Assembly: GCA_049515895.1 (NCBI GenBank) | Contig: JBEKTQ010000016.1 | Location: 1 to 64,000, forward strand | DNA length: 64,000 nucleotides | Reading direction: 5' to 3' | Source: Candidatus Bathyarchaeia archaeon | Lineage (GTDB): Archaea; Thermoproteota; Bathyarchaeia; Bathyarchaeales; Bathycorpusculaceae | In this document: piece after piece, positions 1 through 64,000 of the stretch | How positions within the stretch are numbered: the first letter of the stretch is position 1 | Layout: every line of letters starts with the position of its first letter | Program-made: the position numbers and the translations under genes | The notes under the pieces: generated by a model | Database searches by the model: none | Seen by the model: the letters and a program-made list of their open reading frames with translations, nothing else | What the model was told of the DNA's origin: nothing

Positions 1-1601
1 TCACTGTTTATTGTTACGTTCAGCAGAGGCGAATAGCTAAAGGTGAATACGGTCCCTGGGTTTGCCCAAGTTGAAAAACCCGCTCTGCTATACGCTGTCC
101 CGTTGACCGTTATGAAAGTGCCAAGGAAGTCTGAGGCCACACCAGATTGTGCAATAGTCAAGTTATACTGAGTCTGCCAGTTTGCTGTAGCCGCCATAGG
201 ACCATTCATAGTAATGTTGTTTGACGGCGAAGTAGTGCCTGAAGCGTTACCGCTCCAGCCAGTGAAGACGTACTGAGTTCCTGCGGCACCAGCTACAGTT
301 AAAGGAGAAACCGAGGCGGTTGCGTTGGTGCCGGAATTGTAATAGCCTGAGCCGCTAATAGTGCCATGGGCAGAAGTCACGTTCAAGAGGTATTGAGTTT
401 GCCAGTTGGCTGTAGCCGTCTTAGGACCATTCATTGTGATGGGATTTGAGTTCGCAGAAGTGCCTGAAGCGTCACCGCTCCAACCAGTGAAGACGTACTG
501 AGTTCCTGCAGCGCCAGCTACAGTTGTGGGGCTAATTGAAACTACTTGGGAAGTGCCAGAATCAACCCATCCTCCACCGCTGACGACACCATATGTTGAT
601 GTTACCGTTAAGTAGTATTGGTGTTCCCAGGTGGCGGTCTCGGTTATGTTGCCGTTTACATTTGCTGTTGAGGGATTATTTGGTCCAGAGTAGCTTCCCG
701 GTCCGGTGCCAGTCCATCCTTGAAAGATATAGCGTTCACCCTGAATTGGCGTCGGCGGCGTTGCAGTTATGGTAACCGCTTGGCTTTCGTTGTAAGAAGA
801 AGAACCGCTTGTCGGAGTGACGGTTCCATAGTTGGTTGCCATTGTCAACTGGTACTGTAGTTGTCCGATGTAACTACCGCTAACGGCAACATCATCTATA
901 TAATAATTCCAACTATCACTTGGCTTAGCGACGCTTTGATACCCACCAATAACTACGTCTGCCGGTGTCCTATCATAGTTAGATGTTGTAACGTCTATAA
1001 TAGAAACCCCGTTTAGGTATAATTGTTCTACGCCGTTTCTTTGGGTTGTGGAACTTTGAGTTTGTTCTATCTCGACACTGTTCCAGCCGATTGTAACCGG
1101 ATGTGCGTCTGACGTTCTATTGTCGTTGCTAATAGAAAACGAAAAACCTCCCGGTGGGGATGAAACGTCACGGTAATATAGCCCCCAGTAGAGTGCCCCT
1201 CCTACATTGAATACACATAATTCGCCATCCCCGAATTGACCGCCCGCAGATGTGGAAAATCCGCCTACTTGGTAGTAATCTCCGGGTGTCGAAGGAACAC
1301 TTGTCGAGTTTATGTATACGTACTCTCTGGCATCTATTGGGTTTGGAACAGAACTTAAGGCTTGATAATACAAATTATAACTTAGTCCAGTTGGATTACT
1401 TTCAACACTGTAGACTCCACTGTTAACAGTTTGGGAGTTTATGGAAAGCGCACCGTGAGTAACACTCCATGCGCCAAGGGTACCGCTTTCAAAACCATCG
1501 CTGAATATGTAATCTGCACTTGCAACCTTGATCAACAAAGGCGCTAACATTACAATAGCTAGAAGTGCCACAATAATCGTTAATAATATTCTTTTCTTCA
1601 T
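1..1601 (-). CDS. Secreted/cell-surface repeat protein, 3' end outside the window
   Basis: Absent from the ORF track because it runs off the edge. ATG at 1601 gives MKKRILLTIIVALLAIVMLAPLLIKVASA-DYIFSDGFESGTLGAW (signal peptide, then a beta-rich domain). The same frame is open at the window edge (...PGTVFTFSYSPLLNVTINS). Contains FTGWSG...ITMNGP.xATANWQTQY repeats. Confidence 0.85.
   Translation of the reverse strand, partial: MKKRILLTIIVALLAIVMLAPLLIKVASADYIFSDGFESGTLGAWSVTHGALSINSQTVNSGVYSVESNPTGLSYNLYYQALSSVPNPIDAREYVYINSTSVPSTPGDYYQVGGFSTSAGGQFGDGELCVFNVGGALYWGLYYRDVSSPPGGFSFSISNDNRTSDAHPVTIGWNSVEIEQTQSSTTQRNGVEQLYLNGVSIIDVTTSNYDRTPADVVIGGYQSVAKPSDSWNYYIDDVAVSGSYIGQLQYQLTMATNYGTVTPTSGSSSYNESQAVTITATPPTPIQGERYIFQGWTGTGPGSYSGPNNPSTANVNGNITETATWEHQYYLTVTSTYGVVSGGGWVDSGTSQVVSISPTTVAGAAGTQYVFTGWSGDASGTSANSNPITMNGPKTATANWQTQYLLNVTSAHGTISGSGYYNSGTNATASVSPLTVAGAAGTQYVFTGWSGNASGTTSPSNNITMNGPMAATANWQTQYNLTIAQSGVASDFLGTFITVNGTAYSRAGFSTWANPGTVFTFSYSPLLNVTINS
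166..525 (-). repeat. Internal 225-nt (75-aa) coding repeat, InlB B-repeat/Flg_new-like
   Basis: 166-300 and 391-525 align closely (cagtgaagacgtactgagttcctgc occurs in both) and encode TVAGAAGTQYVFTGWSG.ASGT. Confidence 0.8.
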
Positions 1602-1906
1602 TCAAACACGATCCATCATTAATATGGTTCATCTTAAGATTCAGACAAGTTTTTAAAGTTTATTCCGATTACCGATGTTTTCGTTTCTGTCCAACATTTT
1701 AATAAGAGCTTGTATTTGTGATTTGCGGGTCAAAGAAGCTAAGTACCGGAAGCCACGTCTCGTTCCTTCCTAATTTATTACCGATTCCCCTGTCTATCTT
1801 CTGTTGCTAAATCTGATTAGCACCAGCGACTTGATACATTCGGTGACTCCTAATATTTGATCCCTCTTCAAATGGAGCCAAGGAGTTAAGACCAAAAAAG
1901 TTCATT

Positions 1907-2230
1907 TTAAGTTCTAGGATTTAATCTGCTGAACTTTAGTTGTCCGATATACTTCATTATCCATCGGACAAGCTCATCATATGCCTTTTTTCCTTCTTCG
2001 GTCAAACTGACTAAGCCCTCATTATCGATTTCGATAAAGCCCTTATCTGACATCCAAGAAAGGTACTTCACAAGCCTATCGTATGCTAACCTAGTTGAAG
2101 TTGCTAATGCAGTTTTGTTCATTTTTCTCTTTGTATTTAACGCCTCGATTATACGGGCAATGACGTAGAGGTCAAGTTTGGAACTCGGCTCTGCTGAACT
2201 CAAGACTAAACCACCGCAATTCCGAAACAA
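1907..2230 (-). CDS. Winged-helix transcriptional regulator (HTH_45/ArnR-like); true start probably TTG at 2203
   Basis: KMNKTALATSTRLAYDRLVKYLSWM..KGFI......VSLTEEGK is a typical archaeal wHTH; overlaps the stop of the upstream gene. Confidence 0.75.
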   Translation of the reverse strand: MFRNCGGLVLSSAEPSSKLDLYVIARIIEALNTKRKMNKTALATSTRLAYDRLVKYLSWMSDKGFIEIDNEGLVSLTEEGKKAYDELVRWIMKYIGQLKFSRLNPRT

Positions 2231-2843
2231 GCATGTCTAACTTACCTAACTCTCGATAACGATTAAAGAGGTCACTCCTCAAAACCATGAAAACGAACAT
2301 AATGGCAAACAGTCCCACAAGAATGATGCCAAATACTATAACTTGGTGCAGAAACAGTATGGTTATTCCGTTCCACAAAAATTCAAACGCAAACACAGTT
2401 ATAACTAAGTATGCCGCAGCCTTTACTAATCCATATATGGCGTAGCCGAGTCTACCTCTTGCGATTTCGTCAAGTGTTTTGTCCCAATCTATCTCTGCTA
2501 AAATTTTTAGTGCGGAGGAAAAGCCTTGGGAAAGTTCTTCTTTCCACTCGCCTACTTGGGTCATATTCAATTGTTTTCTTACAAAAAGGACGCCGATCAA
2601 AAGTCCAGCCACTGGTATAAAAAGTGTCAAGAATGCGACTGCGAAGAAGAGGCTGCTGTTAACGTTTAGGTCAAGGTCGAAAATCTGAAACAATGTTAAG
2701 AGCACGAGAAAAGCGGCTATTGAGCCTCCGACAATTAGCACAAAATCTTTCAAAGAACGCATGAATGCATTATATTTTTTGACTTGGTCTAGTGTCTCCA
2801 TCAATTCTGCGACTTTTGATATTACTTTTTCTTCAGTCATCAT
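2172..2843 (-). CDS. Hypothetical 4-TM membrane protein, in an operon with the wHTH
   Basis: 223-aa ORF with four hydrophobic segments. Confidence 0.7.
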   Translation of the reverse strand: MMTEEKVISKVAELMETLDQVKKYNAFMRSLKDFVLIVGGSIAAFLVLLTLFQIFDLDLNVNSSLFFAVAFLTLFIPVAGLLIGVLFVRKQLNMTQVGEWKEELSQGFSSALKILAEIDWDKTLDEIARGRLGYAIYGLVKAAAYLVITVFAFEFLWNGITILFLHQVIVFGIILVGLFAIMFVFMVLRSDLFNRYRELGKLDMLVSELRWFSLEFSRAEFQT

Positions 2844-3163
2844 AGTACGGTATTCACATCATTCTGAAGATAGGATATGGGTAGCAGGTCTCACAAGACT
2901 ATTTGTGCTTAATTTGAACCCGTTATCATCGACATGGGAATATAAGGTAAACTCCTTCGGAGTGAGCAAATATTACATAACAGCTAGAAGTATGGTTTGT
3001 ATTTAAGTTAGTGTATGGTGTGAGCTGTACCTTTACAAAATCCTGAGGTAACAGGACTTAGAGTCGAACCTTGTAATGGCACAATAAAATGTGCTTTCCA
3101 AACCATTAAGACAACAAAAAGCCGCTCAAAATACCAAACTTGTAGTATAAGGAGACCAGAATA

Positions 3164-3448
3164 ATGCACGGCAAAGAGCAGATTCAGCAAGAACTTAATG
3201 AACTTAGGGGTGAATATGGCGAATGGAATTTTGATATTCCTCTTCCTTGTGACATCTGGGCTAAAGGAAATCTTCGGATGCCCCAGACAAGACTTAAGCG
3301 AATAGTTCAGGTTGTGAGCAATTTATCTCTTAAGCAGATTTCTGAGTATCGCATCCTCGATTTGAGGTATTCGGATGACATGTTCTCCATCGAATTCGCG
3401 TTGCACGGCGCAGAAACAATTGAGTTATATAAGGAGCTGATTAATTGA
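3164..3448 (+). pseudogene. 3'-truncated class I SAM methyltransferase
   Basis: RILDLRYSDDMFSIEFALHGAE is a degenerate motif I (normally LDLGCxxGxFSIE); the ORF stops right after it. Confidence 0.6.
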
Positions 3449-3906
3449 AGCAAACAGATTCCGCTATGTTTCGCGCGCGCTTACAAGGATGGAAAAGACA
3501 CTATACATCTGTCATGGGTTTTTTTCAAACGCTTTGGGTTTGCGGCAGAAAGGGTTTTCCTCTACAAGTAGCTTTTGCCTGCGACATAAACTTTAACACC
3601 CTTAGAAGGATGCCGAGTTCTACAGTAATACCTCACCCAGTTGGTATAGTGATAAAAGACGACACAATAATTGGTGAAGGATGTACGATTCTCCAAAATA
3701 GTTCTATTGTTCGCCGTTACCCTGTTAATTTAGGCGTTTATTCAGTCCCAGACGAAAAAACAATCATAGGCTCAAATGTCTTTATCGGAGATAAAGCAAC
3801 AATTCTCGGAGCAGTCAAAATAGGAAACCGCGCAATTATCGGCGCAGGAGCTATTGTTCTAAAAGATGTACCTGAAGATACATTTGTCGTAGGAGTATGG
3901 AAATGA
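3445..3906 (+). CDS. Hexapeptide-repeat acetyltransferase (CysE/WcaB-like)
   Basis: IPHPVGIVI, IGEGCTILQN, IGSNVFIGDKATILGAVKIGNRAIIGAGAIVLKDVP. Confidence 0.85.
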   Translation: MKQTDSAMFRARLQGWKRHYTSVMGFFQTLWVCGRKGFPLQVAFACDINFNTLRRMPSSTVIPHPVGIVIKDDTIIGEGCTILQNSSIVRRYPVNLGVYSVPDEKTIIGSNVFIGDKATILGAVKIGNRAIIGAGAIVLKDVPEDTFVVGVWK

Positions 3907-4213
3907 ATAAATACAGAGATGAAATGGACGAACTATAATCGCCCATATGCGTCATTTAGGGAAATGGCTATTTAGGAAAATCACGATTTAGGGAAATCAA
4001 ACAGCTGTTAATTGGCAGTCTAAGCGAAAGAGTCTCCCACCATCCAAATGCGTCGCGCTAATTATAAAATGGATCTGTCAATTGCAAAAAATCGCACATA
4101 CTTTAGTTCTTGCGTTTAGACAATATTGAGATTTTCGAAATATTGTTACATCAGAAACGTTTCTTTTAAGCTGCATAGTTTTCATCTTCCTCAGCAGAAG
4201 ATGACGAATTCTC

Positions 4214-5338
4214 ATGGCAATCCTTGAATTTCAGAGAATTGATGAAATTAACGACTTTGAAAGAGAGTGGAATCAACTCCTTGCCCAAAGTTTAGACAAC
4301 AACCCATTCTTAACATACGAGTGGCTCACCACATGGTGGAAGCATTTTGGAGAAGGAAGAGAGTTGAAACTTTTCACTGCAGAGAGTCAGGGAGCGGTTT
4401 CGCTTGTTATCCCTGTAATGTATACACGATCTAAAGTTTTCGGTTCGAGACGTTGCAAGGTGGAATTTGTTGCTTCTGGAGACTCTGATTACCAAGGTTT
4501 CTTGGTGACCAATTTCCAAAAGGCTGCGAGAACGGTTAACGAATTACTCGAAAGCATAATTGAAGACTCGAACGATGCGGATCGCGTTATATTTGGAGAG
4601 GTTCCAGAAGATTCCTTTACTGCTAGACTGCTTGAAGGTGTCAGTGGAGAGGGTTTTGGAGCTTCTCATTCCACTGCTAGCTCATGCCCATATGTCTCGC
4701 TTCCTTCTAATTACGACGGATACCGTCAGACTTTGGGTTCAAATATGCGGAGAAAACTGAAAGTATGGGAAAAGCAAGCATCAAAAGATTACAGAGTCGA
4801 ATTCATCAGGTACGACAAAATCGGAACCGTTAAAGAAGCGATGAAAATCTTTTTCGAGTTGCATCAGAAGCGTCAAATGGCCAAAGGTAATTGCGGTGTA
4901 TTTCATGATAGCGACAAGAGGAGCTTTCACATGGATATTGCAAATGCTTTTGCAGAAAAGGGGTGGCTTGGTCTTTTCTTTTTAACATTCAATGACAGAC
5001 CTGTCTCAGCTATTTACTCTTTTGAGTACAATGCGAAACTATACGCGTACCTCTGCGGATTCGACCCGGAATATGCCAGATATCGACCTGGACACTTGGC
5101 CTTCGCGAACCTTATAAAGTATGGAGTTGGAAAAAAGTTGAAAGAGCTTGATTTTTTACGTGGAGATGAGGAGTACAAATCGCGGTGGAGAGCAATGGTT
5201 CGGAATAATTTTGAATTTAGGATTTCGAAAAGAGGACTGAAGAGCAAAGTTTACAACTGGACTACAGATAATGGGTCTTTTTCCTATCTCCACAAGATAC
5301 CTGTGCTCTCACAGAGGTTTTTCGCAAAGGTTCACTAA
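4214..5338 (+). CDS. GNAT acetyltransferase, CelD/BcsL (Acetyltransf_6) type
   Basis: NPFLTYEWLTTWWKHF, CPYVSLP, GFDPEYARYRPG, DFLRGDEEYKSRW. Confidence 0.9.
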   Translation: MAILEFQRIDEINDFEREWNQLLAQSLDNNPFLTYEWLTTWWKHFGEGRELKLFTAESQGAVSLVIPVMYTRSKVFGSRRCKVEFVASGDSDYQGFLVTNFQKAARTVNELLESIIEDSNDADRVIFGEVPEDSFTARLLEGVSGEGFGASHSTASSCPYVSLPSNYDGYRQTLGSNMRRKLKVWEKQASKDYRVEFIRYDKIGTVKEAMKIFFELHQKRQMAKGNCGVFHDSDKRSFHMDIANAFAEKGWLGLFFLTFNDRPVSAIYSFEYNAKLYAYLCGFDPEYARYRPGHLAFANLIKYGVGKKLKELDFLRGDEEYKSRWRAMVRNNFEFRISKRGLKSKVYNWTTDNGSFSYLHKIPVLSQRFFAKVH

Positions 5339-5551
5339 AATGCAAAATTCCGTTAAGGTTGTCTTTTGCTAACTCGCTGAGTGCGCCGCGCTAATTTGGG
5401 TTTGGAAAATGTAAGCGTGCCATCCCTGTCGGTTCCTTCCAGTTTTCTGACTTAACAGATCCAAAAAGCAGAACTCGGTCTTACACAAGTCCATTGGTTT
5501 TTTACAGATTCATTAGGGAGCGGAACTTATCTGGGTCGTTAGGCGAGAATG

Positions 5552-6211
5552 TTAAAGAAGAAGTTGAAGGGGAATTGATTTTGCTTGATATTCTCGAGCT
5601 ACTGCTGCAGTGGCTAGAACCGAGCTCAAAGCCAGCAGACTCAGGGTTATCGGGGTCAAACTTAGACCGAGAGGAGTATAGTACAATGTCAAGCCAACTA
5701 TAGAAGCGAGAGCTATGCTCAGTCCGATGCTCAAGGCAAAGCGTTCGATCTTGTACAGGCTTTCTGAAGACGTTTTGATCGGAAGTTTCACTGGGAAAAA
5801 AGCTTTTGTGAAGGCGTAACCAGGCAAGAAAAGCACAAATATCACACCTAAAACGTTGCGAATATAGGCCAGCGGATACCAATCTTGTGGAATTGTAAAA
5901 ACAGTTATCGTAGTGACTATGGCTAATGCTATTATTGTCCAGTACCATGCTGACTCTGACGTAAAAAGGTAAGTTCCAATCGAACCGGATACCAGGTCTC
6001 GTTTCACGTTGAAATGGATTTTATCATCAGCTTCAAGTTCGTCAAGTAGATTCATTATTTTTTTTTCTGACAAGGCAGTCGTCTGATGGACAAATCTTAT
6101 CAGTTGGCTTGCTGTTTCCGGTTTCTGCTCTCGCACAATCTTAATTATGAGTTCCTTTGTTGACTCGTTGGGCTCTTGGTTTTTCGACAAATCAAAATGC
6201 GCGCTCATCAC
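5552..6211 (-). CDS. DUF1616-type archaeal membrane protein with N-terminal HTH-like domain
   Basis: LGVIFVLFLPGY and IERFALSIGLSIAL motifs. Confidence 0.8.
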   Translation of the reverse strand: MMSAHFDLSKNQEPNESTKELIIKIVREQKPETASQLIRFVHQTTALSEKKIMNLLDELEADDKIHFNVKRDLVSGSIGTYLFTSESAWYWTIIALAIVTTITVFTIPQDWYPLAYIRNVLGVIFVLFLPGYAFTKAFFPVKLPIKTSSESLYKIERFALSIGLSIALASIVGLTLYYTPLGLSLTPITLSLLALSSVLATAAVAREYQAKSIPLQLLL

Positions 6212-6754
6212 TGCTTAAAGTATTGTGACTTTATTGATAACACTGATTATTAACTGTTATTAGAAGTATTATTCCCTATCAAACGAGGAGTGCGTCGACT
6301 AAAACCAACAAAACTACTCGAACACGGTAACTCACCGTCCCCTGAACGGCTTCTCTGAACCGAAGGAATACAATTTCTACGGCTATGACCGGAGACGATT
6401 ACTACTTTTTTTCATCGCTTAACCTATGAACACGGACAGATTACTTTCTACGTTGACACGCGTTAAATTGCATTATTTACATGGAATATACCCAACATTG
6501 AAACAATGGAGACAAAGATAACTATACAGAAAACTGTAAATTTTTACATTTGTGTTAGCAAAAAGTGCCGCTCATCCCAAAACTAATTGTTAAGTATTTT
6601 GGTGAGCCTGCTCTGCCTGGTCTTCTGATATCGGTTTCAATAATTTAATAACTTTTTTCAAGTGAGGTTTATCATCGGGAATGACTAAAAGAAAAAAGAG
6701 ATAAAATGTTTCCATGCGTTGGAAATATTTATTGATGCGTTTGAATAACGAATT

Positions 6755-7615
6755 GTGATGGTCAACTCGTTGTCTTCATCTTATAAAAGAATTCTACGAA
6801 GAGCATTTTATGCGATTCTTCCGCTCAACAACCGGAAGCAGTTGGCAGTTTGGACGGAGCAGCGAAGCTGGATGCTCAGTCGTCATATTCTGCCGCTGGT
6901 GATTTTGCAAGACTGGGCTGAAAAAGATTCAGATGCCTTTCATCGTTTTCTCTGGTCGCGACATCTTGGTTATGCAAAATTCTACGAAGAGATCAATACT
7001 TTTGGAACCGAAAAAATCACGCGAACACGCAAAATGCTGTTTGGAGAACTTAAGAAGTGTTTATTGGCTTCCGGAAGACTCGGGGAAGTGAAGAGCGTTT
7101 TCGAAGTGGGGTGCTCGGGAGGTTACATGTTGCGATATGTTGAGACAGATCTCTTTCCGAAAGCCACAGTTCTTGAAGGTATCGACATTGATGATTATGC
7201 TCTTCAAACGGGAAGGGCGTATCTACGTGCCCATGCATCTAAGATACGCTTAATACGTGCAGATATGGCAGATCTCGACCATGTGATGAATGGAAGCAAG
7301 TACGATGTAATTTTGTGCTTGGGAGTGCTAATGTATCTCCGTGAAAAAACTGCTGCGGGTGTGGTGAAGTCAATGCTAAATCATTGCAGCGGACTTGTTG
7401 CAATAGCAGATCTAGCACATCCAGTTTTAGATAATGCCACACTCGAGCATTCTCAAGTTAGGAGGCTGGATGGAGCGTTCATTCACAACATTGATGCAAT
7501 GGTTGGAGATGCAGGGGGAACAATAGTTTATCGAAGGTGGAACGAAACCAAAAAGTTCGATGGTCAGAGGGTGTACTTTGTTTTTTGTAAACCGAAAGGG
7601 AAGTCTCAAGGGTGA
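6755..7615 (+). CDS. Class I SAM-dependent methyltransferase
   Basis: VFEVGCSGG, GIDID, YDVILCLGVLMY. Confidence 0.9.
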   Translation: MMVNSLSSSYKRILRRAFYAILPLNNRKQLAVWTEQRSWMLSRHILPLVILQDWAEKDSDAFHRFLWSRHLGYAKFYEEINTFGTEKITRTRKMLFGELKKCLLASGRLGEVKSVFEVGCSGGYMLRYVETDLFPKATVLEGIDIDDYALQTGRAYLRAHASKIRLIRADMADLDHVMNGSKYDVILCLGVLMYLREKTAAGVVKSMLNHCSGLVAIADLAHPVLDNATLEHSQVRRLDGAFIHNIDAMVGDAGGTIVYRRWNETKKFDGQRVYFVFCKPKGKSQG

Positions 7616-8025
7616 AAAATAAAAGCTCCGCTACGACTTGCACCGCTGAACAGAGTGCCAGTCACATAACTATTGACTTTTTTCATTTCCTTTTGCGAAG
7701 CTTAGTGCCATTTTGACCGTGTTTGTAACACGTACATACTCTGCTTAAATAGTCACAGAAAGGTTGTCATTAGTCACTCTTTGAAACTGGTGTTCCTTTT
7801 TTTGTCCAAAAATATGTTGTTAGAAAAGCAGCAACTAACCTTTAGCGAGAGCGGCCATTTTATAGACAATAGCATTCTTTGGAGGATTCTGACAATGGAA
7901 AAACGAGATGGAAATCCAAGACGGAAAGATTTTACTGATACGACACAAAGGAGTTTTGAGCAGATTAAGTCAGTGCAGAAGACTGGGGTTGAACGGGGGA
8001 AACAGAAACGGGTCGTCGAAAAAGA

Positions 8026-8916
8026 ATGTATAGAATGCTGGGGAATATTCTAAGTTTAATGCATCTAGATCCACAATTCCTATTGAACGTTGCAGAAACA
8101 ATGACGGGCGGCCAACCAATTTTATTAGATTATCCTGTTAAACCGACCCCTCGATATGGATACGGGAAACCTCCGCATCCCAAACTTTATAACATAATTA
8201 ACAGAAATAGGAATGCTTACAAAGATACGTTGAAAAGTTTCTTGGGATTTAGAGAGGATTTTCTCAAGATTCCAGTGAAAAATGCAAATGATTCAACGCA
8301 GCCATTCTGGATCAACAGTTGGCTGCCAGGATTGGACTCAGTGGCTCTTTATTCACTTCTTTGCTTAAATAATCCAAAAAGATTCGTAGAAATTGGCTCA
8401 GGTAATTCCACAAAATTCGCAAGGAGAGCTATATTTGACCACGGTTTACGAACCAAGATAACTTCTATCGATCCACATCCTCGGGCTCAAATTGATTTAA
8501 TTTGCGATACTGTAATTCGTCAACCTCTTGAGGATACAGATTTAACTTTATTTGACGAATTGCAAAATGGTGATTTTCTCTATATTGATGGCTCACACCG
8601 TTGCTTTCCGAACTCAGACGTCACCGTCGTTTTCTTGGACGTTTTACCGCTGTTAAAAAAAGGTGTATTTGTAGAATTTCACGATATTTCATTACCTTAT
8701 GATTATTCTCCAATGTTAGCAGAACGATACTATTCTGAACAATATTTGCTCGCAGTTTATATCTTAGCAGAAAACAACAAATTAAAGATAGTTTTGCCCA
8801 ACTCTTTCATTAGCAAGGATACAGAACTTTATAACGTACTGAATCCTCTTTGGGATGAACCAAAGATGGTTGAGGTTGGAAGGCATGGAGGTTCCTTTTG
8901 GATTCAGATAAATTAA
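8026..8916 (+). CDS. Class I SAM methyltransferase (Methyltransf_24-like)
   Basis: VEIGSGNST, SIDPHP, LYIDGSH, FHDI, YSEQYLL. Confidence 0.9.
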   Translation: MYRMLGNILSLMHLDPQFLLNVAETMTGGQPILLDYPVKPTPRYGYGKPPHPKLYNIINRNRNAYKDTLKSFLGFREDFLKIPVKNANDSTQPFWINSWLPGLDSVALYSLLCLNNPKRFVEIGSGNSTKFARRAIFDHGLRTKITSIDPHPRAQIDLICDTVIRQPLEDTDLTLFDELQNGDFLYIDGSHRCFPNSDVTVVFLDVLPLLKKGVFVEFHDISLPYDYSPMLAERYYSEQYLLAVYILAENNKLKIVLPNSFISKDTELYNVLNPLWDEPKMVEVGRHGGSFWIQIN

Positions 8917-9102
8917 TTACCTCAAGTTCCTTATCTGCAAAGGAAGCACACTCAACTATCTCCATGCTCAGAACCGATGTTATCTTTGGATGATGACTTA
9001 AGATAGATAAATAGAAGCTCGGTTAATTCAAACATAATGTGGACCATCATTCAACGCTTTTTGAATTAGCTACTTGTTTTCAGGTTTTACCGTGCTTGCC
9101 TT

Positions 9103-9567
9103 TTATGTGCCCCTATGCGAAAGCGGATCTTTCCTGTGTTTTTCAATGAATTCCGATGTTGATTCAATTACCCGAGCGGGATTTCCAGCCGCGACGGTGT
9201 TATCAGGTATATCATGAGTTATTACGCTTCCAGCGCCCACGATAACGTCGGCTCCAATATTTACACCCGGAAGAATTATTGATCCAGCTCCAACAAATGT
9301 TCTGCAACCAATCGTTACCTTATCGATTTTGACATAGCCAAGGTACGGTTTTGAGCTTGCGTCATGTGCTAAAATTATTACGTTGGCGGAAAAAGTGCAA
9401 TCATCGCCTATGGAAATCAACCATGGGTAGTCGTTGTCTATAATTACAGTAGTATGAATGTAAACACGCTTTCCAAGTTTTAAACCTCTACGCGTCAACC
9501 TTTTTAGACTACGTTCATGACTGATGCGTGGGAAAAAAATTAAGTATAAAATGTCAGAAATGCGCAT
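9103..9567 (-). CDS. Hexapeptide-repeat O-acyltransferase
   Basis: ISIGDDC, FVGAGSIILPGVNIG, AAGNPARVI. Confidence 0.9.
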   Translation of the reverse strand: MRISDILYLIFFPRISHERSLKRLTRRGLKLGKRVYIHTTVIIDNDYPWLISIGDDCTFSANVIILAHDASSKPYLGYVKIDKVTIGCRTFVGAGSIILPGVNIGADVIVGAGSVITHDIPDNTVAAGNPARVIESTSEFIEKHRKDPLSHRGT

Positions 9568-9763
9568 TAGCTCAAGTCTCCATTTATTCTATATTATTTC
9601 TCTAAAAAAGAAATTAAAAGTTGTCGATCCTGATGGTTCGCAAAAAACCTTTTGAGAGATAGTAAATATTATTGGATACGGAAAATCATCGAGTTTCTCT
9701 TTTTTTGATATTTAAGAATTGACCTCTGGAACTTCGGTGCAAATTAGGGCGTTTCTTTCTTCG

Positions 9764-11353
9764 TTAAAGTTGGAACACCCTCATCAATTTTTCAAGGATA
9801 TTCAGCAGGAAGTTGAAGAAGCCGCTGAAGGGCCCAAGTTCAGCTAGCATGTCACGCAGGTTGTTTAGGTCGGTTCTGTCTATGGCTCTGGTAGACAAAA
9901 TAGTTGAGAGCAGTACGAACGTGAAAATAATTATCCCGACAATCAATTTTAGCAAACTGCCGAATGGCATTAGGGACACTAGCACGTAGGTTACGACGGC
10001 AGCTATTCCCGCTGATAGAATTATCTTAGCCGAAGAAGCCAAATCTACTGTTACGCCGTAGTTTTTCTTCAGCCAACGTAAACTGATAATTATACTTGGC
10101 AATCCATCGACAAAAATCACTGTGATATAGCCTAAGACACCGAATTGCGAGATGAGAACCAAACCAAGAGGTAAACCTATGGCTGTCGTGAGCAATGCAA
10201 GTTTTAGCATAAACTTGTTGTGCCCCTGGCTACTGATGAGGTTGGGACTACTAATGCTTCCGATGGCAGTGTACAAGTAGGTAATGGACATAAACGAAAG
10301 AAACAACGGTGCCTCAATGTACTTATCTCCGAATAACGTGAAGACCGCCTGTTGAGATAGGGCTGCCACCAAGAATGCCGCAGAAATCACGAAGAGCGTC
10401 GCATATTTTACTGAAAACTGGTACACGCTTTTTAACGTTTCCCGGTCTTTTTGGGCGTCAAGTTTTGAGAAAGCAGGAAACATCACCATTGAAATCGGAG
10501 TCGCGAAGAAAGTTATTAGCACAAGAAAGCTGTAGGCCACAGAAAAATTGCCCATTGCTGAATTTGAGACGAATATAGCTAGTACAAAGTAGTAAAATTG
10601 GAGAAGCGCGCTATTTAGGATAGTGCTTATTGAAAGAGGCAATCCGTATTTGAACATAGTTCGAATATTCTTCATAATTTCCAATCTATAACCTACTGGC
10701 TTCATCAGGTCTCTGTACACTATCCACATGATCATTACGCAGGTCACTCCAGAAAGCACCGAGGTTATTGCGTAGCCAGTAACAGCTCCGAATGCGCCCA
10801 AACCTAGGATTACTAAGGCGGGAACCAAGATGCTTTTGAATATGGATTGGATTAAGTACGTGATACTGTTTAACTCCATTCTTTCGACGCCTGTGAAAAC
10901 AGCTTGGGCGGCACTGATAATGGCTCCCGTCAGGATTATGGAGGACGCTACTTGGATTAAAGATGTCATCTGTGGTCGGTCAAAAACGGTGGTGGCTAGA
11001 AAGCCTGACAGCAGAAAAGAAATTATGGTAAGCGATAAGCCTAACACCGTTTTAAAAACTAAACCAGCGACGAAAATGCTATTCATTTCGGCAGTTTTGT
11101 TTTCTGATTTGTATTGGGCCGTGAACTTAATCATCGCGGTGGCGACACCCCAGTCACTAAACAATCCGATGAGGTTTGGAGCGGTCAAAGCGATTGAGTA
11201 CAAGCCAAATTCGGAAGGAGCTAACAGCCTCGCAACCAAAATTGTGCCAACTGCCGAAATGACTGTGGAAGCGACCAACCCCCATAGGAGATGAAAGCTT
11301 CCTTTAGCCGAAACTTTAGCCATATCCGCAGCTTTGCTCATTCCCTTTTTCAC
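9764..11353 (-). CDS. Oligosaccharide flippase (Wzx/RfbX, MOP superfamily)
   Basis: 529 aa, about 14 hydrophobic segments, VARLLAPSEFGLYS, FPAFSKL. Confidence 0.9.
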   Translation of the reverse strand: MKKGMSKAADMAKVSAKGSFHLLWGLVASTVISAVGTILVARLLAPSEFGLYSIALTAPNLIGLFSDWGVATAMIKFTAQYKSENKTAEMNSIFVAGLVFKTVLGLSLTIISFLLSGFLATTVFDRPQMTSLIQVASSIILTGAIISAAQAVFTGVERMELNSITYLIQSIFKSILVPALVILGLGAFGAVTGYAITSVLSGVTCVMIMWIVYRDLMKPVGYRLEIMKNIRTMFKYGLPLSISTILNSALLQFYYFVLAIFVSNSAMGNFSVAYSFLVLITFFATPISMVMFPAFSKLDAQKDRETLKSVYQFSVKYATLFVISAAFLVAALSQQAVFTLFGDKYIEAPLFLSFMSITYLYTAIGSISSPNLISSQGHNKFMLKLALLTTAIGLPLGLVLISQFGVLGYITVIFVDGLPSIIISLRWLKKNYGVTVDLASSAKIILSAGIAAVVTYVLVSLMPFGSLLKLIVGIIIFTFVLLSTILSTRAIDRTDLNNLRDMLAELGPFSGFFNFLLNILEKLMRVFQL

Positions 11354-11708
11354 CCACTTTACTTGGAAAATATTGAGTTAGCTTGATGTCAATTGAAAAG
11401 ATGCTTATTACTTTTGTTTATCATCAGTACAGAACCAAATAGTGCCGCTTTCCTCGAAAACAAAAATTAAGAGAAGCGCGAGCTAACCTGTTATTAATTA
11501 TTGGCCCCAGAATTTTAAAATGGTACCTGATAAAGGAGTAAGTTGTGTCGGGTTTAAATCGCGATCTAACTTTACTTTTTCTTTCCCTGCCCCGCAATAT
11601 ATTTTTCCGTCCGCCATCCTTAATTTGTAGTTGTTGATTACTTACTAAACATATAGATCTAAGCTAAACATTAGTTGCCAGTCAGCATAGGCATGATTCC
11701 AATCCCTG

Positions 11709-12815
11709 TTAACAAATTAAAGACTGAATATCATTTATGAAGGAAACCTGCTTTTGCCAAAAATTATTCTTCAATTTTCTGAAATCCAATTTTATTTCTT
11801 TACTATTATTAAGCGTGCGGTAAACAGTTTCGGTTAGTCTCTCTGAGTCAACATTTCTCACGTTTATTAACTTGTCACTTTGTCCAATTAATTTCATGAA
11901 ACTGGAATTTTTCAAATCGTAAGCTATGTTTATTACTGGAATACAGTTTCCAAAAGCAAATATTGCGGAATGTAGCTGCATACCGATAACTAAATCCAGA
12001 TTGCTATAAATCCAGTTTAGTTCGTGTGCAGAGTAGTTGGCAACTTGAATTGGAAGTTTTTTACTTAGTTCATTGATAACAATTGTTTCGTTTGGCGTAT
12101 GTTGGAGGTAAACTATTTGCGCGTCAAGATTATCGATTAGAAATTTGCACGTTTTTTGACATTCATTGATAACTCTATCCAGATATTCTGCTTGTAATTC
12201 CCAATCGTGACAAGCGATGTTTAAACCAATTTTCACTTTGCCCTTTTCGAAACATACCCCAGAAGGTTTTTTTTTCTCCAAGAACATAGCAGGATCTCCG
12301 ATCACTTGAACATTTGTAATGTTCAATCTTCTTAAGAATTCATACGTTTCCAGATCTCTAACGGAAGAAAGTTTTGCACGCTTGTTCAAAGCAATAATGC
12401 TTTTCAAGTGAGCCCTCGGGAGCATTTTTAGTCCAAAATTTCCGACATGCCCTAAGCCATACAAGATTATTGGAGTATCAATAGAATTAAGAAGTTTATG
12501 ATTCATTGGAAAAAACCACCAATTGTACAACCCTCCGCCGCCAATGACGCAAAGATCATATTGATTAATTATTCTTGCCAGTTTAGAATCCCCAATAACT
12601 TTTGATGTGAAGCCTGAAAGACCAAACTCAATTAGGGATTTGAACATGCCGGGTCGGATTTGCGACCTAAGGTCGGACACATCCATAGATGTGTACCTTG
12701 AAATTTCTAGATAACGACTCAAGAGTTCCTTTACTGAATAAGTTACTGCGGCGTCGCCGACATTGTATTTCGTAGTTGGGTGGAAATGAATTACGTTAGT
12801 AATTTTAGGTAGCAC
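11709..12815 (-). CDS. Polysaccharide pyruvyltransferase family protein
   Basis: NVGD, IGGGGL, SVRD, GDPA, IGMQLHSAI. Confidence 0.9.
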   Translation of the reverse strand: MLPKITNVIHFHPTTKYNVGDAAVTYSVKELLSRYLEISRYTSMDVSDLRSQIRPGMFKSLIEFGLSGFTSKVIGDSKLARIINQYDLCVIGGGGLYNWWFFPMNHKLLNSIDTPIILYGLGHVGNFGLKMLPRAHLKSIIALNKRAKLSSVRDLETYEFLRRLNITNVQVIGDPAMFLEKKKPSGVCFEKGKVKIGLNIACHDWELQAEYLDRVINECQKTCKFLIDNLDAQIVYLQHTPNETIVINELSKKLPIQVANYSAHELNWIYSNLDLVIGMQLHSAIFAFGNCIPVINIAYDLKNSSFMKLIGQSDKLINVRNVDSERLTETVYRTLNNSKEIKLDFRKLKNNFWQKQVSFINDIQSLIC

Positions 12816-12875
12816 TCCTGTTGGGTCGCTGTCGGGATCGTTTAGAAATAATCACTTCTAAAATCGTCAATTATG

Positions 12876-14087
12876 CTACTTACGTTTATGGGATAAATTA
12901 ATGTTTTTCTTGATGACTTCAAGAAACTGGATTAGTGACAAACCTGAATTGCCTAATGTAAAATTAAGACTTTTTGAAGCAATTGCGATACTAGGGCTAA
13001 ATGAGTAACCCACATTGTTCGCATATTCTCTAATTTCTTTCATAAAGGGGTTTTTTTCGTTCCCTAACGCTCCTATCAGATATCTATTTTTCACCTTTTC
13101 CCACTTTTCCAAGTTGAAGACTTGTCCGAAATACTCCAGAAGCCCAAGTACCTCGAGGGTCAATAATGTTCTACAACATTTCACGCAAGTCGAGCAGTTC
13201 TTGCCATCTGGAGTAGGCGAAACACATACGTTTAACCAACGATTTGCTCCAGTCAGCTTGGCCAATCTTCTTGTTTTTTCTACGCGTGAATATTGACATC
13301 CTGTGGAAATACATTCAAGCGTCTCCGTGGATAATAGATGAACTGCTATGGGATCGGTTATTGCGATATCGTGATGGGGTTCGATAATGCAGTCCTTGTA
13401 TTGATAACTTGATGAGTAGTAATACTTTGCGAAGAGTTTTTGCAACAAAAGTATCGTGGAAACGTTTCTGGGAACATGTGTGTTCCAAAAATTCCATTTG
13501 AGAATTTCGCTGATATTTGAATCTATCTTTATGAATTCTATTCCAATTTCGCGAGGATACCCTTTCAAGAGGTCATAACGTGCATTAAAAAGTTCTCTAC
13601 TTCTTTCAGAATCCCACTCACCATGAGAGCCCACATTGTTAAAAACGAAATGCGTTATTTTGTAGGCTGGTGTTGTAGCATTAAAATAGTGGTCATAAAT
13701 AGTGCAAAATGAATCTACGCCTGCTGAGAATCCTGTTACTACAGCGCCTTCGCATTCTGCTGTTTTCCCATCATCTAAGCACTGTGGATTGATTCTAACT
13801 TTTTTCAGTTCTGGTATTACAAGCTGAATTATGTTCATGTAGCTATTAGTTAGATTAAAATAGAGTTTCTCAGATACAGCTCCTTTAACTTCTATGTCTT
13901 CGCCCAGCCTCATTGCCAACATTAATACTCCGACTAAAAAACCATCAAGCTTCTCCGTTGTCAAATATTTGCTGAACTCTTTGGGAATTGAATACCATAG
14001 ATACTTTTTCTCGTTAGAGAACTCAATCAGCGATTGAACTTTGACTTTATCATCTGACGCGCTAATTTCTATGGGGTTTATGATCAA
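12876..14087 (-). CDS. Uncharacterised PP-loop (adenine nucleotide alpha-hydrolase-like) protein with C-terminal Cys cluster
   Basis: GFSAGVDS (SGGxDS-like) and NVC-x7-NCSTCVKCCRT. Confidence 0.65.
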   Translation of the reverse strand: MIINPIEISASDDKVKVQSLIEFSNEKKYLWYSIPKEFSKYLTTEKLDGFLVGVLMLAMRLGEDIEVKGAVSEKLYFNLTNSYMNIIQLVIPELKKVRINPQCLDDGKTAECEGAVVTGFSAGVDSFCTIYDHYFNATTPAYKITHFVFNNVGSHGEWDSERSRELFNARYDLLKGYPREIGIEFIKIDSNISEILKWNFWNTHVPRNVSTILLLQKLFAKYYYSSSYQYKDCIIEPHHDIAITDPIAVHLLSTETLECISTGCQYSRVEKTRRLAKLTGANRWLNVCVSPTPDGKNCSTCVKCCRTLLTLEVLGLLEYFGQVFNLEKWEKVKNRYLIGALGNEKNPFMKEIREYANNVGYSFSPSIAIASKSLNFTLGNSGLSLIQFLEVIKKNINLSHKRK

Positions 14088-14289
14088 CTTGTGATTCCCA
14101 GACTACCATAATGATGTTACCAATAAAATATAAAAAATATGAATCGGTGATACATCACGTTAAATTTTGCCGTTCGCAACCATTCTTCTTTCAACAAATG
14201 TAGAATTTTCTCCTGCATTGTGAGTTAGAACAGCCCAGAGTTTGTATAGCGTGCGCTTTTCGAATTCACATATTTTCTAGCCTGAAAAA

Positions 14290-14480
14290 CTCGTTATTTA
14301 AACGGTAAATTTGCCACATTCAGTGCCTACATCGAGAACTCTATCACCCTATTCAATTTCGAGAAAGAAAAAGCGTTCGCTTACGATAGTAGTATAACTA
14401 CGGACAAAGCTATCCGAACAACTATTAATGGCATATTTCCAGCCTATTGTTTTTGTGAGAAAATTCGCCGGAAAAGTTGC
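14290..14480 (-). pseudogene. Decayed paralog of the 20579-21559 methyltransferase
   Basis: Reads TKTIGWKYAI...FFFLEIE*GDRVLDVGTECGKFTV* against intact STIGWKMAI...FFLSILEINKADRILDAGAGCGTIS; two in-frame stops; boundaries approximate. Confidence 0.7.
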
Positions 14481-14630
14481 CAAGGTAATGGTAGTGTTTT
14501 CTGAAGCCCGAGCGACATTCATTAAAACGTTTGAAATGAAAGAGGAAAACGCTGCTTTCATAAAGGCAAGATCGCCCATCTTACTGATTGCAGGCATTTT
14601 CTTTCTGATCTGTTCCATCTCGTACATTTA

Positions 14631-15494
14631 CTAGTTGGGTTGACATAAGTAATAAAGCCAGTCATCTTTTTCATGTTGAAGCGTACATGATTCCGGATTT
14701 GCGATTTCTCTTCCATCCAAACCGTAGACTCTGATATTTCCAAAGCCATTATCCAATAACTGTTTTAGTTGTTCAGTTGGAGTGAGCCAGTAAATTCGGT
14801 GGAGTCTACGATTAGCGCGCTCGCTCGCATGAAAGATCATCATGTGCTGTAGCTCGCTTGAGGGATTTCTGAGATCTCTCCACGTTTTCATATTTAGGAG
14901 ACGTGTCTGCAAGAGCGAATAAGAACGCAATACTAATAAAGCTGGATTCTTGGGAAACTTAATTGATCGTATGCGGCCGCTATAGGAGTTTAGGTTGTGA
15001 GCTGAGAAGCAGAAGTACCCACCTTTCTTAATGACTCGGCGTATTTCATGCAGGATTCTTAACCTTTCTCGGTGGTCTACCGAGTCAATGCCATTAAAGC
15101 TGAAAAGTACAAAGTCAAAGTAGTCTTCTTCAAAATCACTGAGGTTTCTTGCGTCTGCAACTTTAAAAGTGTACTGAGGGAATTTTCGGCGACTTGCGTT
15201 AATCATGTTCTGCGAGTAGTCGACCCCAACGTATTCCCCCACTAAGCACGCGAAGTAAGTTGTAGTGCGAGCTGCTCCCACTCCTATATCTAGCATTTTC
15301 ATAAAAGGCAATTTGTTTTTTAATTCGTCCAGTATTGCTTGTTCAGGTTTTTGTAACTCGCACTGCAAATTGTAATCATTCACTAATTCTTCGCACTCAT
15401 AGGTAGTTTTAACATCGCCAGAAGTTATGACATGGTGAACTAAGATTAGCTGGAAAACTTGGCTTTGGGATCGTAGAAAAGTCTTAACATTCAA
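14631..15494 (-). CDS. Class I SAM methyltransferase (type 11/25)
   Basis: MLDIGVGAAR, VGVDYS, FDFVLFSFNGID, KKGGYF. Confidence 0.9.
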   Translation of the reverse strand: MNVKTFLRSQSQVFQLILVHHVITSGDVKTTYECEELVNDYNLQCELQKPEQAILDELKNKLPFMKMLDIGVGAARTTTYFACLVGEYVGVDYSQNMINASRRKFPQYTFKVADARNLSDFEEDYFDFVLFSFNGIDSVDHRERLRILHEIRRVIKKGGYFCFSAHNLNSYSGRIRSIKFPKNPALLVLRSYSLLQTRLLNMKTWRDLRNPSSELQHMMIFHASERANRRLHRIYWLTPTEQLKQLLDNGFGNIRVYGLDGREIANPESCTLQHEKDDWLYYLCQPN

Positions 15495-15603
15495 GGGTTT
15501 TCATCCCGCCTGAATTTAGTTGAGTTTAGCAAATTTAAGGCTTGCCCGCTGGCTAACTTACAAAACAGAGTGGAAAAAAGCTTATACATAATATTATTCC
15601 TAG

Positions 15604-15690
15604 ATGAACAGAAATTTTGGGCGTCTCAGCAGATTGATTAATTTCATCCTTAATATCCTTGAAAAATTAATGACCGCCCTTCAACTTTGA
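15604..15690 (+). pseudogene. Isolated 3' end of a flippase paralog
   Basis: Encodes FGRLSRLINFILNILEKLMTALQL* against the intact flippase end LGPFSGFFNFLLNILEKLMRVFQL*; shared DNA aatatccttgaaaaatt; opposite orientation. Confidence 0.7.
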
Positions 15691-15807
15691 AAAAAAGAGT
15701 TTCTTAATCCTGAATATATCGTTTTTAGGAGATGTTGAAGCAGAGGTTCTTGTGCAATGGTGAAAAGATTAATTCTACTCAAATTTGGATACATATTGGT
15801 AGTCAAT

Positions 15808-16764
15808 TTAGCATTTTATCTCGAAAAATCGCATAAAGTGGTCATAAAGAAATTCGGGCTTGTATCCAAACCCTTCCGCCCACACAATACTCATCTTATA
15901 ACATCGCTCCGCTTCCTTTGAAGATGGGCACAGAGTTTTATTTGTTGTTTTAAGTTCAGGTGTGACTTTCAAGAGATGAGTCTTGCGTAGGACTTTCAAG
16001 TGTCTCAGAAGTAAGTCGAACCTGTGAAATATAGATGCGGACTCAGAAGGACTTCTTGAAGGAAGCTGAACGAGAGCCATAGGGTTGAGTTTGAAGTTGT
16101 CATTTTGGGGATAGTAGATCATATCCCAATCGAGCTGGTTTACCATTGTGCTCGGATGAATTGTTAGAACAGAATTCTCACGCTTCATGATAAGTCGTTG
16201 AAGGTAACCGTGCTGACGAATTCCTCCTTGCCAGTTGGAAACCAAGATTGAAAAGGGGTAAAACGTGATTCCGTGATAGCTGATCGGTTCGATGGAGATG
16301 TTTGTTGAGAAATCATGAGTTATTCCAAGAGTTTTCAACGCGTCGAGATGAGGGGGGGTCCAGCAGTACCCGGGTGCCCGATATGCAAATATTTGTTTTT
16401 TGGGAAAAAGAGCTCGAAGTGCATAAATTCCACCGGAACCTTCGATTGCTCCTGTTAAAGGGTTGATATGGGATGTCTCCCTAATGAGTGAAGTTTGAAA
16501 TGCTTCCTCGTAGCTTTCAACGTCAGTGAACTCAAAAAGGGTAGGGTGAACAGAGTGGCTTGAGGAGTGATAGCCAATTTGGTGTTCCCTTAGTAAGTCT
16601 ACGGTCGCTGGAAAACTTGATAGTTTTTCAGCCATGTTTCCAGTTATGAAGAATAAGCCCGACAGCTCATGCTTTTTCAAGAGCTCCAAGATATTATGCA
16701 ACCCTGGAACCGAGTTTCTGCTTATGAAGTCTTCCGTATCGAAGGTCAAGAAAAAACTGTGCAA
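15808..16764 (-). CDS. Polysaccharide deacetylase (NodB-like)
   Basis: LTFDTED, FFITG, IGYHSSSHSVH, YRAPGY. Confidence 0.85.
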   Translation of the reverse strand: MHSFFLTFDTEDFISRNSVPGLHNILELLKKHELSGLFFITGNMAEKLSSFPATVDLLREHQIGYHSSSHSVHPTLFEFTDVESYEEAFQTSLIRETSHINPLTGAIEGSGGIYALRALFPKKQIFAYRAPGYCWTPPHLDALKTLGITHDFSTNISIEPISYHGITFYPFSILVSNWQGGIRQHGYLQRLIMKRENSVLTIHPSTMVNQLDWDMIYYPQNDNFKLNPMALVQLPSRSPSESASIFHRFDLLLRHLKVLRKTHLLKVTPELKTTNKTLCPSSKEAERCYKMSIVWAEGFGYKPEFLYDHFMRFFEIKC

Positions 16765-17026
16765 AAGCTTAACACCTTTTGTGACAACAATATTCAGATG
16801 CCTAAGTGTGTGGCCTACCTACAATCAAAGACCAACGCCGAGATTGAATTATTACAAAGTCTATTAAAGCAACGGCTAATGATTTGAAGTTAACACCCTC
16901 CTGAAGGGGAAGCCCAAATGAAGCAAGAGGATGTTTTTTGGAAACTTGGCACATGAAACATTGTAATAAATACCACTGTAACAATTTTCATGTTTTTCCA
17001 GGATTAATTAGTATTTTCGCTTGTGC

Positions 17027-18319
17027 CTATGCAAGTATTTGCGACAACCCCGGGAACAAATACCGCATAATCCGTCTAGGCTGCCGCCGTTGGACAAGCG
17101 ACACGAGTAAATTTGGCAAAACCCCTTTCCATAGCAAAAGCCTGATTCGTAACAAATTCAAGGATGCCCATTTTTTCATAAAAGACAAATTCGTCATCAA
17201 ATCAATTGTCTTAATACTGCCCGAATTGAACAAATCGCGTATAGCCCGATTGAATATATAAATCCCGGGATAAAGTTTTCTATTTTCACTATTGAACGAT
17301 GTCTTTGCAATATACGCAGTTTCTTTGTATTGAACAACTAAACTGTAAGCTATGACATGACCATTGAGTTCTAAAAACCAAACGCCCCGTTTGAAATCTG
17401 GGCAGTTTCTAATAGCTGAATTGGACCCCTCCCAAAGCGACATTAAACCATCATCTGAAGCGTGATGGTGAAGTCGCCAATTCTGCTTCCAGCTTGTTTT
17501 CTCAATGTCAATTATTTTTTGAAAGGCATCCTGCTCGTGATCCCTGTTTTCAAATATAAGAACTTGATATTTGCCAGCAGCGCAAAGCTTACGTTCAATA
17601 TTCTTAAATTCCGCTCTGAAATCTTTGCCCCGCGATTTTTTAAAGTCATCCCAAGCACACGCAACATCGACTACGCGATGATTCAGACGAGCGTCGTTTT
17701 TCTTGCGAATAGATATGTGGTTAGTTTTGCATGTTCGCTCTATGATCTGCAGATTTTGGGACTCAGCAGGCACTTCCAAGATAGCAAACCAGCATTTAAG
17801 ATGACTGAATATGTGATTAAATGAGTTTTTCATGCAAACTTCGCTGTACTTCGTGTCAAAGATGAAGTCTGGCGAATACGGGTAATCGAAAAGCCACTCA
17901 ACAAATCGGATCCCAAATTTTTTCCTAATCAACAGTGGTGCTATCCCTACGATTTTTCCATCAGTCATGAATATCAAAACGGTTGGAGAAGAGCCTTTAA
18001 GCAAAGCTCGTTCCATTCTTTTTTTGATAAATACACTTAACATAAACGGATTATTACTATTCTTGATTATGAAGGAGTCCAACTCTTTGTCGATTTCGGA
18101 TATTTTTCTTGGATCCGAAATAGCATGAATTGATAATCTCAATTCAATCACTCTCACACCTTTTAAAATTACAACTTCTGACGATAATTGGTCACTATGT
18201 GCGAGCTCCCTCGTTTCTAATCTGATTTCGATGTGTCGCACAATCAGGTCCGGCTTATTTGCCTTGTAAAATCCTACAATGGCATTTCTGTTTTTTCGTC
18301 TATGCCCACGCTCACCCAA
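17027..18319 (-). CDS. GNAT acetyltransferase, CelD/BcsL type (start probably downstream of the track call)
   Basis: NNPFM, VGIAPL, IEKTSWK, KTSF...LYPG, MKKWA. Confidence 0.8.
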   Translation of the reverse strand: MGERGHRRKNRNAIVGFYKANKPDLIVRHIEIRLETRELAHSDQLSSEVVILKGVRVIELRLSIHAISDPRKISEIDKELDSFIIKNSNNPFMLSVFIKKRMERALLKGSSPTVLIFMTDGKIVGIAPLLIRKKFGIRFVEWLFDYPYSPDFIFDTKYSEVCMKNSFNHIFSHLKCWFAILEVPAESQNLQIIERTCKTNHISIRKKNDARLNHRVVDVACAWDDFKKSRGKDFRAEFKNIERKLCAAGKYQVLIFENRDHEQDAFQKIIDIEKTSWKQNWRLHHHASDDGLMSLWEGSNSAIRNCPDFKRGVWFLELNGHVIAYSLVVQYKETAYIAKTSFNSENRKLYPGIYIFNRAIRDLFNSGSIKTIDLMTNLSFMKKWASLNLLRIRLLLWKGVLPNLLVSLVQRRQPRRIMRYLFPGLSQILA

Positions 18320-18503
18320 TCATTTGTCGGCGTAAAGGCCTTCATTGTCTGTATTTGGCTATTTAAAGCGTAAACGCTAATTCTTCTGCAGGGGCCGTAG
18401 CAAGGATCATTCCAAAGGAATGGCCTGGTCAGTCTGGCTACACAAAATGAACTGATTTTCGAAGTTTTTCCCTGTAATATCGAGCCTATTATTTATCAAT
18501 AAA

Positions 18504-19538
18504 TCATGATCTTTGAAACCTTCTGAGCACTAATCTTGCAAAAGAAATGGCTTTGCTGTTAACTGGAAGAACAAATTTATATTCTGGAACAAATTCTCCA
18601 CCAAATTTCTGTTTGATTCTATGAATTCGATCCGTTGGATCTGGAGAAGTGCGCCCAAAGTTGACGTATTTGAACCCGTTCTGTGAAGCCCAGTTAATAA
18701 TCTTCCAGTATACGTAAGGCATAAAAGATCTACCACTTGTATTTGGCGAGTACCCCACATAGCTGTGGCGCGCCTCAGAATTCTTCGTGTCACATAACAT
18801 TCCAAACCCAGCGATTACATTATTCTCGGAAGTAAGTAATAGAACCCTAAACTGTTCATCCAAATTTGATCGCAGATTTTTGAAGAACCCATAAGAATTC
18901 GCGTCATAGCCTTGACGGCACATTGATTCTTGGTATAGATTGAAGAAATCAGCGTAATCGCTTTCACGACTAGCGGAATCTAACGAAAAACCGCACCTTT
19001 CAAAGTACCTTATCTCTTTACGCTCGTCTTTCGGCAAAACTTTGTTCCATAAATATTCAGGCGGTTTCTCAGAAAGGTCAAGAATGAAGTCTCCCGCCTC
19101 AACTCGATAATTAAACCCTGAATGAACCAAACAATTCACAATAGATTGCTGATGAACTCTAAGCACCATCGAAACCACAGGATTGAGGATTGAGAACTTA
19201 ACCGACTTTGGTAATGATTCTAAAATCTGGGACATGTTGGTTATCTGACGGCTTATGATCGGACCGGCAATGTGAGGGCCGCTCTCAATGCAAGGAAGCG
19301 AATCTAAAACCAGCAAGGTCCTTGGAACGATTTTTACACGCATCTTATCATAAAAGAAGGGACACACGGCATCCAAGTTTCCTTTGCCATCTCGGCAGGC
19401 CAAATAGAGCGGTCTTGCACCAGTGCTCTCAAGAACATTTCTCCAAGACCAAAAGTGAAAGAAGCCTCCACCGTTTAGGCTTACAAAATCATCCCATTCT
19501 TTTCTGTCTTGTGTCTCAGACCAGCAAACCTTGTTCAT
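18504..19538 (-). CDS. FemAB-like GNAT acyl/aminoacyl transferase
   Basis: WDDFV...FFHFWSW, YVNFGRT, KQKFGG. Confidence 0.85.
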   Translation of the reverse strand: MNKVCWSETQDRKEWDDFVSLNGGGFFHFWSWRNVLESTGARPLYLACRDGKGNLDAVCPFFYDKMRVKIVPRTLLVLDSLPCIESGPHIAGPIISRQITNMSQILESLPKSVKFSILNPVVSMVLRVHQQSIVNCLVHSGFNYRVEAGDFILDLSEKPPEYLWNKVLPKDERKEIRYFERCGFSLDSASRESDYADFFNLYQESMCRQGYDANSYGFFKNLRSNLDEQFRVLLLTSENNVIAGFGMLCDTKNSEARHSYVGYSPNTSGRSFMPYVYWKIINWASQNGFKYVNFGRTSPDPTDRIHRIKQKFGGEFVPEYKFVLPVNSKAISFARLVLRRFQRS

Positions 19539-19675
19539 TTTTCAAATTACCTTTAGGGCGCTTTTATTATTTTATCGTTGCAATTTAGTAGTCTATGTCT
19601 GAAAATAAACTCGGCACCTAATATATTCAATTTCCTGAAAGCTAAACCTCCTCGAAGTTCAAGCCACAATTATGG

Positions 19676-20578
19676 TTACGCTTTAGTTTGGCAGCTTTTC
19701 TCTTGATAGTACAGCTTTAACTCTTCTATATTCCCGATTTGAGCTTGTGGAGCAAAATAACCTATTTTATTAATTACTATGAGGTCTTCCTCTAGTTCAC
19801 GAAGCATCGCTAATTCTTCGCCAAGGTGGATTATATTCTCATACATCGCAAAAAAGAGTGGATCAACATCATCGAACAAAGAAAGAACGTCTAGATACCT
19901 TGCATGTTCTTTCAACTTTGCAGGAGAAACCAATACGTATGGCTCCGAAGGTGGCTCATCGAATTTTGCGAAACCAAAATCTATAGCGACCAAACCGTGA
20001 CTCGTAAGTATAAAATTAACATCAGCGATGTCTCCATGTCGACATACTGCTGGAATTTTCGCTTTTGGTTTGGATTTATCGAGAACATAAAGTGCATCGG
20101 TGAGATCAATGAATCCATGTGCAAAATTAGCTATTCTCTCCGCTCTATGAATGAGTTCTTGAGGTTCGATTGTTCCGCTTTTCGTCTGGGAATAGAATGA
20201 TCCCAAAAAGGCAAGTATGTTACTCAGTGTGTTGCCACTAGTCAGCGAAGAATGCCCAGTCACCGAGTTTTCGATGAAATTTTCGATGAGGTACGCCCTT
20301 CCTTCACAATCTCCAAAAAGCACGACCTCTGGGATATTCTCGACTTTAATATCTCGAAGTTTGAGTAATATCTCTGTTTCACGCAGTATCCTTCCAGAAT
20401 CATGACATGTGCGGGCCATCTTAACGAAAAACTTACGCCTCCCATCTCGACACTGAAGGGTCACAAATGCATGTTCTGACTCAAGGCTCGGGGATTCACT
20501 TAGAATAGTACGGCAGTGCGCGACGGTACAGCCAGTGTGTTTGATCAGTTCTTTTATGACTTCTTCAATCAATGCCAT
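19676..20578 (-). CDS. Aminoglycoside-phosphotransferase-like kinase
   Basis: FFVKM, HGDIADVNF catalytic loop, AIDFG; start abuts the upstream methyltransferase stop. Confidence 0.85.
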   Translation of the reverse strand: MALIEEVIKELIKHTGCTVAHCRTILSESPSLESEHAFVTLQCRDGRRKFFVKMARTCHDSGRILRETEILLKLRDIKVENIPEVVLFGDCEGRAYLIENFIENSVTGHSSLTSGNTLSNILAFLGSFYSQTKSGTIEPQELIHRAERIANFAHGFIDLTDALYVLDKSKPKAKIPAVCRHGDIADVNFILTSHGLVAIDFGFAKFDEPPSEPYVLVSPAKLKEHARYLDVLSLFDDVDPLFFAMYENIIHLGEELAMLRELEEDLIVINKIGYFAPQAQIGNIEELKLYYQEKSCQTKA

Positions 20579-21559
20579 TTACCTCTTGACTTTTATGTAA
20601 AAAGAATTCGCTAAAGTTGCAAGAAGGCTTCTTGGAAGAACTTTCGCAAATCGGTACGGCGCGACTTCTTTCACGGAGTCCATGTCGCAGATAAAATTCG
20701 GAAATCTGTAATCAGGAAGAGCAGCGTAAAAGGTTACGTCCTTAAAGCCTGCCTCTTGTAGAAGCCGCTTATAACCGCGCAGGCTATACGTGCATGGCCG
20801 GTAAGATCCGTTATTCTTTGGTTTCGTGGAAAAACTTCCAAATCGGTGTGGGGCGAGATTGGTGAACCTTAGACCGGTATAATAGTCAGGAGCACCTAAA
20901 AAGTTTCTATATCCTAGTCTGTTTTCCACCCCTATCAGCAATCGGCCACCAGGTCGAAGGATGTCGTGAATGCGTTTGAGCGCGAGAACTTGTGCAGCTT
21001 TGGGAGTAGTCTTGACGGAACCCCAAAGCCATTCCAGCAAACCTATCATAATTACTACATCGAAGAAGTTGTTCTCAAAAGGGGGATTAGTAATATCCCC
21101 CTGCATAATGTGCATATTGTCCAAGTGCTCTTGTTTCTTGATCTGATCGGCAAATAATAACATCTCAATGCTCTTGTCAAAGGCATACACTTTTGTGCTG
21201 GGAAAGCCTTTTGCCATCTGGGCCGAAATGGTCCCACATCCTGCGCCCGCATCTAGAATTCTATCAGCCTTATTGATTTCCAAAATTGACAAAAAAAAGG
21301 CCCGCTTAGGGCTTGTAACATATTTGGCTACCCTGGATTCAACTCCCTCGAGAATTGCCATTTTCCAGCCAATGGTGCTGGCGAGATTCGGCAAACTAAG
21401 CATCGTTTCGTGACTCAGGTGGGGATAAAAATATGAAGACTCATCGAAAACTGGAATTCCCCTCACAATCTTTTTTGGAAAGGCCTTTATTCCCTCAACT
21501 TGACTAATGTCACTATTGTCAAAATCCGTGTGGATCCCTTGCCTTAGCCATGTAATCAT
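20579..21559 (-). CDS. Class I SAM methyltransferase
   Basis: ILDAGAGCG, FDVVIMIGLLEW, LRPGGRLLIGVENR, ALPDYRFP. Confidence 0.9.
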   Translation of the reverse strand: MITWLRQGIHTDFDNSDISQVEGIKAFPKKIVRGIPVFDESSYFYPHLSHETMLSLPNLASTIGWKMAILEGVESRVAKYVTSPKRAFFLSILEINKADRILDAGAGCGTISAQMAKGFPSTKVYAFDKSIEMLLFADQIKKQEHLDNMHIMQGDITNPPFENNFFDVVIMIGLLEWLWGSVKTTPKAAQVLALKRIHDILRPGGRLLIGVENRLGYRNFLGAPDYYTGLRFTNLAPHRFGSFSTKPKNNGSYRPCTYSLRGYKRLLQEAGFKDVTFYAALPDYRFPNFICDMDSVKEVAPYRFAKVLPRSLLATLANSFYIKVKR

Positions 21560-21742
21560 ACCTTATGCTTTCTTTATCCCTTACTTTCTCAACCTCGCGT
21601 ATAACAAATCTTCGAATGTTCGTTCAGTGGGTTTGGGAGGAACCATAAACAGCATCACCTATCATCAGATGAAAAATATTCCTTTTTCCTATTCATGAAC
21701 ACTTCGGTTTAAGTTAACCAGGCTTTCGTCGCGAAAACAAGT

Positions 21743-22927
21743 CTATATCATCGATTTGTAAATATTAGCTATGATCGGCGCAACGTTACGAATATCGTGT
21801 TTTTCTGAGGCCAGGATACCATTTGCTGCAATCTTTGTCCGCAGAGGTTTGTTTTTGATTAAACCTATTATTTCAGAAGCTAATTGATCAGCATCGCCAG
21901 GTGGGACAAGAAAACCATTTTTTCCATTAGAAACAAGTTCTTTCATTATTCCAAATTCTGGAGCAACGACTACGAGGCCAGCTGCCCAAGCCTCAAGTGT
22001 AGCTATGTAGCTACCCCTTGTTCCAATAAAGATATCACTATCCCACAAAAACTTTCTCACATCTAACTTCATGCCAACCATAGTGACCGAGCCCTCAAGA
22101 TTCAAACTCCGAACTAAACCAGTAGCTTGTTCGAAAAGTGGCCCGTATCCCACAATTTTGAAAGTTGCATCAGGTACCTCCTTTCTAACTTTGGCAAAGG
22201 CTTTAATTGGAGTCATTGGGTCCTTGGGTTTACTGAACCTGGTAGTCATCACTATCCTGGTTCCGGGACCATTTTCATTTGAGATTGGACGTTTGAATAA
22301 TCTCGTGTCAATAAAATTGGGTATCAACCAACTTTTTTTGCCCAGCCCCAGTTCCCGCAGTACGTTTAAAGTCTCGTTAGAAAACGTAGTAATAGCATAA
22401 GCTCGCCTAAGCACATTGAGCGTTGCTGAAGCCCTCAGGGGCATCGAAAACGGATCTGTAGGATTTACTGAATCCCCATGAAGGGTTACTATAAATGGAC
22501 GATGGAAATGTTGGCTCAGGAGGAGCCCAATGGTCGGATAGAGTGGCTGCCAAAATCCATGCACGTGAAAAATGTCAACTTTATCGATCCCTCTTATGCT
22601 GGCTGCTTGCCGATAAAGGTTCGCAGTCAAAATGTTATCCAAAGGTTCCCAAGTTCTGTGGAAAAGCTTGTAAGATGCCCCCCTTAGAAAACTGGAGAGG
22701 CTAGGTCGCAGTCGATGGACCTCTAAACTGTTAATTCTTTGACACCTAGGCGTTCGAAGCGCACGCGAAAAAGGGACATAAGCGGCTTTGTCTGTGATCA
22801 TAAGAAAACGCATGTTCTGATGCCGGGACAGAAAATCTGAAAAGCCCAATATATAACGCTCCACCCCTCCAAACTCTATGGGATAGAAGTTCGGCCAAAT
22901 GTGGCAAACGTTCATGGCAAAACTCAC
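21743..22927 (-). CDS. GT4 glycosyltransferase
   Basis: GGVERY, VTLHG, IPNFID, LEAWAAG, NGFLVPPGD. Confidence 0.9.
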   Translation of the reverse strand: MSFAMNVCHIWPNFYPIEFGGVERYILGFSDFLSRHQNMRFLMITDKAAYVPFSRALRTPRCQRINSLEVHRLRPSLSSFLRGASYKLFHRTWEPLDNILTANLYRQAASIRGIDKVDIFHVHGFWQPLYPTIGLLLSQHFHRPFIVTLHGDSVNPTDPFSMPLRASATLNVLRRAYAITTFSNETLNVLRELGLGKKSWLIPNFIDTRLFKRPISNENGPGTRIVMTTRFSKPKDPMTPIKAFAKVRKEVPDATFKIVGYGPLFEQATGLVRSLNLEGSVTMVGMKLDVRKFLWDSDIFIGTRGSYIATLEAWAAGLVVVAPEFGIMKELVSNGKNGFLVPPGDADQLASEIIGLIKNKPLRTKIAANGILASEKHDIRNVAPIIANIYKSMI

Positions 22928-23176
22928 CTTTCAATTCCTTCTTAGATAAGCCGCAAGTCTGCTCCGAATACAGGTCTTTCTCCCATCATATCCTAATTTG
23001 CACATTTGCTCAAAAGTTCGGCTTCAAACCTTAAATTCTCCAAATCACCCGCACACGAGAGCAATTACTTCCAAATGTATCGTACATAAATAGGAACTCG
23101 TCAACCCTTGGAGCGCGTGTACTATAATGAGAATTGTCGGAACAATTCACTTCGGCAGATTTTCACGCATCATAAA

Positions 23177-23806
23177 TCAGGATTCTACGTATTTTACAAT
23201 TTCAAAGGCTTCGGCTGCTTCAACGCCGACTTGGCTCCCTCTGAAAGAAGCCAGATTAACAGTTGATTCGTATGCCAAATATCTTTTCTCCTTTTGAGAA
23301 ATGTGACACCGCAACGCTTCCCACTTCTTATCAACGCAGCCCGTTATGTTTACAAAATAGGTTGGCAAGAAAGCGGCCGGTCTTACCCTAGGGGTTTCAA
23401 AAGCGAGAACCTTTGGAATGTTCCTAAACGATGCCATGGCAAGCCAGCCTACCCTCCGATGATCTTGATGAGTATCATTAACCGAATGAGTTAACACAAT
23501 ATCAGGTTGATACTTGAGGGCATACTGTTCTAAGCAATTTACTGTTTCAAATGAATCTGGAATCTCGGTGTCTGGAAAATTCTCAAAATGGATTTCCTTC
23601 ACTCCCAAAACGTGCATGGCTTCTGTGCTTTCCCTCATCCTCACGTTGGTGTCAGTCGTTTTTCCGCCCCTTGTCATATACAAAGCGATCACTTGTGTTC
23701 CTGCTTGCACAGCTTTGTACAGCGTCCCGCCTGATCCTAATTCAATATCGTCAGGATGCGCTCCAACAGCCAACAAAACCTTGGAAGCAAATACCATTTC
23801 GATCAC
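23177..23806 (-). CDS. PIG-L/LmbE family de-N-acetylase
   Basis: VGAHPDDIELG, DTHQDH, CHISQ, AEAF. Confidence 0.92.
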   Translation of the reverse strand: MIEMVFASKVLLAVGAHPDDIELGSGGTLYKAVQAGTQVIALYMTRGGKTTDTNVRMRESTEAMHVLGVKEIHFENFPDTEIPDSFETVNCLEQYALKYQPDIVLTHSVNDTHQDHRRVGWLAMASFRNIPKVLAFETPRVRPAAFLPTYFVNITGCVDKKWEALRCHISQKEKRYLAYESTVNLASFRGSQVGVEAAEAFEIVKYVES

Positions 23807-24052
23807 CAGTCAAATTCAAGTCAAAGACTAATCGAAATTGCACACACGCTATAATAACCTTTATTCTCGCTATAGCCTGCTGAGAACGCCTAAAGCATAG
23901 GCGATGCAAACGAAACGAAAATGAACTGACGCATCTGCGAGGCAACATTTTCAGTTTCTTCAATCGAAATTTCTATGCAATTAGGCGTTACAAAATTACA
24001 GACAACTTTGAATAAATAGAAATTTTAGCGTCAATGGCGAAAGCTTAACTTT

Positions 24053-24823
24053 TCAGGCAGGTTCGGCGTTCGTTTTTCTGCATTTAACGAGAACCATAAG
24101 TGAAGAGGCACCGAAAAGAAGAGTGCTTATTTTAGGAGAAAGCTTGAATATGCGAACCACAAGTAAATCTCGGATTCGGTTTTTAAAGTCGAAAGGCCAA
24201 GGTTTCGGGTCAGTAAAGTAATAATCCACTGGGTCGCCACATCTTTTCTTGATTTGCTTCAGGGCAGAAGAATAGGTGTAGATGTGGAGGTGCCCTACAC
24301 TTGCAATTCTCCGTCGCCGCAATGCGCCGTGAGATATTATGTTCCAAAGAAACTCGACAACATTCTTCTCAAGAGGGATATTGAAAACTGCGAACTTTCC
24401 GATACGTCCGACTTCATTCAAGGCTTTGTCCGAGTCCTGAACATGCTCAACAACATCAACCATCAAGACTAAGTCAAAAAATTTGGTATCTAACCCATTT
24501 TCGCAAAGGTCTACATTATAAAATGCTTGAATGTCAGGATTGGTTTGTTTTTGACGCGCTAGCATTAGCGGACTCAAATCTAATACGTACTTTGTAACAC
24601 TCACGCGGTAATCTTTTCTAAGCTTTTCGCTTATGACTTTCAGAATAATTCCAGCACCACCACCAACATCTAAGACTCTTACGCTTTGAGAAATGTTAAG
24701 CTTGACGAAGAGAGCAACAAGAGGCATAATCCACCGTATTTTCCATGGGGAATCTTCTTCATGCAAAGAAGGATTCCGTCTAGCATATTCGTCGGTATAG
24801 TAGAACTTAACAGCTGATGACAT
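24053..24823 (-). CDS. Class I SAM methyltransferase
   Basis: VLDVGGGAG, FDLVLMVDVVEHV, GHLH. Confidence 0.9.
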   Translation of the reverse strand: MSSAVKFYYTDEYARRNPSLHEEDSPWKIRWIMPLVALFVKLNISQSVRVLDVGGGAGIILKVISEKLRKDYRVSVTKYVLDLSPLMLARQKQTNPDIQAFYNVDLCENGLDTKFFDLVLMVDVVEHVQDSDKALNEVGRIGKFAVFNIPLEKNVVEFLWNIISHGALRRRRIASVGHLHIYTYSSALKQIKKRCGDPVDYYFTDPKPWPFDFKNRIRDLLVVRIFKLSPKISTLLFGASSLMVLVKCRKTNAEPA

Positions 24824-25037
24824 GCTTTATCCTGCTTCAAAACTACATTTTTGAGGAAAGCAAACGCGAACTTGAGGATTGAAATAATTTACAGCCGCAA
24901 ACTCTGCCTAAATTCGAATTTTATCATACAGCTTCTGTTATACCTTTTTGTCGCTTATTGAATGTAGGGTCAAGTTACCCAAAGTGTAAAGCCTTGCAAA
25001 ATGGCAAAGAAGGATCCGTTTCCAATTCGTCGGATGC

Positions 25038-26186
25038 TTATCTTGGTTCCTTCTCAAAAAACAGCATTGAAAGGTCCCTGGAATATTCCCTTGGAGGTCG
25101 AGCTTGTTTGAATCCTGACCTGACAAACTTGTCTACGATTGCGTTCCGAATTTGTAAACTATGAGTTTCGATTATGTAAAACTCTATCTTTCTAAGTATC
25201 GATTCTGGCAGTTTTAATAGACTGATTTCAGCACCTTCGCAATCGAACTTGCCTATGTCAGCTCCACTTGACTCTATTACCCGCGCAGCGCTTCTTATCT
25301 TCACTTCAAGCTGTTTCCCTCCCTTATTCTGTGCCAAACCGAAGCTAACGCCCGCTGAGTCATATCTTATTGTCGCGATACCATCTTTTTCTCCTATGCC
25401 TTCAGTGTGTATTTCTGCGTTAATATTGTTCCGAATCATATTCTTCTGTACGAGTTCCTGATGCTCTAAAACTGGTTCATAAATGATAATTTTCTTGGCA
25501 CCTTGACTCCAAAAGAAAACGGCGGTTTCACCGCAGAAGGCGCCTACGTCTAAGACGATCTTGCCATCAAAATTCCAACCATACGTTCCATTCACGCATT
25601 CAAAGAAAAACAACGATAGCGACTCATAAGGACCCACAATCTCAAACTGCTTGAACTTTACGGTGAACAACTTATTATTTAATTTTTGCACAAAGCAATC
25701 GAGATCTATTTTGCGGAAGTGGTAAGTCATGACATCAGTTTGCTCAACTATCCAATCATCAGAATAAAGGGACAAAGCTAATTCAAAAAGAGCAGGAGCA
25801 GCTACCAGAGAAGAGGCTTGGAAAGTGAAACCCGCGTTTTCATTTTGAAGGAAATAGCCCCTCCGGTTTTTGATGATATTAAAAGACTCTTTACTAAGAC
25901 AGTCCAGCGAGTTAATTACACTCAAATATTCAGAATATTCCAATTCCTCCTCTATTCCATTTCTGAAATGCCCAATTCTTTTCTCATAAAGAACTCTTAA
26001 GGAGAGAATAATCCAGAAGTTTCTAGTAGTCTTTATTGCTTTTCTTAGAATCGTTATTTGGTTCAAGATGTGTTCCTTCCAATCTTGAGAATGAGGGGAC
26101 AAGACTAATTCAAAAAGAGTCTTGATCGTTTTTCTTTGATCCGTTTTTTGGTCCATCATGTATTCCTGCAGAAAAGTTCTTGGCAA
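25038..26186 (-). CDS. FkbM family methyltransferase with N-terminal extension
   Basis: VLDVGAFCGE, YEP, KFDCEGAE, IETH. Confidence 0.85.
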   Translation of the reverse strand: MPRTFLQEYMMDQKTDQRKTIKTLFELVLSPHSQDWKEHILNQITILRKAIKTTRNFWIILSLRVLYEKRIGHFRNGIEEELEYSEYLSVINSLDCLSKESFNIIKNRRGYFLQNENAGFTFQASSLVAAPALFELALSLYSDDWIVEQTDVMTYHFRKIDLDCFVQKLNNKLFTVKFKQFEIVGPYESLSLFFFECVNGTYGWNFDGKIVLDVGAFCGETAVFFWSQGAKKIIIYEPVLEHQELVQKNMIRNNINAEIHTEGIGEKDGIATIRYDSAGVSFGLAQNKGGKQLEVKIRSAARVIESSGADIGKFDCEGAEISLLKLPESILRKIEFYIIETHSLQIRNAIVDKFVRSGFKQARPPREYSRDLSMLFFEKEPR

Positions 26187-26469
26187 CCGTTAAGACAATA
26201 ACATTTGGGTGAACAACCTAAAAACATTTGTTTCGAATCAAGAAGAACTGGTTTTACAAATGCCTTCAGATTCGCCAAACTGTTGACTACAGAAAATATT
26301 GTAATGCAGGGGCAAGCCGAAAGGAATTTACTCTTGAACAGGATTTATTTGTTATTTTTGTGTTAATTCTCTTAACTAGTTTGACGGGTTCGTGTTCGTT
26401 GGAAAATTAAAAAAAATGGCTAAGGCAGATAACTAAAAGGCGATTCAAACGGAAATCCAACTTATGGCA

Positions 26470-26730
26470 ACTGAATTGAAGAACGTATTCGAGGTAGATT
26501 GGCCCGCAGGCTACATTGAGGCAGATTAGTTTCTAAAAGCCACAATTCTGGAAGGCGTTGACATCGATGACTACACTCTTGAAAAAAAAGGAGAGCAGAC
26601 CTCCATGCACACGCGTCTAAGATACGTTTGATCCATGCGGACATGACAAGCCGTGACCGTATCATGAATGAAAGAAGCTAAGGCGTAAGCATGTGAAGGA
26701 GTATTGATGTGTCTTCATAAACAAGCTGTA
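26470..26730 (+). pseudogene. Decayed paralog of the 6755-7615 methyltransferase
   Basis: aaagccacaattctggaaggcgttgacatcgatgactacactctt (KATILEGVDIDDYTL) and tctaagatacgtttgatccatgcggacatg match 7160-7270; stops and frameshifts present; boundaries approximate. Confidence 0.8.
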
Positions 26731-26809
26731 GGAACACGCGTTCATTAACTCGCAGTCTCCTGAAGCCGCACAATTCGATGGATCTCTAACAATAATATCT
26801 TGGAGTTTT

Positions 26810-28048
26810 TTAAATATCCTTCGTGGTCGTTTCATGCTCGGTCACAGGTAATAATGCCTTAATTGATTTTGTAACTAGATCTAATTGTTTTTCAGCCAAC
26901 GATAAGGCTTGTTCTCGGTTTTCAATTCCCATCACCATAATCTTTTCTTGACCAAATCTTAATAGTTGCTCCACCTTAGCCGCTAAATCATTATTATCAA
27001 GATAAGTGTATTCATTAGGAAGCAGGTCTCCTCGACAACCAAAAATGTCGGAGAAAACTACAAGACCAGCCATCGCATAGTCGTACTTTCTTTCATTGGA
27101 CCCTCCTCTATGAATGCCAATGTTTATACCAATCCAAGATTTACTGAGAATTTTCGCATATTCCAACTTGTTGGGAACGTATTCATAATGTTCCAAATCG
27201 ATGTTTCCAGGAACTTGTTGGGGTTTCATGCCGATTACGTAAACCTTAATTCTTTTGTCAAGTTTTGATAAAGCTTTGAAAATTGCGTCAAAATTTATGG
27301 CACCTTTTATCCCCCATCGATTTCGAAAGACTATGACTACACTTGGGTTTTTGTCTTTGACGCATGGCTCAAATTCCAGGATTGGGTAAACATTAGGATA
27401 AAAGATAACTTTCTTAGCTCCCATTTCCAGGTATCTGAGTCGATCCCTTTCGCTGCAAGCTATGATCAAGTCTGCGATTTGAAGAATCTTTTGTTCTAGT
27501 TTGTACATTAATCTTCTTGATATGAGGTTACTTCCAAAGTCATAGTTCTCACTGGCAACATCTTGCGAAACGTAGATAACAATTCCCATTTGTTTGAGCA
27601 ATTTCAGGTTCAAGGTTTCTATGCTCATAAATTCGTCTATTAGGAAGATTTTTGGCGACTTTTCATTTCTCAAGAAAGCTGTTATATTATCAGATCGAGC
27701 AGTCGCAGCAAAATATTGACTTAAGGTTTTAGAAAGTACAGAGACGAACCCGTCGCTACCAAGCGTGTATTCTATTTCCTTTTTAAACAGGCGCCTTGAA
27801 ATTTCCTCATGCAAATCTTTAGGGCTTCTCAACATCTTAAGAAAGTAACTAAATAAAACTCCAGAAGCAGAAGTAGCCAATTCTGCCTTGTTAGGGCTCC
27901 ATTTTTCCCTAAACAATTCCCGTTCATTTCTCACAACGTAAAAAATGTTGATGTTTGAGCTAGCTTTAAAAATCTGGGCAACGAACCTTGCCTTCAGCGA
28001 ATTCTCCGCCCATCTATCTCGAATAATGACCAACAAGTTGTAAAGCAC
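26810..28048 (-). CDS. Divergent GT-B fold glycosyltransferase-like protein
   Basis: ADLIIACSERD, YPNVYP, NERKYDYAMAGLVV (GT4-like C-terminus). Confidence 0.65.
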   Translation of the reverse strand: MLYNLLVIIRDRWAENSLKARFVAQIFKASSNINIFYVVRNERELFREKWSPNKAELATSASGVLFSYFLKMLRSPKDLHEEISRRLFKKEIEYTLGSDGFVSVLSKTLSQYFAATARSDNITAFLRNEKSPKIFLIDEFMSIETLNLKLLKQMGIVIYVSQDVASENYDFGSNLISRRLMYKLEQKILQIADLIIACSERDRLRYLEMGAKKVIFYPNVYPILEFEPCVKDKNPSVVIVFRNRWGIKGAINFDAIFKALSKLDKRIKVYVIGMKPQQVPGNIDLEHYEYVPNKLEYAKILSKSWIGINIGIHRGGSNERKYDYAMAGLVVFSDIFGCRGDLLPNEYTYLDNNDLAAKVEQLLRFGQEKIMVMGIENREQALSLAEKQLDLVTKSIKALLPVTEHETTTKDI

Positions 28049-28224
28049 GTACTTTTTTAATTTTAGGTAATGTTACGGGAAAATATTAGGTTTAGAACAG
28101 AATTGTTGATACCGCGAATTTACAATTTTTTGGTTTTCGGAACATGAACCCAAATTTACCAATCTTAACAAGCTTTGTTAAATTGAGTTTGCAAAACTTT
28201 CATTAAAGTTGACAATCAACGCGA

Positions 28225-29848
28225 ATGGGTTTTTCAAAAAGCTATAAAATAGATCAAGCACTAGGTGGGTTTCAAAATTTGGGGAGAGAGAAAAAAATAA
28301 AAACAAATAACATAGGGAAAACACTCCCTTCAATAAACCTCAGAAAGCTCGCAAAACCAGCTGCACTATTCATCATTGCACTATTTATTCTCAGCATGCT
28401 GTCAGTTTTCGCTATAAACGCGGTTAGAGCAACAACACCAACTTTGTCTACTTTCGGGAGGACCGACACAGGAAACTTTCAAAATCTAATGAGCGCAAAT
28501 AAGAAGGGAGCTTCATCATTTGTTGCAGTAAACACTGGTGTTTTGTCTAAAATCAGTGCATACGTGAAATACGCCGATACCCCAGGAAATATGTGCGCAG
28601 CCCTATACGCTGACAATGCAGGATCACCTAGCACCTTAATCGCAGTGTCAAGTGAGATATCGCTACCGTCAACTTTCTCTTGGGTAGACTTTCCGTTTCC
28701 ATCGACTCCACCAGTAACTTCAGGAACAACTTACTGGCTTGCCCTCTTACGCCAGACAACGGCCTACATTATGGCTGACAACACTGTAAGCAACAACCAA
28801 TGGAACGTGAACCAATACGCAAATGGATTTTCAACCACATTTGGTCCGACCTACACCAACCCCGTTGAACTTTGTATTTATGGAACTATTCAAGTGTCAT
28901 CTCCGTCATTGACACCAGACCCCACTGCTACTCCGACCTCAACACCACCGCCAACGCCAACTCCAACTCCGACAGCAACCACAACGCCCAAACCGACCCC
29001 GACCCCAATACCAACACCTAAACCTACTGCAACGCCCACGCCAAAACCCACTCCTGCGCCAACACCAACCACAACGCCCAAACCGACCCCGACCCCATAC
29101 TCCCAAGTCAACGCCAACTCCGACACCAACCCCCAAGCCTACCGCTACCCCAACTCCTAAGCCAACGCCAACCCTTACTCCCAAACCAACAACGGCTCCC
29201 AATGGAAACAATTTAGCGGTTGTTCCTGGTTTCTGGAGTTATTCAGGGCAGGTGACGGCTCAGGGATGGGGGGAGGCTCATTCTGTGGGCAGCCCAACTG
29301 AATCACAGTATTTTGCTTATCCTGTCACGCAGGGCGGTCAACAGAATTGCATTGAAATGGACCATAATCCGGTTTGCACTGCTTATGAGCCTGATGAAAG
29401 CGAATTAGACGGGACATTTGTAAACATTCAGCCAGGCAACCATGTCGTTTTCACAGTTTGGCTTTGGACTGGAGCAGCTACGACAACGGAAACTAATTCA
29501 AGATCGGGGGCTGTAATAGGAATAGACGTGTTTGGTTCATTGGGTAGAATAGGCGAACTTTCGAGTTCTGACGGAGAGGAGACTTATCCTAATTGGCCAG
29601 CTACGATGCAGAATGTTGTTGTTCCCTACGGCAGTGGTGCATGGGTGAAGGTAACTATGGATTTTACTGTGCAATCACAATATATGGCTGACCCCTGGAG
29701 CGGAGTGGCTGGAGGACAAGTATATTCTGCTGGAAAGATGGTTATACCGACACATTGCTGCCCTTGGATTTGCGGTTTTTCAAGCTCGCCCTCGAATGAA
29801 TACGCAAAAATCTACGTCTACGGCACGCAACTAATCATTACCCCTTAA
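28225..29848 (+). pseudogene. Secreted two-domain protein with Pro/Thr/Lys linker, split by a frameshift near 29097
   Basis: Signal/TM, beta domain, PTPTPKPT linker. After ccgaccccat the linker continues in a shifted frame ([16 protein letters not shown]...PNGNNLAVVPGFW) straight into ORF 29252-29848. Confidence 0.8.
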
Positions 29849-29899
29849 GCGTTTAACGCCTTAAACGTTTAACGCTCTAATCCTTATTTCTTCTGCTGT

Positions 29900-30470
29900 T
29901 ATGGCAGCTTTCTCGTTTAGATGAACTTTACCTGCAGCAAAAACCTTAGAAATAAAACTGACGCATCTGCGAATTTGGATTGGATATCCAAGTATCGATA
30001 GTTTTTTCGCGCACAAAATTCTTTTAGTTTCTTATTAAATTCACGACTTATAAATATTCGCGTATCTTCATCTACGTGGAAAGGAAAGTGATATATATTC
30101 TCTTCCCGCGATCTGGTGGGATTCTATAAACGAAAAAAAGGAAAACCCTCCTTTTCAATTAATTGAAGAACCTTGCCATAATTTTGGATCGTTTTACTAA
30201 TCAAATGTGGAATGGAAATTACCGTTTCCTTTTCATGTACTGATTGTAAATATGTACTCTACTATCTATTTCACCAAAGACCAAAACGACAATGTCTCGC
30301 TTCTTGTTTATTTTCCCGAGGATTCGTCACAATTTTTCATTTGATTTTGTCGGGAAGTCCGTGAACATAAGTTATATGCGGTTGCAGGGTCTATGGGTGT
30401 ATTGTGAAAAGATTGATTTTTCTGAATGAAAATACATGGCTGTCTCCAATAATTGGATTAACGGTTTGTA
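29900..30470 (-). pseudogene. Frameshifted SGNH/GDSL-like esterase
   Basis: Fragments IIGDSHVFSF...PATAYNL, DIVVLVFGEIDSRVHIY, EFNKKLKEFCARKNYRYLDI, KVHLN across several frameshifts; boundaries approximate. Confidence 0.75.
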
Positions 30471-30754
30471 ATATAATCTGGACAAGAATAGAGATTACAA
30501 ATCATGTAATCTTTTTCTCGGGCGTACATAAGTAGTAAATCTTTGCAGGGTACTGGTCAATTTGAATGACTCCGTAAATCAGGTCAACTATTTGTTTTAC
30601 CATTCTTGAATATGGTTGTGCTTCACATCTGAAAAGCAATAATTTAGCTTACCTGCGTGCCAATAAAAGCTAATCAATTCTTACACAGTCAAAAAAAAAT
30701 AAAAAAGCCCCATATTTGTGATTTATGCAAGCGGAAATTTGCTTTTCTGCGCAT

Positions 30755-31801
30755 TCACCCGGGTGAAATAATTTGCTGCAGTGGCTTCAAGACTTCACGC
30801 CAATCCAGTTCGAGCGCTTGTTGATATGCGGCATCACTCATCATCGTCCATTTTTCAAAGTCCAAATATTCTTCAACAACTTCTATGAAATTATCCTCGT
30901 TATAAGGCAACACACCTTTGAGAGAATTTGAGAAATTCATCCAATCTGGAGACAACGCGGGCAAACCATAAGAAAGATAAGCTAATACTCTGGATGAGAA
31001 ATGATTTTGACGGAAAATGTCTTTAGAAATGGTATTTAAACCAAACTGGTAGTTGCTAAGCACATCCATTGAAGGAGCAAACCCTTTAAAATTAATCGCA
31101 AACTTTCTGGGAGGCTTATATGTCCCGTAAACGTCAATCCGATAAGGGCTCAGGCGAGTCAAATAAGATAGTAATTCTTTATTACTATAGCTATGAGCCA
31201 AGTAGCCTAAAGAAACGATAGAAGGAGGAAAGTAATAAGACGCCCTTTTTTTACTTGGATTGCAACCATGTCTTACAGTGATTAGGTTGTTTCCCCGCCA
31301 GATGTACTTTCTCACATAATTCTTAGTTGTTTCCCAAGGGAACAGCACATAATCCGATTTCATAATTATCTCAAGTTCCATTTTTCGGAGTTTCCGAAAC
31401 CGCTCCAAGTCACTAAAATCTTTTGAAAAATATAATTCATCGGCCAGTGCTTCACAACTAAATATCTTCAAGCAGCCCAAATCTCGGGTTAAGACGTAAG
31501 AAAACGGAGTTTCGACACAAATCAAGGCGTCACACCCCATTTTTCTAACCCTCTTTTCCAGAAAGTCAGCAGTTTTCTTCATATGACGCTCTTCATGACC
31601 ATTAATGCGCGCACGGGCACGTTGATAATAATACCATGCTTTGCCTTCAATCGTGTGTCCAGGCATACTTACAACCTCGACCTGATGTCCGATTGAACGC
31701 AAAAAAATGTTCAGCATTTTAACCTTCTCAGATCCGCCCCCAACTATACTGGGACCCGCTATGATCACTTTCAATTTGTTTTCAACCTCACTAAAACTCA
31801 A
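30755..31801 (-). CDS. Divergent GT-B fold glycosyltransferase-like protein
   Basis: SDYVLFPW, IDVYG, SSRVLAYLSYGLP, ALELDWREVL. Confidence 0.65.
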   Translation of the reverse strand: MSFSEVENKLKVIIAGPSIVGGGSEKVKMLNIFLRSIGHQVEVVSMPGHTIEGKAWYYYQRARARINGHEERHMKKTADFLEKRVRKMGCDALICVETPFSYVLTRDLGCLKIFSCEALADELYFSKDFSDLERFRKLRKMELEIIMKSDYVLFPWETTKNYVRKYIWRGNNLITVRHGCNPSKKRASYYFPPSIVSLGYLAHSYSNKELLSYLTRLSPYRIDVYGTYKPPRKFAINFKGFAPSMDVLSNYQFGLNTISKDIFRQNHFSSRVLAYLSYGLPALSPDWMNFSNSLKGVLPYNEDNFIEVVEEYLDFEKWTMMSDAAYQQALELDWREVLKPLQQIISPG

Positions 31802-32022
31802 AACTCTAGTTCCTGGTAAAATGTGTTCATCAAAGAAGCTTATTCTGCCTCAGATAAACAAAAACTGACATGTAACCCTCATCAGGCAACTATTTAACTT
31901 GTCAATAACCGCCATGTTAATGCCTTGGTACAAAAACACTAGTGAGCAAAGAATCTCCCGTTGATGGTTATCCTTATTTTTTTATTGCTGTCTTTCCCAT
32001 GTGCTCCTCGGTACCTCTCGAT

Positions 32023-32895
32023 CTAAATCAGGAACACTCTTTCTTTTGCGCACTCTTTCCATAATTCTAGGCGTTCTAAGATCACTTTAGGGTAAGTAAA
32101 GGGTAGCAATTTATAGTCATCTGATGTCGTGAACTTGTTAAAAAATAAGCTTGCGAAAAATAAAGGCGGACAAATTATCTTTGCCAAGTCCCATGGCTCA
32201 ACAATACGCCACGACACTACTTCTTTATCGTGAAACCTTTTGAAAAGATACACCCGGTTCTTGATGATAGGTGCATGTTTGATAAGGCTCGTAGGGGTTG
32301 TAGTTTCTTTTTGAACGTACACGATCATATTTGGGTTGAATTCTATTTTGCCGCGTCTCAGAATTCGGAAGGCTAGATCCCTATCTTCAAGGTAATTATA
32401 TCTTTCGTCAAAACCGCCAGCGCCTTTAACAAAGCTCTTTTTGTAAGCTATGTTGTTCGTCATAAATTTGCCACGCCCTCTTTCATAAGTGTGATCGGAA
32501 AAAGTTGGTACGTAATCCTCAGAAATATAATAGCTCCGTCCCTCCACGCCAGCGCAATCAGAATCTTTTAGAAACTTTAATCCTTGTTCGATCCAGTCCT
32601 TGCAAACAACGCAGTCGCCATCAGTAAAGAAGACGTATTCTCCTTTTGCATATTTCACGCTAAGATTCCTACTTTTTGGAATCCCAAGCCATTTTCTATT
32701 TCTAAAATATCGTATTCGTTCGTCTTTAAAATTTTCGATTATTTTTCTTGTTTTGTCATTGCTATCATATTCATCAATTACTACAATCTCAAAGTCGGCG
32801 AAAGTTTGGTCCAAAATCGATTTTATGCAATTACCAATATACTTCTCGACGTTTCTAACACACATTAATACGCTTACAGTTTGCTTGGCTTCCAA
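32023..32895 (-). CDS. GT2 glycosyltransferase
   Basis: VSVLMCVRN, SRNLSVKYAKGEYVFFTDGD, GGFDE, EDRDL. Confidence 0.92.
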   Translation of the reverse strand: MEAKQTVSVLMCVRNVEKYIGNCIKSILDQTFADFEIVVIDEYDSNDKTRKIIENFKDERIRYFRNRKWLGIPKSRNLSVKYAKGEYVFFTDGDCVVCKDWIEQGLKFLKDSDCAGVEGRSYYISEDYVPTFSDHTYERGRGKFMTNNIAYKKSFVKGAGGFDERYNYLEDRDLAFRILRRGKIEFNPNMIVYVQKETTTPTSLIKHAPIIKNRVYLFKRFHDKEVVSWRIVEPWDLAKIICPPLFFASLFFNKFTTSDDYKLLPFTYPKVILERLELWKECAKERVFLI

Positions 32896-32968
32896 TAAAC
32901 TCCCTCGCTCTCACAGAATTGCAAACACTCAACAAGACTTGTTAAGTTTCTTGACTTTTAGTTATCTA

Positions 32969-34537
32969 TCAATGATTTGGGCTTATTAGCACATAGGAAT
33001 TACCGTCGTTGTATAGCAAGTCTAATCTTTCCCCTTGAGAAAGGCTCTGCATAGAACTGTAATTACCTAATTCCACACCCACAAGTTGTGGCGGATAAAG
33101 TATGGCATTCGCTTTGGCACCTTTACTCAAGGTTGGGCTGATATATTCGTAAACACTCAGTTTGGGTGACAAGTACGTGTTTGTCCAGAAGTCTGAAACA
33201 ACGAAGCCAGGTTTTTCCCAATTGTAGTGGTTCAAGAAAAAGTTGTCCGCAATGTAGTTTTCTCTTGTTTGGAACCCTAATTCGGGGTTGAACGAAGTGT
33301 GAAGTGGCACAAAAAGGAACAGCACTATCAAAACCGAGAATAATACTGCAAAGTATGGTTTGAATTTGCCTTGAAACAGAAATGCTGCTCCCAGAGAGAT
33401 AGGAACGAAAGCTACTGCTAAAGCACGCCAGCCGAGAGTATTCAACACTTGACCCAAGGCCGAATATAACACACCAGCAAAAAGAAGCGCTTTTTCAATA
33501 GCATTCACTTTTCTTTTGATTAATAGGAGAATAAAACCAGCAACGCATATAGTAACGGCGGCGATTGTTACGGCTCTGGAAAAAAATTGAGCTGTACTAG
33601 CGATTGAAGTTTGAGCTGCAGTCGACGTTACCACCGAGAAGAAATAAGAATAAGATTCCACAGGCACTTTTGTAATGCTTATAATGAGTTGCTGGAAAGA
33701 AAAGCTTGCCAGGGTGAGTTGTGTTAGGAAGTAACTGACCAACGCAAATAGAAAGAAGTTTCTAAGCTGAGTTTTAATTTGTCTGTTCTTTTCGAATAGA
33801 CTTCGGATCAATAAATATAAAACAAAAAACAGGGGTACAAAAAGGTGCGTTATCAAAAGGCTCGCAAACAACACAAACTCCGTCACCATTATGGCAATGC
33901 TCCTTTGCTGGGTCTCCAGCATAAAAAGGAGAAATAGAAGCATGAGAGCTGCCGTAAAAGGGACAGCTTGGTAATCCATGAAATACATGATTGAAATGAA
34001 AAAGGCCGTTACCATTATGACGCCACCATTCGTGTATTTTTTGGAACCGTACACAAACAGGGCGGTAGGCAACAAGAAACCTATGAGTGTAAACAGAAGA
34101 AATTCGTAATTCGTTAGTGTCAACCCACTTACCGAAGTTACAATGTCAGCTAAAACGAAAAAAGCGGGCCACGAGTAATAGTAGTGATTCGATTGCAAAG
34201 GATCCAAACTTTTTGTTTTTATGAAGTATTCCGTCAATGCTCTGAAATATTGTGCATCTAGTGTTGACATCATGGAGTAAAAGTAAGAAAGTGAGAAAAA
34301 AGTCAGCACAATTCCTATTGAAAGTATCCACTTCAGAAAGGTGCTTTTGGTTGTCACAGCCATTAGGAACATTGACACCAATAATAGAGGTAAACTAAGC
34401 CAATAGAAAATTGAAATGTGATTGAAAACAAAGTCATTTGCTGACAAAGTTGACAGAGGATAACTTAAGTACCATGAATATATCATGAGCACTAAGCCAA
34501 CAAAAAATGGCAAAAGCAATAGTCTATTCTTTTTCAA
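32969..34537 (-). CDS. Polytopic membrane protein, candidate polymerase or GT-C transferase
   Basis: About 12 TM segments, YYSWPAFF loop, ITHLFVP, LLYNDG C-terminus; glycan-locus context. Confidence 0.6.
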   Translation of the reverse strand: MKKNRLLLLPFFVGLVLMIYSWYLSYPLSTLSANDFVFNHISIFYWLSLPLLLVSMFLMAVTTKSTFLKWILSIGIVLTFFSLSYFYSMMSTLDAQYFRALTEYFIKTKSLDPLQSNHYYYSWPAFFVLADIVTSVSGLTLTNYEFLLFTLIGFLLPTALFVYGSKKYTNGGVIMVTAFFISIMYFMDYQAVPFTAALMLLFLLFMLETQQRSIAIMVTEFVLFASLLITHLFVPLFFVLYLLIRSLFEKNRQIKTQLRNFFLFALVSYFLTQLTLASFSFQQLIISITKVPVESYSYFFSVVTSTAAQTSIASTAQFFSRAVTIAAVTICVAGFILLLIKRKVNAIEKALLFAGVLYSALGQVLNTLGWRALAVAFVPISLGAAFLFQGKFKPYFAVLFSVLIVLFLFVPLHTSFNPELGFQTRENYIADNFFLNHYNWEKPGFVVSDFWTNTYLSPKLSVYEYISPTLSKGAKANAILYPPQLVGVELGNYSSMQSLSQGERLDLLYNDGNSYVLISPNH

Positions 34538-34549
34538 ACTTTACACCTT

Positions 34550-34640
34550 GTCAACTTGGCATCAATCTGGAATTGATAATTTTCTAAATCCCTTGTAACC
34601 TTCTTCCAGCGTAAATTTTTCGATGACCATTGCAACTTTG
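34550..34640 (-). pseudogene. Possible relic of a GT4 C-terminus
   Basis: AMVIEKF-(frameshift)-WKKVTRDLENY resembles the GT4 terminal helix; short match. Confidence 0.35.
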
Positions 34641-35021
34641 AATTGAAGCGCGCGTGTTTCATAGTAAAGCTAATTTGTCACCCTTTGTCGCTAAAACAAT
34701 ACTAATCGTCGGTTTATTAATCGAATTTTCTGGCGTAGGAAGATGCCATATTTTTTCATCAACGGGTACAGCTATTGCATTTTCTTTTCGTGAAGATTTA
34801 TGCTTTTCCAATCTCTACAGAGACCATCTAACACGTTGTAAAGTCTGGCGCGCGCTTAAAAAGAATAAGAGCCACAGAAGCAAACGAGCCTCCTTCTGAC
34901 ATTGCCGTTTTGCACAAGTTTAGAAACGAAGTGGGTCCTGCACGCGGGATAGGTTGTGATATTGGCAGAATGAGATAAAAGATTCCAAGATTTGTCTTTT
35001 CTGCGAATCTTCATGCATAGA

Positions 35022-36221
35022 CTATTCAATTATTCGCTTAAGGAATTTATCCATTTTTATGAAATTATTCTCAAGAGAGAACACATGTGCATTTTTGATA
35101 GCGTTTTCCTGATAACGGTTCAGCAAACTTTTGTCGTATAATTTATTTTTTAGATCAATATAATTTTTATAAACAAAACCTATCTCATATTTGTTTATTA
35201 TTTCTTCACACCCTTGCAGATAACCTTCAGGAACAATGATCGGAATTCCTGCGAGAAGGGCCATTGAAAACCTCTGAGGTATGCTATTACTAAACCTGTA
35301 TAAGCCTGAAGTGCGCCAGAAATTATAGGTAACTAAACATGCGTCAAACTGAGTCAAAAATGTGGCAAAAGTACCGTCTGCAATTTCCTGATAATTAAAC
35401 CTGTTGAATTGGTGAATAAAACCCAAGTTTTTAAACGCACGCTCTTCAATTAGACCTTCCCGTGCGTTCGCATAAGCAGACGAAAACAAGCGGCTAGCCC
35501 AACCAACTTGGTTTAGGTTGCACATATGGACGTGAATTTTCCTCGAGGCTACCTCTTCAATTTGCGGAAGAATGTCGCGATCGTCAATGCCAATGAAAAC
35601 TACGTGCGGTTGACAGTCAACCGCTGATAGAAGAGGTAACCTCCTTCGGTAATAGAATTTCTCAGTGAAACATTCCGAAAAAAGCAAGTTTTCTCCCAGA
35701 TGTATGCCGAATACATTTCGCATATAGTTATACATTCTTTGAGTAGGAAATACCCGTCCATCTAGTTTATTCACAATTCGTTTATTGAAAAAGTTCTCAA
35801 TCTTGTAACCTAACCTAATACTGCTACAAGGATACGTGAGGAACTCGTAAACTATGGGCACATGGAATCTTTGCGCCATGCCGATCTCGGGGAGACCGTA
35901 AGAACCCCAATTTCCATAAATTAGCTCTTTTTCTGTCTTATCAATAATCCGACAGAGTCTATCGCGTTTGAAGCCCAAGTTTTTTGCCACACCATATAAA
36001 AGGGCTTTTCTATACCACATTAGTGGGCCCTTGAACATAGCATGAATTTTACTATCCTCATATAAATTGTAGACTGGAATATTCGTCCCATAAATTCTCT
36101 CGCGAAATGCCCAGTCTGAAGTGTTTATGACTGTAACTTTATAATCATGTTCAGATAGGTAAGACAGAAAAGACTCTGACGCGAAGGTCAATTGACCTAT
36201 AAATAAAAACTCAATAGGCAT
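35022..36221 (-). CDS. Divergent GT-B fold glycosyltransferase-like protein
   Basis: HVVFIG, SIPQRFSMALLAGIPII, YEIGFVY, FSLENN. Confidence 0.65.
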   Translation of the reverse strand: MPIEFLFIGQLTFASESFLSYLSEHDYKVTVINTSDWAFRERIYGTNIPVYNLYEDSKIHAMFKGPLMWYRKALLYGVAKNLGFKRDRLCRIIDKTEKELIYGNWGSYGLPEIGMAQRFHVPIVYEFLTYPCSSIRLGYKIENFFNKRIVNKLDGRVFPTQRMYNYMRNVFGIHLGENLLFSECFTEKFYYRRRLPLLSAVDCQPHVVFIGIDDRDILPQIEEVASRKIHVHMCNLNQVGWASRLFSSAYANAREGLIEERAFKNLGFIHQFNRFNYQEIADGTFATFLTQFDACLVTYNFWRTSGLYRFSNSIPQRFSMALLAGIPIIVPEGYLQGCEEIINKYEIGFVYKNYIDLKNKLYDKSLLNRYQENAIKNAHVFSLENNFIKMDKFLKRIIE

Positions 36222-36829
36222 GAACTTGCGCGCCCCTATTTATTGAACATATATTAATCGCAAATCTTCCCCACTAATCAAGATAGTAGTAGCGTTGCTA
36301 TTCAATACGGAATTATCAAGACAGAGCAAACAGTCAAGTCCATCTTTGCTATAATGGCAGCGCGCGCTCGTTGCAACTTTTAGCAATTTGGTTTTTATAC
36401 AAATGTCAATAGGTTAGAAATGTTAGGTTAAAAGATAAAGGGGATTTCCCTATTCTGCTAAGTTTCTAAGTGCTTAAAATATTTAATAAAATGTGGTTGG
36501 TAAGCACAGTAAACCCAATTACTAAAAAATAAGGTTTCTAATTTTAGTTTAATTTATGCCTTATATACTCTTCGATTGTATGCCAGCCTTGAACTGAATG
36601 TGCTTTTTAGGCAATATAGCAACTATCAACTTTTTTCTCGTTCAAAGACCGAAAGTCGTTTAACTGGTTCGCAAAATAGTTTCCATATGTCTTAAAGCAC
36701 CAACTCTTCGCGCTTTTAAGTTTTAGTAAGAGATCGATCTGTTAACCAGAGGCACTTAATTAAGAACTCAAAATCAACGTTAAAAAAAGTTCTGTAAAGC
36801 TCGCCATATTCAGGTTCACATAAAAATCG

Positions 36830-37636
36830 TCATTGAATTAGTCCAAACTTTCGCAGGAGAATTAGTCCAAACTTTCGCAGGAATAAAAAAACCTTTATTG
36901 AAAAAGTGATGTTCACGGAAAACACAGAGTTCTTACCAATAGCATTAGCGGAAAAGGCAAACTTCTTCCCAACAGCTACAGAATACAGTGCATCTTGTAA
37001 AGTTAATAAAACTTTTCTTGAAAAAGTGATGTTCACGGGAAACGCAGACTTCTTCCCAATAGCTACGGAATACAGTGCATAATCCAGTTTGCTTGGTTGC
37101 CATTCGCTAGGTTTCTTAGCCTTGAGCCACACTCCAAACCCAACAGTATCATAATGCAAGTCTTGAATTACAAAGTCTGCAAATATGTGCTTCATATCTT
37201 CTGGTTCGTATCTCCAAAAATCGAATGGATACCCGTGGTAAGGGAACCCGTAAGAACGCGTGGTAATAATCATAGTTCCGCCAGGTTTTAGTATTCTTTT
37301 TAAATTGTCTATGACGATTTTCCAATCGAACACATGCTCAAGCATTTCTGTAGATATTACTATATCAAATGCGTTTTCTCCAAACTTTTCAACTATTTTT
37401 TCTGCTGGAACTATCATATCTACATATTTGCCGTTGGAAATATCCACTCCTATATAGGATGAAGGTTTTCCAAAATTGGTCACAGTTGGTCTAACGCTTC
37501 CGTTGACATCTTTGCTACCGACTTCGATTACGGACTTATTGTGAAAGTCTTCTGGGGTTGATTTTACTAAATCCGCGAACCACTTGATTATATCTGATCC
37601 ACACATTATTTTGCCTCCCATCCTACCTTGAGTCAA
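36830..37636 (-). CDS. Methyltransferase type 11 with duplicated C-terminal tail
   Basis: VIEVGSKDVNGS, FDIVISTEMLEH, LKPGG, YHGYPFDFWRY. Confidence 0.9.
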   Translation of the reverse strand: MTQGRMGGKIMCGSDIIKWFADLVKSTPEDFHNKSVIEVGSKDVNGSVRPTVTNFGKPSSYIGVDISNGKYVDMIVPAEKIVEKFGENAFDIVISTEMLEHVFDWKIVIDNLKRILKPGGTMIITTRSYGFPYHGYPFDFWRYEPEDMKHIFADFVIQDLHYDTVGFGVWLKAKKPSEWQPSKLDYALYSVAIGKKSAFPVNITFSRKVLLTLQDALYSVAVGKKFAFSANAIGKNSVFSVNITFSIKVFLFLRKFGLILLRKFGLIQ

Positions 37637-37718
37637 AATACAGTTGATAATATAGTAGACCTTAGGCCCTATTATTTTTTAACCAAGTTCATGGAAATTT
37701 ATCACTTTCGGTTGGATT

Positions 37719-37946
37719 TCAGATAATCAATTTTCCAGCTATACGAAAGTTAACCAACCCGCACACGATGTCAGTCATGATATCGTAACGCCTAAGCCGA
37801 TTCCTAAACTCATCTCCAAATATGTGAAACTTTTTCACCCTATAGTTTGTATGTTCCACGACCACTCTGTCCTTTGCCAACGCCTTATTGAATGCCCTCT
37901 GCTCAACTGAAAGCTCCTTCGCCTTGACACCGCGTTTGCCTCGTCC
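37719..37946 (-). mobile_element. 3' remnant of an IS5-family (DDE_Tnp_4/ISL2-like) transposase
   Basis: GRGKRGVKAKELSVEQRAFNKALAKDRVVVEHTNYRVKKFHIFGDEFRNRLRRYDIMTDIVCGLVNFRI...*; possible element end near tagacct at 37656. Confidence 0.85.
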
Positions 37947-38143
37947 AAGAGGAGAGAGAGAGAAAGATTAAAATTTAATCCCTAGAATAAGTCAATGAAC
38001 TTGGCGAGTTGCTCATCAGTCGCTGTTTAAGAAAGGGTTTGATTTCTTCGTTCTTGCTTAACGGAATAGGGATGAGATGCTGCTTGTATTCGTAGCCTGG
38101 TTGGTTTTTCTTGTATTTCTTGCTTACAGTTCTCGTCTGGATC

Positions 38144-38386
38144 CTAACCAAGGCTTTGACCCCCGCTTTTTTGCGATAGCAGATCGCTTAGCTTGTATTC
38201 GAGCTGCTGCATTTTCTTCTGCTGAGCGAGCAGTATGCACATGGCCATGGGCTCAAAAATAATTGGGTTGCATGCGCAGTTGCCGGCAGAAGCAAGATTC
38301 CTACACATATCCATCAGTACATCAAAAGCCTGCTTGTCTTCTTCGTCTGGCAGCGAGTTTCGGAAGTTTTTCCATCTGCCAATTTC
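38144..38386 (-). pseudogene. 5'-truncated small helical protein of the PolB2-associated family (arCOG07300-like)
   Basis: EIGRWKNFRNSLPDEEDKQAFDVLMDMCRNLASAG...NPIIFEPMAMCILLAQQK; in-frame stop four codons upstream, no start codon. Confidence 0.65.
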
Positions 38387-38521
38387 ACTAAAGCTCTAAA
38401 TATTTAAGCTTTTAGCTATTAAATCTAATGGCTTCTACTGGACCAAGAACTAAATAAGATATTACATGAAAACATAGCATTAGGCTTAAAGCGCAAAAGC
38501 CAACTGCTTGTTCATGTATGC

Positions 38522-39583
38522 TTATGGAGGCGTAACGGTTAATACAGTGCCGTAAATCCACATATCAGGCGTTGTTGTACTTTCAGCAGAAGGATTACTT
38601 GAGCACCAATTTATACACATAACAAATCCTGTTGGAGTAACCATTTTTCCTTCAGCATAGCCACCGCCAGTCACATAATTCCAAGGGTCAGCTTCATATT
38701 GAGATGCCACGGTGAAATCATAAGTTACCTTAACCCAGCCACCACTATTCGGCGGCACACAAGTAGCAGTGTCAGAAGCAGGATAAGTTGGATAAAGAGG
38801 AGTACCATCAGTTGAGTCAATTCCGCAAATTCTTCCATCAGGACCAAACATGTCAACTTCTACATGCCCACCGTAAGGATAACCAGAATTTCCAAGACTG
38901 CCTGAAGCAGTCCAAACATAAGCTGAGAAATAAAGAGTATCTCCAGGCGCAATAGATACTAATTGGCCGTCTAATTCATCAGCCGCTGGGCCTCCATATT
39001 GTGTAGCATAATAAGCAGCGTTCGGTGTCATTTGTATTGCTGTTTGCCCACTTTTTGTAACGAGAGTATCCATTCCAACAGAACCACCCGGCGCGTTTAA
39101 ACTCCATGAATCAATAGATAACCCATTTGCTGGACCACCATAAATTGGAGGGCAAGTCCAAAAATACGCTGGAGGAATAGGAGCCAAGTTATTTCCACTC
39201 GGCGTAGGAGTCGGAGTGGGCGAAAGAGAAGGAGTCGGAGTGGACGAAAGAGAAGGAGTCGGAGTGGACGAAAGAGAAGGAGTCGGAGTGGACGAAAGAG
39301 AAGGAGTCGGAGTGGACGAAAGAGAAGGAGTCGGAGTGGGCGAAAGAGAAGGAGTCGGAGTGGGCGAAAGAGAAGGAGTCGGAGTGGGCGAAAGAGAAGG
39401 AGTCGGAGTGGGCGAAAGAGAAGGAGTCGGAGTGGGCGAAAGAGAAGGAGAAGGAGGATAATTGATATTACCTTGAGAAATAAAGCTAGTTTGTGCTGAA
39501 GTTTGTGCTTCTGAGCGAGATTGCAGTAAACAACAGCATAGTAAAATGCAAGCAAAGAATATCAGATATTTTTTTCTCTTCAC
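38522..39583 (-). CDS. Secreted protein: signal peptide, Ser/Thr/Pro stalk, C-terminal beta domain paralogous to 29252-29848
   Basis: [15 protein letters not shown]...SEA signal; shared GNNLA, ELDG, WVKVTxDFTVxSQYxADPW, GKMVxPT, YGTxLxxTP. Confidence 0.88.
39206..39445 (-). repeat. Coding VNTR, 10 x 24 nt encoding SLS(P/S)TPTP
   Basis: Unit aggagtcggagtgg(g/a)cgaaagaga; in protein order 5 P-type, 4 S-type, 1 P-type. Confidence 0.95.
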
Positions 39584-39778
39584 CTAATCCACCGATTCAG
39601 GCTTCGCGCGTATACACCTGATATCGTGTATCTTAAGCTTCTATATAAGATGGACGTGTTATAAATCCATTCATGCTATTTGTTAAACACAAATACACGC
39701 ACACACATCTTTGAACAGACCACAGACAGGGCTTTCGTGGTCAAAAGTAAAGTTCGCATTCCTGCTCACTCTCTTCTT

Positions 39779-40558
39779 TCATTTTTCTACTGGCGCGCAA
39801 AGTTTTTCTGCAACAACAATTATATTTTCTTTAAAATTTTCGAAAAAATAAATATCCGTTAGCTTGTCAAAAAATATCCAAAGATGAAAAATTATTGAAG
39901 GCTTTACCTGTAAGTAACGATCTACCCAAGGTTTTCCAACGGACGGAAATCCAGTCATTAATATCTTATTCACTCTCATTCCACTTTCGTTGAGCTTTTT
40001 CCTGATATTCCATGGATTTAATCTGCCTTGACGTTCATAATAAGAAGAGTCGCCTCCGAAAGCGCGGATAATCCCATTAGAAACGTTCGTTGGAAGTATG
40101 TCATCGATAAACATTTCTGGACTAAAAGAGTTAGTGGTAGAAATTAATATTTTCCCACCTCGCTTAAGGGAAAAAGCGAGCTCGCGAATGCCCGCCTGTT
40201 TGCCTTTAACATGTTCCAAGACATCTTGACAAATGATGACATCGAATGCGTCTTCATGAAATGGCATTTTCCGTATATCTCCAATTACAAATAACGGTTT
40301 ATTCTTACCAATTGCTTTAGCCATTTTTATCGAATTTTCAATGTTTTTGCGACTGATATCTAAGCCAACACCTTGGATGTTTTCTGGCGTCTCGGCTAGG
40401 TATCCACCGTCGGGACCGCAACCAGCCTCAAGAATTAGCAATGAGTTTTTGATGTGTGATCTAAAAAGAATTCGAAGCTGCGATTGATAAAACGGATACT
40501 TATAAGAACCTAAATACCAATAATCAATTCCCTCACTATGACTATTAAGAATTCTCAA
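39779..40558 (-). CDS. Methyltransferase type 11 (probable TTG start at 40558)
   Basis: ILEAGCG, VGLDIS, FDVIICQDVLEHV, LKRGGKI; the upstream part of the track ORF is gmd-derived. Confidence 0.8.
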   Translation of the reverse strand: MRILNSHSEGIDYWYLGSYKYPFYQSQLRILFRSHIKNSLLILEAGCGPDGGYLAETPENIQGVGLDISRKNIENSIKMAKAIGKNKPLFVIGDIRKMPFHEDAFDVIICQDVLEHVKGKQAGIRELAFSLKRGGKILISTTNSFSPEMFIDDILPTNVSNGIIRAFGGDSSYYERQGRLNPWNIRKKLNESGMRVNKILMTGFPSVGKPWVDRYLQVKPSIIFHLWIFFDKLTDIYFFENFKENIIVVAEKLCAPVEK

Positions 40559-40671
40559 ACTTGAACCCCTCCGAAGAATACCATGAACTTCATAGCCCTT
40601 GGAAAGCAAAAAATCCAGGCTAAATAACAACCATCTTGCCCAGTTATTCCAGTAATTAATGCTTTTTTCAC
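40559..40671 (-). pseudogene. gmd: 5' relic of GDP-mannose 4,6-dehydratase
   Basis: GTG-KKALITGITGQDGCYLA, frameshift, DFLLSKGYEVHGILRRGSS; rest of the gene missing. Confidence 0.9.
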
Positions 40672-40793
40672 GGTTTAGCACCACTTGCAACTAGCAACGT
40701 TTATTCTTCCAATCTCTTCCATTTCTCTAATTATTTTTGTGAATTTTTAATCATATTTTGAAATCACAAAATCCAACAATTCAAATCTGGTGG

Positions 40794-41984
40794 TTACGAG
40801 CAAAATTCCCTATACACGTGGAGATATTTCTCCGCGGTCCGTTCAACGTTGTATCTGTTTCTGCCAAACGACCTGATGTCATTGCTGAAACTATCTAGGT
40901 CACGGCTGTTCCGCGTTCTCACCAGTTCATCAGCCAAACTCTCCATGTCATCACTAACTATGCCATACTTTCCACTATCAGAGAGCTCAACTGCAAAAGG
41001 CATCCTAAGCAGCAGTGGAATCTTACCCAAACATATCCCGTCAAGAAGTGCCATAGGACAAGCATCGTAAAAGCTGAGCAAAGCAATAAACTTGCAACGC
41101 TTCATGCTTTCCACCAATTGTGCCCTAGGTGTAAATCCTTTAAGCTCAATATTTCGCAATCCTAAAAACTTAATTTCTGAACGCATTTTATTAAATAAAG
41201 GCCCAGTACCATGTACAACTATCCGAAACGGCGTTCCCCTTTCCTGCAGCAGAAATGCGAGCCTAATAATGTTCAAAGCACCCTTTCTCCAAAATAAACG
41301 ACCTGCAAAAAGGATGGTGTTTTCATCTTCTGGCACATCATCAGATTGGCTGTATTCCTTATCAAGTCTGTCAAGATTAATTCCATTATAAATAAATCGA
41401 GTTCTATCAGAATACTTTTGGCCCATCTCTGATAGCAAGTCAGATTTCAAACTACCTGAAACAGCCACCGAAAGATCAGAGAGACGAAATTCCTTTCCAT
41501 AAGTAAAAGATTCAAGAGGATATCCGATTACATAAGTCCTCAAATCCATGAAACTTCCACCTCGAAGAATGGCACGCGAACTCCAAATCTTTTCCATAAG
41601 CGGACTATCATGAAAAGTGACTATGAAAGGCGCAAAATCCTTCAAACTTACAATCGCGGGAAAAGCAGAACCGCTTTGCCCATGGATTATATCGGGTGCT
41701 TTTTCTCTCATTAGCCGCTGAATTTTCTTCTGATTAGCCAATTGAAAAACAACATGATGAGGCGGGACATTTGGATAAGGAAGCCTTATTACACTTACTC
41801 CTTCATCAACTGTCGGCTCAAATTCCTTTCCGAAACTATTACTTGGGTAACCACAAACAACTGTTACTTCAACACCTAACTTTGTAAGACTCGTCGCCAA
41901 GTTCTTAACGAAGCCACCTATCCCTCCGAAGATATGTGGAGGATACTCATGAGTCAAGAAAACAACTTTCAAATGTTTCACCAC
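40794..41984 (-). CDS. GT4 glycosyltransferase
   Basis: EYPPHIFGGIG, IYNGIN, LFAGRLFWRKG, YDACPMALLDG. Confidence 0.9.
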   Translation of the reverse strand: MVKHLKVVFLTHEYPPHIFGGIGGFVKNLATSLTKLGVEVTVVCGYPSNSFGKEFEPTVDEGVSVIRLPYPNVPPHHVVFQLANQKKIQRLMREKAPDIIHGQSGSAFPAIVSLKDFAPFIVTFHDSPLMEKIWSSRAILRGGSFMDLRTYVIGYPLESFTYGKEFRLSDLSVAVSGSLKSDLLSEMGQKYSDRTRFIYNGINLDRLDKEYSQSDDVPEDENTILFAGRLFWRKGALNIIRLAFLLQERGTPFRIVVHGTGPLFNKMRSEIKFLGLRNIELKGFTPRAQLVESMKRCKFIALLSFYDACPMALLDGICLGKIPLLLRMPFAVELSDSGKYGIVSDDMESLADELVRTRNSRDLDSFSNDIRSFGRNRYNVERTAEKYLHVYREFCS

Positions 41985-42160
41985 TGCATTTGAGTCTAAG
42001 TATCTATTGAATTAATATCTGAATGAAAAACTGAAAGGCGCATCCTGCAGTTAACATTGCATCTCTGTCGCCATTAATCAGAACCGCAGTCAGTTTGTCA
42101 GTTTTTTCTGAACTGGTTATTAACTTACCCGATGAATCGTTAGTCCTGGACAGGAATCGC

Positions 42161-43345
42161 CTATTTTGCACGGCGAGTTGATGGTATGGTGGTGATAAAT
42201 AGACTCTGGCGACGCCTGGCTATTCTGAAGAGGGCAGCTACAAGAGAGTATTGGGATTGGATGAAAGAAATGATTAAGGAGCGGGTTTTCCCAACTATGA
42301 AGAGCAAAAGCATTATGATCCAGAATGGCAAAACCACCAAAGGCGTTAGCACAGTTGTAATAACTAATGAAACGACACCAAGTAGAAACACGCTTGGTAG
42401 TACGCAATCCATGATAAAATGGGTGGGCATAATCAGCATGCCAAACTTACCGGTCTTCCTCTTCAACAGCATATTCTTAAACAGCAACATGGCCCCAATA
42501 AGCAGCGCGGCTCTACGGATTTGCTGCGTTGTTCTATCAGAAAAGGAGCTAGGCGCATACTCGTAATATTTTGCTTGCTCATCATAAACTGTCCTGAAAC
42601 CCATTAACTTCGCTTGGTAAGGCACGCAAGAGTCAAAAGACGCATTTGGCGAAAGCTGAAGTTTCTCAAACAAGCTCCTGCATATTTCCCGTCTAACAGC
42701 CAAAATCTCTCCTTTTGAGTCAGGAGTCGAATCAATTTCAGATTCTGCTTTTCGCATAAAGTCATAAAAGAACCGATAAGACTTCTCCAACGTCGGACCT
42801 AACTCTTTTTCGCCGCCCATCACTATTTCTTTTCCAGTCACAGCCCCAATCGCCGGGTCCACAAAGTGCTTGGTCAAGTGTTGCATGGCATCCGGATAAT
42901 AAAAGGACGCCGCATCCGTTGCAACAATTATATCGCCTTTCGAATTGACGATTCCGTCAATCATTGCTTGAGTGTAGCCGCTCCTTTTTTCCGGTCTGAT
43001 TAACCGAATCGATTTCTTTGACTTTTTAGAACGATCAATTATTAGTTTACAGGTTCCGTCAGATGAACACCCGTCTACAAAAACAACCTCAAACCTATCG
43101 CTAGGATAAACCATTTCTTCGATGTTCTCGATTTTCCTGCCGATGATTTGTTCCTCATTATAGACCGGAACAATAAGAGAAACAGAAGGATACGAGAACT
43201 CAACCAGTTTCCCGTTCGACCTGCTCTTCTTATTGTAGTAAAATAAGTAGGCAAGATAGCTTGTATAAAATATGATTATGGTTCCAAACGAGAACAATGT
43301 TAGAATCAGAAAAACTTCATTCAAAAGCACTGCTTCAACCTCCAA
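42161..43345 (-). CDS. Membrane-bound GT2 glycosyltransferase (IcaA/PgaC-like)
   Basis: VSLIVPVYNEE, DGCSSDGT, ATDA, QQIRRA; N- and C-terminal TMs. Confidence 0.9.
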   Translation of the reverse strand: MEVEAVLLNEVFLILTLFSFGTIIIFYTSYLAYLFYYNKKSRSNGKLVEFSYPSVSLIVPVYNEEQIIGRKIENIEEMVYPSDRFEVVFVDGCSSDGTCKLIIDRSKKSKKSIRLIRPEKRSGYTQAMIDGIVNSKGDIIVATDAASFYYPDAMQHLTKHFVDPAIGAVTGKEIVMGGEKELGPTLEKSYRFFYDFMRKAESEIDSTPDSKGEILAVRREICRSLFEKLQLSPNASFDSCVPYQAKLMGFRTVYDEQAKYYEYAPSSFSDRTTQQIRRAALLIGAMLLFKNMLLKRKTGKFGMLIMPTHFIMDCVLPSVFLLGVVSLVITTVLTPLVVLPFWIIMLLLFIVGKTRSLIISFIQSQYSLVAALFRIARRRQSLFITTIPSTRRAK

Positions 43346-43649
43346 AAACTCTTAATAAATTGATTCCAGCACTGTATTCAGGAAAGTCTAAACCTGGTTT
43401 TTAGCCTTGAGCTCGATTTCTTTCAGCCGCTTTTGATACTGAGCAGTTATCTTTACGGTTTTGAAACCGCCCCGCCTATTGGACAGCTTAATAGAACAAA
43501 AACAGTGAGATTCAGTCTCCACGTTTTTCCAACATGTCAATGCTGTGCCAAAAAAGGAAACAAAGCCCAACCAAGACCAGTTCAGCTGAAAAAACGCCAG
43601 CCTAATACAAGCGAGCTTTAAAATACCTTGTTGCATAATTCCCCGAACC

Positions 43650-44906
43650 TTAGGGGGTAAACCTATACGGATTTAAAGCATTATTGTCTGTCTTAGACAA
43701 CACCTTTCGTGAAGACCTGGCACACATCAGAAAGAACGGAGAAAGGTCATCCCACGCAAACCAAGCACTTTCCTCAACACCGCGAAATGACCCGAGCCAT
43801 TGCTTAAATGCTAGGCTTTTTTCGTAACGATACCGAATACTTGAAATAAGATCTCTATCTTCAACAAACCATTTTCTACCCTCAACAACCTCACTTGAGG
43901 GAACCGTCTGACCGGTAAGATCCAAATATTCAGCGCGAGCGACATCCAACCCGTTATCTCCTACAAAAAGCCGAAAGGTCGATCCTATTCGAGGATTAAT
44001 ATCAAGCACCTTATACTTTCCATCTCGCGCGTCGTATCTGTAACCGATGTCAAGTATTCCTTTGTAACCGATGCTCTTCATAAAATCTCTCGTTAATTCA
44101 TCAACTGCTGGATTCCTCGAGCAAACACCCAGGGAAGTTACCCCCGTATGAATTGGAGACTGACGAATTTTCTTGCCGGTCACTCCAAAGAGACAAGCCG
44201 ATTTCTCGTCAAAATAGCCATTAAACATCCAAATCGAATCGTCACCCCCCGGAATATACTCTTGAAGCATAAAATTCGGGTTGAGGGGATCCTCACATTG
44301 ACCATACAATCTTAGAAGTTCTTTTTTCGTTCTCGCTATAAACATTCTTTTTCCAGTCCGAGGTGACCCCCCGCGAAAAATCTCCTTCAAAACCACTGGG
44401 AATACTGCATCCTTTACATATTCTTCAACATCACCCATCGAACACGGAAAACATGCCTCCGGAGTTGGAACACCACACTTTTTGGCCAAGAAATACATCT
44501 TTTCCTTACTTGCAAGCGCTAAAACAAGCTCCCTGGAAAGGTTTGGAAAAATAAACCCTTCACTCAACGCGTCCGCGTTATCTGCGAGCCAACCAGCACC
44601 ACTATCGGTCGTGTGAATTAGAAGCGAACGCCTCCCAATTTTCTTGGCAACGTCCAATAAGTATTGAACAGAAGTCTGAGGTGACGCAGCGTCTACATCA
44701 AATAAAAATTTCTTCTGACAATATCGGGAGAATAGCCCCGGAGACCACGGATTAGGATCGACACCATGGGCGGCAATGCCAAGTCTTCCAAAGCTACGCA
44801 AAACTCCCAGTTGACCATAATGGTAAGTATATAGAACCACAACGGGAACTGATGTATCTCTCACAGAAACCTGTTGAACCGTCATCTTATCACATTTAAC
44901 CGTCAC
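43650..44906 (-). CDS. ATP-grasp carboxylate-amine ligase (D-aspartate ligase-like)
   Basis: LGVLRSFGRLGI, FPVVLK, MLQEYIPGGD, KKIRQSP..TG, DARDGKYKVLDINPR. Confidence 0.88.
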   Translation of the reverse strand: MTVKCDKMTVQQVSVRDTSVPVVVLYTYHYGQLGVLRSFGRLGIAAHGVDPNPWSPGLFSRYCQKKFLFDVDAASPQTSVQYLLDVAKKIGRRSLLIHTTDSGAGWLADNADALSEGFIFPNLSRELVLALASKEKMYFLAKKCGVPTPEACFPCSMGDVEEYVKDAVFPVVLKEIFRGGSPRTGKRMFIARTKKELLRLYGQCEDPLNPNFMLQEYIPGGDDSIWMFNGYFDEKSACLFGVTGKKIRQSPIHTGVTSLGVCSRNPAVDELTRDFMKSIGYKGILDIGYRYDARDGKYKVLDINPRIGSTFRLFVGDNGLDVARAEYLDLTGQTVPSSEVVEGRKWFVEDRDLISSIRYRYEKSLAFKQWLGSFRGVEESAWFAWDDLSPFFLMCARSSRKVLSKTDNNALNPYRFTP

Positions 44907-45604
44907 TTTCTCTTCATAACTAAATCTGGTATCTTAACAATCTCATCGTTCTCAACAGTGAGAGGTGAGTAAAAGTCATTTACGTGTTTGATAATATAAT
45001 CAAGATCTCTTGTTTGACCAGTTTTTCGTAGATATTCCGCACTTTTCCCTTCGGCGCAAACAGTTACCGGTTTATCCTTCCAGCGGTTTACAATTTCAGC
45101 GGTTTTCTTATTTTTCGGGGTGTATCCAGCTTTCATAAAGCCAGCTGCAATCCAAGCACAACATAGCTGATCCTCCTCACGGAACTCCCCACGTGTGGGT
45201 GCACCGAGAACTTCCACCCGACTATAAAGCCCAACTAGATGATTGACAGTGGCACCATAATTCCGAATACACGCCACGTAGACCGAATTGCAATTCCTCA
45301 ACGAGTAAAGGAGCGGTATCCCCGATGAAGATACCAGAATTGCAGGCCGCGAAACATCCCTAATGCTTTCAATCTCTACCGGACTATTATTAATATCGAA
45401 CCCATAAGGCATGCTGCCTCCCATCTCACCAACCAGCAACGGACAACCAAGCCGTTTTGCCAGAAGAAGAGCCGCTTCAACCGACGGAGCAAAAAAACAT
45501 CTTCTTCCAGATTCAACAGCAGCAGCTGCCACTGTTATCGAACGAATCACATCGACAACAACAACCGCGCATCTTTCACCATAATGATGAGAACTCTCGG
45601 CCAA
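44903..45604 (-). CDS. comB: 2-phosphosulfolactate phosphatase family protein
   Basis: VVVDVIRS, LVGEMGG....GFDINNSP, REEDQLCC; GTGA overlap with the ATP-grasp gene. Confidence 0.85.
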   Translation of the reverse strand: MAESSHHYGERCAVVVVDVIRSITVAAAAVESGRRCFFAPSVEAALLLAKRLGCPLLVGEMGGSMPYGFDINNSPVEIESIRDVSRPAILVSSSGIPLLYSLRNCNSVYVACIRNYGATVNHLVGLYSRVEVLGAPTRGEFREEDQLCCAWIAAGFMKAGYTPKNKKTAEIVNRWKDKPVTVCAEGKSAEYLRKTGQTRDLDYIIKHVNDFYSPLTVENDEIVKIPDLVMKRK

Positions 45605-45630
45605 ACAATCAATAGAAACTGTTTTTCTGC

Positions 45631-46491
45631 TTACAATCCCGCCCTCCTACTTACATTTGACTCAACGGGTAGATGCGGACGAAGATTCTCTTTGCTGAAA
45701 GCATCTGAATGCAACCCTCGACGATAAATTTCCACCCGCAACAACTCTTCAAGCCGCACGTTGCAAAGATGAACTTCACGCCCGAAGTGATCCAACAAAG
45801 CGAACTGACTTGGCTTGTTAGGCGCTTCAAACGTAACAAAACCGTGTCCAAACGCGTTCGCAAAACGATCAGCAAACCCCACGTTAAGATCACCCGCATC
45901 ATTAAATAATCCGACACCCTTCGCGCTCTCCCTTGCCTCCACAACCAACTGAACAGCGCCAGCCTGAAGCCACCTTTTTCCTTGGTTAATCAATGATTCA
46001 ACCACGTCTTGCGTAAAAGCCCCCTCGTGTTTCTTACCGAGCTCAAACTGCACTTCCAAACCACGGTCGTTTGCCATCTTCACAATATCTTGCGCATCTA
46101 ACGAAATATCTGTAAACCCTTCCGCGCATTCAATCCGCGTGAACCCAAAATCAGCCACAAGATCCAGGTACTGCGATAGTTTTCCCTGAACATAGGCAAC
46201 TTCAAAAGGACCTCCTCCCGTAGTCGTCGGCACCTGGTACTTCTTTGCTAATTCGATCTTCTGACGGGTAACGTTCTCATTGGCAATCATCCAGCAAGCC
46301 ATCGAAACCTTAAGAATCGACATAAGATGGTGACTTTGCTCAAGGTGGCCCGCCAGCGTTAAGGCATCGTAACCTGGATCAAACGGGCTTGTCGCTGGAC
46401 GGATTTCAGGCACACCAATAGACTTCAAATAGTCGTCAGTATGGAGTCGACCCGCTCGAGAAAATTTCATAGATGGAACAGAATCAACCAA
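45631..46491 (-). CDS. comA: Phosphosulfolactate synthase
   Basis: TGGGPFE, IECAEGF, FELGKK, VVEARES, FEAP, EIYRRGL match the ComA TIM-barrel motif series. Confidence 0.88.
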   Translation of the reverse strand: MVDSVPSMKFSRAGRLHTDDYLKSIGVPEIRPATSPFDPGYDALTLAGHLEQSHHLMSILKVSMACWMIANENVTRQKIELAKKYQVPTTTGGGPFEVAYVQGKLSQYLDLVADFGFTRIECAEGFTDISLDAQDIVKMANDRGLEVQFELGKKHEGAFTQDVVESLINQGKRWLQAGAVQLVVEARESAKGVGLFNDAGDLNVGFADRFANAFGHGFVTFEAPNKPSQFALLDHFGREVHLCNVRLEELLRVEIYRRGLHSDAFSKENLRPHLPVESNVSRRAGL

Positions 46492-46660
46492 TTTTTTTCA
46501 CGACTTAATGGTAATAGATTTGAAATTTTGTTAGTCACTTGTTTCCTTCAAGTCTTATCGATTACGATGTTATCCACCCTTAAATCAGTACAAAGAATAT
46601 TTTAAAGCCAAGATTGTTATCGATAATCTGAACCAACAGATAGATCAGGATGCTTGTTAG

Positions 46661-47533
46661 TTGACTCCACCTAAGACCAAAAACAATCGCAAACAGAAGC
46701 TAGTCGACGAACTCTTCGGCAACCAAGCAACATATTGGAGAGACACTTACAAAGCTAAAGACATCCAAGCGATCATCTATCAACGGCGACAAGCTGTTGC
46801 GCTGAGCTATATCGATGGATTATCGTTGGCAAAAACCGCCCATGTTCTTGAAATCGGTTGCGGAGCAGGATTCATGACGACAGCTCTCGCAAAACGAGGA
46901 TTTGACGTGGAAGCCATTGACCGTACTCAAGCAATGATCGATCTGACACTGGAAAACGCGAGACAAGCAGGGGTCGAGAATAGGGTAAATGTATGCACTG
47001 GAGACATCCACGAGCTATTTTACGAAGATGAATTCTTCGACTTGATTGTTGCTTTGGGGGTATTCCCTTGGCTTCATGATTCTCAAAAGGCGTTGACTGA
47101 AGTCTCGAGGACTTTAGCAACTAGCGGATATATTGTCCTAAGTGTTGACAATGCGTTTCGAGTGACAACAATAGTAGATCCCTTGACCTTCCCGCCATTT
47201 GCACGCATCCGAATTCAAGTAAAGCGTAAGCTTGAGAGAATAGGTTTACTTAGTTCATCGAATCCGGGGACCAACGCCACACCTTATAGACAACACTCGA
47301 TAAGGGAATTCAACAAAAGTCTCTACGAGGCAGGTCTAACGGTAATTAAGAGCACAAGTGTAGGATTCGGACCATTCACTTTTTTCGGTCATAAATTGTT
47401 CTCTGATGAAGTTGGAATCAAGATTCACCAAAAGCTACAAGAGTACGCTGACAAAGGATACCCAATCTTGCGCTCAACCGGATCACAATACATCGTCATA
47501 GCAACCAAGAAGCCGCCGAAACCAATTCCCTAA
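46661..47533 (+). CDS. Methyltransferase type 11, divergent from comA
   Basis: VLEIGCGAG, FDLIVALGVFPW, GFGPF. Confidence 0.9.
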   Translation: MTPPKTKNNRKQKLVDELFGNQATYWRDTYKAKDIQAIIYQRRQAVALSYIDGLSLAKTAHVLEIGCGAGFMTTALAKRGFDVEAIDRTQAMIDLTLENARQAGVENRVNVCTGDIHELFYEDEFFDLIVALGVFPWLHDSQKALTEVSRTLATSGYIVLSVDNAFRVTTIVDPLTFPPFARIRIQVKRKLERIGLLSSSNPGTNATPYRQHSIREFNKSLYEAGLTVIKSTSVGFGPFTFFGHKLFSDEVGIKIHQKLQEYADKGYPILRSTGSQYIVIATKKPPKPIP

Positions 47534-47578
47534 GTGAAAGCAGGGAAGATAAAAGTTTTCATTTTAGAAGGATAAATG

Positions 47579-48178
47579 TTATTGTGTCATGTTCAAGAAT
47601 AAACTAACATATCTGTTATCATACTGCGGAATATCTAATTCAGAATTGAATAACCAAAGCTCGACCAAAAGATAATAATAGTATCCAGAGTTCTTCGAAT
47701 CCCACGCAGAAGTTAGATTAACAGGAAATTCTAATCCATTAATAGTTACTCCAGCGATCGAAGATATTCCACCAGAAAAACTTAGTCCGTTAACTTCAAA
47801 TGTTAAAGGCGTCTCCCACGTTTCCCCGTCAACAAGAAGGGAGTTATATTCATAAAGAGCAGGTAATGAGCTTGGTGTTCCAAGCGTTGCATTAGGCAGA
47901 GATCCAGTTTCATTCCCGATTTTTACATAGCTCCTGTAGTAACAAGAGGATCCCATTTGATTGACCACACCCAAATAAACTGAATAATTCACATCAGCTA
48001 CAATGTTAAAAGGAAGGTTACCAAAAGTGTGATTTGGACCGAGGACGTAAAGCTCAGAGAATTTTAGACCTGAGGGCGTTTTTACCAAAAGACTTATGGT
48101 TGGCGAGGCAAACAGCAAAACTCCAATTAAGCCGATCGTGACAAGGACAGTTCGAACGTTTTTAAGCCTTATTTTCAT
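47579..48178 (-). CDS. DUF1616-like membrane-anchored protein
   Basis: N-terminal TM, FSELYVLGP, VYLGVVN, VELWLFN. Confidence 0.75.
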   Translation of the reverse strand: MKIRLKNVRTVLVTIGLIGVLLFASPTISLLVKTPSGLKFSELYVLGPNHTFGNLPFNIVADVNYSVYLGVVNQMGSSCYYRSYVKIGNETGSLPNATLGTPSSLPALYEYNSLLVDGETWETPLTFEVNGLSFSGGISSIAGVTINGLEFPVNLTSAWDSKNSGYYYYLLVELWLFNSELDIPQYDNRYVSLFLNMTQ

Positions 48179-48629
48179 CCACCTCAGGCTTCAAACCAGG
48201 GATTTTCTCCATGTACCGACGTTGAAAGCGGCGCCAAACCAGAAACAAAGCAAAAACCAATTCGGAAGCACCAATTAAACTAAATGCAATCGTCAACCAG
48301 ACGGTACGTTGACCAGAAACTAAAGCATCTTGCTGGGCACCTTGAGCGGAATTCGTCACGGATTGCGCAATTGGGAGTACGCTGTCTGCTTGGACCACGG
48401 CTGTATTGGAATCGCCAGCTTGATAAGAGTTTTCAGCTTGCGCCAAATCACCTGCAGCAACATTTAACTGAACCAGTAAACTAGTAACATTTGCGCCAGC
48501 TTTTTCGGCTTCCAAAACCGCTTTGAAAGCTTGCTCGACAGCGCTGTTGGCAGCTTGCAGTTTCGACCCCGTTTGGTCAGTTTGAGCAAAAGCAAAGTGC
48601 CCGCCATAAAGGTAAGAGCTAAACGCCAA
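48162..48629 (-). CDS. Helical protein with C-terminal TM anchor; the reading frame extends upstream through a signal-like segment
   Basis: AFKAVLEAEKAGANVTSL; C-terminal TM followed by WRRFQRRY. Confidence 0.75.
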   Translation of the reverse strand: MAFSSYLYGGHFAFAQTDQTGSKLQAANSAVEQAFKAVLEAEKAGANVTSLLVQLNVAAGDLAQAENSYQAGDSNTAVVQADSVLPIAQSVTNSAQGAQQDALVSGQRTVWLTIAFSLIGASELVFALFLVWRRFQRRYMEKIPGLKPEVDENKA

Positions 48630-49010
48630 AAAGACGAAAGTTGTGACAACGAGAAGTTTGCGGCAGTTGCTTATTTGTTGTGGCCTCCAAGATGATGTTG
48701 CTTTATGTAACGGTTAGTTTTGGTTCAAGTTTTAGGAAGAGATGGTCATGGGGGATCAAAATTCCATAGTAAACCCTATCAAATCCCTCTCTGAAGAGAG
48801 CAGACAAGTAACAGAAGCGCCTAATCAAACCAGTTTACTCTTGCTCATCCCACGTCAAATAAATTCTCAAAATTCCTTAATAAACGCATATGGAAGAAAG
48901 TCTAGAAGGACAAACTGTTCTAACTATATGCAAATATATGCAAATCCGTTAAAGTCTTGCATGTGAGATTAGGCTCTAATTATCGCTTTATTTACTGTAA
49001 GAATACGTGC

Positions 49011-49712
49011 TCAATAAATTGTTTCTAACATTATGCGCTTCAAAATTTCGGCGCCATTCTTGACTCCCAGTTTTTTCTGGCCAAGCCTTTCTCGATATTG
49101 AATGGGAATCTCCACAATGCCAAAACCTTCCCGCTCCACCTGATGGTTTAGTTCCACTTCGACATCAAAGCCTTTGGATTTCACAGCCCAGTTTCTAAGA
49201 ATTCCCGCACGCACAACACGCAACCCCGTCAACGGATCAACCAATTGGACTCCATTTAGTAAGTTATGAGTAAAAGCAATTATGCGATTTCCAAAGTAAA
49301 GTATATTATGCTTTTCACCGAGGTTAAGAGTATCATTAAACCTGTTTCCGCAAACCATGCCCACACGTAGGTTCTTCTCTAAAATCCGAATCATCAAAGG
49401 AACGTGTTCAGCAGGATATGTGTAATCTGCATCTGTGAGAACAACGTAATCAACGGATGAATCCAAGAGCTTTATCGCCTTCGCTAACGCATTACCCTTT
49501 CCGAATCCATCTTGAAAAACAACGTCAGCACCCAAATTCTTGGCCACCTCGACAGTTCGATCGGTACTTCGGCCGTCAACTACCAAAACATGTGGGCATC
49601 CAAGATTATCCATAAGCTCAGCTATTGTGAGCCCTATGCCTTCTTCCTCGTTCAACGCAGCTATTACAACTTGTGTCGAGGATATAGCTTGGATATCTCC
49701 TTTCGCCAACAA
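49011..49712 (-). CDS. GT2, dolichol-phosphate glycosyltransferase-like
   Basis: VIAALNEE, VDGRSTDRT, GKGNA, TDADYTY, DPLTGLR, IPIQYRERLG. Confidence 0.92.
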   Translation of the reverse strand: MLAKGDIQAISSTQVVIAALNEEEGIGLTIAELMDNLGCPHVLVVDGRSTDRTVEVAKNLGADVVFQDGFGKGNALAKAIKLLDSSVDYVVLTDADYTYPAEHVPLMIRILEKNLRVGMVCGNRFNDTLNLGEKHNILYFGNRIIAFTHNLLNGVQLVDPLTGLRVVRAGILRNWAVKSKGFDVEVELNHQVEREGFGIVEIPIQYRERLGQKKLGVKNGAEILKRIMLETIY

Positions 49713-49939
49713 GAATCAGCTCTCTTCATCAGCCATGTCTATTCATGATTTATTAATAGACTCTTATTTAAGAGGATATTAAAAACATGGTAACATGTCA
49801 AACACGCTTAATCACAGCCTTTTACTCGCTATAACTTCAAAAGATAACTAAGTAAGCGGCTAAAATGATCACGAATGTCTTTTTGCTTGTTTAAGCCTAC
49901 AATGGACCCCTCGGACGAAAACGTTCGGGTTGCGCTCAA

Positions 49940-50254
49940 AGAAGGGCAAGCTCATAGCCTCACACATCAAATCCAGCGTCTTCCGTGCAAACCCAAGCCC
50001 CAATTTGCTCCTGAACCTTGGAACAACGCTTATGAAAATCGGAATATTGCCCAAGAAAGTCGCGACCAGTTTCAGTCACCAGAAAAAAGAATCGTCCACC
50101 AGAACAAAACCAGCGCTCACAAAAAGATCCAAATACTTTTCTAAAAGCTTGAAACTCAAATTCGCTCCAAACATAACCCGAGTCTTATTTAACCGGAATT
50201 TGTAGCCTCTAAAATTGCCGCAACAATGCATAGCCGATCACGATTCTTACCCAA
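49940..50254 (-). pseudogene. Frameshifted HTH_45-type winged-helix regulator
   Basis: TTG-GKNRDRLCIVAAILEATNSG / NKTRVMFGANLSFKLLEKYLDLFVSAGFV / VTETGRDFL with two frameshifts; 3' boundary approximate. Confidence 0.8.
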
Positions 50255-50868
50255 CAAAAAATCCCATAAAAAAAGCAAGCTAAAGCGCTTTCAACCCAAA
50301 GACAAAATTTGGGGTCAACACTATCAAATCCCCTTCTGACAAAGGCGGATACGAAGCGGAGGCTACACTAATTGGACTTTATTTTGCTTTTTCTCTTCCC
50401 CTCAAGCTGGTAAACCCACTCTTTAATGCTAGACCCTTAAAAGACTTCTCATCAGATAGACAAGGGACTATGGTCAGAACTGAATCTAGAAGCCCTATAC
50501 TGCTTGAAAACGTGGTCCAAGACATCCCTTCTTCCCACCGTTTTTTACATAAACAAACAAGCCATCACAAAAAAACATATAAACGATATTTCAAAAAACG
50601 CAATATTTCTAGAAAAACTCAACGAACTTTCTAGAGTTTTTGAACAATAGCCTTCGATAACAAAAATCTCTTAGCCGTTTCTGAAATTCTAGTGACCATC
50701 CGCAAAACCTACGGCATAAGCTTTGGGGTAGCACAAAAAGTTTAGGCTCTAACTGTTGATGGAAAACACTTGCTAGATTACACAGCCAGTTCGTTTAGGC
50801 AATTTGCAGAACCATAGACACAGAAGACTTACAGGCACGTCACACAAAAAAAGAGTGAGAATTTGTGT

Positions 50869-51432
50869 TTACGTTACTTTGACTTTTCGTTTTTGTTTTG
50901 GGGTTTTTTTAGGGATTAAAACTTCTAAAACACCCTCTTTGAGGTCTGCGGTAACTTCATCTGCTTTTATTTCTTCGGGCAAATCCACTATCCTGTAGAA
51001 TGTTTTGCATGCGCGTTCTTTGCATAAATATTCATGTTCTTTCTTGTCGTATTTCCATCCCACCGCACCTGTTATCACAACGGAGTTGCCGTCCAAGTCG
51101 ATTTCGATATCCTCCTTCTTAAAACCAGGCATTTCTGCTTTCAGTCTGTAATCTTTTTCGTTATCCTCCACATCAACAACAGGAACCCGTGTTTCGGGCA
51201 AAATCGACATTGCCTTATCCCAATATGATGGAAAAATGACGTCTTCAAAATCCCTTCTGAACCGCTCGAAAGTGTCGTCAAAGGCTTGATAAAGATCTGA
51301 AGGATCAATTGGAGCTAAAGCTCTTGGTATCTTTTGCGCTTTGCTTATGGAGGATGGCTTTTTCTTTGCGATTGTTATTTCGGTTTTTTTAGAAGCCTCT
51401 TCTTTTTCGACTGTTTTTTTCTTTTCAGTCAC
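50869..51432 (-). CDS. hsp20: Small heat shock protein Hsp20/alpha-crystallin
   Basis: PVVDV, AEMPGFKKEDI, FYRIVDLP, LKEGVLEVLIPK. Confidence 0.93.
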   Translation of the reverse strand: MTEKKKTVEKEEASKKTEITIAKKKPSSISKAQKIPRALAPIDPSDLYQAFDDTFERFRRDFEDVIFPSYWDKAMSILPETRVPVVDVEDNEKDYRLKAEMPGFKKEDIEIDLDGNSVVITGAVGWKYDKKEHEYLCKERACKTFYRIVDLPEEIKADEVTADLKEGVLEVLIPKKTPKQKRKVKVT

Positions 51433-52020
51433 AAAATTCGCCTACTGATAGAAATGTGATTTCGAAGATTTATTTTTTGCTTTTCGGGGTTCTATTGACT
51501 TTCAGAAGCGGCTGCTCAGCTTCAGATTTGCTTCCGTTTTCTTCAAGCCAGTCTGTCAACCCAAAAGGTGAAAGAATCATTTTTACAAAGTTTTATATGA
51601 TGCATTTCTGCCCTTGCTTGTTCCTAAATCATAATGCATATAGTATGTTTTCTGACTCCAAAGGCGCGCTGCTAGCTGCTTCGACGTTGACTTTGACTTA
51701 ATGAGAATTTCAGCAACCCCTCAAAGTGGTTTAGTAGGTGGCAGCCCAGTGTCGACAGATTCCGAAAATGGTTGGGGAAGCGGCGTTTAATTATTCTCCA
51801 GGTTGACTTTTTCAGAGAATTCGGGAGAAAAAGGGAGATTTTAGGAGATTTCTATAGATTAAGATGTAACCTGCATGCGATCCAAGCTCGAAACACAAAA
51901 AGCAACTGAAAGAGCAGAGTTTCTGGGTCAAAAAACATCAGCTAACGCTTCTGGAGGCTTCTTGCGTTTGCGCTCTTTCCTGATTTTTTTTGAGTCAGCC
52001 TATTTTGACGGTGGTGGCCG

Positions 52021-52140
52021 CCTGTTGACGTTAGTTGACTTTTGTTGACGTTAGTTGACTTTTGTTGACGTTAGTTGACTTTTGTTGACGTTAGTTGACT
52101 TTTGTTGACGTTAGTTGACTTTTGTTGACGTTAGTTGACG
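52021..52140. repeat. Non-coding tandem array, 6 x 20 nt (tttgttgacgttagttgact) = 12 GTTGAC at 10-bp spacing
   Basis: Directly visible; no spacers. Confidence 0.95.
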
Positions 52141-52351
52141 CAACCTGCAGATAATTTAAGCTTTTCCACAAAAAAGCAACCCAAAAACACAAAGAAAAAA
52201 ATTCCAGAAGTTTACACCACGCCAAAACAAGTCACTCGCAGGCCTAAATTTTGGAGGCTTCAGTGACTGTTCATTTACCACAATATAAATAAAGGCGCCA
52301 AAGATAATTGAGAATTTGAATGTCTTTTTGAAGAGTTTTTAAGGGTAAATC

Positions 52352-53515
52352 ATGAACCGAAAGGCGCTTGCCAACTTATTTCGAACCTCATTCAAGGATT
52401 GGTTAGAGGACAACGCACCGATACGGGCAGCTGCATTAACCTTCTTCATTATTTTGCCATTACCATCTCTCTTGGTGATTGTGGCAACTTTTTTTGCGCA
52501 GTTTTATGGTCAAACCCAAGCAAACCAATTATTGATTCAGCAGATAAGCTCGCTTACAGGTCCCGTAGTTGCTGAATTATTTAAGCAACTGCTGGCAAGC
52601 GCAACGTCACCTTTCACCTCTCTTTGGGCGGCGATAACAGTTATAGGATTCTCTTTAGCGGGAGCAATTGGCGCTTTTGCAATTTTGAGGGACACAATGA
52701 ATGTTGTATGGGAAGTTAAACTGCCCAAAACAAAAAAACTTGGGGCTAGAGTAAGGGAAACAATCGGACCATTTTTACTGGTTTCTTCGCTCGGGCTAAT
52801 TGTTATTGCGGCGACGGTAACCTCAGCGGTTCTGTTTAGCGCAATAAAGATCTATTCTATAAACGAAACCCTGACCCTGATTTCTCTCACTGCGGTCCAA
52901 ATCTTGTTGTCGTTCAGCTTATCAACATTGCTTTTTGCTATTATTTACAAAGTTCTTCCAGACAGAAAAGTGCACTCAATAGACGTGGCGTTTCCCGCGA
53001 TAATAGCTGGAGTTGCATTCACGGTAGTCAATTACGTTCTCGGTTTCTACGTTCAAACTTTCAAGGTTTCAACGATTGCAGGCGCTGCTGGGTCACTCTT
53101 GATTATTCTTCTTTGGATTTACATACTTAACCTGATTGTACTTTTTGGCGGTGAAATTTCCAAGGTTTACGCCACAACTGTTGGACCCCACCCATATCTC
53201 CATGTGATCCCGGGGGAGGAGAAAATCATCCAGCCTTTGGACAGAGTTGGCGGGAAAATAAAGGAAGCAACAAAGGAGCAGATTAAAGAAGCCACAGAAG
53301 AAAAAGCGGAAACTGTCACGTCGATTGAGACGCAAAAGAAACCTGAAACAACAGCGTCTGAAAAAATAGAACAAAGCGCCAATAAACAGCATTTGTCCTC
53401 AAATGCCAAGGAGGAGGCGCCATTATTAGATGAAGAGTCTGAAGATGGCAGCGTTGAAGTAAACGTTGTTATTAAGACGGGTCGCAAAAAAAGAAAAAGC
53501 GAGGAGCCAAAGTAA
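52352..53515 (+). CDS. YihY/virulence factor BrkB family membrane protein
   Basis: AAALTFF..LP, IYKVLPD, GAAGSLLIILLWIY...IVLFGGEI; charged C-terminal tail. Confidence 0.9.
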   Translation: MNRKALANLFRTSFKDWLEDNAPIRAAALTFFIILPLPSLLVIVATFFAQFYGQTQANQLLIQQISSLTGPVVAELFKQLLASATSPFTSLWAAITVIGFSLAGAIGAFAILRDTMNVVWEVKLPKTKKLGARVRETIGPFLLVSSLGLIVIAATVTSAVLFSAIKIYSINETLTLISLTAVQILLSFSLSTLLFAIIYKVLPDRKVHSIDVAFPAIIAGVAFTVVNYVLGFYVQTFKVSTIAGAAGSLLIILLWIYILNLIVLFGGEISKVYATTVGPHPYLHVIPGEEKIIQPLDRVGGKIKEATKEQIKEATEEKAETVTSIETQKKPETTASEKIEQSANKQHLSSNAKEEAPLLDEESEDGSVEVNVVIKTGRKKRKSEEPK

Positions 53516-53716
53516 CTACTAAATATGGCGGTCAATTAACCGAAGAAACTGCTTTTTGGAGTTTCATCTTGGACCAGATTGGATTGTTTGGCCCGAAGGT
53601 TTAACAGTTTACGCTGCAACTCTTGGGACTCACTCAAGAAAACAAACCATCCAACCAATATCGCCAGATAAACTGTGAAAAACAAGATTGAAAACAAGAA
53701 GCAAAGGATAAACAAG

Positions 53717-53791
53717 TGGGCCGAGCCGGATTTGAACCGGCGACCTTTCGATTATCAGTCGAACGCTCCAGCCGTGCTGAGCTACCGGCCC
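53717..53791 (-). tRNA. tRNA-Ile (GAU), intronless, CCA not encoded
   Basis: GGGCCGG...TTCGA-CTGATAA-TCGAA...GGTTCAAATCC...TCGGCCCA folds as a cloverleaf. Confidence 0.97.
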
Positions 53792-53819
53792 GCGCTTTTG
53801 GTAAAACAAGTTTAATATT

Positions 53820-53862
53820 ATGTTGCTTTATAAGAATTGCCGTAAATACTTTAAAGCAACAC
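53820..53862. promoter_or_regulatory. Back-to-back TATA promoters for tRNA-Ile (-) and the tRNA fragment (+)
   Basis: Inverted pair gttgctttataag / ctttaaagcaac, each about 35 nt upstream of a tRNA 5' end. Confidence 0.6.
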
Positions 53863-53888
53863 CATCTTTGTGTTGTCGGGTTAGGATT

Positions 53889-53908
53889 GGGCTCGTAGCC
53901 TAGCACGG
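53889..53908 (+). other. Orphan tRNA 5' fragment (Arg/Lys-like); candidate att site or split-tRNA piece
   Basis: GGGCTCGTAGCCTAGCACGG = acceptor strand, TA, D-stem and D-loop; no 3' part follows. Confidence 0.7.
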
Positions 53909-53964
53909 CATACAGTCAAAGTGGTGACGTCACCATCAAGTTTTCTCTTGGCTAAACACAACAC

Positions 53965-53981
53965 CCCTCTTTTTCTTTTTT
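53965..53981 (+). terminator. T-rich archaeal terminator-like tract
   Basis: ccctctttttctttttt about 60 nt after the tRNA fragment. Confidence 0.4.
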
Positions 53982-54011
53982 GGTCAGCTGCTCTATCTAC
54001 GTATTTCTTGT

Positions 54012-55262
54012 TTGCCAGGAGGCCTTTCTAAACTGAAGGGAAACAAGCCCGGCTTCAACGAGAGCGACGCCTTCAACCACGTTAATTTTATTCGTGTAGG
54101 TCCGGGAGAGTTTGAAGATCTCCTGCGAAGAATCAAAATGCTTGACGTCGCCGGGACAGTGAAGCCTGCAGACAAAGCATATGTTTCCCTCAATCCTGAC
54201 GTGTCAATTTGGCAGAGCAATGTTGGTCCTGGAAGCTGGAATCATTACCTGACAAACCTCATTTATTTTTCGAAATGCGTGAACCTGACTCCGTCAGAAT
54301 TGCTTAACCTCAAGGCCAGTGAGGATCCACAACACCGTTATTTTCCAGCTGAGCGATTGATTGAAACTTGGATCAAAATGGCAAGGCAGAAAGGCCTCCC
54401 TTCTTCCGTGATCTTCAACACTCTAAACGCGACCCGGAGTTTCTTCCTGCACAGTAGGGCGCCTTTGCTCAAGATAGTATTTGTTTACAAGCCTAAACCA
54501 AAGAGGATACTGAACGAGGACATACTGAGAAAATTCAGGGATGGCTTCAACTTTTACCTTAAAGTCCTGTTTGATTTTCTGATATCAGTCCCGGTGAGAG
54601 ACGGCCAATTCACCAGGTGCAAGTATTGCGGCGAAGAGTTATTTCCAAGATGGCGCCACATAACGACGTTCCCAAGAATTGAACCGTACAGTCCATTCAT
54701 AATCAAGCCACAGAAAGGCCATGATAGCGAGAGGTATCCTGACGGCCTAAGACAGGTTTGTTTCCTTACGAAAACATTGGCGAGTGAGTTGAACGCTCTG
54801 CGTGATTTGAAAGAAGCAATGTTGCAGCGGTCACTTACGCCGGACGAATATATATTTACTCATCAAATAAACCAGGCGGGAATTCTACATGTGACGCCAA
54901 TAACCAGGGAGACAATCGGAACTGTTTTCAGAACTAACAAGCGCAAAACTGGAGAGCAGATTAATCCTCAACTCCTGCGCACCTGGGTAAACAGCACTCT
55001 GGCGTCAAGAGGCATAGAGAAGCAATTGAGAGACATCTACCTTGGCCACACATGCGGGTACGAGATGGGCTACATTATGCAGTTGCTTCCTCAATGGCAG
55101 AGGACCTTCCGTAGAGCCAAGGCACTTGAAGCTCTGGATCTGATGGCCTCAGTGCACCGGCAAGAGAAGGCGCCAAAGCCTGAGTTGGCGCTTAGCAATC
55201 AAGAGTATGAGCTGCTGCGTAGCTTACTTAGGCGTTTCAAGGAGAGTGGAGCTGAGGTTTGA
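54012..55262 (+). CDS. Tyrosine recombinase/integrase with CxxC insertion
   Basis: ISVPVRDG (Arg I), CKYC, PQLLRTW (Arg II), IYLGH, YEMGY (Tyr). Confidence 0.8.
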   Translation: MPGGLSKLKGNKPGFNESDAFNHVNFIRVGPGEFEDLLRRIKMLDVAGTVKPADKAYVSLNPDVSIWQSNVGPGSWNHYLTNLIYFSKCVNLTPSELLNLKASEDPQHRYFPAERLIETWIKMARQKGLPSSVIFNTLNATRSFFLHSRAPLLKIVFVYKPKPKRILNEDILRKFRDGFNFYLKVLFDFLISVPVRDGQFTRCKYCGEELFPRWRHITTFPRIEPYSPFIIKPQKGHDSERYPDGLRQVCFLTKTLASELNALRDLKEAMLQRSLTPDEYIFTHQINQAGILHVTPITRETIGTVFRTNKRKTGEQINPQLLRTWVNSTLASRGIEKQLRDIYLGHTCGYEMGYIMQLLPQWQRTFRRAKALEALDLMASVHRQEKAPKPELALSNQEYELLRSLLRRFKESGAEV

Positions 55263-55419
55263 ACTACACAAGGATAAGAGCTTTCTTGTGTAGGGGCAAG
55301 AGAAACTTGACGCTCGAGGGATCCGTCGACGTCGACGCCGCGTTGGTTAGTTCATTTATTTTCAGCGAGGTCCCGCGAGCGTCACGGCCGCATAGAGGGA
55401 TCCAGGAGAGCGTCAGGAT

Positions 55420-55806
55420 ATGAGAGTCTGCAAATGCCCTGACTGTGGAAAGATCATTGTTGATAATCCACTGTGGAGGCCGAGCGGTTTCAAATGGGGC
55501 GTTGACTTCACCAGCTTCGAAAACTTTGAATTGATAGATTCTGAGTTGGCACGCAAACTTAAGCTGGACGGGCAATGGACTGAAGACGAACTCTACTTGT
55601 ACCGGCTCTCCAGGAACGGCAACGTTTCAAGAATGGCTAAGCTGGAGTACACCAAAGAAACGTTTCTGCTGCATGGCCTAACCGATTCGGCAGCTCACAA
55701 GAATCCTTTTCCAAAGAAGTTCCATTTTGAGAAGCTGAAGAAACAGCGTCAGCTTTTGGAGGAGAGGGCGCCATCCGTTACTGCCACGCACAAGGAGGTT
55801 CCTTGA
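55420..55806 (+). CDS. Hypothetical protein with N-terminal CxxC
   Basis: CKCPDCG; first gene of an operon with overlapping stop/start codons. Confidence 0.65.
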   Translation: MRVCKCPDCGKIIVDNPLWRPSGFKWGVDFTSFENFELIDSELARKLKLDGQWTEDELYLYRLSRNGNVSRMAKLEYTKETFLLHGLTDSAAHKNPFPKKFHFEKLKKQRQLLEERAPSVTATHKEVP

Positions 55807-56234
55807 TGGAGTACATAGTGGATCGACATCATAAGAACACTACCAAGGTGATCGGCAAGGCCTGCAAAATATGTCGACTCCCAATTCTTGAAGGGGATTA
55901 TGTCATTACTAAACATCGGGCCCGGATCTATCATAAAGCTTGTTTCGAGGCCATGTTCATTGAGGCCCGGAAGACGTCGTCTGAAAGGTGGAGGAAGAGT
56001 CATCCTGAAGAGTGCAGGAGAAGACAGAGGGAATGGCGCCAGCGTAACCCTGAAAAAGTTAGAGCTGCTCGCAAGAAGCATTATCAGGAACATCGTGAGG
56101 AGGAGAGAGCGGCTCGCAAGCGGCGTTATCAGCTGCATCCTTTCAAGGACTGGACGCCGGAAGAGAAAAAGAAACACTACGCTCAAATTATGAGTAGCCG
56201 AAGGAAACGCAGAATGGAGCTAGCCAAGGCATGA
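55803..56234 (+). CDS. Zn-finger (CxxC...HxxC) protein with basic helical repeats
   Basis: CKIC...YHKACF; WRKSHPE / WRQRNPEK / YQEHREE repeats. Confidence 0.7.
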   Translation: MMEYIVDRHHKNTTKVIGKACKICRLPILEGDYVITKHRARIYHKACFEAMFIEARKTSSERWRKSHPEECRRRQREWRQRNPEKVRAARKKHYQEHREEERAARKRRYQLHPFKDWTPEEKKKHYAQIMSSRRKRRMELAKA

Positions 56235-56434
56235 CGAAGAGAGAGCAGCTTCAAACCTCAATGGATAAGGTCCCGTTTTTCTGCTTGGTTGCCTTGGCCG
56301 TCATCACCGGGTACTCAGTCGTAAGCGTGATCAGCGTCCTGCTGAAGGTCTTCATAGTCGGGTACTGCGTGAGTGTAACCTCGCTGATCTTCGTAGCTTA
56401 CAAGTTCTACTTGCAGGAGAATGTCAAGAAATGA
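56231..56434 (+). CDS. Small 2-TM membrane protein
   Basis: 67 aa, hydrophobic, coupled to both neighbours by 4-nt overlaps. Confidence 0.65.
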   Translation: MTKREQLQTSMDKVPFFCLVALAVITGYSVVSVISVLLKVFIVGYCVSVTSLIFVAYKFYLQENVKK

Positions 56435-57285
56435 ACAGCGATATCCCCCAAAAAATGACGAGGCGAACCGTCAAAACAATCAGCAAAACCATGGAGCCAA
56501 AGGAGGTTTTTGAATTGATAGCCTCCAAAGAATACGAGTATTCCCCGGACCTGGCGCCAGAATACCACGTCCACGATCGAGCAGGAATGGCCCTGAGCTA
56601 CCTCACCTTTGGCCGCGTGACTGAGATCTTCGGAGGCCTTCAGTACCGGCGCATCTACGTTGCTGGACTCTGCTCGGACCCGCGGGATCCACACAACTGG
56701 AAAGAGGAAGTGATCGGCAAACATACCGGCCTAACGAGGGAGAACGTTCAGGTCGACGAGAATTTTCTGCAGATTGTCACGATGCCGATAGTGAAGAGGA
56801 GCGAGAGAATCAAAGCGAAATATGGCCAGGAGATAGCTCAAAGGAGTGCGCTAAGATTCCCCTTGAAATGCGGCCTCTACAACAATGCTTTCTATGATCA
56901 GCTGGTCCCGTTTGCCTGGTTAGTTCTTGAGTACCTGGAGCGTTATGCTCCTGCAGCTGGGAAGCTCTTCCACTACCAGGATGCGCGCGCCTGGTTCATC
57001 ATCAAGGAAGTAACAGGCCAATTTCCCAACTGGTTTAGGGCCCAGTCAGACCGGTTCTACAAGCAGTGTCTGTACCGCGGGGATCCCATTGGTTATGCCA
57101 TCTTCGCCGGGAGAGTGAAGTCCGACAACACGATGAGCTATCAGCGGTTCAGCTGGAATGCTGACCTCAAGGATCCCACTATGATCATGGACTTCAAGTG
57201 GATAGAGCCGGCAGTGGAGCAGGTCAAGGGCAGGATCCGGGAGGCTAAGCAGCTGCAGCAGGACGCCTTGGCTACACGTCTTTAA
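56431..57285 (+). CDS. Divergent, catalytic-domain-only tyrosine recombinase
   Basis: DRAGMALSYLTFGRVTE (box I); FPNWFRAQ and FAGRVKSDNTMSY (box II). Confidence 0.7.
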   Translation: MNSDIPQKMTRRTVKTISKTMEPKEVFELIASKEYEYSPDLAPEYHVHDRAGMALSYLTFGRVTEIFGGLQYRRIYVAGLCSDPRDPHNWKEEVIGKHTGLTRENVQVDENFLQIVTMPIVKRSERIKAKYGQEIAQRSALRFPLKCGLYNNAFYDQLVPFAWLVLEYLERYAPAAGKLFHYQDARAWFIIKEVTGQFPNWFRAQSDRFYKQCLYRGDPIGYAIFAGRVKSDNTMSYQRFSWNADLKDPTMIMDFKWIEPAVEQVKGRIREAKQLQQDALATRL

Positions 57286-57476
57286 GGCCTCGTGGGATAG
57301 GTCTGGACTGCGGTATAGGTGCCACGTGGCATGTGTCGACCACTCAGGGGGGCCGGTGCCGTCAAAGCGCCTGACGTGCGATTGTTTATTTATTTACCGC
57401 TACCACTACTACTAGAAGGATTTTCAGAGAAAGCAAACGACACGGCCTCATCAAGGGATGGTCGATGTATGGTGAA

Positions 57477-57502
57477 GTGACTTTACGAGCTGCTAAAGTC
57501 AC
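57477..57502. other. Recombinase-core-like site: 9-bp inverted arms around an 8-bp asymmetric spacer
   Basis: GTGACTTTA-CGAGCTGC-TAAAGTCAC. Confidence 0.5.
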
Positions 57503-57536
57503 GTTATTTATTTTCCCCAGCTGCCAAAAAAGTTTT

Positions 57537-57558
57537 CGAGTTTCCACGTGGAAACTCG
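57537..57558. repeat. Perfect 22-bp palindrome
   Basis: CGAGTTTCCAC|GTGGAAACTCG. Confidence 0.95.
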
Positions 57559-57574
57559 GTATTGAAGATCCAGT

Positions 57575-58048
57575 TTAGTGTTTTGGTTTGGGTGACTTGA
57601 GTCTATATCCCGCTTTGAGTAGGTCGTCCGGGGATTGACTCATCTTCTTAGCCTCTTCAAGCAACACGTTTCTTTCCAGAAATTCTACGGCCTTCTGTCT
57701 CACTTCTTGCTCATCATAATCTGGAAAAAGTTGATGAATTATCTCATGAAAAATATCGAGGGTTGCTTCAAGCAACGTATCACAATCTGGCGATCCTGCT
57801 ATAATATCGTCGTCCCAAAAATGATATCTTGACCATCTTATCTCATGACCGCGCTTGTCTGTATGCGCGTTTGCTTCATTGTGTTTGCACATGTTGCATC
57901 GGCAACCAGAGATAGTTAACTCGCAGAGTTTGTCGAGCTGCTCATCTGCTAGTCCCTCTCTTGGTACCAAGCTTTTGGCGAGATCCAGAATAAGCTCAAA
58001 GAATCTCTTTTGTGAAATCATTTTTGTTATCGTTCCTGAGTCTTTCAA
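57575..58048 (-). CDS. Small HEXXH zinc metallopeptidase-like protein
   Basis: FHEIIHQLFPDYDEQEV; Cys cluster CRCNMCKH. Confidence 0.65.
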   Translation of the reverse strand: MKDSGTITKMISQKRFFELILDLAKSLVPREGLADEQLDKLCELTISGCRCNMCKHNEANAHTDKRGHEIRWSRYHFWDDDIIAGSPDCDTLLEATLDIFHEIIHQLFPDYDEQEVRQKAVEFLERNVLLEEAKKMSQSPDDLLKAGYRLKSPKPKH

Positions 58049-58131
58049 GCTTGTTACTATTTACGTATCAGTGAAAATTTAAGATTAATCCAAGAAGGAA
58101 GCGGCAAACTTCAACGAAAAAGGCTAGGGTG

Positions 58132-59193
58132 TCAGGCTAATCTTTTGTCGACGCGGATCTTCTTTAGGATCTCCCGGGCGCCCTTGTCAGCTCTCACTCT
58201 AAGATCCGCCACTAAAGCCAAGTTGAAGTAGTTACTCATGAAAACATTGCTTGAAATTCTACCGTGTAAGAAGTCGATTTCTTCGCGTTTGAGCCACTGA
58301 TTCATGAACGTTGCGTGTTGTTCTCTGACGTCGGAATACCTTACTGGGATCCCTTTCTTGATTAATCGACGCTGGACCGCATATGTGCTTGCGAACGGAG
58401 TCTTCTGAGCGATAGTGTCGATCAGTTGTTTTGGTGCGTAGCTGATGAATGCCTTCTTGGTGTTCCGGATGAAGATTTTCTTGAAGCGGAAGTGTTCCAG
58501 CATTCCGGATTCAGGATTGTAATATTGTTTCTCGAGGGTCCCTTCTTTGGCCAGTTGAATGATAAGATTGTAACTGTGAAAAGCTTCACTTAACCTCAAT
58601 CCGGTAACCCCAATGTAATCGAGGAATTCGGTGAGGTCTGGACGAACAGTTTTAGCTTGGATAACCCAGTTGAATATTTCCTCAGGATTCTTGATTTTTG
58701 TCATGCGGTCGATTATGATGTCGTCGATGTTGCGGCCTGTCCAGCTGAGGCCGTAGGCCCTGACCAGGGAACGGAAGTCATCGTAGCATCCGAGAAACTT
58801 TGATAGTGCGCTGAGTGCTTTCAACGGGTTAGGGCGGATCGTGACTGGCAGCTTTCCGATTTCTGAAAGGTCCTTTGAGAAGAGGCAGTTCTTGAAGAAC
58901 ATCGCTTGGACAACCATTTGCCGCGAATTATGTTCGGTGTGGTTTTTTAGGAGCCAAGCTTTGAACTCCTGCCAGTCGACTTCTTTGGATAATGGGATTG
59001 AGGATAACGTCGAGTATTTTCCGGTGAGCTTGTCGATTTTCTCCTGGAGCGCGATCTCGCAGCATTTTGATATGTTGATGCTGAGCTCGTGGGCCTTGTC
59101 CACGAGTGCTCTGTTGACGCTCAAGGTTACTCTTTTGATTTTCAGTTTTGGGATTGCCTTGGTTATTATCCTTGTTTCTTGATCGGATGACAT
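58132..59193 (-). CDS. SSV1-type integrase-like protein fused to an N-terminal CcdA/RHH domain
   Basis: RVTLSVNRALVDKAHELSINISKCCEIALQE (CcdA-like); TGLRLSEA, RNTKKAF, DVREQHATFM, IDFLHGR, VFMSNY. Confidence 0.8.
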   Translation of the reverse strand: MSSDQETRIITKAIPKLKIKRVTLSVNRALVDKAHELSINISKCCEIALQEKIDKLTGKYSTLSSIPLSKEVDWQEFKAWLLKNHTEHNSRQMVVQAMFFKNCLFSKDLSEIGKLPVTIRPNPLKALSALSKFLGCYDDFRSLVRAYGLSWTGRNIDDIIIDRMTKIKNPEEIFNWVIQAKTVRPDLTEFLDYIGVTGLRLSEAFHSYNLIIQLAKEGTLEKQYYNPESGMLEHFRFKKIFIRNTKKAFISYAPKQLIDTIAQKTPFASTYAVQRRLIKKGIPVRYSDVREQHATFMNQWLKREEIDFLHGRISSNVFMSNYFNLALVADLRVRADKGAREILKKIRVDKRLA

Positions 59194-59271
59194 GATTGTT
59201 TTCCTCGTTGTTTACGTAGGATTTTTTTGACTAAAAAAGGGGAAGTGTTGAATGTTGACTCTGCAACTACT

Positions 59272-59640
59272 CTAGTTTGAAGTTAACTCTGCTGCAGGAG
59301 CTTCCCGGATCTCTCGCCTGATTGCTTCGGAACTGTTGATTATCAGAAGAGCTCCAGTGCCGTTCTCGTAGGGAAAGAATTCCAGTCGGTCTTTGTTGCT
59401 TGTCCACTCTGCGAGTTTCGGCAGGTCCTGAGGTAGGATCCTGGCCATTATGTGAGCTTCGAAACTCTTTCCCCACTTCAAGCCTGGACTGAAGATGTCT
59501 TTGTGCTGCATGTCGGTTACTTCTTTCTCGAGGAACTGGTCCGTCAGCTGCTCAACGCTCAGGTTGAATTTCTCTGCGAATTGTTGGAGTTCTTTATAGA
59601 GGTCCTGTCGGACCGGGATTGAAAACGGTTTTTGTTCCAT
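59272..59640 (-). CDS. RHH-like DNA-binding protein with C-terminal domain (start ATG 59640)
   Basis: MEQKPFSIPVRQDLYKELQQFAEKFNLSVEQLTDQFL; GGTGA upstream of the ATG. Confidence 0.7.
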   Translation of the reverse strand: MEQKPFSIPVRQDLYKELQQFAEKFNLSVEQLTDQFLEKEVTDMQHKDIFSPGLKWGKSFEAHIMARILPQDLPKLAEWTSNKDRLEFFPYENGTGALLIINSSEAIRREIREAPAAELTSN

Positions 59641-59655
59641 GTTTCCTTTCACCTT

Positions 59656-59675
59656 TAGATACTTATAGGTATCTA
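59656..59675. promoter_or_regulatory. Operator-like palindrome between divergent RHH genes
   Basis: TAGATACTTATAGGTATCTA; TATA-like tttatat and tttaaata nearby. Confidence 0.6.
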
Positions 59676-59728
59676 CCAGTACCTTTATATTCACAAGTAT
59701 TTAAATATACTCATAGGTGCATAGAAAT

Positions 59729-59878
59729 ATGGCTAAGAATATGAAAAGATTTATGATGTCAGTTTCAGATGAAATGCATGCAGAGCTCGAGAAAGAAAGG
59801 AAGGAAAGGCGCTTGGAAACAGTCCAGGAAGTAACACGGCAAATAGTCGCTGACTACCTCAGAAAGAAGGAACAGTAA
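59729..59878 (+). CDS. 49-aa CopG/RHH regulator (below the ORF-track cutoff)
   Basis: MAKNMKRFMMSVSDEMHAELEKERKERRLETVQEVTRQIVADYLRKKEQ. Confidence 0.8.
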   Translation: MAKNMKRFMMSVSDEMHAELEKERKERRLETVQEVTRQIVADYLRKKEQ

Positions 59879-59937
59879 TTTAGCGCTCAACAGATTCTCG
59901 TTCAACTTCCTTGGAACAACTGAAGTAGGATTGCAAT

Positions 59938-60531
59938 ATGCGCAGACTAATGATTTATTACAAAGCCTTGTCTGCTGGGCTATCAATGTTTATTTTTACA
60001 TTGATTGGAGGGTTCACATTTGGTTCAATTATCCATGAGGCAGGTCACGCCATTGTAGGAATGGCCGTTGGATTCAGAATCAAGTCATGGTCCATTGCCG
60101 GGGTGGTTTTCGCTTCCTATATGCCCAATGGACCGGCAAAACTACTAACATTGTTGGCGGGAGGATCCGCAGAAGCGTTGAGCGCTTCGTCCGCTTTTCT
60201 CTTTGTCCGCTATCTTGCTCGATATGTCTTCAGAAAAAACGAGATCATAAAAGTACGATCGATCGATGCTGGAATGAACCGAGGTTTGTCTAACTTTCAA
60301 CTTCAATTCTTGCCATTTATCCTCTTTGGAATTGAGGTTGCCTTTTTGTCGTTTATATTTCATGGAGTCGTCGCAGGAATCTGGGAAGGATTATTCAACA
60401 GCAGTTATGTTGCTTTCAGTGGTGAACCTGTTCTCGAGGTGTTTGCGGTTGCTGTATTTTTGTGGATGGCCTTCGAAATACTGTACAGTCGACAAAACAA
60501 ATATCTGAAAAGTTTAGCCTTCGTGGATTAA
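59938..60531 (+). CDS. Membrane HEXXH protein, M50/site-2 protease-like
   Basis: IIHEAGHAI within a TM, LAGG motif, about 4 TMs. Confidence 0.7.
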   Translation: MRRLMIYYKALSAGLSMFIFTLIGGFTFGSIIHEAGHAIVGMAVGFRIKSWSIAGVVFASYMPNGPAKLLTLLAGGSAEALSASSAFLFVRYLARYVFRKNEIIKVRSIDAGMNRGLSNFQLQFLPFILFGIEVAFLSFIFHGVVAGIWEGLFNSSYVAFSGEPVLEVFAVAVFLWMAFEILYSRQNKYLKSLAFVD

Positions 60532-60954
60532 TTAGGTTAACGCGGCAAAAGGTTCCTCGAGTAACCTCAGAGTTTTTTAGAAATTTGCCTGGGTTACCGA
60601 CTTCAAAACTTAGTAGTGTTTCCCAGTTTCGTTTATGCTTGGATTCCACGTTGATGTCGTTGAGATTATTTGGTCCACATTGGCAACTCACATTCATCCA
60701 CTCATTTGCTCCGTGTGAATTTGTAATGTCCCTGTCAAAAATCCCAGTGTAACTATAGAAGATTGCTAAGTTTTACGCAACCTATACGTACACACCCTCA
60801 AATTCCGTGGACTATTTTTCCATGAAAACTGAATCCCTCGTAAGATAGTCCATGAAGAATGTTGAAAACTGCAGAGGATTATCGAACGGCAGCAACAATA
60901 AATTACGACAACTCGCCTTCAAAAGCAGAATTCCAAGCCTTTTCACCTGGGAAT

Positions 60955-61260
60955 TTAGGATGGCAGATCCGGGAGAGACGGGGGAATATCAAGTTTCCAT
61001 CCTTCTCTCTGTTTCTGCTTAATCGTTTCCAATACCTCAGGTTGACTAACTGCGAAGCAGACATGCGCGCAGCTGCCACCGCTTCCAGGAAAAACAGGTG
61101 CCTCGAGACGCAAAAGACTGCTTGTTTTCGTCAGTGTAGTGTGGTCACAGAGACTGCAGAAGATTCCTCTCGGGGTGATCTGGACGTCGACGGGTCCTAA
61201 CTTGTCGTCCATTACTTTAACGACTAAACTCAAGCTTTTCTTCGCTGAGTGTTTCTTCAA
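60955..61260 (-). CDS. Small Zn-binding protein (CxxC...CxH)
   Basis: VQITPRGIFCSLCD...CAHVCFAVSQPEV. Confidence 0.6.
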   Translation of the reverse strand: MKKHSAKKSLSLVVKVMDDKLGPVDVQITPRGIFCSLCDHTTLTKTSSLLRLEAPVFPGSGGSCAHVCFAVSQPEVLETIKQKQREGWKLDIPPSLPDLPS

Positions 61261-61322
61261 CGATGTGCAGCTCCTCTGTCATATTGATAGATTTATGTAT
61301 AAAAGTTCTTGCAGAGCTGTCG

Positions 61323-62570
61323 CTACCGCCTTCTGCCCCCGAACACAAGCGCGATCAAAACGACGAGTAGCCAGGGCGCGAAGATGATAACCAGGATGAG
61401 AAGGCCGATGGTTGTGAGGATCCCGATGTTGACGGGGTTACTTAGCCAGGTGACGAGTCCGCTCAGGATCGTGTCTGTAGTTGTTTCTGGCGCAAACCTT
61501 CCAAATTGACTATTATCATTTTGGATGTTCTGAACCGTGTATTGGCCAATTACGAAAACTGTAACGTCAAAGTCAAAGGTAGCGACGTCGCCATGAGTAA
61601 CTGAACTTGTACCCAAATTCGTTGAGTCTGCGTAGCTTCCAAAATGGCTAAGGTCAATCGCGAAGTAAGTTGTGTTTAGGAAGTATTCTGGATTCAGTAC
61701 GTGTCCCTCATAGGTTTCAGGTACAACTTTGGGTATGTCTGTTGACCCAAACGGACTGTAATGCAGGTAGACAGTGGATTGCGCGGATTCAGGGTTTGTG
61801 CTTTCGTAGCTTCCGCCAATGGGAAGAGAAACCACGCTGCCGCTGCTGGTTCGCGCGTTAAACATCGCATTGTCGTCTAGCTGGATCGATGCGATCGCAA
61901 AATATGCTGTTCCGCCACCTTGAATATACCAACTTGGAGTTGTGTCAACCTTGAACCAGATCCACAGGTCGTTATACATGTTTTCGACATGTGTGATAAT
62001 CGGCCACTGAAGATAAATTGCTGGATTCTGTGCTGCGGTTGGCCATTCAGCGCTGAATGAAACATAGTATTTCATTTCGTATTGGGACATCGCAATCATT
62101 AGGGGGGTTCCGCTGCTGTCTGTCACGTTCCAATTGTAAGTTGCATCGGGGTTTGTTCCGGTCCACCCTGGAGCATAATTAAACAGATCATCATTCTGTA
62201 TCCAGGAAGTGGGGATAGATATTCCTGTAACGCCTGGAAAGCTCATGTGGGCTACTGACTGTGTGGGTTCAAAGACGCTTGTCATTTCTGCTTCGACTGT
62301 AGGTACTTTGATGGGGAATGCTGCAGTTGGGTTTATCACGTTTGGACTGTAGCTTAAGGTTGTTGTGGGGTTGAAGTAGGTTTTTCCGTTGTATTGTTCG
62401 CCATAGATGCTTATGTTTGGGGTAAATGCAGTTGGGTAACCGTCGCTGGAAACGACGGAAAGAGGTTGGAGATGGCTACTTCCCGGTGACAACGTTAGTG
62501 CGAGAGCGAAAATTCCAATTATGATGAAGATACCGTACATTCTGCCTTGGTTGGCTTTTGCTTTGTTCAT
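61323..62570 (-). CDS. Membrane-anchored exported protein, candidate virion spike/structural protein
   Basis: N-terminal signal/TM, about 340-aa beta-rich S/T/Y/N ectodomain, long C-terminal hydrophobic anchor ending GGRRR. Confidence 0.7.
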   Translation of the reverse strand: MNKAKANQGRMYGIFIIIGIFALALTLSPGSSHLQPLSVVSSDGYPTAFTPNISIYGEQYNGKTYFNPTTTLSYSPNVINPTAAFPIKVPTVEAEMTSVFEPTQSVAHMSFPGVTGISIPTSWIQNDDLFNYAPGWTGTNPDATYNWNVTDSSGTPLMIAMSQYEMKYYVSFSAEWPTAAQNPAIYLQWPIITHVENMYNDLWIWFKVDTTPSWYIQGGGTAYFAIASIQLDDNAMFNARTSSGSVVSLPIGGSYESTNPESAQSTVYLHYSPFGSTDIPKVVPETYEGHVLNPEYFLNTTYFAIDLSHFGSYADSTNLGTSSVTHGDVATFDFDVTVFVIGQYTVQNIQNDNSQFGRFAPETTTDTILSGLVTWLSNPVNIGILTTIGLLILVIIFAPWLLVVLIALVFGGRRR

Positions 62571-62647
62571 CTTATTCCTCTTGTTTTTCTTTGGTTTACT
62601 TCGTACCTGTGACTTTGGATGCTGCTACTTACGCTAAGACCGCTCGA

Positions 62648-62863
62648 TCATCCGGGACTCTTGAGATGTAGCGCGTGCTGGAGATCTGTCCGGATGATCT
62701 CGAGGCTTCTAATGACGTCTTCGATCGGTGTTTCTTCTGAGTAGAATACTACAGCTGCGCGGCCGGTGACTGCTGTAAGTTTGGGGCCAAGGACCTTGTA
62801 GATTCCCTTTGGGATGTAGGCCAGATGCTGCTCGGGATTTACTTTGACTGTGAACTCGGCCAA
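62648..62863 (-). CDS. Small AbrB/SpoVT-like protein
   Basis: FTVKVNPEQHLAYIPK..YKVLG swapped-hairpin-like pattern. Confidence 0.6.
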   Translation of the reverse strand: MAEFTVKVNPEQHLAYIPKGIYKVLGPKLTAVTGRAAVVFYSEETPIEDVIRSLEIIRTDLQHALHLKSPG

Positions 62864-62970
62864 TCTGATTCCTCACTTAAGAAAATATTAAGGTTAATGA
62901 GAATTTAATTATTGAAACGAGAAACCTGAAAATTTCGAGTTGGAAGGTTCAAAAGCGAAACAAAGAAGTG

Positions 62971-63837
62971 TTAAGTCATACCAATTTCGCTGCATTTGTG
63001 GTCGACGTCGAGATTTGGGAAGGACCCGCATCTTATTATCTTACGGCATTCCGGACAAAAAGCGTGTATCGCCTCTCCGTTTCTTGTGAGCTCCAGGTAC
63101 TTTGTCAGAACGTCTCCACTTAGCTGATTTAGAAACCTGGACTCAATATTGAATTTGAAGTACTGGAATACTACTCTTTGATCTTTTTCGCAAAGCCCCT
63201 TATACTTCCTCTCAATGAGTTCGTTCATAGCTTTTCTTTCGCTGCTTTCTTCAGAGTTGCGCGCCAGGTGTGTATTGAAATCTATAAGGATGGTTTTGCC
63301 GAATGCTTCTGGGTCAAAGGTGCCTTTAGCTAGACCGTCAAACAGTTGACGAAGGAAGTTTTCACCCATCAAAAAATGGAAGGTTGTTGAGTCTGTTGTC
63401 TCCTTCAGTATGCTCAATGAGAATTTCCAAATAGGGTTATCTTGTTGTGGCAGCGAGTCAAACGCTCGAGAGATCAAGTAAGGCCTACTCAGCAGTGCTC
63501 CAGCTAAGATCTGACCTTGGAAAGTCAATGAGTACATCAACTTGTCTGGGACGGGTCCCCTTTCGCTCTTAACAGTTCCCGTTACTTCAACAAACCCTTT
63601 TTTCTCAAGCTTACTGATTAATGGATAGACGATGGAAGACGACAGCTGCGTTAACTGGTCTGTCCTACGCATGATTTGATTCCTCGACAGAGGCTTGTTT
63701 TCATTAACCATCTTCGTGAGAATGCGGCCAAGATTGCCTACCGTTTTCTTGTCGATTCTTTCTCCAAAAATTTGGGTGAGATGTTTCTGCAGAAACCTTG
63801 TGTTGCCGTTCCTTTGTTGCGTTTTTGAAGCCTCCAT
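62971..63837 (-). CDS. wHTH regulator with C-terminal Zn finger
   Basis: IVYPLISKLEKKGFVE...YSLTFQG; CPEC...C...HKC. Confidence 0.75.
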   Translation of the reverse strand: MEASKTQQRNGNTRFLQKHLTQIFGERIDKKTVGNLGRILTKMVNENKPLSRNQIMRRTDQLTQLSSSIVYPLISKLEKKGFVEVTGTVKSERGPVPDKLMYSLTFQGQILAGALLSRPYLISRAFDSLPQQDNPIWKFSLSILKETTDSTTFHFLMGENFLRQLFDGLAKGTFDPEAFGKTILIDFNTHLARNSEESSERKAMNELIERKYKGLCEKDQRVVFQYFKFNIESRFLNQLSGDVLTKYLELTRNGEAIHAFCPECRKIIRCGSFPNLDVDHKCSEIGMT

Positions 63838-63853
63838 TTCGAAATTTTCGAAA
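63837..63853. promoter_or_regulatory. Operator-like palindrome touching the wHTH start codon
   Basis: TTTCGAAA-T-TTTCGAAA. Confidence 0.55.
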
Positions 63854-63915
63854 CTTTCAGTTAAACCGTTAAGTTCTCTATGAGTATTTAAGACTATCTA
63901 ACAGAGGTTAGACAC

Positions 63916-64000
63916 TTGGAAAACAATTACGACCAAAAAATCATCCAGTTCTTAGAAACCGCGGAAAACCCCATGGACATAGAGAAGATCCGAATCGAAG
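63916..64000 (+). CDS. Partial small wHTH-like protein, divergent from 62971-63837
   Basis: TTG-ENNYDQKIIQFLETAENPMDIEKIRIE, open to the window end; GAGGT upstream. Confidence 0.55.
   Translation, partial: MENNYDQKIIQFLETAENPMDIEKIRIE

Follow-up and report, generated by a model that had tools for sequence, protein, structure and literature searches.

Gene organization of the locus

The window, i.e. the complete stretch of 64,000 nucleotides analysed, contains a glycan locus of roughly 40 kb from the genome of a peat archaeon (Bathyarchaeia). A cassette is set in this locus, whose ComA, ComB and ATP-grasp genes are intact and lie head to tail at positions 43650–46491 of the minus strand. Their reading frames have exactly the coordinates given in the first-pass annotation. 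The features considered in the following are:

15808 (start position), gene with a weak match to Polysacc_deac_1 (26.8 bits)
23177–23806, minus strand, PIG-L family de-N-acetylase (PF02585, 92.9 bits), a putative cassette partner now displaced
40794–41984, minus strand, GT4 glycosyltransferase (Pfam), downstream of the cassette
42161–43345, minus strand, GT2 glycosyltransferase (Pfam), downstream of the cassette
43346–43649, minus strand, spacer at the position occupied by PIG-L in relatives, with oligo-T runs and an 82-aa ORF (read from the sequence)
43650–44906, minus strand, ATP-grasp ligase (418-aa ORF), labelled "D-aspartate ligase" or "carboxylate--amine ligase"
44903–45604, minus strand, ComB-family 2-phosphosulfolactate phosphatase (233 aa; PF04029)
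45631–46491, minus strand, ComA-family (2R)-phospho-3-sulfolactate synthase of a cassette-type clade (286 aa; PF02679)
46661–47533, plus strand, class I SAM methyltransferase (290 aa; Methyltransf_11/25/31), fourth cassette member

The gap between ComA and ComB is 26 nt long, and the ComB and ATP-grasp genes overlap by 4 nt. A spacer of 169 nt lies between the divergent ComA and methyltransferase genes. The ATP-grasp gene is separated from GT2 by a 304-nt spacer, whose oligo-T runs may represent a terminator and whose 82-aa ORF had no match. Because this spacer intervenes, the earlier description of the cassette as lying directly upstream of GT2/GT4 is correct for position and may or may not hold for transcription. 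Several further glycosyltransferases and a flippase are encoded in the glycan locus. A 16S rRNA gene was not found in the assembly.

ComA, ComB and the absence of a coenzyme M pathway

Both proteins exceed the Pfam cut-offs of their families and stay below those of the equivalog models. ComA scored 155.4 bits against PF02679 (E 2.2e-45; cut-off 25.2) and 159.9 bits against TIGR03849, the NCBI equivalog of archaeal ComA (cut-off 280). The corresponding values for ComB are 101.1 bits against PF04029 (E 6.6e-29; cut-off 26.4) and 61.2 bits against TIGR00298 (cut-off 175.05). ComA aligns over almost its full length with the enzyme from M. jannaschii (PDB 1qwg/24fo; E 1e-31), and the charged motifs of the latter (1qwg) are kept. 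Its match to PDB 1u83, which we take to be YitD from Bacillus subtilis, is far weaker (E 7.7e-13). Among cassette homologues, ComA sequences are 58–89% identical; since these homologues comprise about 278 aa, the true start of ComA may lie a few codons downstream of the called one.

The cassette copy is the only ComB-family gene of the genome. A second ComA gene on contig C15 was dismissed as a counterpart: it is 23% identical to the cassette ComA, is located among TCA-cycle genes and has neither ComB nor the ligase nearby. In the methanogen genome L022, a search for a canonical ComA beside the cassette ComA yielded the cassette copy only, an absence that carries no weight in a bin of 1.1 Mb. 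Among 301 genomes sampled from the phylum of genome G304, 16 possess a PF02679 gene. The single cassette-type ComA (68% identical) is adjoined by ComB and ATP-grasp, whereas the other 15 genes (at most 33% identity) are not.

In methanogens, the first two steps of coenzyme M synthesis are catalyzed by the same ComA and ComB families, presumably with identical chemistry. Here, by contrast, both genes share an operon with the gene of an ATP-grasp ligase, this operon is part of a glycan locus, and the subsequent enzymes are missing. The genome is 100% complete, and McrA (PF02249), ComC/Ldh_2 (PF02615) and ComD (TIGR03845) were found nowhere in it; for ComE (TIGR03846) the best score in the genome was 35.5 bits (cut-off 221.5), all matches being weak ones to thiamine enzymes. 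Coenzyme M synthesis through ComC and ComDE, the route covered by this search, is therefore rejected as an explanation for the genes. This genome-wide search had been proposed in advance, and its outcome agrees with the earlier claim that the product is not coenzyme M. A role of ComA and ComB outside methanogenesis has a precedent in YitD/YitC of B. subtilis, which make the sulfolactate of the spores; we know of no ligase or glycan context for this pair.

The ATP-grasp ligase and the conservation of the cassette

The ligase scored 19.4 bits against Pfam CPSase_L_D2, just below the cut-off of 19.8; no curated model matched, and no solved structure is close in sequence. An AlphaFold model (pLDDT 80.8, pTM 0.83) predicts a three-domain ATP-grasp fold. 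With this model, Foldseek retrieved biotin carboxylase, PurK, PurT, L-amino-acid ligases, RizA and PylC, each with a probability of 1.0 and at sequence identities of 10–18%. The enzyme has more than 3822 homologues, and the ESM Atlas contributed generic "carboxylate--amine ligase" clusters only. The label "D-aspartate ligase" carried by many homologues is an automatic name adopted from the sources. It originates from the D-aspartate ligase of Enterococcus faecium, a carboxylate-amine ATP-grasp enzyme acting on a cell-envelope precursor, to which the ligase described here is a putative parallel. A gene for D-Asp supply was not found at this locus. According to the accessible text of one report (PMC11800379), Cj1438C of Campylobacter jejuni is an ATP-grasp enzyme from a surface-polysaccharide locus that activates the carboxylate of a sugar and makes an amide decoration on it. 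The ligase resembles this C-terminal amidoligase of Cj1438 in being encoded in a surface-glycan locus (PMC11800379, accessible text); it differs in that no TupA-like domain was matched (Pfam, E ≤ 0.001) and in that the acid it activates would be a free one.

The gene neighbourhoods of the best 80 of 308 ATP-grasp relatives were compared; these 80 loci are related to one another. They span 10 named phyla, their hosts being Bathyarchaeia, a Methanomicrobiales bin, Acidobacteriota, Ignavibacteriota, Chloroflexota, Gemmatimonadota and others. ComA is present in 73 of the 80 loci, ComB in 74 and both in 72; these two genes are co-oriented in all 72 cases, and in 71 of the 80 loci both lie at most 3 kb from the ligase. 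Such a linkage far exceeds what would be expected by chance, and most loci retain the order ComA-ComB-ligase. A LarA-like 2-hydroxyacid racemase homologue occurs within the cassette in 7/80 loci and counts in favour of a putative free hydroxy-acid intermediate. Departures from the common arrangement were also observed. In genome G302, methyltransferase, ComA and ComB are part of one glycan locus and the ligase of a separate one. L090, itself a glycan locus, contains the set methyltransferase-ComA-ComB without a ligase. An independent pairing speaks for the linkage: in another genome, ComA and ComB are paired with a different ATP-grasp protein, which is only 23% identical to the ligase.

Homologues of the methyltransferase (Methyltransf_11, E 1.1e-19) were found in 44 of the 80 loci, in 41 of these at most 1.5 kb from ComA or the ligase. 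The gene is divergent here, as previously described, and co-directional in most bacteria. With homologues in so many loci, it is a fourth member of the cassette and not a mere neighbour.

The expectation that homologous cassettes are tied to glycan genes was borne out by this comparison. Core glycan-assembly genes flank 54 of the 80 loci, compared to a background of 22% of 17-kb windows in the archaeon's own genome; in the remaining 26 loci, the profiles used detected none. A deacetylase is present in 26/80 loci (background 0.6% of such 17-kb windows). A recurrent operon of Acidobacteriota reads NusG-like, UDP-sugar dehydrogenase, epimerase, Bac_transf, methyltransferase, ComA, ComB, ATP-grasp, followed by GT4, kinase, FkbM methyltransferase, GT4 and Wzy; a flippase and a CE4 deacetylase are found there as well. 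Downstream of the cassette of L010 lies a homologue with 59% identity to the GT2 protein at 42161–43345, and a GT4 from the same cluster as that of the window follows the cassette in loci of Bathyarchaeia and Acidobacteriota.

In 11 of 13 loci from sister Bathyarchaeia, the gene next to the ligase on its downstream side is PIG-L, and in all 13 it is at most four genes away. The PIG-L at 23177, the only PIG-L/CE4 match of the archaeon's genome with the profiles used, shares 91% identity across 208 aa with the one just downstream of the ATP-grasp gene of L011. A PIG-L remnant was not detected in the 304-nt spacer (tblastn, E 1e-3). Two de-N-acetylases had originally been named as partners of the ligase; this is supported for 23177 by its orthologue behind the ligase in sisters, and not for 15808, a weak match without comparative support.

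In some loci the supply genes differ: most contain ComA/ComB, others octopine-dehydrogenase-like, ornithine-cyclodeaminase-like or racemase genes. In L015 and L016, which lack ComA/ComB, the ligase is paired with a gene of the Asp/Glu-racemase family. Of the 79 columns with a conservation of 97% or more among linked ligases, 4 differ in these two; a search for specificity-determining residues thus returned just four conservative differences and no clear signal. In operons from Terriglobales, ligases of a version with ComA/ComB and of a version with an ornithine-cyclodeaminase-family gene are 62–70% identical, a value no lower than that of the neighbouring genes (57–89%). The ligase is therefore either tolerant or may not read the ComB product, and both possibilities fit its near-constancy equally well.

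Proposed function and alternative readings

The cassette is best explained as a mobile four-gene unit for glycan tailoring. More specifically, we give an even chance to the reading that sulfolactate, made from PEP and sulfite, is ligated by the ATP-grasp enzyme into a surface glycan, most likely through an amide bond to a hexosamine that has lost its N-acetyl group. Protein families and gene context are the basis on which we predict all substrates, the amide linkage, the sugar that accepts the acid and what the methyltransferase does. ComA would combine sulfite with phosphoenolpyruvate to 2-phospho-3-sulfolactate, and ComB would remove the phosphate to release free 3-sulfolactate. The translationally coupled ligase would convert the carboxylate to an acyl phosphate and join sulfolactate covalently to the surface glycan, probably via the hexosamine amino group exposed by the PIG-L de-N-acetylase. 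The methyltransferase may place a methyl group onto the acyl group or the sugar. On the archaeal surface glycan, a permanently anionic, carbon-bonded sulfonate would result. The observation of the first-pass annotation was thus confirmed, and its interpretation is supported in part.

The near-constancy of the ligases where other genes replace ComA/ComB is also compatible with an enzyme that activates a different carboxylate, namely C6 of a uronic acid or an amino acid, while sulfolactate is still part of the glycan. An amide to the freed amine would result or, as with VanA, the D-Ala-D-lactate ligase that joins an acid to a hydroxyl as an ester, an ester to the 2-hydroxyl of sulfolactate. The UDP-sugar dehydrogenase of the Acidobacteriota operon, an enzyme that makes uronic acids, the racemase-family gene of L015/L016 and the sugar carboxylate activated by the glycan ATP-grasp Cj1438C (PMC11800379, accessible text) point in this direction. 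Yet no uronic-acid dehydrogenase was seen in the locus of the window, and the translational coupling of ComB and ligase together with the kept order ComA-ComB-ligase is typical of consecutive steps, which makes another carboxylate unlikely. A small soluble conjugate is improbable as well. It would be formed by GT4 adding GlcNAc to the hydroxyl of sulfolactate, the sulfonate analogue of malate, by PIG-L de-acetylating the sugar and by the ATP-grasp enzyme coupling an amino acid to the amine of GlcN. This is the logic of bacillithiol and mycothiol synthesis, where a PIG-L enzyme removes the N-acetyl group from a GlcNAc glycoside and an ATP-dependent ligase then acylates the resulting amine. GT4, PIG-L and ligase do recur with a 2-hydroxyacid supply in loci of Bathyarchaeia, and the 26 loci in which the profiles used detected no core polymer-assembly genes are in line with such a compound. 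However, the ligase belongs to a different family, the GT4 of the window (40794–41984) reached 25.8 bits against BshA TIGR03999 (cut-off 273.7), and the context is one of polymer assembly: Wzy, flippase, Bac_transf and export genes in many loci point to a polymer, as do the additional glycosyltransferases and the flippase of the window.

PAPS-reductase, ATP-sulfurylase and NIR_SIR sulfite-reductase families were not found in the archaeon's genome, which therefore has no recognisable route from sulfate to sulfite. Together with the ComA score below the equivalog cut-off, this would suit a ComA-like enzyme that reacts PEP with some nucleophile in place of sulfite; the acid would be another 3-substituted lactate, and methylation of the added group would give the methyltransferase a role that is otherwise missing. 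The charged motifs kept in the full-length alignment with M. jannaschii ComA argue against this quite improbable variant, as does the occurrence of the same ComA clade in bacteria that, we infer, normally make sulfite. Moreover, to our knowledge, methanogens with a proven ComA likewise lack a clear sulfite source. We assign a very low probability to free sulfolactate as the end product, be it a solute or store as in spores of B. subtilis or a remnant of coenzyme M synthesis, with a functionally unrelated ligase. ComA and ComB would suffice for its synthesis, and L090 lacks the ligase; on the other hand, L090 is itself a glycan locus, the ligase is linked to both genes in 71 of the 80 loci and across domains, and the genome has no ComC, ComDE or McrA.

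The reading of sulfolactate as a glycan substituent can be extended, tentatively and at somewhat less than even likelihood, to a horizontally mobile, modular system for the re-acylation of surface glycans. PIG-L or CE4 enzymes would free the sugar amine, and a dedicated ATP-grasp ligase would re-acylate it with an acid from a swappable supply module. In peat archaea and soil bacteria, this would lead to carbon-bonded sulfonates at the surface; in the archaeon studied here, which lacks sulfate assimilation, environmental sulfite would be drawn on.

In line with the earlier statement that no described pathway of this kind was known, we found no paper on the cassette or on a sulfolactyl glycan, and the word "sulfolactyl" occurred in no paper of the literature searched, which was thin on subscription journals and comprised main texts without supplements. 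The accessible parts of PMC11796062, PMC4641369 and PMC7324677 were irrelevant to the cassette.

Negative charge on microbial glycans is normally provided by uronic acids, pyruvate, phosphate or sulfate esters, and sulfoquinovose is the main known form of sulfonated sugar on surfaces. If the proposed function is correct, the sulfolactyl group would represent a new substituent that is not a carbohydrate and contains a stable C-S bond, and ComA and ComB would gain a role outside methanogens. A product could then be named for a gene set that occurs in archaea and in eight or more bacterial phyla from peat, soil and groundwater. It would bear on the binding of metals and water, on phage resistance and on the locking of sulfur into organic matter by uncultured cells.

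Cassette genes and conservation of their linkage

Four open reading frames were found intact at the position given in the first-pass annotation (43650-47533):

43650-44906 (-), ATP-grasp ligase, 418 aa
44903-45604 (-), ComB, 233 aa
45631-46491 (-), ComA, 286 aa
46661-47533 (+), divergent methyltransferase, 290 aa

The genes for ComA and ComB are separated by 26 nt, and the genes for ComB and the ligase overlap by 4 nt. Pfam profiles yielded 155.4 bits for ComA and 101.1 bits for ComB, assigned the methyltransferase to the class I SAM type and barely touched the ligase (CPSase_L_D2). Both ComA (159.9 versus 280, TIGR03849) and ComB (61.2 versus 175, TIGR00298) stayed below the NCBIfam equivalog cut-offs; judged by these scores, they are family members and not orthologues of the methanogen enzymes. 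The ComA of M. jannaschii, whose structure has been solved, aligns with the window ComA over nearly its full length (E 1e-31), and the match to B. subtilis YitD is far weaker (E 7.7e-13). A sequence search found no close solved relative of the ligase. Its AlphaFold model (pLDDT 80.8, pTM 0.83) matches ATP-grasp enzymes at 10-18% identity, namely biotin carboxylases, PurK, PurT, the L-amino-acid ligases RizA and 3vot, and PylC. The parts of the cassette are members of known families.

The ligase family is a large one: of 7999 candidates scored, more than 3822 reached E <= 0.001. A survey limited to one genome per species gave 308 ligase relatives, of which the 80 best-scoring loci were retrieved (13 from Bathyarchaeia, 1 from Methanomicrobiales, 44 from Acidobacteriota, and others from Ignavibacteriota, Bacteroidota, Chlorobiota, Chloroflexota, Gemmatimonadota, Pseudomonadota and Binatota). 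Presence was scored by tblastn with the proteins of the window as queries.

Cassette genes in the best 80 of 308 ligase loci
ComA present: 73/80
ComB present: 74/80
ComA and ComB both present: 72/80
Both ComA and ComB <=3 kb from the ligase: 71/80
Methyltransferase homologue: 44/80 (41 of these within 1.5 kb)

The ligase gene, ComA and ComB have the same orientation in all 72 loci that contain both ComA and ComB. ComA is missing from seven loci, two of which are truncated by a contig end; genuinely devoid of ComA and ComB are the retrieved loci L015, L016, L062, L064 and L083. ComB is missing from L025. In archaea and bacteria alike, the cassette-type ComA shows 58-89% identity. The linkage to the ligase persists if ComA is taken as the starting point. 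In the phylum of another genome, G304, a PF02679 gene occurs in 16 of 301 sampled genomes; the only one of cassette type (68% identical) is adjoined by ComB and an ATP-grasp gene, and for the remaining 15 (<=33% identity) no ComB or ATP-grasp gene lies within 1.5 kb. The distribution of the cassette is patchy: of 301 genomes sampled from the window's class, two were found to carry it, and the 14 further genomes of the genus gave no hit.

Host genome and coenzyme M synthesis

The host assembly (3.18 Mb, 53 contigs, with the window on contig C16) is rated 100% complete and 4.9% contaminated, and contains no 16S rRNA gene. The closest relatives of the ligase all come from bins designated Bathyarchaeota or Bathyarchaeia, and in a phylogenetic tree the window ligase is nested in the Bathyarchaeia clade with a support of 99. 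The first-pass annotation had reported the absence of comC and comDE for the window only. A search of the whole genome agrees: McrA, Ldh_2/ComC and ComD were not found, and ComE gave weak matches to thiamine enzymes at most. Coenzyme M synthesis therefore does not explain the cassette and was ruled out as its role.

The genome encodes one ComB and two ComA-family proteins. The second ComA-family gene (contig C15, 20428-21270, corresponding to L004, 8429-9271; 207 bits with Pfam) is 23% identical to the cassette ComA. It adjoins an FMN-dependent 2-hydroxyacid dehydrogenase fused to rubredoxin and is surrounded by genes for citrate synthase, succinate dehydrogenase, PrpD and succinyl-CoA ligase; no ComB lies nearby.

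Glycan genes in the window and in related loci

Glycan genes make up the majority of genes with a family match between about 9.7 and 49.7 kb of the window. This region contains a Polysacc_synt flippase, a kinase, GT2 and GT4 transferases and at least nine methyltransferases. Further features of the window are:

4214-5338 (+), FemAB/Acetyltransf_6-like protein
11709-12815 (-), polysaccharide pyruvyl transferase, adjoining the flippase
15808-16764, CE4-like protein, weak match
17027-18319 (-), FemAB/Acetyltransf_6-like protein
18504-19538 (-), FemAB/Acetyltransf_6-like protein
23177-23806, PIG-L de-N-acetylase, family match

The pyruvyl transferase points to a second anionic decoration on the same glycan. 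In bacteria, FemAB-type proteins attach amino acids to cell-wall precursors; the presence of three such proteins in an archaeal glycan locus is therefore a hint of glycan side chains made of aminoacyl groups or peptides. The GT2 and GT4 genes previously described as directly following the operon do lie downstream of it, but a 304-nt spacer with oligo-T runs intervenes, so that co-transcription is unsupported. An 82-aa ORF without a match (43388-43636, -) occupies the place where sister genomes have PIG-L and is probably a rearrangement scar. Upstream of the cassette, a DUF1616-like gene, a 155-aa unknown and a GT2 (47579-48629 and 49011-49712, both -; clusters 15, 18 and 12) follow the same order as in sister Bathyarchaeia loci.

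For the 80 loci, ORFs were called and clustered, and cluster representatives were annotated with Pfam. The Bathyarchaeia order is GT2, unknown, DUF1616, methyltransferase (reversed), ComA, ComB, ATP-grasp, PIG-L, GFO/IDH/MocA oxidoreductase, unknown, GT4, GT2 and GT4. PIG-L stands immediately behind the ligase in 11 of the 13 Bathyarchaeia loci and at most four genes away in all 13. No PIG-L directly follows the ligase in the window; its PIG-L gene at 23177, the sole PIG-L/CE4 match of the cluster profiles in the host genome, shares 91% identity (208 aa aligned) with the one behind the ligase in L011, which substantiates the link to the cassette made in the first-pass annotation. Synteny and this putative orthologue lend the strongest new support to a freed sugar amine as acceptor.

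About 20 Acidobacteriota loci share a single operon, which encodes, from first to last gene, an AAA/PEGA protein, a BcsQ-like ATPase, a NusG-like factor, a UDP-sugar dehydrogenase, an epimerase/dehydratase, a Bac_transf initiating transferase, a methyltransferase, ComA, ComB, ATP-grasp, GT4, an APH-type kinase, an FkbM methyltransferase, GT4, Wzy_C and a beta-helix protein; some of these loci also have a flippase or a CE4 deacetylase. Other bacterial contexts include Wza-like export genes, exosortase EpsH/EpsI, GT2, GH9, PilZ, GGDEF and sigma-54 regulators. Flanks of up to 8 kb per side were screened with profiles built from the locus clusters. The expected association with glycan genes was recovered: the 80 mutually related loci contain a core glycan gene in 54 cases and a PIG-L or CE4 deacetylase in 26, compared to 22% and 0.6%, respectively, of 17-kb windows from the host genome, the one genome used as background with the same profiles. 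These profiles detected no core glycan gene in 26 loci, several of which are short contigs.

Tandem paralogues (at least two) of the ligase-type ATP-grasp occur in many bacterial loci, namely L058, L060, L077 and L062 as well as in L018, L020, L021, L026 and L028. They are 52-56% identical to one another, with an AMP-binding enzyme alongside in some cases, and suggest more than one ligation step in these organisms.

Predicted function and alternative explanations

In loci without ComA and ComB, other acid-related genes occupy the same place. The Bathyarchaeia bins L015 (8001-13900) and L016 (7100-12000) contain an octopine-dehydrogenase-like gene, a methyltransferase and an Asp/Glu-racemase-family gene together with PIG-L. 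L064 has PIG-L, a PLP decarboxylase and an ornithine-cyclodeaminase-family gene. The Terriglobales EPS operon that carries ComA and ComB in L058, L060 and L077 has, in L062, a gene of the ornithine-cyclodeaminase family and one for a methyltransferase ahead of two ATP-grasps. A LarA-like hydroxyacid-racemase homologue is inserted in 7 of the 80 loci. Two of the five genomes with unlinked genes have ComA and ComB elsewhere. One set lies in a separate glycan locus without a ligase. The other, from an Acidobacteriota bin (L091, 6818-10840), is followed by a distinct ATP-grasp that is only 23% identical to the window ligase; here, sulfolactate genes have been paired with an ATP-grasp independently.

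Such a pattern is consistent with a scheme that combines acid supply, ligase and deacetylase. It also counts against this scheme, because the ligases hardly change with the supply module: those of L015 and L016 differ in 4 of 79 highly conserved columns, and across the Terriglobales swap the ligases are 62-70% identical, compared to 57-89% for neighbouring genes. It is conceivable, if unlikely, that the ligase activates a different carboxylate, yielding a uronamide, an amino-acid amide or a VanA-like ester. The nearest functional analogue of the proposed ligase step is the C-terminal amidoligase of Cj1438 from the C. jejuni capsule, a TupA-like ATP-grasp that amidates glucuronate (PMC11800379). 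It belongs to a different subfamily, and its polarity is opposite to that of the proposed reaction.

A bacillithiol-like soluble conjugate of GlcN and sulfolactate appears less probable still. The host seems incapable of making or reducing sulfite via the usual routes, given that PAPS-reductase, ATP-sulfurylase and NIR_SIR sulfite-reductase families were not found in this genome rated 100% complete; a ComA nucleophile other than sulfite is nevertheless a rather improbable reading. Free sulfolactate as the end product is the reading to which we give hardly any credence.

A literature search in a collection with few subscription journals found neither the cassette nor a sulfolactyl glycan described. 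With moderate confidence, we predict that ComA and ComB make 3-sulfolactate, which the coupled ATP-grasp then joins covalently to a surface glycan. The putative bond would, as a best guess, be an amide on a hexosamine exposed by PIG-L, and the methyltransferase may act on the acyl group or on the sugar.

What the first reader, a model, noticed from the sequence alone, without database searches (positions are those of the whole stretch)
53889..64000. Integrated element with three different tyrosine recombinases
Seen within about 5 kb: a border integrase with a CxxC insert (54012), a catalytic-domain-only recombinase ending a 4-gene operon (56431), and a CcdA/RHH-fused SSV1-type enzyme (58132). 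All keep both arginines and a C-terminal tyrosine, and all replace the box II His (Q, N, S/D). One integrase is enough for integration. Inference: either division of labour (integration, resolution or replication, inversion) or nested elements. This may be a new Bathyarchaeia virus or plasmid type.
Basis: partly seen in the sequence, partly recalled or inferred. Interest (0 to 1): 0.75.

Follow-up and report, generated by a model that had tools for sequence, protein, structure and literature searches.

The report
Four-recombinase integrating element in Bathyarchaeia
A 16-kb mobile element inserted in the front end of an archaeal tRNA gene carries four very different DNA-recombinase genes, of which one (just outside the window) likely does the inserting, one sits beside a conserved lox-like site and likely untangles doubled copies of the element, and two are intact extras whose jobs are only guessed.

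Summary
The three genes are real. 54012 (YR1) and 56431 (YR2) have tyrosine-recombinase folds in predicted structures; 58132 (YR3) matches the SSV-type Pfam family. All three are under purifying selection.

The element is larger than the window: 16.1 kb (contig 53889-69986), bounded by a 20-bp repeat of the 5' end of tRNA-Arg(TCG). It carries ParB, a P4/D5 helicase and a fourth recombinase (YR4, 68506). No capsid gene was recognised.

YR4 is the likely integrase: its homologues directly precede a tRNA 5' end in 29 of 30 loci. YR2 lacks a core-binding domain, and its family is flanked by an 11-7/8-11 inverted repeat (27 of 52 loci; 0.8 expected), so it is likely a lox-like resolvase. YR3 is a suicidal-type integrase whose clade lacks the internal att segment. 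YR1 is an att-adjacent extra.

None of 8 other complete elements carries all three genes, but pairs recur in synteny (YR2+YR3 once, YR1+YR4 twice). Modular accretion with partial division of labour fits better than nested insertions. No activity was shown. New variant of a known kind.

The parts
53716..53791 (-). Host tRNA-Ile(GAT), flank, not part of the element
   Evidence: lies 88-98 bp from tRNA-Arg(TCG) in 11 of 30 genus loci (empty site) and 97 bp from attL here
53889..53908 (+). Left att: first 20 nt of tRNA-Arg(TCG)
   Evidence: exact repeat at contig 69967-69986
53922..53982 (+). Palindrome (53922-53935) and oligo-T tract inside attL; likely accessory part of the YR4 attP and terminator for the orphaned host tRNA promoter (inferred)
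   Evidence: similar sequence in tRNA-Arg elements with and without YR1
54012..55262 (+). YR1: two-domain tyrosine recombinase with CxxC insert (R196, K235, Q320, R323, H346, Y354); accessory, substrate not found
   Evidence: dN/dS 0.14 vs G038
55420..56434 (+). Three small overlapping ORFs (Zn-finger-like 128 aa, RING-like/basic 143 aa, membrane 67 aa) preceding YR2
   Evidence: the last two precede YR2 also in G453 and L089
56431..57285 (+). YR2: catalytic-domain-only tyrosine recombinase (R62, K122, N200, R203, Y237); predicted resolvase
   Evidence: dN/dS 0.067 vs L089
57380..57515 (+). Conserved non-coding module with core inverted repeat 57475-57504 (11-bp arms, 8-bp spacer); predicted YR2 site
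   Evidence: aligned in own, G453, L090, L091 with a variable spacer; related module upstream of YR2 in L121; family statistic
57537..57558 (.). Perfect 22-bp palindrome with a parS-like 16-bp core; second copy of the core at contig 64969-64984 inside parB
   Evidence: only two copies in 3.18 Mb, 0.0007 expected
57575..58048 (-). Variable cargo ORF (157 aa) between the site and YR3
   Evidence: replaced by another gene in G453
58132..59193 (-). YR3: intact CcdA/RHH-fused SSV-type recombinase (R200, K246/K247, R290, R312, Y322) lacking the tRNA-derived att segment
   Evidence: dN/dS 0.074 vs G453
59272..60531 (.). Two small RHH-like regulators (59272-, 59717+) and a 197-aa membrane ORF with a weak M50B-like hit
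   Evidence: weak, below cut-offs
60955..62863 (-). 101-aa ORF, 415-aa membrane-anchored protein of an unnamed family (92 representatives), 71-aa ORF
   Evidence: same order in G453; homologue in virus-like contig L098
62971..63837 (-). wHTH (PadR-like) regulator, 288 aa
   Evidence: below cut-off
63916..64000 (+). Start of the right arm, which runs past the window end. In contig C16 numbering (continues the window's; locus L001 = C16:52000-71999): 73-aa ORF 63916-64137; ParB-like gene 64481-65887; P4/D5-type helicase 65890-67719; YR4, Zn-ribbon + tyrosine integrase (R266, K292, Y371xxR374, E397, Y406), 68506-69903, likely the integrase; right att and restored tRNA-Arg(TCG) 69967-70043
   Evidence: PF02195, PF17762, PF00589 above cut-off; TIGR01613 183 bits, cut-off 108.7

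Best explanation
This is a 16.1-kb plasmid-like element with no recognised capsid gene, inserted in the 5' end of tRNA-Arg(TCG), that has gathered four very different tyrosine recombinases as swappable modules, of which YR4 likely integrates and excises it, YR2 likely resolves dimers of the circular form at its adjacent lox-like site, and YR1 and YR3 are intact accessory enzymes that likely act on sites not yet found. Shown: the boundaries, the empty site in relatives, the gene content, the folds of YR1 and YR2, purifying selection on all four, YR4's link to tRNA 5' ends, YR2's link to an 11-7/8-11 inverted repeat, and the missing att segment in YR3's clade. Inferred: YR4 recombines the 20-bp att and leaves the tRNA under an element-supplied promoter. 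The excised circle replicates with the P4/D5 helicase, is partitioned by ParB at two parS-like sites, and is kept monomeric by YR2. Guessed: YR3 is a suicidal integrase that lost its att and can no longer be split, perhaps reused to move cargo next to it. YR1, which lies just downstream of attP, may be a second recombinase or an excision helper.
For: 20-bp direct repeat 16.1 kb apart. Empty site in 11 of 30 genus loci, and contigs of related organisms join across the element in runs X3 and X4. YR4 homologues end 30-177 bp before a same-strand tRNA 5' end in 29 of 30 best loci, including own; the 30th ends at a contig edge. In five of 8 other complete elements YR4 was the only recombinase detected. 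YR2 family: inverted repeat within 300 bp in 27 of 52 loci vs 0.8 by shuffling; 0 of 8 YR1, 0 of 7 YR3, 0 of 12 YR4 loci. The spacer varies while the arms are kept, and there is mobile-element DNA on both sides in own, G453 and L091. In the genus the module was found with a strong match only in own and G453, the two genomes with this YR2 clade. YR3: 27 of 38 full-length homologues carry a tRNA-derived peptide in the linker, whereas the five-member clade of YR3 has a 24-aa linker without it; relatives in the same genome are split at tRNAs. G453:C6 has the same backbone with YR2 (76%) and YR3 (88%) at tRNA-His. YR1 lies directly inside attL in own, G038 and G450. dN/dS 0.07-0.14 for the pairs with measurable dS.
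Against: No activity is shown: no attP junction, dimer or inversion joint in Logan contigs of 5 runs, and depth is flat across the element in X1 (contigs drop rare forms). The window's own core is divergent: a matrix built without own and G453 scores it under 10 bits while 124 other genome positions score 10 or more. It lies downstream of YR2, between convergent genes, and is also called terminator-like; in most relatives the repeat is upstream, near the promoter. The repeat criteria were set after seeing the data, and many loci are close kin. YR2 lacks both catalytic His and a core-binding domain. No site was found for YR1 or YR3. No ParA was recognised and no primase domain is evident on the helicase. 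All four genes together were seen only here. Full-length YR1 also occurs away from tRNA att sites (G471, two IMG/VR contigs).
Confidence: 0.6

Rival explanations
1. The extra recombinase-fold proteins are DNA-binding regulators, as the integrase-fold repressors MrpR and SroF of SPbeta-like phages are. The inverted repeat is an operator in relatives and a terminator here.
For: Both His positions are replaced in YR2. The repeat usually lies 35-50 bp before the start codon. It is called terminator-like here. MrpR and SroF appear among the fold matches at Z 8.5-10.3; their repressor role is from search listings and abstract starts only.
Against: Arg, Lys, Arg and Tyr are invariant in 47 of 47 YR2 and 52 of 52 YR1 sequences. 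The 11-bp arms with a variable 7-8-bp spacer resemble dif geometry (11-6-11 per PMC8371274). The site stays linked to YR2 when it moves downstream.
Confidence: 0.15
2. Nested or tandem independent elements: each recombinase marks a separate insertion, and the cluster is an accident of a hot spot.
For: All three genes co-occur in 0 of 8 other complete elements. The genome holds many other recombinase elements. Chimeric nesting is known in Thaumarchaeota (PMC6563490 passages).
Against: Only one att pair. The other direct repeats of 12 bp or more are the parS-like pair and nine 12-13-mers, none tRNA-like. YR3 has no internal att. YR2, YR3 and six other genes keep their order in a relative at a different tRNA. 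All genes are intact and under purifying selection.
Confidence: 0.1
3. YR2 is a second integrase and its site is an attP for a dif-like or intergenic chromosomal target, used when the YR4 tRNA target is missing.
For: In 18 of 31 YR2 loci with enough upstream DNA the gene follows a B251-like ATPase of spindle-shaped viruses (4 of the 18 seeded the profile) and no second recombinase was detected there. Huangdivirus has a 627-bp recombinase gene next to such an ATPase and is described as a provirus (PMC10848311 passages and Table S4 rows). Distant 197-226-aa YR2-like genes lie near one of two 20-23-bp direct repeats (L078, L080, L081).
Against: In the loci read gene by gene (own, G453, L091, L094, L098, L106, L115) the site is whole and internal, not split at a host junction. 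No clearly matching empty site stood out in the own genome.
Confidence: 0.1
4. The element is a defective provirus or a satellite of spindle-shaped Bathyarchaeia viruses, and its recombinases and membrane protein are leftovers or tools of that lifestyle (compatible with the best explanation on YR4).
For: YR2 and the 415-aa membrane protein occur together with a B251-like ATPase in L098.
Against: No ATPase of that profile in the element. No capsid hit in PHROGs, Pfam or NCBIfam. No IMG/VR relative of YR2, YR3 or the membrane protein with the patterns used. ParB, parS-like sites and helicase are plasmid-like.
Confidence: 0.2

Closest known systems
Cryptic integrated elements (CIE) of Thaumarchaeota (PMC6563490, passages read)
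   Same: tRNA-integrated, about 17 kb median size, integrase plus MGE-type helicase, no virion or conjugation genes; one known case uses the 5' part of a tRNA
   Different: Four recombinases; 5'-end targeting is the rule for the YR4 family (29 of 30 loci); ParB with parS-like sites
pNOB8-type (type II) archaeal integrases (PMC8371274 section 8; PMC7253208 passages)
   Same: YR4 has R...YxxR...Y and is not split by its att
   Different: Extra N-terminal Zn ribbon; box III His replaced by Glu in the tRNA-Arg(TCG) clade; targets the first 20 nt of the tRNA
SSV/pTN3/pT26-2 suicidal integrases (PF16795; PMC8371274 sections 8, 9, 18; PMC7253208 passages)
   Same: YR3 has PF16795, box III Arg (LHGR), and relatives split at tRNA att sites
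   Different: No att inside the gene, intact within an integrated element, no KxxR motif, N-terminal CcdA-like RHH
Cre/loxP of P1, XerA/dif and gene-linked XerS/difSL (PMC8371274 passages; PMC2731167 abstract start; Cre details recalled)
   Same: One recombinase linked to one core site of two inverted arms around a short spacer
   Different: YR2 has no core-binding domain, NxxR instead of HxxR, a 7-8-bp spacer, and about 80 bp of conserved flank in this clade; activity untested
Huangdivirus of Bathyarchaeia (PMC10848311 passages and Table S4 rows)
   Same: Short recombinase next to a B251-like ATPase, as for many YR2 relatives; another Bathyarchaeia virus contig in that table has two adjacent integrase genes
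   Different: This element has no such ATPase or VP1-3; homology of YR2 to Huangdivirus_16 was not tested (sequence not fetched)
RIT elements and Tn554 (PMC3414803 passages)
   Same: Several tyrosine recombinases in one element
   Different: RIT has three adjacent overlapping genes in about 3.5 kb; here the four are dispersed, on both strands and independently swapped

Membership tests
Tyrosine recombinase superfamily (YR1, YR2) | Catalytic-domain fold | tested here: met
   predicted models match XerA, XerH, Cre and lambda Int as top hits
Tyrosine recombinase superfamily (all four) | Conserved R...R...Y with catalytic Lys | tested here: met
Tyrosine recombinase superfamily (all four) | Canonical HxxR | tested here: not met
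   Q, N, S and Y at that position; Y is the known pNOB8-type variant
Tyrosine recombinase superfamily (all four) | Phosphotyrosine cleavage and strand exchange | not testable with these tools
   needs biochemistry
Cryptic integrated element | att direct repeats, integrase, empty site in relatives | tested here: met
Cryptic integrated element | No recognisable virion or conjugation genes | tested here: met
   the 415-aa membrane protein remains unassigned
pNOB8-type integrase (YR4) | R...YxxR...Y and att outside the gene | tested here: met
pNOB8-type integrase (YR4) | Placement in the XerA/XerC/pNOB8 sequence family | not tested
   no tree or network built; NCBIfam XerA hit far below cut-off
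SSV-type suicidal integrase (YR3) | PF16795 domain | tested here: met
   30.5 bits, cut-off 27
SSV-type suicidal integrase (YR3) | attP inside the gene, split on integration | tested here: not met
   no tRNA match over 14 nt in the gene; control C4 gene gives 43 of 43 nt
SSV-type suicidal integrase (YR3) | KxxR motif | tested here: not met
   S 22, A 14, G 7, K 2 of 46
Cre/lox- or Xer/dif-like resolvase module (YR2) | Linked core site with inverted arms and a short variable spacer | tested here: met
   27 of 52 loci vs 0.8 expected; own site is divergent
Cre/lox- or Xer/dif-like resolvase module (YR2) | N-terminal core-binding domain | tested here: not met
   one helix precedes the catalytic core in the model
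Cre/lox- or Xer/dif-like resolvase module (YR2) | Resolution of dimers | not testable with these tools
   needs assay
RIT element | Three adjacent, overlapping recombinase genes in about 3.5 kb | tested here: not met
Spindle-shaped provirus (Huangdiviridae/Fuselloviridae-like) | B251-like ATPase | tested here: not met
   local profile gave no hit in the element
Spindle-shaped provirus (Huangdiviridae/Fuselloviridae-like) | VP1/VP3-like capsid proteins | tested here: inconclusive
   no PHROGs hit, but such small hydrophobic proteins diverge beyond HMM reach
ParABS partition system | ParB plus parS-like palindromes | tested here: met
   consensus in PMC7383237 passage, similar but not identical
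ParABS partition system | ParA ATPase | tested here: not met
   none recognised among the element's ORFs

The most novel reading that the evidence does not exclude
Bathyarchaeia viruses and integrating plasmids share an undescribed archaeal Cre/lox analogue: a single-domain NxxR tyrosine recombinase (YR2) with its own 11-7/8-11 site. This element joins it with a tRNA-5'-end integrase and a suicidal integrase domesticated by loss of its att, giving one replicon separate enzymes for integration, resolution and cargo shuffling.
Probability: 0.4. Interest if true: 0.72.

Novelty: new variant of a known kind. Interest (0 to 1): 0.52.

Why it matters
The review read here lists three kinds of archaeal tyrosine recombinase (SSV-type and pNOB8-type integrases and chromosomal XerA); I saw no element-encoded resolvase with a defined site in the parts read. 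YR2 comes with dozens of natural enzyme-site pairs, so a compact recombinase lacking the core-binding domain and both catalytic histidines can be tested directly and might be a small genome-engineering tool. The att-less YR3 clade is a natural test of what becomes of suicidal integrases. The YR4 family shows that 5'-end tRNA integration, called rare in the papers read, is routine in this archaeal genus and puts a single-copy tRNA under element control.

Tried and rejected
Profile-profile and BLAST comparison among YR1, YR2 and YR3 found no significant similarity. The YR2 profile found nothing in PDB sequences, so folding was needed.

IMG/VR scans found nothing for YR2, YR3 or the 415-aa protein and two contigs for YR1; these are pattern-based and insensitive. 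YR2 has no Atlas result.

Rfam found only the two tRNAs. No RNA holder was listed. Laying contigs showed no circular junction or inversion, which is not evidence of absence; one 21-base-side joint in X4 was dismissed as foreign.

The idea that the palindrome inside attL is a YR1 site was rejected because elements lacking YR1 have it too. The idea that the YR2 site is one of the cassette repeats noted elsewhere in this genome found no support: no second strong copy. The genome-wide matrix scan was too noisy to name an attB for YR2.

Literature searches listed no description of this element family or of a YR2-type site. Most subscription papers and bioRxiv supplements were out of reach, and Table S1 of PMC8371274 was not read.


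Full report
Setting. The window is bases 1-64000 of contig C16 (96,733 bp) of genome G000, so contig numbers continue the window's. The host is inferred to be a Bathyarchaeia archaeon, because named relatives of the element's proteins are Bathyarchaeia; the runs that hold the DNA are peat and wetland metagenomes.

Boundaries. The 20 bases at 53889-53908 recur exactly at 69967-69986, where they begin an intact tRNA-Arg(TCG), the only TCG tRNA that ARAGORN found in the assembly. Among the 30 best tRNA-Arg loci returned from 61 genus genomes, 11 have tRNA-Ile 88-98 bp upstream, with an intergenic sequence like 53792-53888. The gap from tRNA-Ile to the left repeat here is 97 bp. Contigs of related organisms in runs X3 and X4 also join across the element. 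The element is therefore 16.1 kb and sits in the 5' end of the tRNA; the restored tRNA now follows element DNA whose last 40 or so bases are conserved among occupied loci. The papers read' targeting uncommon: one of 39 tRNA-targeting thaumarchaeal elements (PMC6563490 passages), and unique to pTN3-like enzymes in the review (PMC8371274 section 18).

Content. Beyond the window lie ParB, a P4/D5 helicase and a fourth recombinase, YR4 (68506-69903), ending 63 bp before the tRNA. A parS-like 16-bp palindrome occurs twice in the 3.18-Mb assembly, both times in the element (57540 and 64969; 0.0007 expected). It resembles but does not equal the consensus given in PMC7383237 (passage), and the G453 relative, which has no ParB hit, lacks its core. 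No capsid, packaging or conjugation gene was recognised.

The three flagged genes. YR1 (54012) folds as a two-domain recombinase, and its profile hits P. abyssi XerA at E 4.8e-5. YR2 (56431) has no meaningful Pfam, PHROGs or PDB sequence match, but its model aligns to the XerA catalytic domain at Z 13.1, and the top 28 VIA rows are recombinases, their integrase-fold repressor relatives, topoisomerases IB or protelomerases. YR3 (58132) has PF16795 and CcdA domains. Column counts: YR1 R196, K235, R323, H346, Y354 in 52 of 52, with His at 320 in 47 and Gln in 5; YR2 R62, K122, R203, Y237 in 47 of 47, with Asn200 in 45; YR3 R200 in 46 of 46 and R290, R312, Y322 in 45. The three share no detectable profile similarity. 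dN/dS is 0.14 (YR1), 0.067 (YR2 vs L089), 0.074 (YR3) and 0.115 (YR4); for two other YR2 pairs dS was saturated.

Which one integrates. Searching 120 genus genomes with YR4 gave 34 with a match at E <= 1e-30. Of the 30 loci returned, own included, 29 have a same-strand tRNA beginning 30-177 bp after the match: Arg-TCG 20, Arg-CCG 2, Pro 6, Asp 1. YR4 carries R...YxxR...Y, the pNOB8-type consensus (PMC8371274 section 8). I could see both ends of 8 other elements among the stretches fetched; others had only one end in view. In five (G453:C81, G353:C6, G476:C4, G427:C3, and G423:C5, where it is broken) YR4 was the only recombinase detected by six local profiles and by Pfam on 43 of 78 listed ORFs. 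Pfam misses YR1 and YR2, so further divergent recombinases cannot be excluded. YR4 is thus the likely integrase, and 54012 is not needed for integration at this site.

Co-occurrence. G038:C34 (21.7 kb, same tRNA, same 20-bp repeat) has YR4 (82%), YR1 (61%) in the same place, and a different third recombinase whose family hits PF00589 through a paralogue in G000. G450:C27 (13.4 kb, tRNA-Pro 5') has YR1 inside the left att and a 31% YR4 homologue. G453:C6 (14.1 kb, tRNA-His 5') lacks YR1 but keeps the order 55803-56231-YR2 (76%), then YR3 (88%), 59272, 60955, 61323, 62648, helicase and a 27% YR4 homologue. A 12.9-kb contig in run X1 also has YR2 and YR3 in this order; it is not counted separately. 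In the genus, full-length YR1 was found in 5 of 120 genomes and close YR2 in 3 of 120, own included. No internal att-like repeat delimits a nested unit.

YR2 and its site. Downstream of YR2 a stretch of about 130 bp is conserved in own, G453, L090 and L091. It contains two inverted arms whose spacer differs in every copy, and a related stretch lies upstream of a 40%-identical YR2 in L121. Across 52 de-duplicated YR2 loci scoring 150 bits or more, 27 have an inverted repeat with 11-bp arms, 7-8-bp spacer, TA next to the spacer and at most 2 mismatches within 300 bp, against 0.8 expected from shuffles. Seven of the 52 had no upstream DNA. Controls: 0 of 8 YR1, 0 of 7 YR3, 0 of 12 YR4 loci, and 1 of 18 weak YR2-like loci. 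The criteria were chosen, and many loci are kin. Archaeal and bacterial dif is 11-6-11 (PMC8371274 passage). Against: L090 and L091 miss the mismatch limit; the own site is not recovered by a matrix built without own and G453; and it lies between convergent genes with a T-rich tail. In the loci read gene by gene the site is single, whole and internal, which fits a resolution site better than an att. Most distant YR2 genes lie in virus-like contigs: 18 of 31 loci with at least 1.2 kb upstream have a B251-like ATPase there, 4 of them being the profile's seeds. Huangdivirus has a 627-bp recombinase gene beside such an ATPase (PMC10848311 Table S4 rows).

YR3. Relatives in this genome (C4, C2, C17) and in others begin at tRNA-derived repeats of 34-49 bp, as split suicidal integrases do. 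Of 38 full-length homologues aligned, 27 carry a tRNA-derived peptide in a linker of 32-70 residues. The five closest (77-89% identity, query included) have a 24-residue linker without it, and six others also lack the pattern. By the definition in PMC7253208 (passages) YR3 is therefore not a suicidal integrase, though it descends from that family. The cargo between YR3 and the YR2 site differs between own and G453, where it is bracketed by short repeats of the sequence that follows the YR3 stop. A role in moving cargo is a guess.

YR1. It starts 70-130 bp inside the left att in three elements, behind an oligo-T tract; in the circle it would follow YR4 and attP in tandem. The palindrome and T tract there are shared by elements lacking YR1. 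YR1 also occurs at a non-tRNA border (G471, and a remnant in G382) and in two IMG/VR contigs with phage-like genes, so it is a mobile module of its own. No substrate was found.

Activity. Logan contigs of five runs showed no attP junction, inversion or excess depth; X1 and X2 may be the source of this DNA. Contigs drop rare forms.

Comparison and verdict. The element meets the loose definition of a cryptic integrated element (PMC6563490 passages) and fails that of RIT (PMC3414803 passages). Elements with two recombinases are listed in Table S4 of PMC10848311 and in earlier unchecked notes of this scan, so several recombinases per element is not rare in this class. What seems undescribed in the searches run is the YR2 family with its cognate site, the att-less SSV-type clade, and routine 5'-end targeting by an unsplit integrase. 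PMC11529989 (passages) added no closer match. Verdict: new variant of a known kind; best explanation 0.6; interest 0.52.

Noticed in passing
window 54017-54035: YR1 may start at CTG 54033 behind an AGGAGG; G450 also has CTG there and a remnant on C22 has ATG.
   Followed up: partly
G000:C22:1543-1813 and 48187-48372: Deleted remnants of a related element: the start of YR1 joined to the end of the 55803 ORF, and a second 55803 fragment.
   Followed up: partly
G000:C4:113633-120306: 6.6-kb element at tRNA-Arg(TCT) with a split CcdA-fused SSV-type integrase, a second 195-aa recombinase-like ORF, and an 88-aa plus 299-aa membrane protein pair.
   Followed up: partly
G000:C14:76323-82227: Element with a YR2-like gene, a D5-type helicase and a YR4-like gene in the same order as here.
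   Followed up: partly
L002:2001-7691 (C16:74001-79691): Just past smc: a 410-aa ORF that looks like a rolling-circle Rep (motif recalled, no family hit) followed by cargo and another YR4-like integrase; a paralogue of the Rep-like ORF is on C35.
   Followed up: no
C16:70257-73761: scpB-, scpA- and smc-like genes (named from the look of the sequence, no family hit obtained) lie directly right of the tRNA; the parS-like sites of the element are near them.
   Followed up: no
L094, L098, L106, L115: Virus-like contigs with a B251-like ATPase, YR2 and many membrane proteins; possibly uncharted spindle-shaped Bathyarchaeia viruses, with no match in the IMG/VR scan.
   Followed up: partly
L078, L080, L081: Small elements of 4.5-6.4 kb bounded by 20-23-bp direct repeats with a 197-226-aa YR2-like gene as the only recombinase detected.
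   Followed up: no
L154, L187, L188: Two tRNA-Arg(TCG)-like copies about 0.9-1.1 kb apart in G414 and G426, possibly scars of earlier integrations.
   Followed up: no
L255, L267: tRNA-Arg(TCG) is 97 nt long behind YR4 in G383 and G410, suggesting an intron near the 5' end.
   Followed up: no
L239:12907-13815: A broken second YR4-like gene lies just outside the left att of the G453:C6 element, suggesting tandem use of the site.
   Followed up: no
L112:9939-11537: A YR4-like ORF overlaps a tRNA-Met-like sequence called by ARAGORN inside its 5' part.
   Followed up: no
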